From NCBI GenBank assembly GCA_963676925.1, contig OY781473.1, positions 1,218,397 through 1,250,396 of the forward strand: a DNA stretch of 32,000 nucleotides, written 5' to 3'. Position numbers and translations under genes: made by a program. The notes under the pieces are model-generated. The model ran no database searches, had not been told where the DNA came from, and saw only the letters and a program-made list of their open reading frames with translations. The stretch's first letter is position 1. The number at the start of each line of letters is the position of its first letter. Positions 1 to 32,000 of this stretch are shown here, piece by piece. This DNA is from an uncultured Desulfobacterium sp. GTDB taxonomy: Bacteria; Desulfobacterota; Desulfobacteria; Desulfobacterales; Desulfobacteraceae.

Positions 1-621
1 TTCATCTCCATGGCCCATGCCCTGGACGACGGCCGGGCTGTGACCATGATCCGCAGCACCCGGGAATCCGGAGGCAATACCACCTCAAACGTGGTCTGGC
101 AGTATGGCCACATCACCATTCCACGCCACTTAAGGGATATTGTGGTCACTGAATACGGAATTGCCGACCTCCGTGGGGTAAAGGACTGTGAGGCAATGAC
201 CCGGCTGATCTGCATTGCCGACTCACGGTTCCAGACAGAACTGCTGGACAAGGCCAAGGCCGCCGGAAAGGTTCCCCAGGAGTGGCAGATTCCTCAACCC
301 TTCACCCACAACACGCCCCAGGCCCTGGAGGCGAAACTTGCGGCCTTCCGGGAAAAGGGCTTTTTTAAAAGGTTTCCCTTTGGCACCGACTTCACCGACG
401 AGGAGATCGTCCTTGGCCGGGCACTCAGACAGTTCAAACAGAGGGCCCAGGAAAACAAATTTGCCATCATGCACGGGCTCATCGGCCAGGGCCTGTCCGC
501 TATTCCGGAATCTGCCAGGCCCTATCTTGAGCGCATGGACCTTGAAAATCCCGGGAGCATGCAGGAAAGGATCATGCAGAAAATTGTTCTCTTTGCCCTT
601 AAATCCTGCGAGGCCATATAG
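1..621 (+). CDS. Acetyl-CoA hydrolase/transferase family protein, C-terminal part (5' end lies outside the window)
   Basis: Frame 1 is open from base 1 to the stop at 619-621. The translation (VVTEYGIADLRG, CIADSRF) resembles the C-terminal domain of acetyl-CoA hydrolase / CoA-transferase proteins, recognised from memory. Confidence 0.8.
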   Translation, partial: FISMAHALDDGRAVTMIRSTRESGGNTTSNVVWQYGHITIPRHLRDIVVTEYGIADLRGVKDCEAMTRLICIADSRFQTELLDKAKAAGKVPQEWQIPQPFTHNTPQALEAKLAAFREKGFFKRFPFGTDFTDEEIVLGRALRQFKQRAQENKFAIMHGLIGQGLSAIPESARPYLERMDLENPGSMQERIMQKIVLFALKSCEAI

Positions 622-704
622 GGAGACAAATCAGAATACAGCGTCCCATATGTCTTGCCGTTTAAGCCATATTCTTTGTTGCGCCACGGGGCAGATATTT
701 CATT

Positions 705-1034
705 TCAGCCATGAATGGAAAACTGGGAACTGAAATCCCCGGTGCCCACTACGGCCAGAGCATCGGCCACGGACAGCCAGTCTTCAACGGAATAGGTGAG
801 ACCCGGAATCTTGGAAAAGAGTTGATACCGGGTCTCAAGGTATTCGGCCGCTACTGCTTTATGGGCAGTACGGTACTCAAAAATAGAAAACGCCCGGACA
901 TCTTCACCCGATTCATTGTAGACATAGGTATCCTTGATCTTCACCTCTTTGGGGGCCAGGGGCAGACGGGTGTAGCAGTCGGCAACCTGATCGGCCATCT
1001 CCTGGGGGAAACGAATCGTACCAATTTTTACCAT
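705..1034 (-). CDS. Hypothetical protein, 109 aa
   Basis: ATG start at 1034 preceded by a CAGGAGA Shine-Dalgarno. Composition looks protein-like, and I recognise no family. Confidence 0.55.
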   Translation of the reverse strand: MVKIGTIRFPQEMADQVADCYTRLPLAPKEVKIKDTYVYNESGEDVRAFSIFEYRTAHKAVAAEYLETRYQLFSKIPGLTYSVEDWLSVADALAVVGTGDFSSQFSIHG

Positions 1035-1045
1035 GACATCTCCTG

Positions 1046-1077
1046 TTTGAATCTCAAATCATTTGAATCTCAAATCA
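1046..1077. repeat. Perfect tandem duplication of a 16-bp unit, TTTGAATCTCAAATCA x2; each unit holds the palindrome TTTGA-N3-TCAAA
   Basis: Read directly: 1046-1061 is identical to 1062-1077. It lies about 11 nt upstream (minus-strand sense) of the 109-aa ORF start. Confidence 0.9.
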
Positions 1078-1166
1078 ACTGAACGCCTACCGAATTTGCC
1101 GCCATCTTTACACAGGAACAAGGTTAGGTCAACTTGAATCCAGGATCGGTTTTCCCCGGCTGAAAA

Positions 1167-2657
1167 TCAGGCAGATGCATCGATCTGGCGGATAATATCG
1201 GTGAAGATAAAATAATGAAAGGGAAGCAGGGAATACCAGTAAATCTTTCCCCACACCCCCCGGGGATGGAAATAGGCCGTCACCGTTAAGCGTTGCCGTC
1301 CCCTGGCGGGCTCGACCGTGAACTCCAGCCAGGCAAGACCCGGCACCTGCATCTCGGCCCTCAGGAGCAGATGGGTGTCATAGGTGATGCGCTCCACCCG
1401 CCAGAAATCGATCACATCGTTGACCTTGAGGCCCTTGGCGTGCTTTCGGCCCCTTGCCGTTCCCACCCCGAACATCATCCTGTCGGCCATGCCCCGAAGC
1501 TTCCACAGCAGGTTGCTGTGAAACCACCCCCGCTCCCCCCCGATGCCGCAGACCGAACGAAATATGGCCTGGGCCGTCTTGGTGCTCTCAATGCTGCAGG
1601 TGCTGGTGTAAAGGGGGGGTCTGGGCAGTTGGTCAAGCCTGACGGCCAGGGAGTAATCCCTTGGATAGGCATCGGACCACCGGGTGGTAACGGTGTTGAG
1701 ATCCTCCATGGCAAGGGCCCTTTTCACTGACTCTTCATAGGAGAGAAGATCAAAGGGCAGCACCTGCCGGATGCGGTCGTCCCGGCAGACCACCTCGTTG
1801 ACGATACCCTCAAAAAGCGCACGGGTGATGGTTGCCGGCACCGGGGTGATCAGGCCCACCAGATAGGCGTTCACCCTGACACTTTGAATAAAAGACGGCA
1901 TGAACCAGGGCTTTTTATTGAGAATTCCTGCCATGATCCGGATCATTTCGCCATAGGTCAGGATGTCCGGTCCCCCGATATCAAAGGAAAGGCCTGCCGT
2001 ATCGGGGATTTCAAGCACACCCACCAGGTATTTGATGACATCCCGTATGGCAATGGACTGGCAGCGTGTCCGGCTCCATGCAGGCAGGGGAAGGACGGGG
2101 GCATCCACCACAAGGGATTTGATGATCTCATGGGCCACGGACCCCGAGCCCATGATAATGGCAGCCCTCAGTTCAGTGACCGCCACCCTGCCCTGTTTAA
2201 GGGCAGCCCCCACCTGGTTCCGGTTTCTTAAATGGGGGGACAGGGAATCCCGGGAATCGCCCAGGCCCCCGAGGTAGATGATCCGCTGGACACCCTGGCT
2301 TTCAGCCGCCTTCCTGAAATTCACGGCAGCCATGATATCCACGGCTTCAAACTCATCCTGGCCCAGGAGCATCGAATGGATCAGATAGTAGGCGCCATGG
2401 ACCCCCTTGAGCGCATCCGTGAGACAGGGAACGCTCAGGGCGTCGCCGACAACTATCTCGGCACCCGGCCACCGCTCCTGGTGGTCGGGAGAAGCAACCC
2501 GGACCATGATACGAACCCGGTATCCCCGGGCCATGAGCTCGGTAACAAGCCGGCCGCCGATGTATCCTGTGGCGCCGGTGACAAGGATGGTACCCATGGC
2601 GGAATCGGGTTCAGTGGGAAGATCGTGGCAAAAGAGCCGTTTATCAAACCTGTTCAT
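1167..2657 (-). CDS. NAD(P)-binding SDR/NmrA-like protein with a C-terminal DUF2867-like domain
   Basis: Rossmann motif VTGATGYIGG near the N-terminus. The C-terminal segment (DFWRVE, LLLRAEM, PGLAWLEF) is typical of DUF2867. The ATG at 2657 has a G-rich SD; an alternative internal start lies at 2597. Confidence 0.8.
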   Translation of the reverse strand: MNRFDKRLFCHDLPTEPDSAMGTILVTGATGYIGGRLVTELMARGYRVRIMVRVASPDHQERWPGAEIVVGDALSVPCLTDALKGVHGAYYLIHSMLLGQDEFEAVDIMAAVNFRKAAESQGVQRIIYLGGLGDSRDSLSPHLRNRNQVGAALKQGRVAVTELRAAIIMGSGSVAHEIIKSLVVDAPVLPLPAWSRTRCQSIAIRDVIKYLVGVLEIPDTAGLSFDIGGPDILTYGEMIRIMAGILNKKPWFMPSFIQSVRVNAYLVGLITPVPATITRALFEGIVNEVVCRDDRIRQVLPFDLLSYEESVKRALAMEDLNTVTTRWSDAYPRDYSLAVRLDQLPRPPLYTSTCSIESTKTAQAIFRSVCGIGGERGWFHSNLLWKLRGMADRMMFGVGTARGRKHAKGLKVNDVIDFWRVERITYDTHLLLRAEMQVPGLAWLEFTVEPARGRQRLTVTAYFHPRGVWGKIYWYSLLPFHYFIFTDIIRQIDASA

Positions 2658-2676
2658 GGGTTACCCCCCCAGTTGT

Positions 2677-3747
2677 CTACACCTTGAACCGGATGTTGAG
2701 GATATCACCGTCCACCACGGGATACTCCTTTCCCTGGACGTAGAATTTACCCGCCTTTTTAACGGCATCCTCAGACCCGAGGGCCATGAGATCGTCATAC
2801 TTCATCACCTCGGCCCGGATAAACCCCCGCTCCAGATCTGAATGAATCACACCCGCAGCCCTGGGCGCCGCAGACCCCTTGCGCACCAGCCATTGCCTGA
2901 CCTCGTCCTGGCCAACGGTGAAAAAAGATATCAATCCCAGGGCCTTGAGGCAGAGCCTTGTCAACACCCCAAGGGCCGCCTCTTCAATGCCCAGGTCTTC
3001 CAGGAACGCCGCGCGTTCCTCCTCGCTGTCCAGCAGGGCAATCTCGGATTCCACCTTTGCCGAAACAACCATGGCCTCCATACTCTGGGAGGCACAAAGC
3101 GTGTTGAACCGGTCAAGGAAAGCATCGTCACCCAGGTCGTCCTCGCCCACATTAACGGCCAGAATCATCTGCTTTCGGGTGATGAACGGATAGCTTCGGA
3201 TGAGCGCTTCATCGTCGGCGGAAATCTCCATGAGGCGCAACGGTTTTTCTTCTTCCAGATGGGCCAGCATCCGCTCCATCAGGGCAAGCTCTTTGACCTG
3301 GTCCTCGTCCTTGATTTTTTTGATCATCTCCCGGATGCGTGTGATCCTTTTTTCAACAAAGATCTGGTCGTGGAGGAGAAGCTCCTGATTCACGGTTTCA
3401 GCGTCCCTCAAGGGGTCCACCGAACCCTCGGCGTGGTAGACGGCCTCGTCTTCAAATGCCCTGACCACATGGCAGATGGCGTCCATGTCAACAATATCCC
3501 GGAACAGATCACCCCTTGCAATGGTCTCCTTTTCGATCTTGGGAAGCAGCACAAGGTCCACCCTTGCCCGGGCCTCTTTTTTGGGCTGGTACATGGCAAC
3601 CAGGCGATCAAACCGCCGGTCAAGTATCTCCGCCGTACCCGGTACAGCCTTTGGCGACCCGGACCGCTCTTTTACCTCGCTGCCCGTAAGGATCTGAAAC
3701 AGGGTCTTTTTGCCTGTCTGGGGAAGCCCGATCACTCCTACCTTCAT
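2677..3747 (-). CDS. ychF: Redox-regulated ribosome-binding ATPase YchF
   Basis: The N-terminal P-loop GLPQTGKKT, 356-aa length and C-terminal TGS-like end (GDILNIRFKV) match YchF/Obg-family architecture. AAGGATG SD lies upstream. Confidence 0.93.
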   Translation of the reverse strand: MKVGVIGLPQTGKKTLFQILTGSEVKERSGSPKAVPGTAEILDRRFDRLVAMYQPKKEARARVDLVLLPKIEKETIARGDLFRDIVDMDAICHVVRAFEDEAVYHAEGSVDPLRDAETVNQELLLHDQIFVEKRITRIREMIKKIKDEDQVKELALMERMLAHLEEEKPLRLMEISADDEALIRSYPFITRKQMILAVNVGEDDLGDDAFLDRFNTLCASQSMEAMVVSAKVESEIALLDSEEERAAFLEDLGIEEAALGVLTRLCLKALGLISFFTVGQDEVRQWLVRKGSAAPRAAGVIHSDLERGFIRAEVMKYDDLMALGSEDAVKKAGKFYVQGKEYPVVDGDILNIRFKV

Positions 3748-3961
3748 ATTGATTCATCCTTATTTAATTGATGTAATAGCCTTGGTAATCTTGTAACAAC
3801 CTTGGTCACAAAGGTCAAGAAATGGCAAATTATAGAACAATTATAATCATGGAAACGGGTATGGGGGGGTAACGGCTTCAAATAGTGATTCTATTTTTAA
3901 AAAAACCGTGGTAACTATTTAAAAATTTTAATCCACAAACATAAAAATAGGAGAATTCCCA

Positions 3962-4750
3962 GTGAAATGCCATGAGATCGACTATGAAATCTTTGGAAAC
4001 GACCTGCAGGCCGTGGAAGTGGAGCTTGATCCCAATGAAACCGTTGTTGCAGAAGCCGGCGCCATGAACTGGATGGACGACGGAATTTTGTTTGAGGCAA
4101 AAATGGGGGACGGCTCCCAACCGGACAGGGGACTGTTTGGCAAACTGCTGGACAGTGGAAAAAGAATGATCACCGGGGAATCAATCTTCATCACCCACTT
4201 TACCAACACCGCCGACACGAAAAAGAGAGTGGCCTTCGGCGCCCCCTATCCGGGCCGGATTGTTCCCCTGGACCTGGGAAACCAGGGTCAGGAACTTCTC
4301 TGCCAGAAGGACGCTTTTTTGTGTGCAGCCCTTGGGACTGAAATTTCCATAGCCTTTACCCAACGACTGGGCGTTGGTTTCTTTGGCGGGGAAGGGTTTA
4401 TTCTCCAGCGCCTCAGGGGGGACGGCATGGTCTTTGTCCACGGCGGCGGCACAATTATCAAAAAAGAGCTCAACAACGAAACCCTACGGGTGGATACGGG
4501 CTGCATCCTAGGATTTTCACCGGGCATTGATTACAATATTCAACGATCCGGCAACCTCAAGTCCATGTTCTTCGGCGGTGAAGGGCTGTTTCTTGCCACC
4601 CTCACGGGAACAGGAACCGTCTATCTCCAGACCCTGCCGTTTTCGCGCATGGCAGACCGCATCCTCCAGCATGCACCGTCAGCGGGGGGAAAGACCAAGG
4701 GAGAAGGCTCAGTACTCGGGGGAATCGGACGGATGTTTGACGGCGACTAG
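3962..4750 (+). CDS. AIM24 / TIGR00266 (DUF124) family protein
   Basis: GTG start with AGGAG 8 nt upstream. The N-terminus (YEI.G, L.VEL, AEAGAM) and glycine-rich beta-strand repeats are typical of the family. Confidence 0.8.
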
Positions 4751-4824
4751 CCCACGGCATTTGCCAATCATTCTACTCTATCATACGAACAGGCAATTAC
4801 GCCACATTACAAAGGAAAAGCCCC

Positions 4825-4926
4825 ATGGACAAGATGGGTTTAAAGACAAAACTGCTGTTGTCAATCTGTAGCATCGTACTTTTATCGTTGACTGTCTCCA
4901 TCTCGATCATAACAATAAAGACCTAA
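4825..4926 (+). other. Orphan 33-codon segment encoding the MCP signal-anchor helix (MDKMGLKTKLLLSICSIVLLSLTVSISIITIKT), ended by an in-frame TAA
   Basis: It is in the same reading frame as the MCP ORF. TAA lies at 4924-4926, only 5 codons before the ATG at 4942. Confidence 0.7.
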
Positions 4927-4941
4927 GCATCGTCAAAACAG

Positions 4942-6882
4942 ATGGCCATGGACATCACCATGGCAATGGCCAAAACAAATGCAACCGATATTCAAGCGGA
5001 ACTGGAAAAGGCTCTGGACGGGGCCCGGAACATGGCCAATCTCTTTACCAGTCTCAAGACCATAAAAACAATGCCCGACCGCGACGACCTTAGCCGGATC
5101 ATGGAGCAAACCCTTGTCAAAGCCCCTGACTTTAACGGCCTATGGACCGTGTGGGAGCCCAATGCCCTGGACAACCGGGACAGTGAATTTGCAGGCACCG
5201 AAGGCCACGATGGGACCGGGCGGTTCATCCACTACTGGAACACAAATGGCGGCCTCCACCTTGAGCCTGCAGTAGAGTATGAAGACGGAACCACAACCGG
5301 ATACTACACAAAACCGAGGGCCACAAACAAAGAAACACTCATGGAACCGGTCACCTATACCATCGCAGGTAAACAGGTGACCGTTGTCAGCGCCTGTGTG
5401 CCCATGACCATCGAAAACCGCTTTGTGGGAGTAACGGGGTTTGACTTTTCCATGGATAAAATGCGGGATATGATTTCAAAGATCCAGCCCTATGGCAACG
5501 GATACGGTGCCTTGGTATCAGATACCGGATTGATCGTGGCCCACCCTGTAAAAGAGTTGATCGGTAAAAACATCAAGGCGTTCGTTTCCCAGAAGACCTA
5601 CACCAGCATCCTGAAGGGAGAATCGACATCCCAGGAATTTTCAGCTGCCAAGACCGGTAAAAAAAGTATTTTTGTATTTGCGCCCATTTCTCCGGGCGAA
5701 ACCGGAGCCAACTGGAGTCTGGCCGTATCCGCTCCGGTTGATGCAATCATGGCAGAGGCAATCTCCCTTCGCAACATCAGCATCACCATTGCCGTGATCA
5801 CCCTTTTTATACTGGTTGCCGCCATTTATTTTATTGCCGATGCCATTATTGTCAAACCCATCAATCGGGTACTGATCGGCCTTTCAGACATTGCCGAAGG
5901 CGAAGGAGATACCACAAAACGCCTCAAGGTGACGTCCCGGGATGAAATCGGGAAACTTGCACGGGCCTTTAATCTCTTTATGGAACGACTGCAGGACCTG
6001 ATTAAAACAGTGACCGGCGAGGCCCGCACCATTGATGATTCAGCATCATCCCTGGTTGAAATTGCAGGGGGCATGTCCCAGGGTGCCAACGACACCTCGG
6101 AGAAATCAGATACAGTTGCGGCAGCAACCGAAGAAATGAGTTCAACCATCTCTTCCCTGGCAGGAGCAATGGAAGATGCCAGGGCAAATATCAACATGGT
6201 GGCTTCTGCAACCGAAGAGATGGCCGCGACCATCAACGAAATTGCCGGAAACTCGGAAAAGGCAAGAACCATGAGTCAGGAAGCCGTGACCAAGGCTGAA
6301 AATGCCAGCACCTCCATGACCCGTCTTGGCAGGGCAGCCCAGGAAATCGGGGTGGTGACTGAAACCATAAACGACATTTCCGAACAAACCAACCTTCTGG
6401 CTTTAAATGCCACCATTGAGGCTGCAAGGGCCGGTGAGGCGGGCAAAGGATTTTCCGTTGTCGCTTCGGAGATCAAAGAACTTGCTCGACAGACAGCCCA
6501 GGCTACTCGGCAAATCCAGGAAAGAATTGAAGGGGTTCAGTCTACTGCCAGGGGAACGGTCAACGAAATCAATGAGGTTTCAACGGTGATTGGCGATGTA
6601 AACGACATTGTTACCACCATTGCCTCAGCCGTTGAAGAGCAGTCTATTGCCACAACCGAGATATCGAACAACATCAACAGCGCATCAACCGGCATTGGTG
6701 AGGTTGGAGAAAACATGGATCAACTCAATTCTGCTTCCGATGAGATAACCAGGGACATTGCCCATGTAAACCAGGCGGCCAAAGAGATTTCAACCAGCAG
6801 CAACACTTTAAATGACGAGGCCATTGGCCTTTCTGAACTTTCAGGACGGCTCAACAAGATTATTGGTGGGTTTAAGGCTTGA
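4942..6882 (+). CDS. Methyl-accepting chemotaxis protein (double-Cache-like sensor, TM, HAMP, MA domain); as an ORF it lacks TM1
   Basis: It has a TM helix ([23 protein letters not shown]), a HAMP segment ([17 protein letters not shown]) and a conserved signalling hairpin ([35 protein letters not shown]). Confidence 0.9.
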
Positions 6883-7663
6883 CAGCAGACAGAGAAAACC
6901 CATCGGCATCCATCCAGAATGGAAAACTGCGCCTGTATTCCTGAAGAAGGTTGTGGTAGAGGATGATGGTGCGGGTCACAGGTCCCGGGGTGTGGTGAAA
7001 CATCACCTCGCCCCCGGGATCGATTACGGAGGAATCGCCTTTGTAGACCATGGCATTGCCGTCGGTTCCCACACGGTTGACACCCACAACATAGGCCTGG
7101 TTTTCAATGGCCCTTGCAACCAGCAACGACCGCCAGTGGGCACGCCTTGATGCCGGCCAGTTGGCCACAAACAGCGCAATATCGTAGCCGTTGTTCACGT
7201 TCCGGGTCCAGCAGGGAAACCGCAGGTCATAGCAGACGAACGGAGAGATCTTCCAACCGTCAATCGTAACGATGAGTCGCTCGGTTCCCGGGGTAAAATA
7301 CCGGTCTTCTCCCGCAAACCGGAACAGATGGCGTTTGTCGTACCAGTGAATTTCGCCGGTGGCACAGACCCAGACGAGTCGATTAAACAGACAGCCGTTC
7401 TCCCGGATCAAGAGGGACCCGACCAGATCCACCCCTTTTTCCGTTGCCCTTTTTACCATCCAGGCAACAGCGCTGCCATCCATGGTCTGGGCAAGGGCCG
7501 GTGCGTCAAGGGAAAACCCCGTGGTGAACATCTCCGGCAGAACGATCAAACGGGTCGGTTCGGTGATTGACTCGAGGATAGCGTCAAACGCAGAAAGATT
7601 CTGGTCAATGTCCTCCCACGCGAGGCTTGCCTGGACAAGGGTTACAGCAAGGGAATTATCCAA
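6872..7663 (-). CDS. Carbon-nitrogen hydrolase (nitrilase superfamily, omega-amidase YafV-like)
   Basis: Catalytic-triad contexts are present: LPEMFTTGF (Glu), YDKRHLF (Lys) and FVCYDLRFP (Cys). The proposed TTG start at 7663-7661 overlaps the rho stop; an alternative ATG lies at 7699. The rest of the 346-aa ORF overlaps rho and looks non-coding. Confidence 0.78.
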   Translation of the reverse strand: MDNSLAVTLVQASLAWEDIDQNLSAFDAILESITEPTRLIVLPEMFTTGFSLDAPALAQTMDGSAVAWMVKRATEKGVDLVGSLLIRENGCLFNRLVWVCATGEIHWYDKRHLFRFAGEDRYFTPGTERLIVTIDGWKISPFVCYDLRFPCWTRNVNNGYDIALFVANWPASRRAHWRSLLVARAIENQAYVVGVNRVGTDGNAMVYKGDSSVIDPGGEVMFHHTPGPVTRTIILYHNLLQEYRRSFPFWMDADGFSLSAVKP

Positions 7664-8726
7664 GGTACTCCAGGAACCGCTGCATGGCAGTGACCTCATC
7701 CAGGCTGGAAAGGTCCCTTCGGATGCGGATCGTCTCTTCGTATTCCTGGTCGTCAAGGAGAAGATCCTCCTTGCGGGTGCCCGACTGATTGATGTTGATG
7801 GCGGGCCAAACCCGCTGCTCGGCACAGGACCTTGAAAGCACCAGGTCCATGTTGCCCGTTCCCTTGAACTCCTGAAAAATGATGTCATCCATCCGGCTTC
7901 CCGTGTCAACAAGGATGGTGGCCAGAATGGTCAATGACCCGCCGCTTTCAAGGTTTCTGGCCGCACCAAAGATCTTCCTTGGAAAGGCCATGGCGTTTGC
8001 CCCGAGGCCGCCGGTCATGGTTTTACCGTGGCTGTTGGTCTCAATGTTAAAGGCCCGTGTCATGCGGGTCAGAGAATCGATGAACACCACGGCGTCCTGG
8101 CCTGTCTCGGCACACCGGATGGCCGTGTGCATGGCAAGCCGTGTCATTCGCATGTGGTGGGCAATCTGTTGATCTGCCGAAGAATAGAACACCTGGGCCT
8201 CCCTGAGGCCCCGCCTGAAATCCGTCACCTCTTCGGGGCGCTCATCCACCAGCAGAACAAACACCTTGGATTTTGGATGGTTGAGGATGATGGAATTTGC
8301 CATGTGTCTCAATATGGTGGTCTTGCCCGATTTTGGCGGCGAAATAATCAATCCCCGCTGGCCCTTGCCAATGGGAACAATCAGATCAAGGGCCTTGCCC
8401 GTGGTGTCCTCCGGCCCCTGGCACATGGTGTAACGCTCCATGGGGTTGATGCTGGTCTGTTCCTGGAGCAGGGCGATCCGGGTGTATTCGTCAAGGGAAA
8501 GGCCATTGACCGTATGAACCCTGACCAGTGCAAGATTCTTGTTCTTGGCCCCCTTGCTTTCCCCCTCACCCACAATAAAACTGCCCTCCCTGAGATCAAA
8601 CCGGTTGATCAACGGGATAGCGACATAGGGATCTTCGGGTTCCGGCTGATAATTTTTTTCAATGGAGCGTAGAAATCCAAAGCCCCTGTCCATTATTTCA
8701 AGGTATCCCTGTATAGGTTCCAACAT
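7656..8726 (-). CDS. rho: Transcription termination factor Rho, short form (356 aa, starts at the OB-fold RNA-binding domain)
   Basis: The ATG at 8726 has a GGGAG SD 4 nt upstream. It carries GFGFLR (RNP-like motif), Walker A PPKSGKT and the C-terminal ATPase motifs (GGSLTILATILVDTGSRMDD, FKGTGNM). Confidence 0.92.
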   Translation of the reverse strand: MLEPIQGYLEIMDRGFGFLRSIEKNYQPEPEDPYVAIPLINRFDLREGSFIVGEGESKGAKNKNLALVRVHTVNGLSLDEYTRIALLQEQTSINPMERYTMCQGPEDTTGKALDLIVPIGKGQRGLIISPPKSGKTTILRHMANSIILNHPKSKVFVLLVDERPEEVTDFRRGLREAQVFYSSADQQIAHHMRMTRLAMHTAIRCAETGQDAVVFIDSLTRMTRAFNIETNSHGKTMTGGLGANAMAFPRKIFGAARNLESGGSLTILATILVDTGSRMDDIIFQEFKGTGNMDLVLSRSCAEQRVWPAININQSGTRKEDLLLDDQEYEETIRIRRDLSSLDEVTAMQRFLEYLG

Positions 8727-8974
8727 CAAACTCCCAAATAAATAATTCGATAAACAAGTGATAGATTTTTTATGTGAAATTCCCACCGAAGCATCTTCAG
8801 TGAATGCATTTCAAACTTCGTTGTGACCAAGAGCTGATACCTCTCTCCGGCCATGACGGTGATAATGATTCGGATGGCTGCCCATGATAAAGAACGACAG
8901 CTAATTTTCCATGTTACGTAAAAAACAGGCAGATTACAAGGGGCAAACCGATTTTTATTCCACCTTGCACCGAC

Positions 8975-10642
8975 CTACCCATCTGTTTCCCCCACCCCCC
9001 GGAGGGTAATCCCAGCCAGACCCGAAAGAAAAAACGCGACCAGGGATGGTGAGACAGGATGATCAAACACCGTTCCATCGGCAGAGACCCCCTGGATACA
9101 GCCATGCTCAAGGAAATCCGCCACCAGAAGTTTACCCGCCGCCCTGCGGTTGGCGGGATCGACCCAAGATCTTCTTTTACCCGTTGATCCTGGGGCGGGC
9201 AGATCATCCTCGTCCTTGAGTGCTTTCATGAAATTGAGCAGCCGGGCAAGCCGGAGCAGGGTTGCCGCCTCAATCCGCGTGGTGGTATCGGAAATGGGAA
9301 AGGCCGTGGATCGCATCTGTTCAAAATTAGCGGGAAGAAGCCCCTTTTGCCTGCACACCATAAAATCATGGCTGCCCGGTGCCGGATAAAAAATGGAGAG
9401 TCCCACCAGGGTCCGCCTGGCCCCGAGGTAAACAAGGTCCCGTACCGACTGGCGGGGGTCCTGGCCCGGGGCTGCGGCAATCAGATAGGACACCGCCTCA
9501 AGGCCAAAAGTTTCGGCACTTTCAAGGCAAAAATCAAGGGCACGGCCCACGTCCGGCCGTTTGAAACGGGCCAGCTGCGCCTTACAGGTGGAGCCCAGGG
9601 AGAGGTTCAAGGTTCTGAACCCTGCCTGCTTCATGGCGGCGATCACCCCATGATCCAGGGATGGTGCATAGAGCCCGTTCATGGCCCGAAGTTCCAGGTC
9701 CCGGGAGCCGTACCGGGCCGAAATTCCCTCAAGGAGGGAGAGGAACCAGCCCCGGTCAAGGCTCAAATTCTCATCCTCAAAATCGACAAACCCGACATCC
9801 TGGCTCTCCATCTGGACCTCAAGTTCGGCCAGGACCGAGGCCACCGACCGACGGCGGAAGGGGGCATGGGCGGACGAGGCCCCAAGACAGCAGTAGGTGC
9901 AGTGCATGGGACACCCCCTTGCCGTGACAACGCTGATGCTGCCCCGTTTTTTCCGCCGGTAAAACGACTGATCCACCAGGTCGGTGGCAGGCAGGGGGGT
10001 ACGGTCAAGGTCGTCTATCCAGGCAGGCTCGTCAACATAAAGGGAGGCGTCTGACCGGCGGAAAACAATCCCCGGCACTCCCTCAAGGCCGGTATGGTCT
10101 TTGAGGGCCAGGGCAAGCTGGGCCATGGACACCTCCCCCTCCCCCCTGAGCACAAAATCCACGGCATCGCAGGCCATGGTCTCCCTTGGAAACACCGTGG
10201 GATGGTGACCGCCCATGACCACACGACAGTCCGGCCAGAACCGCTTGACAGCCCGGGCAGTTTCCATGGCTTCCCTGGAATAGGCCGTAAAGAGCGAGGA
10301 AATCCCCACAAGCAAGGGCTGCGCCGCCCTTGCCCGGGCACCGATATGCTCAAAGCTGTAGCCGTAGTGGCGATAGTGGTGGAAAAGAGCAAACGGCGAC
10401 AGGTCTTCACGGCCATAAAAGAGGCCGAGATCTCCCAGGGTGTCTGGCGTCTCGATGATACGGGATTTCTTAACGGCAAGGCCGTCCACGATGGACACGG
10501 AAAATCCGTTTTGAATCAGGACTGCGGCAATACAGGCAAGGCCGTAGGGAACGGTCCGCTTGGCCGTCAGATAAAACTCCTCCATGGGCGGCTGAACCAG
10601 GAGCACGTCACACAACCCGGCCTTACTGGAGCAAGAACTCAA
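8975..10642 (-). CDS. B12-binding-domain radical SAM protein
   Basis: An N-terminal B12-binding-like region (VLLVQPP, PYGLACIAAVL) is followed by the radical SAM cluster motif CPMHCTYCC. The start is uncertain: TTG 10642 (overlaps the upstream stop), TTG 10615 or GTG 10606. Confidence 0.85.
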   Translation of the reverse strand: MSSCSSKAGLCDVLLVQPPMEEFYLTAKRTVPYGLACIAAVLIQNGFSVSIVDGLAVKKSRIIETPDTLGDLGLFYGREDLSPFALFHHYRHYGYSFEHIGARARAAQPLLVGISSLFTAYSREAMETARAVKRFWPDCRVVMGGHHPTVFPRETMACDAVDFVLRGEGEVSMAQLALALKDHTGLEGVPGIVFRRSDASLYVDEPAWIDDLDRTPLPATDLVDQSFYRRKKRGSISVVTARGCPMHCTYCCLGASSAHAPFRRRSVASVLAELEVQMESQDVGFVDFEDENLSLDRGWFLSLLEGISARYGSRDLELRAMNGLYAPSLDHGVIAAMKQAGFRTLNLSLGSTCKAQLARFKRPDVGRALDFCLESAETFGLEAVSYLIAAAPGQDPRQSVRDLVYLGARRTLVGLSIFYPAPGSHDFMVCRQKGLLPANFEQMRSTAFPISDTTTRIEAATLLRLARLLNFMKALKDEDDLPAPGSTGKRRSWVDPANRRAAGKLLVADFLEHGCIQGVSADGTVFDHPVSPSLVAFFLSGLAGITLRGVGETDG

Positions 10643-11472
10643 TACCAGCGCCCCCGGATACGTTCAACCGTAGCAGCGTCGGCTGAAAAGGGAAGATCGG
10701 GCCGCCGGGGAAGGCCGATGGCATGGGTCCTGGCAAAGGGAGTCTGGCCCAGCTTCAGGTTGTAGGCCTTGACCATGAGGGTTTCAAGGTTAACCACATC
10801 CTCGATATTGTATGCCAGCAGGGTTTCCAGGGCCCGTCGATCTTTGTTGCGCATATAATCGTTCCAGAGCAGGATGGCAAAATAGCCGTCCACCCCGTCA
10901 AGGTCCCCACGGTCCAGGCCCAACTTGCGTTCACACCCCTTGAGGCCGCCACTGAACCCCAGACTCTTGAGAATATAGCGAAGATCGATGTGCACCTGGT
11001 CAAGGCGGATGCCGAACTCATGCTCGATAAAGGGCACGTCAAAACATTTGCCGTTGTAGGTGACAATGGCCTTATACTGGGCAATCTCTTCTGGAAAGCG
11101 GTCAAGGTTTTCACCCTTGACATAGTAACGGATGGCCGTGCCGTCGTACAGGGCGATGGTGGTGATGCTCTCATAGTCCGGTTCAAGGCCCGTGGTCTCA
11201 ATGTCCAGGTAGGCCATGGAATGCCGGAACTCGGGAAAGAAGCGCCAGTGAAAGGCCGGGGGCAGCCGTTCGGCAAAATAGGTGTAATTGCCCCGTTCCA
11301 TCTCCTGCCTGGACTGATCCACGTGGCGGGTCAGGGTCTCGAGCCGCCGGGGCGAAAGGTTCAGCCCGGTTGGATTGTTCAGCCGGTCCCAGTGGTCAAG
11401 CCCTGCGTCCCAGAGCTGCTGCTCGGTTTTGAGCCCGATGCCGGGAATGTGGTGAAAGGTGTTGTTGAGCAT
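10639..11472 (-). CDS. RNase H-fold (DEDDy-type, YprB/COG3359-like) 3'-5' exonuclease domain protein with an N-terminal helix-hairpin-helix
   Basis: The HhH-like segment is IPGIGLKTEQQLWDAG. Exo motifs are DIETTGL, YNGKCFDVPF and YNIEDVVNL. The ATG at 11472 has an AGGAGA SD; the upstream ATG at 11508 is less likely. Confidence 0.75.
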   Translation of the reverse strand: MLNNTFHHIPGIGLKTEQQLWDAGLDHWDRLNNPTGLNLSPRRLETLTRHVDQSRQEMERGNYTYFAERLPPAFHWRFFPEFRHSMAYLDIETTGLEPDYESITTIALYDGTAIRYYVKGENLDRFPEEIAQYKAIVTYNGKCFDVPFIEHEFGIRLDQVHIDLRYILKSLGFSGGLKGCERKLGLDRGDLDGVDGYFAILLWNDYMRNKDRRALETLLAYNIEDVVNLETLMVKAYNLKLGQTPFARTHAIGLPRRPDLPFSADAATVERIRGRWY

Positions 11473-11517
11473 GGTTCTCCTATAGGGGTGTGACTTGCCC
11501 CTCGTCATCCAGGGGGC

Positions 11518-12738
11518 TTAAAATTGCTTTAATAGGGCCAGGACCTGGTCAATGTCCGATTCGGTATGGGCCGCATTGATCTGGAAACGGATGGTCTCGT
11601 CGCCCTCTGGCACCACGGGAAAGGTGAGGCCCACCACCAGCACCCCGTTTTGAAAAAGCGTTTCAACCATCTCCCGGGTTCTGCGGGTCTCCCGCACCAT
11701 CAGGGGAACCACGGGGTGGGGACCGTCAATGGTTTCCATGCCCAGTTGGGAAAGGCCCGAACGGAACTGTTGGATTCTTTGTTCAAGGCCCGAGAGCAGC
11801 CCCAGCCCCTCGGCGCTGTCACAAATGTCCAGGGCCGCGGTTGCTGCGGCACAGTCGGCAACACTCAGGGGGTTGGTATAGATATAGGTGTCGGCCTTCT
11901 GCCGCACGGCTTCGACCAGGGTGGGGCTGCCGGCAATAAACCCGCCGTTCACGCCAAAGGCCTTGCCAAAGGTGCCGACAATGATGTCGGGCTGGCGGCC
12001 GCAGAATTCAGGGGTTCCCCGGCCGCTGCTGCCATAGGCCCCGATGCCGTGGGAGTCGTCCACCACGGTGATCACCCCGTCCCTGAATCGTTGGATATAG
12101 GGTTCGACAACGGCCTGGATGCGGTCAATGGGGGCATTGTCTCCCCGCATGCTGAAAATACCGTCAAACACCACCACCACCCTTTCCACACCCGGATCCA
12201 CCCGGTCAAGGCAGCGCCGGAGGTCGTCCATGTCATTGTGGCGGAAGATCCCCTTGTTGGCAGAGGGTACATTGGCGATGCGCATGGCCCGGATAATGCT
12301 GTTGTGGTTGAGCTGATCGCCAATCCAGTGGGTGGCGGGGGTTGAAAGGGTCAGGGCCAGGCCGCAGTTGGCCGTGTAGGCCGAATTGAAAATCTTTGCC
12401 CCGGGTTTGTCCACAAAGGCGGCCACCCGGGTTTCAAGGGTCCGGTGGTGGACAAAGGTGCCGTCGATGAAACGAACGGCACCCGGTCCCACGCCGAAAT
12501 CCCGTGTGGCCCGGTCTGCTGCCTCGATCAGTTTCGGGTGGTTTGAAAGGGAAAGATATGAGTTGGAGTTCATGCGGATGAACTGTTTGTCCATGCCTGC
12601 AAGGCAGTATCGGGGACCTTTATTGTCCAATGGGGGTAGATAGCGTGTGATCACCCGTTCTTCAGCCTTGGCCCGCCCCTGGGCCGCAAGATCGCCAATC
12701 TCGGCCCCAAGGGCCCTATCCAGTTTTTCAATCGACAT
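11518..12738 (-). CDS. PLP-dependent alpha-oxoamine synthase family protein (glycine C-acetyltransferase / 8-amino-7-oxononanoate synthase-like)
   Basis: It aligns by eye along its length with E. coli Kbl (NSNSYLSLSNHP, DDSHGIGAYG, and the PLP lysine in GTFGKAFG). An AAGGAGAA SD is present. Confidence 0.88.
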   Translation of the reverse strand: MSIEKLDRALGAEIGDLAAQGRAKAEERVITRYLPPLDNKGPRYCLAGMDKQFIRMNSNSYLSLSNHPKLIEAADRATRDFGVGPGAVRFIDGTFVHHRTLETRVAAFVDKPGAKIFNSAYTANCGLALTLSTPATHWIGDQLNHNSIIRAMRIANVPSANKGIFRHNDMDDLRRCLDRVDPGVERVVVVFDGIFSMRGDNAPIDRIQAVVEPYIQRFRDGVITVVDDSHGIGAYGSSGRGTPEFCGRQPDIIVGTFGKAFGVNGGFIAGSPTLVEAVRQKADTYIYTNPLSVADCAAATAALDICDSAEGLGLLSGLEQRIQQFRSGLSQLGMETIDGPHPVVPLMVRETRRTREMVETLFQNGVLVVGLTFPVVPEGDETIRFQINAAHTESDIDQVLALLKQF

Positions 12739-12753
12739 GGTCTTCTCCTTGGT

Positions 12754-13227
12754 TCAAGGGGTCCATCCCCGGTCCTGGCATTTTTTCACATAATTCTCCT
12801 TGACCTCCCGGATAAACGTCTCCATGGCCGTCCGGCACTGCTCCTGGGTGGACCCAGAATCCAGGAGAACCGTATCATACTCGTTTTTGGCCGACAGGTC
12901 ATCAATGATCTCAAGTTCGATGCTCGTCTTGTCTGGAACGGGCATCTGCTTGTCCGCAAGCTCGCACCCGACAATGTGGGCCTGCCTTGCCACGGCAGAT
13001 CGTGCCGTGCCGGCCTGACCCTTGTCCATCAAAGCCTGGAGCAGCATTTCATACCGGTCAATGGGGTTCCGCTGGCTTCCAGAGGTTGCCGGATCGGCAG
13101 ACCAGCGCTCGATCTGGCGTTCTCCCCTCTGGAACAGGGCGGTCAGGGTTGACTTGCCAAGATAGTGGATGCAGGCGGAAAAAAACTCCCAGGTCTGCCC
13201 TGGAAGGGTTGTCGGTTCTCGGTCCAT
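12754..13227 (-). CDS. Hypothetical protein (about 157 aa) with a possible CII/Cro-like helix-turn-helix
   Basis: The start is taken at ATG 13227 to avoid overlapping dusB. The segment KSTLTALFQRGERQIERWSAD resembles HTH regions of phage CII-type regulators; this is a weak recognition. Confidence 0.5.
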   Translation of the reverse strand: MDREPTTLPGQTWEFFSACIHYLGKSTLTALFQRGERQIERWSADPATSGSQRNPIDRYEMLLQALMDKGQAGTARSAVARQAHIVGCELADKQMPVPDKTSIELEIIDDLSAKNEYDTVLLDSGSTQEQCRTAMETFIREVKENYVKKCQDRGWTP

Positions 13228-13246
13228 TACGCCCTCGCTTTTAAAG

Positions 13247-14239
13247 TCAAACCAGGATTTCTCCCTGGACGGCATCCTGAAGATCTGCCGCAAATCCACG
13301 GATCAGCCCCAGGGCCTGGTCCAGGGTCTCAATACCGGTAAGCTCCCGTCTGAAAACCGAAGCACCGGCAAACCCCTTGACAAACCAGGCAAGCCGGCTT
13401 CGCATCATCCTGCAGGCCGGTCTTTCACCAAGAAAGGCCGCATGGGAAACCACCATCTCTTCCATGATTTGAAAGATCTCCCCAGGGGTGGGTTCACGCC
13501 GGGCCTCGCCCCTGAGAAGGGCCTCAATGCCGCCAAAGATAAAGGGATTGCCCATGGCGGCCCGGCCGACCATGACGGCGTCGCAACCGGTCTCGTGGAT
13601 CATGGCAACCCCCTGTTCAGGGGTGGTGACGTCCCCGTTTCCGATCACGGGAATGGAGAGCATCTCCTTTAACCGTGCGATCACCGACCAGTCTGCCCTG
13701 CCCCTGAACCCCTGGGCTGCAGTCCTGGGATGGACGGCTATGGCATCCACCCCGTTATCCTCTGCCATGCGGGCAATGTCAAAGGCCTGGGAGGCCGAAC
13801 TGTCCCAACCCGAACGGATCTTGATGGTAAAGGGAATGGACACGGCCCTGCGCACGGCCCGGATAATGGCCCGGGCATTGTCCATGTCCTTCATCAGGGC
13901 CACACCGGCCCCGGTCCTGGCCACCTTTTTAACGCTGCATCCGAAATTGATGTCAATGATATCAGCCCCGTTTCTCTCCTCGATCCAGCGGGCCGCACTG
14001 GCCATGGACCGGGCATCGGCACCAAAAATCTGAACAGACACGGGCCGTTCACTCGGGTCGGTCCGGAGCAGCTGAACCGTCTTTTCCGAATTAAATTCAA
14101 GTCCTTTGGCACTGACCATTTCAGAACAGACCAGGGCACAGCCGCAGTTTTTTGCAATGATCCTGAAGGGAAGGTTGGTAATACCGGCAAGGGGGGCAAG
14201 AACAGTTCTGCCCCCGATATCAAGATCGCCTATTTTCAT
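13247..14239 (-). CDS. dusB: tRNA-dihydrouridine synthase (DusB-like)
   Basis: The N-terminus LAPLAGITNLPFR, the TIM-barrel FMN motifs (DINFGC, IKIRSGW, VHPRT) and 330-aa length fit the Dus family. Confidence 0.9.
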   Translation of the reverse strand: MKIGDLDIGGRTVLAPLAGITNLPFRIIAKNCGCALVCSEMVSAKGLEFNSEKTVQLLRTDPSERPVSVQIFGADARSMASAARWIEERNGADIIDINFGCSVKKVARTGAGVALMKDMDNARAIIRAVRRAVSIPFTIKIRSGWDSSASQAFDIARMAEDNGVDAIAVHPRTAAQGFRGRADWSVIARLKEMLSIPVIGNGDVTTPEQGVAMIHETGCDAVMVGRAAMGNPFIFGGIEALLRGEARREPTPGEIFQIMEEMVVSHAAFLGERPACRMMRSRLAWFVKGFAGASVFRRELTGIETLDQALGLIRGFAADLQDAVQGEILV

Positions 14240-14290
14240 GGGATAATTTCCTTTACAAAGACCTGTCCATGGCAGGCGGTTTTCCCGGAC

Positions 14291-14668
14291 TCAGGACTTT
14301 GAGCTGTTTTTATTTCTGGCACGCACATCGGCAAGGGAGATCACCTTTCCATGGCTCTCCTGGGAGGACGGTCCGGACTGGTCCGGGCCGGGGGTCTTGG
14401 AATCTGAATCCACGGCAGGTGCCGGTGCCGTCTCCTCCGGGGCCTCGACCACTTCAATCTTCATGCGTTTTCCGCCCATGAAAAAATCGTCACCGTTGAT
14501 GTAAAGATCCTTCAACGTCCAGGTCACGGTCTGGAGGGGGATCTGGAGCATGAGCAGGGTGATATGGTACCAGTCCTTTTTCACGTCCGGCTCGATGGAT
14601 TCAACCCTGGCAAACGAAACCGGGGTATCCTCCAGATAAATCAAAACAACATCATTTTCCCTGGCCAT
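14291..14668 (-). CDS. Hypothetical protein, 125 aa, with a folded N-terminal part and a Pro/Ser-rich tail
   Basis: Clean ORF at the head of the minus-strand gene run. I recognise no family. Confidence 0.6.
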   Translation of the reverse strand: MARENDVVLIYLEDTPVSFARVESIEPDVKKDWYHITLLMLQIPLQTVTWTLKDLYINGDDFFMGGKRMKIEVVEAPEETAPAPAVDSDSKTPGPDQSGPSSQESHGKVISLADVRARNKNSSKS

Positions 14669-14861
14669 ATTTTTTCCTTTTTCTAAGATTCAGGCACTGT
14701 TTCCACCTGCCCGTTATAGCACATTATCCACTGCCCATAAAGGGAAAGGTGACACCCCCCTCCCTGGGAAGTGCCCTGGAAGGCGCTGGACAACCCGTGC
14801 CCAAAATCCTGAATTCCAGTGTTGCCCGGGAAAGAACCGACCTGCGGTTCAGGGTTTGGAC

Positions 14862-14891
14862 TTGACAGGGGGGCACCTGTCCGGCTAATAG
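14862..14891 (+). promoter_or_regulatory. Candidate sigma-70 promoter for the HAD-hgcAB operon: TTGACA, 18-nt spacer, TAATAG
   Basis: The hexamers are at 14862-14867 and 14886-14891, about 60 nt upstream of the HAD start. This is a motif match only. Confidence 0.35.
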
Positions 14892-14951
14892 GGGTCAGAA
14901 GGGTTCCACAGGGTACCCCCTCGACTTTTCAACCTGTTGGGAAAAAAAATT

Positions 14952-15614
14952 ATGGATAAAATCAGCATCCTGTTTGATCTGGATGGAACACTCACAGACC
15001 CCCTGCAGGGCATCTCAAGATCTATCTGCCATGCCATGGAAGCCCTGGGCCGGCCGTTACCCCCCCAGGCGGATTTGCGGTGGTGCATTGGACCGCCCCT
15101 AAAAAAAAGCTTTGCCATCCTGCTTGAATCCGATGATGACAGCCTTGCCGAAAAGGCCCTGGCAATCTACCGGGAGCGGTTCGGCTCGGTCGGTCTGTTT
15201 GAGAACAGGGTCTATGCAGGAATTCCCCAGGCACTGAAAAGGCTCCAGGACGATTGCCACCCGCTCTATGTGGCCACATCAAAGCCCCGGGTCTACGCCC
15301 AGCGGATTGTCGACCATTTTAACCTGGGCCAGTATTTCAACCAGATCCACGGCAGTGAACTGGATGGCACCCGAACCGATAAAACCAGTTTGATCGCCCA
15401 CGTTCTGAACCGTGAGTCCCTTGATCCGTCCAGGACAGCCATGGTCGGGGACCGCAGGCACGACATGATCGGTGCAGCAGCCAACAGGGTGTGCGGGATT
15501 GGCGTTCTCTGGGGATTTGGAACAAAAAAGGAACTGACGGATTCAGGGGCATCGGCCTGTATTCAAAGCCCTCCAGGGCTGATCACAACATTCAACACAG
15601 AAGGAACCCCATGA
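14952..15614 (+). CDS. HAD-IA family hydrolase (phosphoglycolate-phosphatase-like)
   Basis: HAD motif I (FDLDGTLTD), motif II (ATSK) and motif IV (GDRRHD) are present. The start is taken at ATG 14952; the ORF track begins at TTG 14937. Its TGA stop overlaps the ATG at 15611 (ATGA). Confidence 0.85.
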   Translation: MDKISILFDLDGTLTDPLQGISRSICHAMEALGRPLPPQADLRWCIGPPLKKSFAILLESDDDSLAEKALAIYRERFGSVGLFENRVYAGIPQALKRLQDDCHPLYVATSKPRVYAQRIVDHFNLGQYFNQIHGSELDGTRTDKTSLIAHVLNRESLDPSRTAMVGDRRHDMIGAAANRVCGIGVLWGFGTKKELTDSGASACIQSPPGLITTFNTEGTP

Positions 15615-15652
15615 ACGATAAAATTGATAACGGGACCTGCTGAGGCCCTCCG

Positions 15653-15677
15653 CCTGCTCCCCCGTCTGGGGATCATG
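15653..15677 (+). other. SECIS-like hairpin downstream of the in-frame TGA at 15641-15643
   Basis: A GC-rich core stem pairs 15658-15662 with 15668-15672 around the loop CGUCU. Extra pairs are 15653/15677, 15655/15675 and 15656/15674. The loop begins 22 nt from the U of UGA and contains GU. Confidence 0.35.
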
Positions 15678-15745
15678 AACGACCAGGTTACCGGATCCTC
15701 CCATTTGTCGACCGGTTTGTCAAAACAGAGGCCGGAGGGGTTCCC

Positions 15746-16720
15746 GTGGTAAAAACGACCCTGGAAATTGGCGACAGGCTGGGCACGGTGCGGGCCCGCC
15801 TGGGAATCTTGAGGGATGAATACAAAGTTGTGCCGGGAATCTACGGGGTCGGCAGCCCGGACAGACACTCCCCGGTTCTGGTAACTGCAAATTACAAGCT
15901 CTCGTTTGACTGCCTGAGAAGGCATCTCCAGGGGCTGGACGCATGGATTCTGGTTCTGGACACCCGGGGGATCAATGTATGGTGTGCCGCAGGCAAGGGG
16001 ACCTTTGCAACGGATGAGCTTGTCAAACGGATCCGGTCCTCACATATTGCCAGACTTGTGGATCATCGAAGCGTGATTGTCCCCCAGCTCGGGGCAACGG
16101 GGGTTTCAGCCCTCAGGGTCAGACGATTGTCCGGATTCAAGGTCATATGGGGACCCATCCGGGCCGAAGATATCAAGGCGTTCCTTGCAGCCGGCCATGG
16201 GGCATCACAGGAGATGAGGGAGGTCACCTTTCCGTTACGGGAGCGCATGGTCCTGATACCCGTGGAAATCCGCCTTCTCATAAAATATCTGGCGTGGCTG
16301 ATCCCGGTCGTGTTTCTGGTTTCAGGCATCGGGCCTGCCGTCTTCTCGTTCCAGGCGGCCTGGTCCCGGGGCATTCTGCTGCTCTTCTCCGTGCTGGCCG
16401 GGATCGTTGCGGGAACGGTGGTGACCCCCATTCTTCTGCTGCGGCTTCCCGGGGTCTTTTTTTCCATAAAAGGTGCCATTGCCGGAGTGGCTGCGGGAAT
16501 TGTGTCGGCATCGGCAATGCCTTCCGGTGTGGGAGTTTCAGGCCTCCTCGCCCTGGTTCTCATCACCACATCCCTGGGGTCCTATCTTGCCATGAACTTT
16601 ACAGGATCAACCCCCTTTACCTCACCCTCGGGGGTGGAACATGAGATGAAGCGGTCCCTGCCCTGGCAGATTTCATCCGTGGCCGCAGGAACCCTCCTCT
16701 GGCTGATTTCGGCATTTTAA
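15746..16720 (+). CDS. hgcA: Mercury methylation corrinoid protein HgcA. This is the minimal ORF from GTG 15746; the coding region probably extends upstream to ATG 15611 through TGA 15641 (see findings)
   Basis: The diagnostic cap-helix motif NVWCAAGKG lies at 15974-16000. The corrinoid-binding-domain context (SPVLVTANYKLSFD, LVLDTRGI) is followed by about 4-5 C-terminal TM helices, and hgcB follows directly. Confidence 0.9.
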   Translation: MVKTTLEIGDRLGTVRARLGILRDEYKVVPGIYGVGSPDRHSPVLVTANYKLSFDCLRRHLQGLDAWILVLDTRGINVWCAAGKGTFATDELVKRIRSSHIARLVDHRSVIVPQLGATGVSALRVRRLSGFKVIWGPIRAEDIKAFLAAGHGASQEMREVTFPLRERMVLIPVEIRLLIKYLAWLIPVVFLVSGIGPAVFSFQAAWSRGILLLFSVLAGIVAGTVVTPILLLRLPGVFFSIKGAIAGVAAGIVSASAMPSGVGVSGLLALVLITTSLGSYLAMNFTGSTPFTSPSGVEHEMKRSLPWQISSVAAGTLLWLISAF

Positions 16721-16736
16721 GGACAAGGAGAAGCCC

Positions 16737-17018
16737 ATGGAACATTTTCACTATATCAAGGACGTTTCAACCATCGCCCTTGACCGACTCAAATGCATCG
16801 GGTGCGGCATGTGCCGGACGGTCTGTCCCCATGGGGTGTTTGTCCTGGCGGACAAAAAAGCCGAATTTGCCATGAAGGACGCCTGCATCGAATGCGGAGC
16901 CTGCGCCAACAACTGCCCCGTGGACGCCATCTCAGTAAACCCGGGCACAGGGTGCGCCGCCCTGATCATGGAAAGGTGGTTCAAGGGACGGATCCGTCCC
17001 GGCAACAGCTGCTGCTGA
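16737..17018 (+). CDS. hgcB: Mercury methylation ferredoxin HgcB (2x[4Fe-4S])
   Basis: It has two CX2CX2CX3CP motifs (CIGCGMCRTVCP, CIECGACANNCP), the conserved Cys in PGTGCAA and the C-terminal CC pair. An AAGGAGAA SD lies 16 nt after the hgcA stop. Confidence 0.9.
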   Translation: MEHFHYIKDVSTIALDRLKCIGCGMCRTVCPHGVFVLADKKAEFAMKDACIECGACANNCPVDAISVNPGTGCAALIMERWFKGRIRPGNSCC

Positions 17019-17050
17019 AAAATGACCCGATCAAACAAAAAAGGAACCCC

Positions 17051-18007
17051 ATGAAGATTGCACTTTTATACGAGCACCCCACCTGGTCCGACGCCCTGAT
17101 TGAAACATTTAAATCCAATGGGATTGATTTAAGACGGATCAATGTTGCAGACCTCTCTTTTTGCCCGGACCAAGGGTGCCCTGATTTTAATTTCGCTGTC
17201 AACCGCATTAATATCATGCCCTCTTCGGGAAGGGATCCATCCGTTGTTTTCCATACCCTTCACTACCTGAACTGGCTGGAAGCCATGGGAGTCACCCTTG
17301 TCAACGGCAGCCGTACCCACTTTGCCGGTGCTTCCAAGGCGCTACAAAACGGTTTGTTCGCCAGACTGGGACTCCACTGCCCCCGGGCGGTTGCCGTCCA
17401 TCGGCCCGAGGATGTCTTGACGGCCGCCGAATCTATCGGGTTCCCGCTGATCATCAAACCCAATATCGGTGGCTCCGGAAGCGGGATTGCCCGGTATGAC
17501 AGCGATGATGAACTGGAAGCCGCGGTTGCGTCGGGGAATGTCGATCTGGGAATTGACGGCACCGGCCTGGTCCAGGAATATATCCATTCCGATGGCTACG
17601 TCTACCGGGTTGAAATCCTTGGCAAACGCCTCTTTTACAGCATCAAACAGAAAATGGTGGCAAACACCTTTAACTATTGCGCAGCAGACGGCTGCTCCGT
17701 GACTCAAACGTCCCATGGCAAGACCGACGCCTTTGACCATTGCGCCCTGAACCCGGAGGTCCGGATCCAGGCGTTTGAAGCCGATGAGACCATTGTTGCC
17801 CAGGTGGTATCCATCATACAGGGTGCCGGTGCCGATCTTGGCGGTGTGGAATACCTCCTGGACACCCGCACGGGCAAACCCTGCTTCTATGATTTCAACC
17901 CCTACTCAAACTTTGTCTCCAACGGCCAGGCCCTGCTCGGGTTTTCCCCGGAACAACGATTTGTTGACTATGTTAAAGCGTTATATACCAGACACAACCC
18001 GGCCTGA
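17051..18007 (+). CDS. ATP-grasp domain protein (RimK / glutathione-synthetase-like ligase), 318 aa
   Basis: ATP-grasp motifs are IIKPNIGGSGSGI, LVQEYI and GGVEYL, then DFNP. The start at ATG 17051 has an AAGGA SD. The longer ORF from 16793 overlaps hgcB and is rejected. Confidence 0.85.
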   Translation: MKIALLYEHPTWSDALIETFKSNGIDLRRINVADLSFCPDQGCPDFNFAVNRINIMPSSGRDPSVVFHTLHYLNWLEAMGVTLVNGSRTHFAGASKALQNGLFARLGLHCPRAVAVHRPEDVLTAAESIGFPLIIKPNIGGSGSGIARYDSDDELEAAVASGNVDLGIDGTGLVQEYIHSDGYVYRVEILGKRLFYSIKQKMVANTFNYCAADGCSVTQTSHGKTDAFDHCALNPEVRIQAFEADETIVAQVVSIIQGAGADLGGVEYLLDTRTGKPCFYDFNPYSNFVSNGQALLGFSPEQRFVDYVKALYTRHNPA

Positions 18008-18051
18008 GACTCGATCCGGGTCCACGGCAATCCGATGGCCCGGGGGGAACA

Positions 18052-19113
18052 TCAGGGCAACGGATACTTTCCGATGCGGTCGTTGTGCAGGCTTCCAAGA
18101 TAGAGGAACCCGTTATATTCCCTGGCAGAGGTGATGGCCCCCAGGTGTTTGCCGGTGGGATCATGCAGGCTCTGGGTGATCTTTCCCTGCTCATCCAGGG
18201 CCACCACCAGACCGTAGGGTTTTGGCAGGGGCCACAGGCTTTGGGGCAGTTTGGACATCTGCGCTTTGACAAAGGGATAGGACTGAATAAGGTCCACGGC
18301 TCTGTTCCGCAGGGTAAAAAGGGCCAGCCAGAAGGTGCCGTTACGATTGCTTGAAATATTGTCCGGAAATCCCGGCAGATTATCAATAAAAACATCCCAG
18401 GTCCCTGTCCGGGGGCCCTTCAGCCAGTAACGGATCACCCTGAAACGATAGGTTTCATTGATTAAAACAAAGTCTTCCTGGCTGGACAGGGCCACCCCAT
18501 TGGCAAAATACAACTCCTTCAGCAAAACCCGAACGTGGCCGCTGTCTGGATCGTAAACCATGAACCGGCCATGGGGCCTTGATTCCAGAAGGTCATACAG
18601 ATACTCATTCGGAGAGTACTTTAGGCTTGCATCGGTAAAATAGATGGTCCCGTCACGGGCAATATCCAGGCCATCGGTGAACTTGAAGGCGCCACCGTCT
18701 GCCGCGGTGGCAAGCACCCTGATCTGCCCTTCGGGGTTGATGGAAAGCAACCCCTTAAAGGCATCACAGACAATCAAATTGCCATGGGTGTCAAACTGCA
18801 TCCCCAGGGGGCGGCCCCGGGTTTCGGCAAAGGTTTCCAGATTTCCATCGGCCAGAAGCCTCACGATCCTACCGTCCTGGACTCCCCCATAAACACGGCC
18901 CTGGCTGTCCACGGCCACCTCTTCGGGCCCGTGGATTTTCCCCAGGGCCAGAAGTTCGGCCTGCTGCAAAAGGGTGTTGGGGGAAAGGGCGCCGGCAAGG
19001 GGCTGCAGTCGGGCAGGGGCATAGGCCACCGGATCAATGGGTGCCGGCTGGACCAGGAAAATCGCGATGATCGTTGCCAGCGTTACACCCGTCCCGATCA
19101 CTATCTTTCCCAT
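18052..19113 (-). CDS. Strictosidine-synthase-like / SMP-30-gluconolactonase-LRE family beta-propeller protein with an N-terminal signal anchor
   Basis: The ATG at 19113 has an AGGAGG SD. The N-terminal hydrophobic helix is IVIGTGVTLATIIAIFLV. Propeller motifs include FTDGLDIARDGTIYFTD and FANGVALS. Confidence 0.8.
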   Translation of the reverse strand: MGKIVIGTGVTLATIIAIFLVQPAPIDPVAYAPARLQPLAGALSPNTLLQQAELLALGKIHGPEEVAVDSQGRVYGGVQDGRIVRLLADGNLETFAETRGRPLGMQFDTHGNLIVCDAFKGLLSINPEGQIRVLATAADGGAFKFTDGLDIARDGTIYFTDASLKYSPNEYLYDLLESRPHGRFMVYDPDSGHVRVLLKELYFANGVALSSQEDFVLINETYRFRVIRYWLKGPRTGTWDVFIDNLPGFPDNISSNRNGTFWLALFTLRNRAVDLIQSYPFVKAQMSKLPQSLWPLPKPYGLVVALDEQGKITQSLHDPTGKHLGAITSAREYNGFLYLGSLHNDRIGKYPLP

Positions 19114-19153
19114 ACCCGGATCCTCCTGTGCCTGATTATCAAATCGTTTTTGT

Positions 19154-21262
19154 CTAAACGAGCCCCTTGCCGGCCTGGGCCTGGATGGCTGTGATGGCAA
19201 CCGTGTTAACAATGTCCGGAACGGTGCATCCCCGGCTCAGGTCGTTGATGGGTTTGTTCAACCCCTGGAGGACGGGACCGATGGCCACGGCCTTTTCCGA
19301 GGCCCGCTGGACCGCCTTGTAGGTATTGTTTCCCGTGTTCAGATCAGGAAAAATAAACACCGTGGCCCGTCCTGCCACCATGGAATCGGGCAGTTTTGTC
19401 CTTGCTACTTCAGGATCAATGGCGGCATCGTATTGAAGCGGCCCTTCAATGGGCAGGGACGGCATCATCTGCCGGGCGAGCTTCGTGGCCTGGATCACCT
19501 TTTCCACATCCACCCCCGTTCCTGAAGATCCCGTGGAATAGGAAAGCATGGCAACCCTTGGTTCCACACCAAAAACGGCTGCCGTCTTTGCCGACGTGAT
19601 GGCAATCTCAGCCAGCTGTTCGGCAGTCGGGTTCGGGTTGATGGCGCAGTCTCCAAACACCAGGACCCGGTCCTTGAGGCACATGAGAAACACCGACGAA
19701 ACAATGGAGGCTCCCGGGCGGGTCTTGATGATCTGAAATCCCGGTGTGATGGTGTGGGCCGTTGTGTTGATCGATCCGGACACCATGCCGTCGGCATCCC
19801 CCTTGTGAACCATCATGGTTCCAAAATAGGTGGGGTCCACCATGGTATCCCCGGCCATGTCCAGGGTAACGCCCTTTGACTTGCGTATCTCATAGAAAGT
19901 CTTGACATAATCCTCCAGAAGCAGGCTCTTGTCCGGCTGCACAATCTTTGCCCCGGACAGATCCAGACCCAGCTCCTGGATCTTTTGATTGACGGCATCC
20001 TCCCGGCCGAGCAGGGTGATGTCACAGACGCAGCGACGCAAAAGGATCTCAGCAGCCCGCAGGATTCTCTCGCCAATGCCCTCGGGCAGCACAATATGCT
20101 GCCGTGTCTTTTTTGCCTTTTCAATGAGGCCGAACTCGAACATCTGGGGAGTGATGCGCAGGGATTTCCTTGCAGCCAGTTTGTCGCGAAACTCTTCGGT
20201 ATCCACATGGCTTTCAAACGTGCCAAGGGCCAGGGCGATCCGCTTGGGATTTTCCGGAGAGATCCTTCCCTGGAGCCGGTTCAAGGCCATTACCGTGGAA
20301 TAGGTTGTTGCCCCCGACTGGAGGATGGGTACGGGTACGCCTTTCCACCCCTCGATAAGCCGCATGATGGTTTCCGGCATCCGGATTCCCTCGGTCACCA
20401 GGATACCTGAGATATCGGGATAGGATGCGGAATGCCTGGAGGCAAGGCCGGTCAAAACAATGCTTGACCGATCCCCCGAACTCACCACCAGGCTGTCCTT
20501 CTTGATGTGGTTAAGGAAATCCGGGGCCAGCATGGCGGCAATAATGCAATCCGAGATCTGGTTGTCCATGGCTTCCTGGCCATAAAGCACCTCTGCGCCA
20601 AAATATTTCTGAACGTCCCTGACGGTCGGCCGACTCAGGGTATCGAGTTCCGGAATCGTGTAGACCAGGCTGTCGGGCCGTCGGATTTTCTCTTTAAGGG
20701 TGGCCCTTAATTCTTCCAGACAAAGGGGATCCACGCGGTTGACCAGAACGCCAAGCACATCCACCCCCTTGTTCTCAAAGCTCTCAATCGAGAGCTGGTT
20801 GGAGCTGACCACCTCATCAATACTTTTACGGTAACCATTTGCCACCACCAGGGCAGGCGTGCCAAGATCAGCCATGATGTCGGCGTTGATATCAAACTCA
20901 AAGGCTTCACTGCCGGCAGCGAAATCCGTGCCCTCACACAGAACAAACCGGCACTTTTCCTCGAGCTGTTTGTACTTGTTGAGTATGGTCTCCATCATTT
21001 CAGACTGGCGCCCCGAATTGATCATGTTCTTTGCCTCTTCCATGGTATAGGCATAGGTTTCCTCATACCTTAAGCCCATGTAGAAGTGGGACAGCACAAG
21101 ATCGATGTCAAAGTCTTTGCCCTTGTTTTCGGGCGGGTTGATGATGGGCCTGAAAAACCCGACAATTCGGATGTCCCTCAACAACAGCTGCATGATTCCG
21201 AGTACAATCAGTGATTTTCCACTTTTGGTCTGGGTGGGTGTAATGTAAAGACTTTTTGCCAT
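19154..21262 (-). CDS. pta: Phosphate acetyltransferase, long form (N-terminal P-loop/DRTGG region plus the PTA_PTB catalytic domain)
   Basis: At 702 aa it has the N-terminus LYITPTQTKSGKS typical of long Pta and catalytic-domain motifs (SGSINTTAHT, NKPINDLSRG). Confidence 0.93.
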   Translation of the reverse strand: MAKSLYITPTQTKSGKSLIVLGIMQLLLRDIRIVGFFRPIINPPENKGKDFDIDLVLSHFYMGLRYEETYAYTMEEAKNMINSGRQSEMMETILNKYKQLEEKCRFVLCEGTDFAAGSEAFEFDINADIMADLGTPALVVANGYRKSIDEVVSSNQLSIESFENKGVDVLGVLVNRVDPLCLEELRATLKEKIRRPDSLVYTIPELDTLSRPTVRDVQKYFGAEVLYGQEAMDNQISDCIIAAMLAPDFLNHIKKDSLVVSSGDRSSIVLTGLASRHSASYPDISGILVTEGIRMPETIMRLIEGWKGVPVPILQSGATTYSTVMALNRLQGRISPENPKRIALALGTFESHVDTEEFRDKLAARKSLRITPQMFEFGLIEKAKKTRQHIVLPEGIGERILRAAEILLRRCVCDITLLGREDAVNQKIQELGLDLSGAKIVQPDKSLLLEDYVKTFYEIRKSKGVTLDMAGDTMVDPTYFGTMMVHKGDADGMVSGSINTTAHTITPGFQIIKTRPGASIVSSVFLMCLKDRVLVFGDCAINPNPTAEQLAEIAITSAKTAAVFGVEPRVAMLSYSTGSSGTGVDVEKVIQATKLARQMMPSLPIEGPLQYDAAIDPEVARTKLPDSMVAGRATVFIFPDLNTGNNTYKAVQRASEKAVAIGPVLQGLNKPINDLSRGCTVPDIVNTVAITAIQAQAGKGLV

Positions 21263-21306
21263 GTTTAAATCCTTTTTTTGTTTTTTTGAATGACAGCAAG
21301 CCTTTT

Positions 21307-21322
21307 AGCAAGATAGATGCCA
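21307..21322 (-). promoter_or_regulatory. Sigma-54 (-24/-12) promoter candidate upstream of pta: TGGCAT-CTATC-TTGCT
   Basis: The minus strand reads TGGCATCTATCTTGCT with correct GG-N10-GC spacing, about 45 nt upstream of the pta ATG. Confidence 0.6.
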
Positions 21323-21517
21323 CGGCAGATTGCCTGCCTGCAATGACGACCGTCCGGCCCCAAAAATGTTGAAACCCCACCCATACATGAATTTTTTACC
21401 GTCCGGACAATCAGATGGCCAATCCCATCGTGTGCTGCGACAGCAGCGGGTATGATGTTTTTTTTCATGGTGTAAAAAGAATTGACACCCATGATCCTGG
21501 TTGATCACCGCCCCTTA

Positions 21518-22870
21518 CTATTTATATTCAGACGGCTCTATCCCATATTTTTTCACCTTATAATGAATGGCGCGTTTACTGATGTTCAAAAGGTCGGCAG
21601 CGTGTTTCTGCACCCCCCTTGATTCTTTCAACGCCCGGATAATCGTATTTTTTTCGCTTTGTTCAATGGAAAAGTCCTGTTGTGCGTCAGATACCAGGGT
21701 CGCACCCTTTCGGATGTTCTCAATCTGAAGGTCCCAGGGCTGAATGGTATGGTCCTGGCAGAGAATGGTTCCGGCTTCAAGGGTGTTTTTCAATTCCCTG
21801 ATGTTTCCGGGCCATGGATGTTCCAGGAGGACCTTCATGGTTGTATCTGCGATCCGGGTTGACTCAATGCCCTGGGCCCGGGTGTATCGATCCACAAAGA
21901 AATGTGACAGCAGCAGAATATCCTCTTTTCGTTCCCTCAGGGGAGGGATGGTCAGGGTAATGCCCTTTAACCGGTAATAGAGATCCTGTCGAAAGGTACC
22001 GGATTCAATATCCGCCATTAAATCGGCATTGGTCGCTGCAATGATCCTGCAATCGATGATTGCATCCCGGACCGAACCGACTTGCCGGATTTTCCCGTCC
22101 TCCAGAAATCTCAACAACCGGCATTGCATCTCCTGGGAAATGTTGCCGATTTCATCCAGAAAGAGTGTACCCCGGTCTGCAGCCTGAATCAGGCCCTGTT
22201 TATCTTTAACTGCGGTGGTAAACGCACCTTTGACATGTCCGAACAATTCGCTCTCCAGGATACCGTCCGGTGTGGAACCACAGTCAACGACCCTATACGG
22301 ATGGGACTTTCTGGTGCTGTTCTGGTGAATGTAGCTGGCAATGCATTCTTTGCCCACACCGCTTTCACCGAGAATCAACACGTTTACCTGGGTGGCCGAA
22401 ACCTTTTGAACCATGGAATAAAGCGCTTTCATGACCCGGCTTTTACCCCAGTAATAATCGCCTTCAAAGGCGGTCGGACATTTTTTCTCTTTAACCCTGA
22501 CCTGGGCAGCAAGGGTATCATTAATTTTCTGGATCAGCATCCGGCCGTCAAAGGGTTTTGAAATATAATCAACCGCCCCCTGCCGTATGGCATCCACCGC
22601 ATCCGGAATCGTACCGTAGGCGGTCAGGAAAATAACGGGGAGATCCGGAAGCTTTTTCTGAATTTGTGTGAATAATTCAATACCGCTTTTTTGGGGCATC
22701 TTTACGTCTGAGACGAGGAGATCAATGGGTTGAGCCTCTAATATCTGGATGGCAGTTGCTGCATCCCTGGCCCTTAATACTGTAAAATTTGACGCTGTAA
22801 GCCTTGCATCAAGCACTTCAAGGATACTGGGGTCGTCATCAACGATTAATATTATAGGACCGGCCGTCAT
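21518..22870 (-). CDS. Sigma-54-dependent response regulator (NtrC family enhancer-binding protein)
   Basis: It has a receiver domain (IVDDD, LLVSDVKMP), an AAA+ domain with Walker A GESGVGKE and a GAFTGA-loop variant GAFTTA, and a C-terminal Fis-type HTH (AADLLNISKRAIHYKVKKYGI). Confidence 0.92.
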   Translation of the reverse strand: MTAGPIILIVDDDPSILEVLDARLTASNFTVLRARDAATAIQILEAQPIDLLVSDVKMPQKSGIELFTQIQKKLPDLPVIFLTAYGTIPDAVDAIRQGAVDYISKPFDGRMLIQKINDTLAAQVRVKEKKCPTAFEGDYYWGKSRVMKALYSMVQKVSATQVNVLILGESGVGKECIASYIHQNSTRKSHPYRVVDCGSTPDGILESELFGHVKGAFTTAVKDKQGLIQAADRGTLFLDEIGNISQEMQCRLLRFLEDGKIRQVGSVRDAIIDCRIIAATNADLMADIESGTFRQDLYYRLKGITLTIPPLRERKEDILLLSHFFVDRYTRAQGIESTRIADTTMKVLLEHPWPGNIRELKNTLEAGTILCQDHTIQPWDLQIENIRKGATLVSDAQQDFSIEQSEKNTIIRALKESRGVQKHAADLLNISKRAIHYKVKKYGIEPSEYK

Positions 22871-23580
22871 TGCGTTTTCCTTTTTTCCTGGAGATCCTGG
22901 TCAATGCTTTCAAGGGTTGAGATCTGGTGCTGGAGGGTTTTGACAAGGGTCTGTAATTTATGGATCTCCCGGTTTTGTTTTGCGGTTTTGGCTTTCAATC
23001 CGTCAATCAGGTTTAAGTTTGCCTGTTGTTCTGCCATCATCAGGCGGCTGCCGTGTTCCAGGGCCCTGATCAGCAATTCAGAATCTTTGGGCGGAGCAAC
23101 GCCCACCCCGGCACTGTCTGCCTGGGTGCTGTTCCGGTTATAATGCTGCAAAAATGAAACCAGAACCCGATGGAATGCCGAGGCATCCCCTGCAGTGGCC
23201 AATGTTACACAGACCAGGCCAAAACGCCCATAACTTTGATCTTCAGAACCTTCTGCAAGCTCTGACAGCGCCTGAAATTTTTCTCTGGCAAGCAGGTAAT
23301 CCCCACTTAAAAAAGCCTGGCGGGACTGTTTGACCATCATGTTTTCCGTGACCACCTTATTTTCATCGATCATTATATTTTCATCGTTCATCATATCTTC
23401 ATCGACCGTCATATCTTCATAGACCGTCACATCTTCCTTGACCACCGGATACCTGCTCTGGTGTTGGCATCCAATCAGAACAACTCCCAGGCATAAAAAT
23501 AAGACAAACCAGTACAACCCAAAGAACCGGCTGGCATTAAATTTCAAAATACCATCATTCACGTATGATCCAAACATCAA
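22867..23580 (-). CDS. Putative lipoprotein with an acidic hexapeptide-repeat linker and a C-terminal coiled coil
   Basis: The signal peptide ends in the lipobox LIGC. It sits 9 nt after the kinase stop, and its stop overlaps the regulator ATG (ATGA). Confidence 0.65.
   Translation of the reverse strand: MMFGSYVNDGILKFNASRFFGLYWFVLFLCLGVVLIGCQHQSRYPVVKEDVTVYEDMTVDEDMMNDENIMIDENKVVTENMMVKQSRQAFLSGDYLLAREKFQALSELAEGSEDQSYGRFGLVCVTLATAGDASAFHRVLVSFLQHYNRNSTQADSAGVGVAPPKDSELLIRALEHGSRLMMAEQQANLNLIDGLKAKTAKQNREIHKLQTLVKTLQHQISTLESIDQDLQEKRKTQ
23335..23445 (-). repeat. About six degenerate tandem 18-nt (hexapeptide) repeats inside the lipoprotein gene
   Basis: The protein reads VVKEDV/TVYEDM/TVDEDM/MNDENI/MIDENK/VVTENM. 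The DNA units atcttcatcgaccgtcat, atcttcatagaccgtcac and atcttccttgaccaccgg are visible on the plus strand. Confidence 0.7.
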
Positions 23581-23589
23581 TCCAATCTC

Positions 23590-25035
23590 CTATACCGATA
23601 TTTTTTTCTCAACAGGCAGGGTAAACGTAAAGGTACATCCTTTGTCTGTATTGTTTTCAACAAATATTCGACCGCCGTGGGACTGTACAATTCTCCTGGA
23701 GATATTCAGACCGAGCCCGACCCCGCTCATATGGTTTCTGACTTCCTCTGCCCGATAGTATCGCTTGAAAACCAAACCGTGTTTTTCCCGTGGGATGCCC
23801 GGGCCGGTGTCTGAAATATTAAAGCTCAAAAACCCATCCTCCCTGGATTTTGAAAGCCAGATCTCCACCCGGCTGTTTTCATCTGAAAATTTTATGGCAT
23901 TGCCGATAATATTCATCAATACCTGCATAATCTCCTTTTCTTCACCCATTACCCGGGGTGCCCCGGGCAGGGGGTGGGCCTGCACATGGGTGTGTTTGGT
24001 CTTTGCTGTGGGGTCAAGGGCCTGAATCGCTTGAACAATGAGCTGGTTGGGATCAAGCGGGGCTGGATTTGATTTTTGAGTGCCGGCCTCGAGCATGGAA
24101 ATGTCCAGCAGGTGGTTTAACAGACTGGTGATCCGGGTAATTTCAGAACCGGCCAGTTTTAAAAATTTCTTTTGTCGTTCATTTACCGGGCCCAGGATCT
24201 CTTCGATAATCATGTTAACGGATTCCTGAACAGACGAGAGCGGAGTTCTGATTTCATGGCTCAAGGTGGCAATAAAATCAGACCGGATATCTTCGTCAGC
24301 CTTGAGTTGATGGCTCATATCATTGAATGCATCTGCAAGTTCCCCGAATTCATCCCTGGATGAAACAACGACCTCGTGGGCATAATTATCCATTGAAATC
24401 TGTCTCAACCCCAGCTTTAATTTATTCAACGGGGTTAACATTGATTTTGAAATAAACAAAATACCGAACAACCCGACAACCATGGAGATACCAAATCCGA
24501 TCAAACCGTTGCGTACAACCTGACGGCTTTGACGATTTATCCGGATAAGGCCCTGTTTGATTTGCAAATCATTGGTTTCCCTGGCCGTTGAAATAAGGTC
24601 CATCCACTCAATGATCAGGTCTTCCTGGTCCCATTGTGCAGGCAAATCCATGAAGTCATCCTTTGGGCGAAACCCTGTAAACCGCCCATACGCCTGCTCA
24701 ATTTTTCTCCAGGTTTTTGAAAATTCCGGAAGGTTTGATTCCAGGCCGATGATTTGAACCAGGTCCCGGTTGTATGCCTTGCGTGCCGTTTCAAAATAAT
24801 CAAAGTACAGTTTTTTTTTCAACAACCTGAATTTTTTATCATTGACCTCCATATCCATGAGGCTGTCCCGCAGATTCTCGGACAATTCCGCTATCTGGTT
24901 GTTTATGGTCACGATGCGGGAGGATATCTTTGACATATCCCGGACTTTTATAAACATATCCACGACCGTACCGTAAAAAATAAGAATAAAAAGGGAAAAA
25001 AATAGAACCAGTTTTCTTGAAATGCCTAATTTCAT
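23590..25035 (-). CDS. Sensor histidine kinase (TM1, about 150-aa extracytoplasmic helical domain, TM2, HAMP, HisKA, HATPase_c)
   Basis: The H-box is SHEIRTPL, with N/G boxes (NIIGNAIKF, DTGPGI, GVGLGL). The start is taken at ATG 25035; the ORF track begins at GTG 25056. Confidence 0.9.
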   Translation of the reverse strand: MKLGISRKLVLFFSLFILIFYGTVVDMFIKVRDMSKISSRIVTINNQIAELSENLRDSLMDMEVNDKKFRLLKKKLYFDYFETARKAYNRDLVQIIGLESNLPEFSKTWRKIEQAYGRFTGFRPKDDFMDLPAQWDQEDLIIEWMDLISTARETNDLQIKQGLIRINRQSRQVVRNGLIGFGISMVVGLFGILFISKSMLTPLNKLKLGLRQISMDNYAHEVVVSSRDEFGELADAFNDMSHQLKADEDIRSDFIATLSHEIRTPLSSVQESVNMIIEEILGPVNERQKKFLKLAGSEITRITSLLNHLLDISMLEAGTQKSNPAPLDPNQLIVQAIQALDPTAKTKHTHVQAHPLPGAPRVMGEEKEIMQVLMNIIGNAIKFSDENSRVEIWLSKSREDGFLSFNISDTGPGIPREKHGLVFKRYYRAEEVRNHMSGVGLGLNISRRIVQSHGGRIFVENNTDKGCTFTFTLPVEKKISV

Positions 25036-25184
25036 GGGCCTGCTGCCAATATCCACGTTTTACAGGAACCAATGCGTCAGCTTTATTCCAAACGCGTTGA
25101 AGGGCTGTTCGTCCTGCTCTTTTTAAAGGTTTTTAGCATTTGGGGGATCACAAGTCAATCAGGGCAGACGGCCTGACACCAAAA

Positions 25185-25199
25185 GCAATGGAGTTCCCA
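25185..25199 (-). promoter_or_regulatory. Weaker sigma-54-like element facing the kinase operon: TGGGAA-CTCCA-TTGC
   Basis: GG and TTGC are correctly spaced on the minus strand, about 150 nt upstream of the kinase ATG. The core match is only partial. Confidence 0.3.
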
Positions 25200-25309
25200 T
25201 GGAGACAAAGGGTAAATTTCGTACCCAAGGGTGCAATTTTCGTAACTTTCCATGGGCGGAGCACCGTAAAAACACTTGAATTCCACCATTTATCAACCCA
25301 ATTACACCT

Positions 25310-25325
25310 TGGCACGGCGGTTGCT
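25310..25325 (+). promoter_or_regulatory. Sigma-54 (-24/-12) promoter upstream of the GT2 gene: TGGCACGGCGGTTGCT
   Basis: It matches the extended consensus TGGCACGR-N3-TTGCW at every specified position and lies 100 nt upstream of ATG 25425. Confidence 0.75.
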
Positions 25326-25424
25326 ATGGTAGCAGGCAACAAGATGTGGATATGGCAACGTATGCCGCATAAAGCACCATTTAATTTGTATTTCGAAAAA
25401 AAATGAAACAAGGAGGTCAATAAA

Positions 25425-26822
25425 ATGGCACCATGGGTAAATCCTGGACTACTGCATAAACGAACGGGCAAAATGGCGGCCCTTATCTGCATAGCCATTG
25501 TTGTGTTTGCAGCCTGGCAGGGTGTCATTCGTGGCGCATCCATGGCGAATTTTCTGATCAGTTCATCATGGGGCAAGGGGTTTGTTCTATTTTGCGGCGT
25601 TTTCATGGTACTCACCTTTGCTGAACTGGTATGGCGGATCGTGCTGGTGTTGATGTACAGGCCCATTGAAAGCTGCGAAGATGATCTTCTTCCGGAATGT
25701 ACCATAATTGTTCCTGCCTACAACGAGGGCAGACAGGTTTTTGTAACCCTTGAAAGCCTTGCGGCCAGCGATTATCCCAGGGATAAATTCAAGATAATTG
25801 CCGTGGACGACGGAAGTGTGGATGATACCTGGAAATGGATTCAAAAGGCCAAAAGGAGTCTGGGAAACAGAATCACCACCATCAAACAGCCCTGCAACAG
25901 GGGAAAACGCCATGCCCTCTATGCCGGTTTCAAACAAAGCGTTGGAGAGGTTCTGGTCACCGTTGACAGTGACTCAACGGTGGATACGGACACCCTGAGA
26001 AATATGGTAACCCCTTTTGTTGTGGATCGAAACGTGGGTGCTGTTGCGGGAAATGTAAGGGTTTTAAATATGGACAAAGGGATTATCCCCAAAATGCTGG
26101 ATGTGGTATTTGTCTACAGCTTTGATTTTATCCGTGCAAGCCAGAGCATGGTCAAGGCGGTGATGTGCACCCCTGGCGCACTGTCAGCCTACCGCAGGGA
26201 TGTGGTGATGGATGTACTGCACGAATGGCTGAATCAGAAATTTTGCGGTCAGCCGGCCAACATTGGCGAAGACCGTGCAATGACCAACCTGATCCTCAGG
26301 CAGGGACACCACGTCCTGTTTCAACAAAATGCCAGGGTCTATACCGAAGCCCCGGTCAAGTACGTGACCCTCTGCAAGATGTATCTGAGATGGGCAAGAA
26401 GCAATATCCGTGAAACCATTGCCATGACCCGCTTTATCTTCAAGCCCTTCCGCAAGGGATCCAAGATCGGGGCAAGAATCAACCTTGTTTCCGGCTGGAT
26501 GGCGCTGACCAAGGCCCAGCTTTTCCTTGTGATCACCTGGGGATTGATTATCTGGCATCCCATGACCTTTGGCGTGAATACAATGCTTGGGGTCATTATC
26601 TCTTCAAGCCTGGCCGCAACGTTATATGCATGGAAATTTGGTCGGTTTTCTTCCCTGTGGGCCTTTGTTTATGGATTTTACTTTTTTACCTCCCTGTTCT
26701 GGATCAGACCCTATGCACTGATGACGCCCCATAAATCAGGCTGGCTGACACGCCAGGTTGAATCTCGACCCGCCAGTCGTGCAAAAAATGTATTTTTGCA
26801 AAAAGTCAAAACAGCAGCATGA
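25425..26822 (+). CDS. Membrane-integrated processive family-2 glycosyltransferase (hyaluronan/chitin-oligosaccharide/PNAG-synthase-like)
   Basis: GT2 motifs run in order: VPAYNE, AVDDGSVDDT, TVDSDS, GEDRAMT and the LRWARS (QxxRW-type) motif. TM helices flank the catalytic domain, and an AGGAGG SD is present. Confidence 0.88.
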   Translation: MAPWVNPGLLHKRTGKMAALICIAIVVFAAWQGVIRGASMANFLISSSWGKGFVLFCGVFMVLTFAELVWRIVLVLMYRPIESCEDDLLPECTIIVPAYNEGRQVFVTLESLAASDYPRDKFKIIAVDDGSVDDTWKWIQKAKRSLGNRITTIKQPCNRGKRHALYAGFKQSVGEVLVTVDSDSTVDTDTLRNMVTPFVVDRNVGAVAGNVRVLNMDKGIIPKMLDVVFVYSFDFIRASQSMVKAVMCTPGALSAYRRDVVMDVLHEWLNQKFCGQPANIGEDRAMTNLILRQGHHVLFQQNARVYTEAPVKYVTLCKMYLRWARSNIRETIAMTRFIFKPFRKGSKIGARINLVSGWMALTKAQLFLVITWGLIIWHPMTFGVNTMLGVIISSSLAATLYAWKFGRFSSLWAFVYGFYFFTSLFWIRPYALMTPHKSGWLTRQVESRPASRAKNVFLQKVKTAA

Positions 26823-26852
26823 CAGATTGCATCTGACCGTTTTTAAAAGGAC

Positions 26853-26894
26853 GGCCTGGGACCGGGTTATCTTAACCGGTCCCAGGCCTTTTTT
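26853..26894. terminator. Bidirectional rho-independent terminator between the convergent GT2 gene and htpX
   Basis: A 13-bp perfect stem (GGCCTGGGACCGG / CCGGTCCCAGGCC) is followed by TTTTTT on the plus strand and by CCTTTT on the minus strand. Its 3' arm overlaps the last htpX codons. Confidence 0.7.
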
Positions 26895-27796
26895 GCTTCC
26901 GTGTTCATATCCCGTTGTCGGGTTGCCGCATCCCGGTTGCCAGTGCCCCTGTCTGAACCCTGGCGCAGGCGCGCAATCCGGTTTTCCAGGGGCGGATGGG
27001 TTGAAAAAAGGTTCATCAGGGTGCTACCGGACAGGGGACTTACGGTGAATATATGGGCAGTGGACGGATTGGCCTGCATGGGAATCCGCTTTGAATAGGC
27101 GCCCAGCTTTTCAAGGGCACGGGCCAGGCCTTCGGGATTTTCTGAAATTGCCGCGCCAGTCTCGTCAGCCAGGTATTCCCTTGAGCGGGATATGGCCATT
27201 TGAATGACCATTGCAGCCATGGGGGCAATAATGGACAGGGCGATCAACCCGATGACACTGGAGCCACCTTCATCGTCGCTGGACCGTGCTCCGCCGAAAA
27301 TGGCCCCCCAGCGGGCCATGCTCGCCAGCATCATGATGGCACCGGCCATGGTTGCCGCAATGGTGCCGATGAGAATATCCCGGTTTCGCACGTGGGCCAG
27401 TTCATGGGCCAGAACACCTGTGATTTCCTGCTCGTTCAAAAGATTTAAAAGACCTTCGGTCACTGCAACCACGGCATGGTCAGGATTCCGGCCAGTGGCA
27501 AAGGCATTGGGCGTGTCCTGGGGAATGATAAAGATTCTGGGCATGGGCAGGTTTGCCCTTTGGGTCAGCCGTTGAACAATTGCATACAGACCATGGGCGC
27601 TTTGTGGCGTGACCTCCCGGGCCTGATACATTTTCAATACGATTTTATCAGAATACCAATAACTTGCAAAATTCATCACACCGGCAAAAACCAGAGCAAT
27701 CATCATGCCCTGATTGCCGCCCAGCATTTGCCCGATAACCATCATCAATGCGGTCATGGCAGCCAGCAGAACGGTTGTTCGAATAATATTTCCCAT
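26867..27796 (-). CDS. htpX: Zinc metalloprotease HtpX (M48 family)
   Basis: It has the HELAHVRNRD zinc motif, N-terminal TM helices and typical HtpX length and organisation. Confidence 0.92.
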   Translation of the reverse strand: MGNIIRTTVLLAAMTALMMVIGQMLGGNQGMMIALVFAGVMNFASYWYSDKIVLKMYQAREVTPQSAHGLYAIVQRLTQRANLPMPRIFIIPQDTPNAFATGRNPDHAVVAVTEGLLNLLNEQEITGVLAHELAHVRNRDILIGTIAATMAGAIMMLASMARWGAIFGGARSSDDEGGSSVIGLIALSIIAPMAAMVIQMAISRSREYLADETGAAISENPEGLARALEKLGAYSKRIPMQANPSTAHIFTVSPLSGSTLMNLFSTHPPLENRIARLRQGSDRGTGNRDAATRQRDMNTEAKKAWDRLR

Positions 27797-27857
27797 TGCT
27801 TTTTTCTCTCTGATAGATTTAATTTAGACTCATGGTTATACCTGTACGATATTCATA

Positions 27858-27886
27858 ATATTATGAAGGGGAGCCATTCTTGTCAA
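27858..27886 (-). promoter_or_regulatory. Near-consensus sigma-70 promoter for htpX: TTGACA, 17-nt spacer, TAATAT
   Basis: The minus strand reads TTGACAagaatggctccccttcaTAATAT, about 60 nt upstream of the htpX ATG. Confidence 0.5.
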
Positions 27887-28420
27887 CGGGGTCTTTCGGA
27901 AAAACAAGCAAACCCGAAGCTCTGGCCTGGCAACGACACAAAAAGGCCCAGGGTTGAATCGGCCAAACCATTCCCCAGAATTATGCCATTGTGTATGATC
28001 CAGTGGCAATGCCAAGGGTCAGATCGCCTCCACAATGGTACGGCTTGCTTCCAACCGCATAACAACGTCTATGTTATTACACCGCCCCCCACCTTCTATT
28101 TCCATCAGGCCATGGAAAAAAAAGAGACAGTTATAATCTATCTTTTTGACTGGACACGTTCCAGGAAGACAGATGGAATCATATTGGGCAATAAAAACCT
28201 GTTTAGGCCGGGACCTGGTTTACGATGGATATCATCACTATTCAGATTACCGTTACAATCGATTCCTTTGTATTTTTCAAAAGGTTTTACTTCGTATGAT
28301 GCCCTCTTTACATTGCCCGGGCCATGCTTATTATTTTCATCTTGAACAATTGTTAAAAACCATGAAAAAACCCCCTTGTGCAAACGGGTTTAATATATTT
28401 AGCCAACGGAAACCAGCACC

Positions 28421-31330
28421 ATGAAAAACGGCCAATCCGCAATGGAATCCATCATAGAAGACATCAAACCCCGGAAGACCATGGAACTTGACACCATCAT
28501 CGTCAAGGGAGCCCGGGAGCACAACCTGAAAAACATCGATGTAACACTTCCCAAGAAACAGCTCATCGTGTTCACCGGGGTATCGGGATCCGGCAAATCA
28601 AGCCTTGCCTTTGACACCATCTTTGCCGAAGGGCAGCGCCGCTACGTGGAATCGCTCTCCTCCTATGCCCGGCAGTTCATCGGCCAGATGGAAAAGCCCA
28701 AGTACGACACCATCCGTGGGCTTTCCCCCACCATTGCCATCGAACAAAAGGCTGCCAGCAAGAACCCGAGATCCACCGTGGGAACCATCACCGAGATCTA
28801 CGACTACCTCAGGGTGCTCTTTGCCAGGATCGGCACCCAGTACTGTTTTCAATGCGGCAAAAAGGTCGGCCAGGGCAATGCCGAGACCATGGTCTCCCAG
28901 ATCCTTGGCCTTCCCCTGGGTTCCAAGATCCTGGTCATGGCGCCCATTGTTGAGAACCGGAAGGGCGAACACCGGGACCGGCTGGGCGATCTCAAACAAG
29001 AGGGGTTTGCCAGAGTCAGGATCAACGGCGTGGTCCAGGATCTTGCCGATGTACAGACCCTGCCCAAGAACAAAAAGCACAACATCGAGGTGGTGGTGGA
29101 CCGCCTGGTCATCAAGCAGGACCCGGCATTCACAAAGCGCCTCACCGACTCGGTGGAGACAGCCCTTAAACTTGGCAACGGCCGGCTCTTTGTCCACATC
29201 CCGGGCCGGGAAGACCTCAAGATGAGCGAGGCCCGTTCCTGCTGCGGCATGGCCTATCCCGAGCTTGTGCCCCAGCTCTTTTCGTTCAACTCACCCCTTG
29301 GCATGTGCTCGGAATGCAATGGTATCGGCACCCTCCTGTCCATGGACGTAAACAAGGTCGTTGCCGACCCCAGTCTCACAATCCGCCAGGGGGCCGTTAT
29401 TCCATGGAAAAACTATTTCCTGAAGAACCCCCGTTATACCAACAGCTCCTGGGGCAAAGAACAGCTCCTGGCCATGGAAGAGCAGTGGGGTCTGGATTAT
29501 GACACCCCGTGGAAGGATCTTCCACGGGACCAGAAGGACCTCATCCTGTTCGGCTCCAACGGCAGGGAACTGACCGTCAACTGGAACTCGGCCAAGATCC
29601 AGGGGGCAGTGACCATGTCCCACGAGGGGGTGCTCAACACCCTCATGCGCCGGTACCGGTCCACCCAGTCCGAGGGGTCCAAACGGTACTATTCAGGCTT
29701 CATGACGTCCAAACCCTGTCCTGTGTGCCAGGGGCGACGCCTCAAGCAAGAGGTGCTCCACGTCATGATCAACGGCCGTTCGATCATTGATCTCACCGAA
29801 ATGACCATCCAGGAGGCCCATGAATTCATCTCACGCCTTGAGCTTCAAGGCAACCAGCTGCTCATTGCCGAAGAGCTGTTAAAGGAGATCCAGGACCGCC
29901 TGGGATTCCTTGTAAACGTTGGGCTTGACTATCTTTCACTGGACCGGAACGGCCCCACCCTGTCCGGCGGTGAATCCCAGAGGATACGGCTGGCCTCCCA
30001 GATCGGTTCCGAGCTCACCGGCGTTCTTTACATCCTGGATGAACCCTCCATCGGCCTGCACCAGCGGGACAATGGAAAGCTGCTCAAGACCCTCCACCAC
30101 CTCCGGGACATCGGCAACACCCTCATCGTTGTTGAACACGACCAGGAAACCATGGAGAAGAGCGACTGGATCGTGGACATCGGCCCGGGTGCAGGGCACC
30201 TTGGGGGCCAGATCGTGGCCCAGGGCACCCCGGACCAGATTAAACAAGATCCCATGTCCATCACGGGCCGGTTCCTCAACATGACCGAAACCATTGAGAT
30301 TCCGGAACAAAGACGCACTCCCAGGCAAATGGGCAACCGCTTTGTCACCATCAAGGGGGCCACGGAAAACAACCTGAAAAACGTCACGGCCAAAATCCCC
30401 CTGGGGCTGGTCGTTGCCGTCACCGGGGTTTCAGGGGCCGGAAAATCCACCCTCATCAACCAGATCCTCTACCCGGCCCTGGCCGTAACACTCAACAAGG
30501 CCACCCTGGAGGTTGGTCGTCACCGGGCCATCACCGGCCTTGAGCACCTGGACAAGATTATCAACATCGACCAGAAGCCCATCGGCAGGACCCCAAGGAG
30601 CAACCCTGCCACCTACACCAAGGTGTTTGATCCCATACGGGAACTGTTTGCCAGCCTTCCAGAGGCAAAGGCCAGGGGATATCAAAAGGGACGCTTCTCG
30701 TTCAACGTCAAGGGCGGCCGGTGCGAGGCCTGCCACGGGGACGGTTACATCAAGGTGGAGATGCACTTTCTGGCGGACGTGTTTGTTCCCTGCGAGGTGT
30801 GCCACGGAAAACGGTTCAATACCGCCACCCTGGAGATCAAGTACAAGGACCATTCCATTGCCGATGTCCTCGACCTTTCCGTGGTCCAGGCCATGGAGTT
30901 GTTCAAGAACCACCCGAAAATCCGGACCATCCTCACCACCCTCATGGATGTGGGGCTGACCTATGTCAAGCTGGGCCAGGCCGCAACCACCCTTTCAGGC
31001 GGCGAGGCCCAGCGCATCAAGCTTGCCCGGGAGCTTGCCAAAAGGGATACGGGCAAGACCCTCTACATCCTGGACGAACCCACCACGGGACTTCATTTCC
31101 AGGATGTCAAACTGCTCCTGAAAGTTCTCCAGCGGCTCTCCCTTGCCGGTAACACCGTGATCATCATCGAGCATAACCTGGACGTGATCAAAACCGCGGA
31201 CTGGATCATCGATCTTGGCCCGGAGGGGGGCCACAGGGGCGGTGAGATCATTGCCCAGGGGTCTCCTGAACAGGTTGCCCGATCAAAGCAGAGCTACACC
31301 GGGCATTTTCTGAAAAAAATGCTGGTCTAG
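28421..31330 (+). CDS. uvrA: Excinuclease ABC subunit A
   Basis: It aligns by eye with E. coli UvrA from GAREHNLKNI onward. Both ABC modules (GVSGSGKSSLAFDT, GVSGAGKSTL, LSGGE x2) and the zinc-finger cysteines are present. ATG 28481 (MELDTIIVKGAR) is an equally plausible start. Confidence 0.95.
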   Translation: MKNGQSAMESIIEDIKPRKTMELDTIIVKGAREHNLKNIDVTLPKKQLIVFTGVSGSGKSSLAFDTIFAEGQRRYVESLSSYARQFIGQMEKPKYDTIRGLSPTIAIEQKAASKNPRSTVGTITEIYDYLRVLFARIGTQYCFQCGKKVGQGNAETMVSQILGLPLGSKILVMAPIVENRKGEHRDRLGDLKQEGFARVRINGVVQDLADVQTLPKNKKHNIEVVVDRLVIKQDPAFTKRLTDSVETALKLGNGRLFVHIPGREDLKMSEARSCCGMAYPELVPQLFSFNSPLGMCSECNGIGTLLSMDVNKVVADPSLTIRQGAVIPWKNYFLKNPRYTNSSWGKEQLLAMEEQWGLDYDTPWKDLPRDQKDLILFGSNGRELTVNWNSAKIQGAVTMSHEGVLNTLMRRYRSTQSEGSKRYYSGFMTSKPCPVCQGRRLKQEVLHVMINGRSIIDLTEMTIQEAHEFISRLELQGNQLLIAEELLKEIQDRLGFLVNVGLDYLSLDRNGPTLSGGESQRIRLASQIGSELTGVLYILDEPSIGLHQRDNGKLLKTLHHLRDIGNTLIVVEHDQETMEKSDWIVDIGPGAGHLGGQIVAQGTPDQIKQDPMSITGRFLNMTETIEIPEQRRTPRQMGNRFVTIKGATENNLKNVTAKIPLGLVVAVTGVSGAGKSTLINQILYPALAVTLNKATLEVGRHRAITGLEHLDKIINIDQKPIGRTPRSNPATYTKVFDPIRELFASLPEAKARGYQKGRFSFNVKGGRCEACHGDGYIKVEMHFLADVFVPCEVCHGKRFNTATLEIKYKDHSIADVLDLSVVQAMELFKNHPKIRTILTTLMDVGLTYVKLGQAATTLSGGEAQRIKLARELAKRDTGKTLYILDEPTTGLHFQDVKLLLKVLQRLSLAGNTVIIIEHNLDVIKTADWIIDLGPEGGHRGGEIIAQGSPEQVARSKQSYTGHFLKKMLV

Positions 31331-31360
31331 TGGAACAACTCACATTAAGATACAGGCCAT

Positions 31361-32000
31361 ATGGCTGACGACGACAAAAACAAATGGCTGATCTTTGCCT
31401 GCGTGGCCCTGGGGGTCTTCATGTCCACCCTGGACTCGAGCATCGTTAACATTGCCCTGCCCTATATCATGCAGGACATGGGAACAGGGCTTGAAACCAT
31501 TCAATGGGTGGTGGTGGTCTATCTGCTGACCATCTCTTCGCTGCTGCTGACCTTTGGCCGGCTGAGCGACATCCGGGGCAAGCGGATGGTATACACGGGT
31601 GGATTCCTCATATTTACAGCGGGCTCGTTTCTGTGCGCCATGGCCCGCACCCCGATCTTTCTGATCATCTCCCGGGCCGTACAGGCCTGCGGCGCAGCAA
31701 TGCTCATGGCATGCTCGCCGGCCCTGATCGTGGATACCTTCCCGGTCAGGGAGCGGGGCAAGGCCCTGGGCATGGTGGGAGCCGTGGTGGCGGCAGGCCT
31801 CACGGCCGGCCCTGTGGCGGGCGGGATTCTCCTGGATCTGTTTTCATGGCGGTTCATCTTCTATATCAACATCCCCATCGGCATTGGTTCGGCCCTGGCC
31901 GGAACCCTCATCCTCAGGACCCCCCGGACCAACCACGGCAACCTTGAACCCATGGACAAAACCGGCAGCCTCCTGCTGGCCGTCAGCCTGGTCTGCCTGC
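31361..32000 (+). CDS. MFS transporter, DHA2 (EmrB/QacA-like) family, N-terminal 213 codons (3' end lies outside the window)
   Basis: I translated it by hand from ATG 31361, since it is not in the ORF track. It reads MADDDKNKWLIFACVALGVFMSTLDSSIVNIALP, then GRLSDIRGKR, then successive TM helices, open to the window edge. Confidence 0.85.
   Translation, partial: MADDDKNKWLIFACVALGVFMSTLDSSIVNIALPYIMQDMGTGLETIQWVVVVYLLTISSLLLTFGRLSDIRGKRMVYTGGFLIFTAGSFLCAMARTPIFLIISRAVQACGAAMLMACSPALIVDTFPVRERGKALGMVGAVVAAGLTAGPVAGGILLDLFSWRFIFYINIPIGIGSALAGTLILRTPRTNHGNLEPMDKTGSLLLAVSLVCL

Follow-up and report, generated by a model that had tools for sequence, protein, structure and literature searches.

HgcA makes methylmercury, and its true N-terminus matters for structural models, recombinant constructs and surveys of methylator genes. 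The hgcA gene studied here lies in a 32,000-nucleotide stretch of DNA from an uncultured Desulfobacterium sp. (hereafter the window), and its public database entry holds only a 324-aa form that starts at a GTG codon. The same frame extends upstream, through an in-frame UGA that directly follows a Cys codon, to an ATG, raising the question of where HgcA begins and how the UGA is read. Our analysis of the sequence points to translation of hgcA from ATG 15611, with UGA 15641–15643 decoded as selenocysteine (Sec) to yield a Cys-Sec HgcA of 369 aa, a reading to which we assign a probability of roughly 0.87 and which would place the true start 135 bases 5' of the database start. A start at this ATG with a Cys-Sec pair had been proposed in an initial annotation of the window, and is supported by the aligned Cys of homologs, the conservation of the UGA, selection on the reading frame, the fold of a homolog and a hairpin downstream of the UGA. 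The features of the locus are collected in Table 1.

Table 1 Features of the hgcA locus, in window coordinates
Feature	Position	Strand	Remarks
Upstream HAD-family phosphatase-like gene	14937..15614	+	TGA stop 15612–15614 overlaps the hgcA ATG (ATGA)
Shine-Dalgarno-like AAGGA	15601..15605	+	5 nt upstream of ATG 15611–15613
Probable full-length hgcA	15611..16720	+	369 codons plus stop; UGA (predicted Sec) is codon 11
TGC-TGA, predicted Cys10-Sec11 dyad	15638..15643	+	UGA 15641–15643 opposite the second Cys of CC-G in Cys-form homologs
Conserved coding stretch, UGA to annotated GTG	15644..15745	+	No in-frame ATG, GTG or TTG
SECIS-like hairpin	15655..15675	+	Core 15658–62/15668–72; loop CGUCU 15663–67; outer pairs 15655–56/15674–75
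GTG, database start of the shortened 324-aa HgcA (P0001)	15746..15748	+	Codon 46 (Val) of the long form
hgcB, Cys form	16737..17018	+	Cys at position 73 and C-terminal CC

Reading frame and genomic context of hgcA

The 369-aa form scored 424 bits against the NCBIfam HgcA profile NF040863 (cut-off 275), matching over residues 44–368, with the CU extension lying outside the coverage of the profile. The cap-helix motif N(V/I)WCA(A/G)GK, which contains the essential Cys, is present as NVWCAAGK at residues 122–129 of the long form; across 119 sequences, six of these residues never vary (N122, W124, C125, A127, G128 and K129), and the other two, V123 and A126, show conservation of at least 90%. The five-transmembrane-helix C-terminal domain expected of HgcA is represented in the model of a homolog, P0023, by five long helices after residue 212, and the window protein aligns with this homolog along the whole helical region. 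The adjacent hgcB ferredoxin gene expected beside hgcA is found 16 nt downstream, and its product scored 111 bits against NF040864 (cut-off 99). Position 73 of HgcB is Sec in about 6% of HgcB proteins (Haft & Gwadz, bioRxiv 10.1101/2022.07.06.499078).

At the 5' end of the gene, the initiation signals described in the initial annotation were confirmed in the sequence, including the AAGGA element, its spacing to the ATG and the overlap of that ATG with the stop codon of the HAD-family gene. Translation from ATG 15611 gives MNDKIDNGTC, then TGA 15641–15643 immediately after the TGC Cys codon, then GPPPAPPSGDHERPGYRILPFVDRFVKTEAGGVPVV..., and the list of open reading frames confirmed that no in-frame start codon occurs before GTG 15746, the first in-frame ATG, GTG or TTG past the TGA. 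Exactly two copies of the 15-nt start context AAGGAACCCCATGAA are present in the window, at 15601–15615 and at 17041–17055 (0.02 copies expected; two matches in none of 100 shuffles). The latter copy is where databases place the start of a 318-aa ATP-grasp gene, in agreement with the earlier observation that the two genes have this context in common. Every NCBIfam match of the upstream gene fell below its family cut-off, so the HAD superfamily is the sole safe assignment for it. A search with the 369-aa HgcA, written with X in place of U, found no exact match in the protein collection searched.

Conservation of the Cys-UGA site

To place the UGA codon in the context of the family, the long form was aligned with Cys-form homologs of about 400 aa. 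The N-terminal 45 residues of the long HgcA align with these proteins, PCCGPPAGPPSSPHERPGY..FV of the homologs standing opposite TC-U-GPPPAPPSGDHERPGYRILPFV of the window, and this bears out the suspected homology upstream of the GTG. Among 118 Cys-form homologs, neither the Cys aligned with the UGA codon (position 11) nor the G12 after it varies, and conservation of C10 is 90% or higher; E23, P25, G26, V33, F36 and P45 are conserved among homologs.

A search of genome contigs listed matches at 84 hgcA loci, all in genomes other than that of the window. Among these matches, 27 loci carry C-UGA (20 sequences under a stricter pattern), 41 carry CC and 13 have neither motif. The Sec-form codon pair TGC/TGT-TGA and the Cys-form pair TGC/TGT-TGC/TGT alternate at the same aligned codons, the Cys/Sec exchange that the initial annotation had suggested looking for. 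The nearest relatives among the matches listed all keep TGC-TGA: L082 is a near-identical metagenome contig from a separate JGI sample, and L081 and L083, from Logan and JGI samples, encode proteins with 71% identity to that of the window. Cys-UGA is also present in about 23 or more further species among the matches listed.

From the UGA to the GTG, the DNA behaves as coding sequence. In a comparison with L081, the 36 codons running from TGC 15638 to GTG 15746 comprise 20 identical codons, 12 synonymous and 4 non-synonymous differences, a codon pattern showing that the 15644–15745 reading frame is under purifying selection at the protein level.

These data bear first on whether the TGA might reflect an error in sequencing, or a mutation that recently inactivated hgcA at a TGC or TGT Cys codon and left it a pseudogene. 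TGC becomes TGA by one base change, and the nearest named Cys-form relatives among the matches listed have TGC or TGT at this codon; yet three metagenome assemblies obtained independently have the TGA, including two with just 71% identity at the protein level, and it recurs in the other species counted above, and the gene is intact downstream, with purifying selection on both sides of the TGA. The retention of the UGA across independent assemblies and species led us to reject this explanation, whose probability we regard as close to negligible.

They bear equally on the annotated start. If UGA 15641 were an ordinary stop, ATG 15611 would open a 10-codon leader (MNDKIDNGTC) and the 324-aa HgcA would be initiated separately at GTG 15746; in a mixed version, the UGA would be read through with Sec in the presence of selenium and the GTG would serve as the start in its absence. 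We consider this, with the mixed version included, improbable. The GTG exists, a GGAGG (15734–15738) lies 7 nt upstream of it, gene callers picked it as the start of P0001, and the long form is matched by NF040863 from residue 44 onwards. Against this, the 34 codons before the GTG are free of start codons yet differ mostly synonymously from the 71% identical relative, and they encode residues invariant in the family. Moreover, the GGAGG is dictated by the conserved A-G-G/V-P codons and is thus not independent evidence of a ribosome-binding site, although some internal initiation at the GTG may occur, given the presence of this element.

A candidate SECIS hairpin in UGA-form hgcA genes

In bacteria, the SECIS element is a hairpin, bound by SelB, that lies immediately 3' of the UGA, E. 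coli fdhF being an example. The initial annotation had likened a GC-rich hairpin with a CGUCU loop, downstream of the window UGA, to such an element; this likeness held up when UGA-form and Cys-form genes were compared, but found no support in the fold energy of the region as a whole. The stem starts 11–14 nt past the UGA and the apical loop 19 nt past it, and the hairpin at 15655–15675 has a local fold energy of -8.6 kcal/mol. Its loop triplet GUC, which is that of most UGA-form hgcA genes, occupies positions +23 to +25 from the U of the UGA, the register seen in other UGA-form hgcA.

Hairpins in this register are present in UGA-form hgcA and absent in Cys-form genes, with mean energies of -10.2 kcal/mol in UGA forms and -4.2 kcal/mol in CC forms (p = 1.6e-7, in a comparison that ignores phylogeny). 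Fifteen UGA-form sequences have Gly at the codon that closes the stem, and 14 of them use GGG for it; the CC-form L037 encodes the same P-R-S-G peptide as CCC CGG AGC GGC, with the hairpin absent. A covariance model built from UGA forms outside the window's lineage scored 37.8 bits (E = 1.9e-8) on window positions 15641–15679, compared with 37.7–46 bits for held-out UGA forms and about 11 bits or less for CC-form sites; a sequence-only model scored 26.7 bits on the window, the structure contributing about 11 bits. This comparison shows the hairpin to be specific to UGA-form hgcA and, as far as sequence comparison can tell, makes it a candidate SECIS.

The whole-region fold energy of the 53-nt stretch 15638–15690 was no better than that of shuffled sequences (z = +0.5), so that the hairpin is meaningful through comparative evidence and not through thermodynamics. 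Covariation over a fixed 8-pair helix in UGA forms was modest, the observed score being reached by 12 of 500 shuffles, and the register of the hairpin shifts in several UGA-form sequences. No Rfam family matched at gathering thresholds, and a permissive Rfam scan of 15500–15900 gave a CRISPR-DR12 match at chance level only. Like bacterial SECIS elements, the window hairpin lies within coding sequence, follows the UGA at a short and constant spacing, is kept in UGA-form orthologs and has a G-containing loop, whose G-U recalls that of known elements; unlike them, it has a short stem (5 core and 2 outer pairs) and is recognised by no Rfam family, and we regard it as a candidate SelB site. A term search of the Haft & Gwadz preprint (10.1101/2022.07.06.499078) returned no description of an HgcA SECIS and, within the reach of that search, the comparative evidence for a UGA-form-specific, SECIS-like hairpin in hgcA is an addition to the published picture.

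A leader followed by GTG initiation would leave this UGA-form-specific hairpin unexplained. The hairpin also helps to judge other routes past the UGA, namely entry in the +1 frame at ATG 15675 followed by a frameshift, initiation at a non-canonical codon such as ATC 15692, or read-through by a near-cognate Cys- or Trp-tRNA. ATG 15675 is indeed present, inside an open reading frame at 15624–15752, and UGA is the leakiest stop codon. From the Cys codon onward, however, conservation is seen in the UGA frame and not in the +1 frame, on which ground the frameshift was rejected; a start at 15675 or 15692 would lose the conserved CU-G...ERPGY block; and the alternation of Cys and UGA at one codon, together with a downstream hairpin found in UGA forms only, is the classical signature of a selenoprotein. 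Taken together, these routes appear very improbable to us. The same data contradict each of the three alternatives named in the initial annotation (an upstream short reading frame with GTG initiation, frameshifting from ATG 15675, and a TGA that arose by nonsense mutation or by an error in sequencing).

Predicted structure of the N-terminal region

The consequences of the two possible start sites were compared on a structural model of the Cys-form homolog P0023, to which window positions were mapped by alignment. Residues equivalent to 33–39 and 42–47 of the window protein are predicted as beta-strands with high confidence (pLDDT 88–95), forming an N-terminal hairpin, and residues 1–30 of P0023 are predicted to be flexible (pLDDT 42–63). 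In this homolog model, GTG 15746 (Val46) falls within the second strand, so that a protein initiated there would begin halfway through this strand and have no first strand at all, breaking the confidently predicted beta-hairpin.

HgcAB from strain ND132, made as recombinant protein, is active in Hg methylation in E. coli lysate, and the HgcA used, to judge from its 37-kDa size and its C93 numbering, probably had no CU arm; if so, the arm is not essential for in vitro catalysis. This activity would be compatible with initiation at the GTG, but by alignment the old annotated start of ND132 HgcA maps to about residue 33–34 of the long form, and the construct thus keeps the beta-hairpin that a GTG start would break.

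Proposed decoding and role of the Cys-Sec arm

In the reading we prefer, hgcA would be translated from ATG 15611, with initiation coupled to termination of the preceding HAD-family gene, and UGA 15641–15643 (codon 11) would be decoded as Sec. By analogy with other bacterial selenoprotein mRNAs, the hairpin at 15655–15675 may recruit SelB carrying Sec-tRNA(Sec). The predicted product is a 369-residue HgcA in which the first 30 or so residues would form a flexible, proline-rich arm bearing Cys10-Sec11, preceding the beta-hairpin of the corrinoid-binding domain. In analogy to the role proposed for the C-terminal CC of HgcB, the Cys-Sec arm could capture Hg(II) and hand it on to the methyl-corrinoid site.

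The host is expected to be capable of Sec synthesis. The window UvrA is 96% identical to that of Desulforapulum autotrophicum HRM2, and the source genome is a close relative of this organism, which has selA, selB, selC and selD as well as at least 31 selenoproteins; from this relationship we infer that the source genome carries Sec machinery. The 32-kb window itself contains none of selA, selB, selC or selD, Pfam and NCBIfam annotation revealed no gene of the Sec machinery, and a scan for pairs of open reading frames bridged by TGA found no convincing second selenoprotein. Actual insertion of Sec at codon 11 is likewise what we infer for this gene, and the reports of Sec in HgcA that we found in the literature are bioinformatic, with no experimental demonstration among them. 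Sec insertion in HgcA and the role of the Cys-Sec arm are questions already recognised in the field.

Relation to published selenoprotein forms of HgcA

The initial annotation knew of no Sec-containing HgcA, and in this it was mistaken: CU-motif HgcA selenoproteins were described by Haft & Gwadz (bioRxiv 10.1101/2022.07.06.499078; J Bacteriol 2023, 205:e00259-22; NF040863), and HgcA (NF040863) with its CU motif is listed in a 2026 selenoproteome review. The Sec-form reading supported here is therefore already published for the family. As in the published cases, the N-terminal extension ahead of the start codon annotated earlier contains a single UGA in frame, right after a Cys codon and aligned with a Cys of the CC that Cys-form homologs carry at the same place; the upstream start at ATG 15611 gives a length within the 363–400 aa reported for Sec-HgcA. 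Both proteins contain C-U-G-P, in ND132 as ...DDAPCUGPRPDPRAGVFEKPGYAVEPFV and in the window as ...DNGTCUGPPPAPPSGDHERPGYRILPFV, with only 10 residues before Sec in the window protein. The window is a clean case of the published point that database entries for HgcA are often cut short at the Sec codon.

The idea that a Cys-Sec pair could bind Hg(II) with high affinity, in the manner of the HgcB CC tail, was also put forward by Haft & Gwadz (10.1101/2022.07.06.499078), who noted that the CU motif is rare and recurs in other proteins thought to handle mercury or organometallics. With the HgcB tail and other CC or CU metal-handling motifs (the CU of SaoB, SaoC and SaoL, and MerT-family selenoproteins), the window arm has in common a putative vicinal thiol/selenol pair in a segment predicted to be flexible. 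Unlike the HgcB tail, the pair in HgcA lies at the N-terminus of a corrinoid protein and not at the end of a ferredoxin, and its binding of Hg is a prediction only; the HgcB of the window is an all-Cys form.

In a rough tree, the window and L081–L083 form a UGA-form lineage apart from the main UGA-form clade and near Cys-form Desulfobacterales HgcA. The post-Sec peptide GPPPAPPSG of the window resembles that of Cys-form Desulfobacterales, as opposed to the GPKPEPRSG of the main UGA-form clade, whereas in sequence and register the hairpin of the window lineage agrees with the one found in the distant UGA-form clade of Desulfovibrio/Desulfobulbales. One could speculate that Sec is ancestral in the N-terminal arm of HgcA, with the CC and motif-less forms arising by repeated secondary losses, although we consider this rather unlikely. 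If it were true, selenium supply would control the amount of full-length HgcA in Sec-form methylators, so that the availability of selenium and the production of methylmercury would be directly connected at the molecular level.

Two small additions to the catalogue of CU-motif HgcA proteins come from this locus, namely a further lineage, in a relative of Desulforapulum, and a variant of the motif itself. The pentapeptide PCUGP, described as 'perfectly conserved' by Haft & Gwadz, is found in L081 and L083, whereas the window has TCUGP, with Thr before the Cys, a one-residue departure at a non-liganding position.

Extension of HgcA upstream of the annotated start

Public databases and our ORF lister begin hgcA at GTG 15746, giving a 324-residue protein (P0001). 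Read directly from ATG 15611, the same frame runs MNDKIDNGTC, TGA 15641–15643 and GPPPAPPSGDHERPGYRILPFVDRFVKTEAGGVPVV, and the ORF listing has GTG 15746 as its first ATG, GTG or TTG past this TGA, as the initial annotation described. The AAGGA and the ATGA overlap with the HAD-family stop that it reported are likewise present, as is the 15-mer start context AAGGAACCCCATGAA, which occurs twice in the window against 0.02 copies expected; databases start a RimK-like ATP-grasp gene, downstream of hgcB, at the second copy, and the two may reflect a shared ribosome-binding site or a small duplication. The palindrome AGCCCTCCAGGGCT before the hgcA start gave a chance-level match to Rfam CRISPR-DR12 (E = 0.11).

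Features in the window around hgcA and elsewhere
Feature	Position	Strand	Remarks
555-aa protein with B12-binding domain	8975–10642	−	~5 kb from hgcAB
ORF, 181 aa	12754–13299	−	
ORF, 125 aa	14291–14668	−	
HAD-family gene	14937–15614	+	stop TGA 15612–15614 overlaps ATG 15611–15613 of hgcA
Palindrome	15567–15585		near HAD-family gene end, ~25 nt before hgcA start; no T-run
AAGGA	15601–15605	+	5 nt before ATG 15611
15-mer, two copies	15601–15615, 17041–17055		
Hairpin	core stem 15658–62 with 15668–72	+	local fold; loop CGUCU
hgcB	16737–17018	+	NF040864, 111 bits (cut-off 99); Cys at position 73, C-terminal CC
ORF, 237 aa	22867–23580	−	
UvrA	28421–31330		

The region before GTG 15746 belongs to HgcA, on four lines of evidence: alignment, an invariant cysteine, selection and fold. 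The long HgcA translation matches NCBIfam NF040863 (HgcA) at 424 bits (cut-off 275), over residues 44–368 only, so that this profile is silent on the N-terminal extension. The top database homologs are ~400 residues long, span 94–100% of the 369-residue form from ATG 15611, and read ...PCCGPPAGPPSSPHERPGY.L..FV..F..T.AG.VP.V.T, confirming the proposed homology upstream of the GTG. In an alignment of 118 homologs, the column of the window UGA is an invariant Cys, the following Gly is also invariant, conservation of the preceding Cys reaches at least 90%, and E23, P25, G26, V33, F36 and P45 are conserved too. Selection was gauged against the closest relative, metagenome contig L081, with 71% protein identity. 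Of the 36 codons running from TGC 15638 to the GTG, 20 are unchanged, 12 carry synonymous and 4 non-synonymous differences, versus 46, 21 and 17 over the next 84 codons; the upstream stretch is therefore at least as constrained. AlphaFold2, run on the Cys-form homolog P0023 (mean pLDDT 85.8; numbering = window + 3), models residues 1–30 at low confidence and without secondary structure and predicts β-strands at 36–42 and 45–50 (pLDDT 88–95), which would place the window GTG codon (residue 46) within the second strand.

Conservation of the in-frame UGA

TGC-TGA is common to three independent assemblies: L082, from a separate JGI sample and nearly identical to the window; L081, a Logan assembly reading RPC-UGA-GPPPAPPSGDHERPGY; and L083, from another JGI sample, with the same reading as L081. 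In L083, a contig of the 71% relative, ~40 N at ~214–254 directly follow TGC-TGA-GGT-CCT, a scaffold gap that removes the hairpin region from the record.

We compared 84 hgcA sequences, namely the window, 80 genome loci among the matches listed and these three contigs. The aligned site is Cys-UGA in 27 and Cys-Cys in 41, the Cys-versus-TGA pattern anticipated for orthologs; 13 carry neither, and the anchor motif was not found in 3. Judged from these sequences, Cys alternates with UGA at a single aligned codon, as is classical for selenoproteins, and this alternation excludes both sequencing error and a recent nonsense mutation at TGA 15641.

Ten loci of Desulfobacula, Desulfotignum and Desulfobacter type (L006, L015, L016, L019, L027, L034, L035, L039, L040 and L042) have neither CC nor C-UGA. 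They form a coherent group in which both the N-terminal extension and the (E/D)(K/R)PGY block are retained, so the dyad can be lost entirely. In the more distant L054, L072, L073, L077 and L080, C-UGA-P replaces C-UGA-G (e.g. GC*PPKAPPG, SC*PKGTAQ). The main-clade hairpin model gave no score for these five, which may have a different SECIS; alternatively, UGA may carry another meaning there.

A hairpin specific to UGA-form hgcA

The SECIS-like hairpin of the initial annotation is present (−8.6 kcal/mol, two outer pairs included), but its folding energy does not distinguish it, the 53-nt region being no more stably folded than its shuffled versions (z = +0.5). Taken alone the hairpin is weak; the comparative evidence is much stronger. 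It recurs in the same register in nearly every UGA-form hgcA, typically as CCCCG-GUC-CGGGG with GUC at +23 to +25 from the U of UGA. The mean local fold energy is −10.2 kcal/mol in 20 UGA forms versus −4.2 in 39 CC forms (Mann-Whitney p = 1.6e-7, uncorrected for phylogeny). Of the 15 UGA-form sequences with Gly at the stem-closing codon, 14 use GGG; as a natural control, the CC-form locus L037 encodes the same P-R-S-G peptide by CCC CGG AGC GGC, without this hairpin. Covariation on a fixed 8-pair helix is modestly positive, the observed score being reached by 12 of 500 shuffles.

A covariance model built from 17 UGA forms, excluding the window's own lineage, scored the window site (15641–15679) at 37.8 bits (E ~2e-8), in the range of held-out UGA forms (37.7–46 bits), versus ~11 bits or less at homologous CC-form sites. 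A sequence-only model gave 26.7 bits, so ~11 bits come from structure.

Probable selenocysteine in HgcA and its proposed role

Alignment, selection, the fold model, UGA conservation and the hairpin together support the Cys-Sec reading of HgcA, and we put the probability that UGA 15641–15643 is decoded as selenocysteine at roughly 0.87. Most likely, translation coupled to the upstream HAD stop would begin at ATG 15611, and UGA-11 would be read as Sec, aided by the downstream hairpin, to give a 369-residue HgcA whose flexible, proline-rich N-terminal arm bears Cys10-Sec11.

The initial annotation took such a protein to be undescribed; its inference was correct but anticipated in print. Haft & Gwadz (bioRxiv 2022; J Bacteriol 2023, 205:e00259-22) examined 20 hgcA genes, those of ND132 and G. 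sulfurreducens included; all 20 were extendable upstream via one UGA, to 363–400 residues, all 20 had a PCUGP motif, and every host species encoded Sec machinery. HgcA (NF040863) also figures, as a CU-motif protein, in a 2026 review of prokaryotic selenoproteins. Departures of the window protein from the published CU form are minor: TCUGP instead of PCUGP, and just 10 residues before Sec. A rough neighbour-joining tree also sets its lineage apart from the main UGA-form clade. A term search of the preprint turned up general, manual inspection for SECIS elements and no SECIS, hairpin or stem-loop particular to HgcA; the UGA-form-specific hairpin is a small addition to what is known. The literature searched yielded no experimental proof of Sec in HgcA.

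Cys10-Sec11 may capture Hg(II) and pass it to the methyl-corrinoid site, parallel to the HgcB CC tail, a role already suggested by Haft & Gwadz. Recombinant HgcAB from ND132 shows activity in E. coli lysate, and its 37-kDa band and C93 numbering lead us to infer that this construct is without the arm; by alignment, it retains the β-hairpin that a GTG 15746 start would cut. The lysate activity and the 13 of 84 homologs without CC or CU would make the arm dispensable for catalysis.

Host and gene neighbourhood

The window UvrA shares 96% identity with UvrA1 of Desulforapulum (Desulfobacterium) autotrophicum HRM2, so the source, on a contig of 5,769,677 bp, is a close relative of this selenoprotein-rich sulfate reducer, which has selABCD and at least 31 selenoproteins, and is presumably capable of Sec insertion itself. 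No HRM2 sequence falls in the 90% cluster of the window HgcA. Gene annotation found no Sec-machinery genes in the 32-kb window, nor were tRNA genes or Rfam families found there. HgcB is the all-Cys form, position 73 being the site of Sec in ~6% of HgcB proteins according to Haft & Gwadz; with Cys-UGA in HgcA, the organism would thus use Sec in HgcA and not in HgcB. Three minus-strand ORFs had no Pfam match at E ≤ 1e-5. Elsewhere in the window the genes are ordinary housekeeping and regulatory ones, and a protein with a B12-binding domain is encoded near hgcAB.
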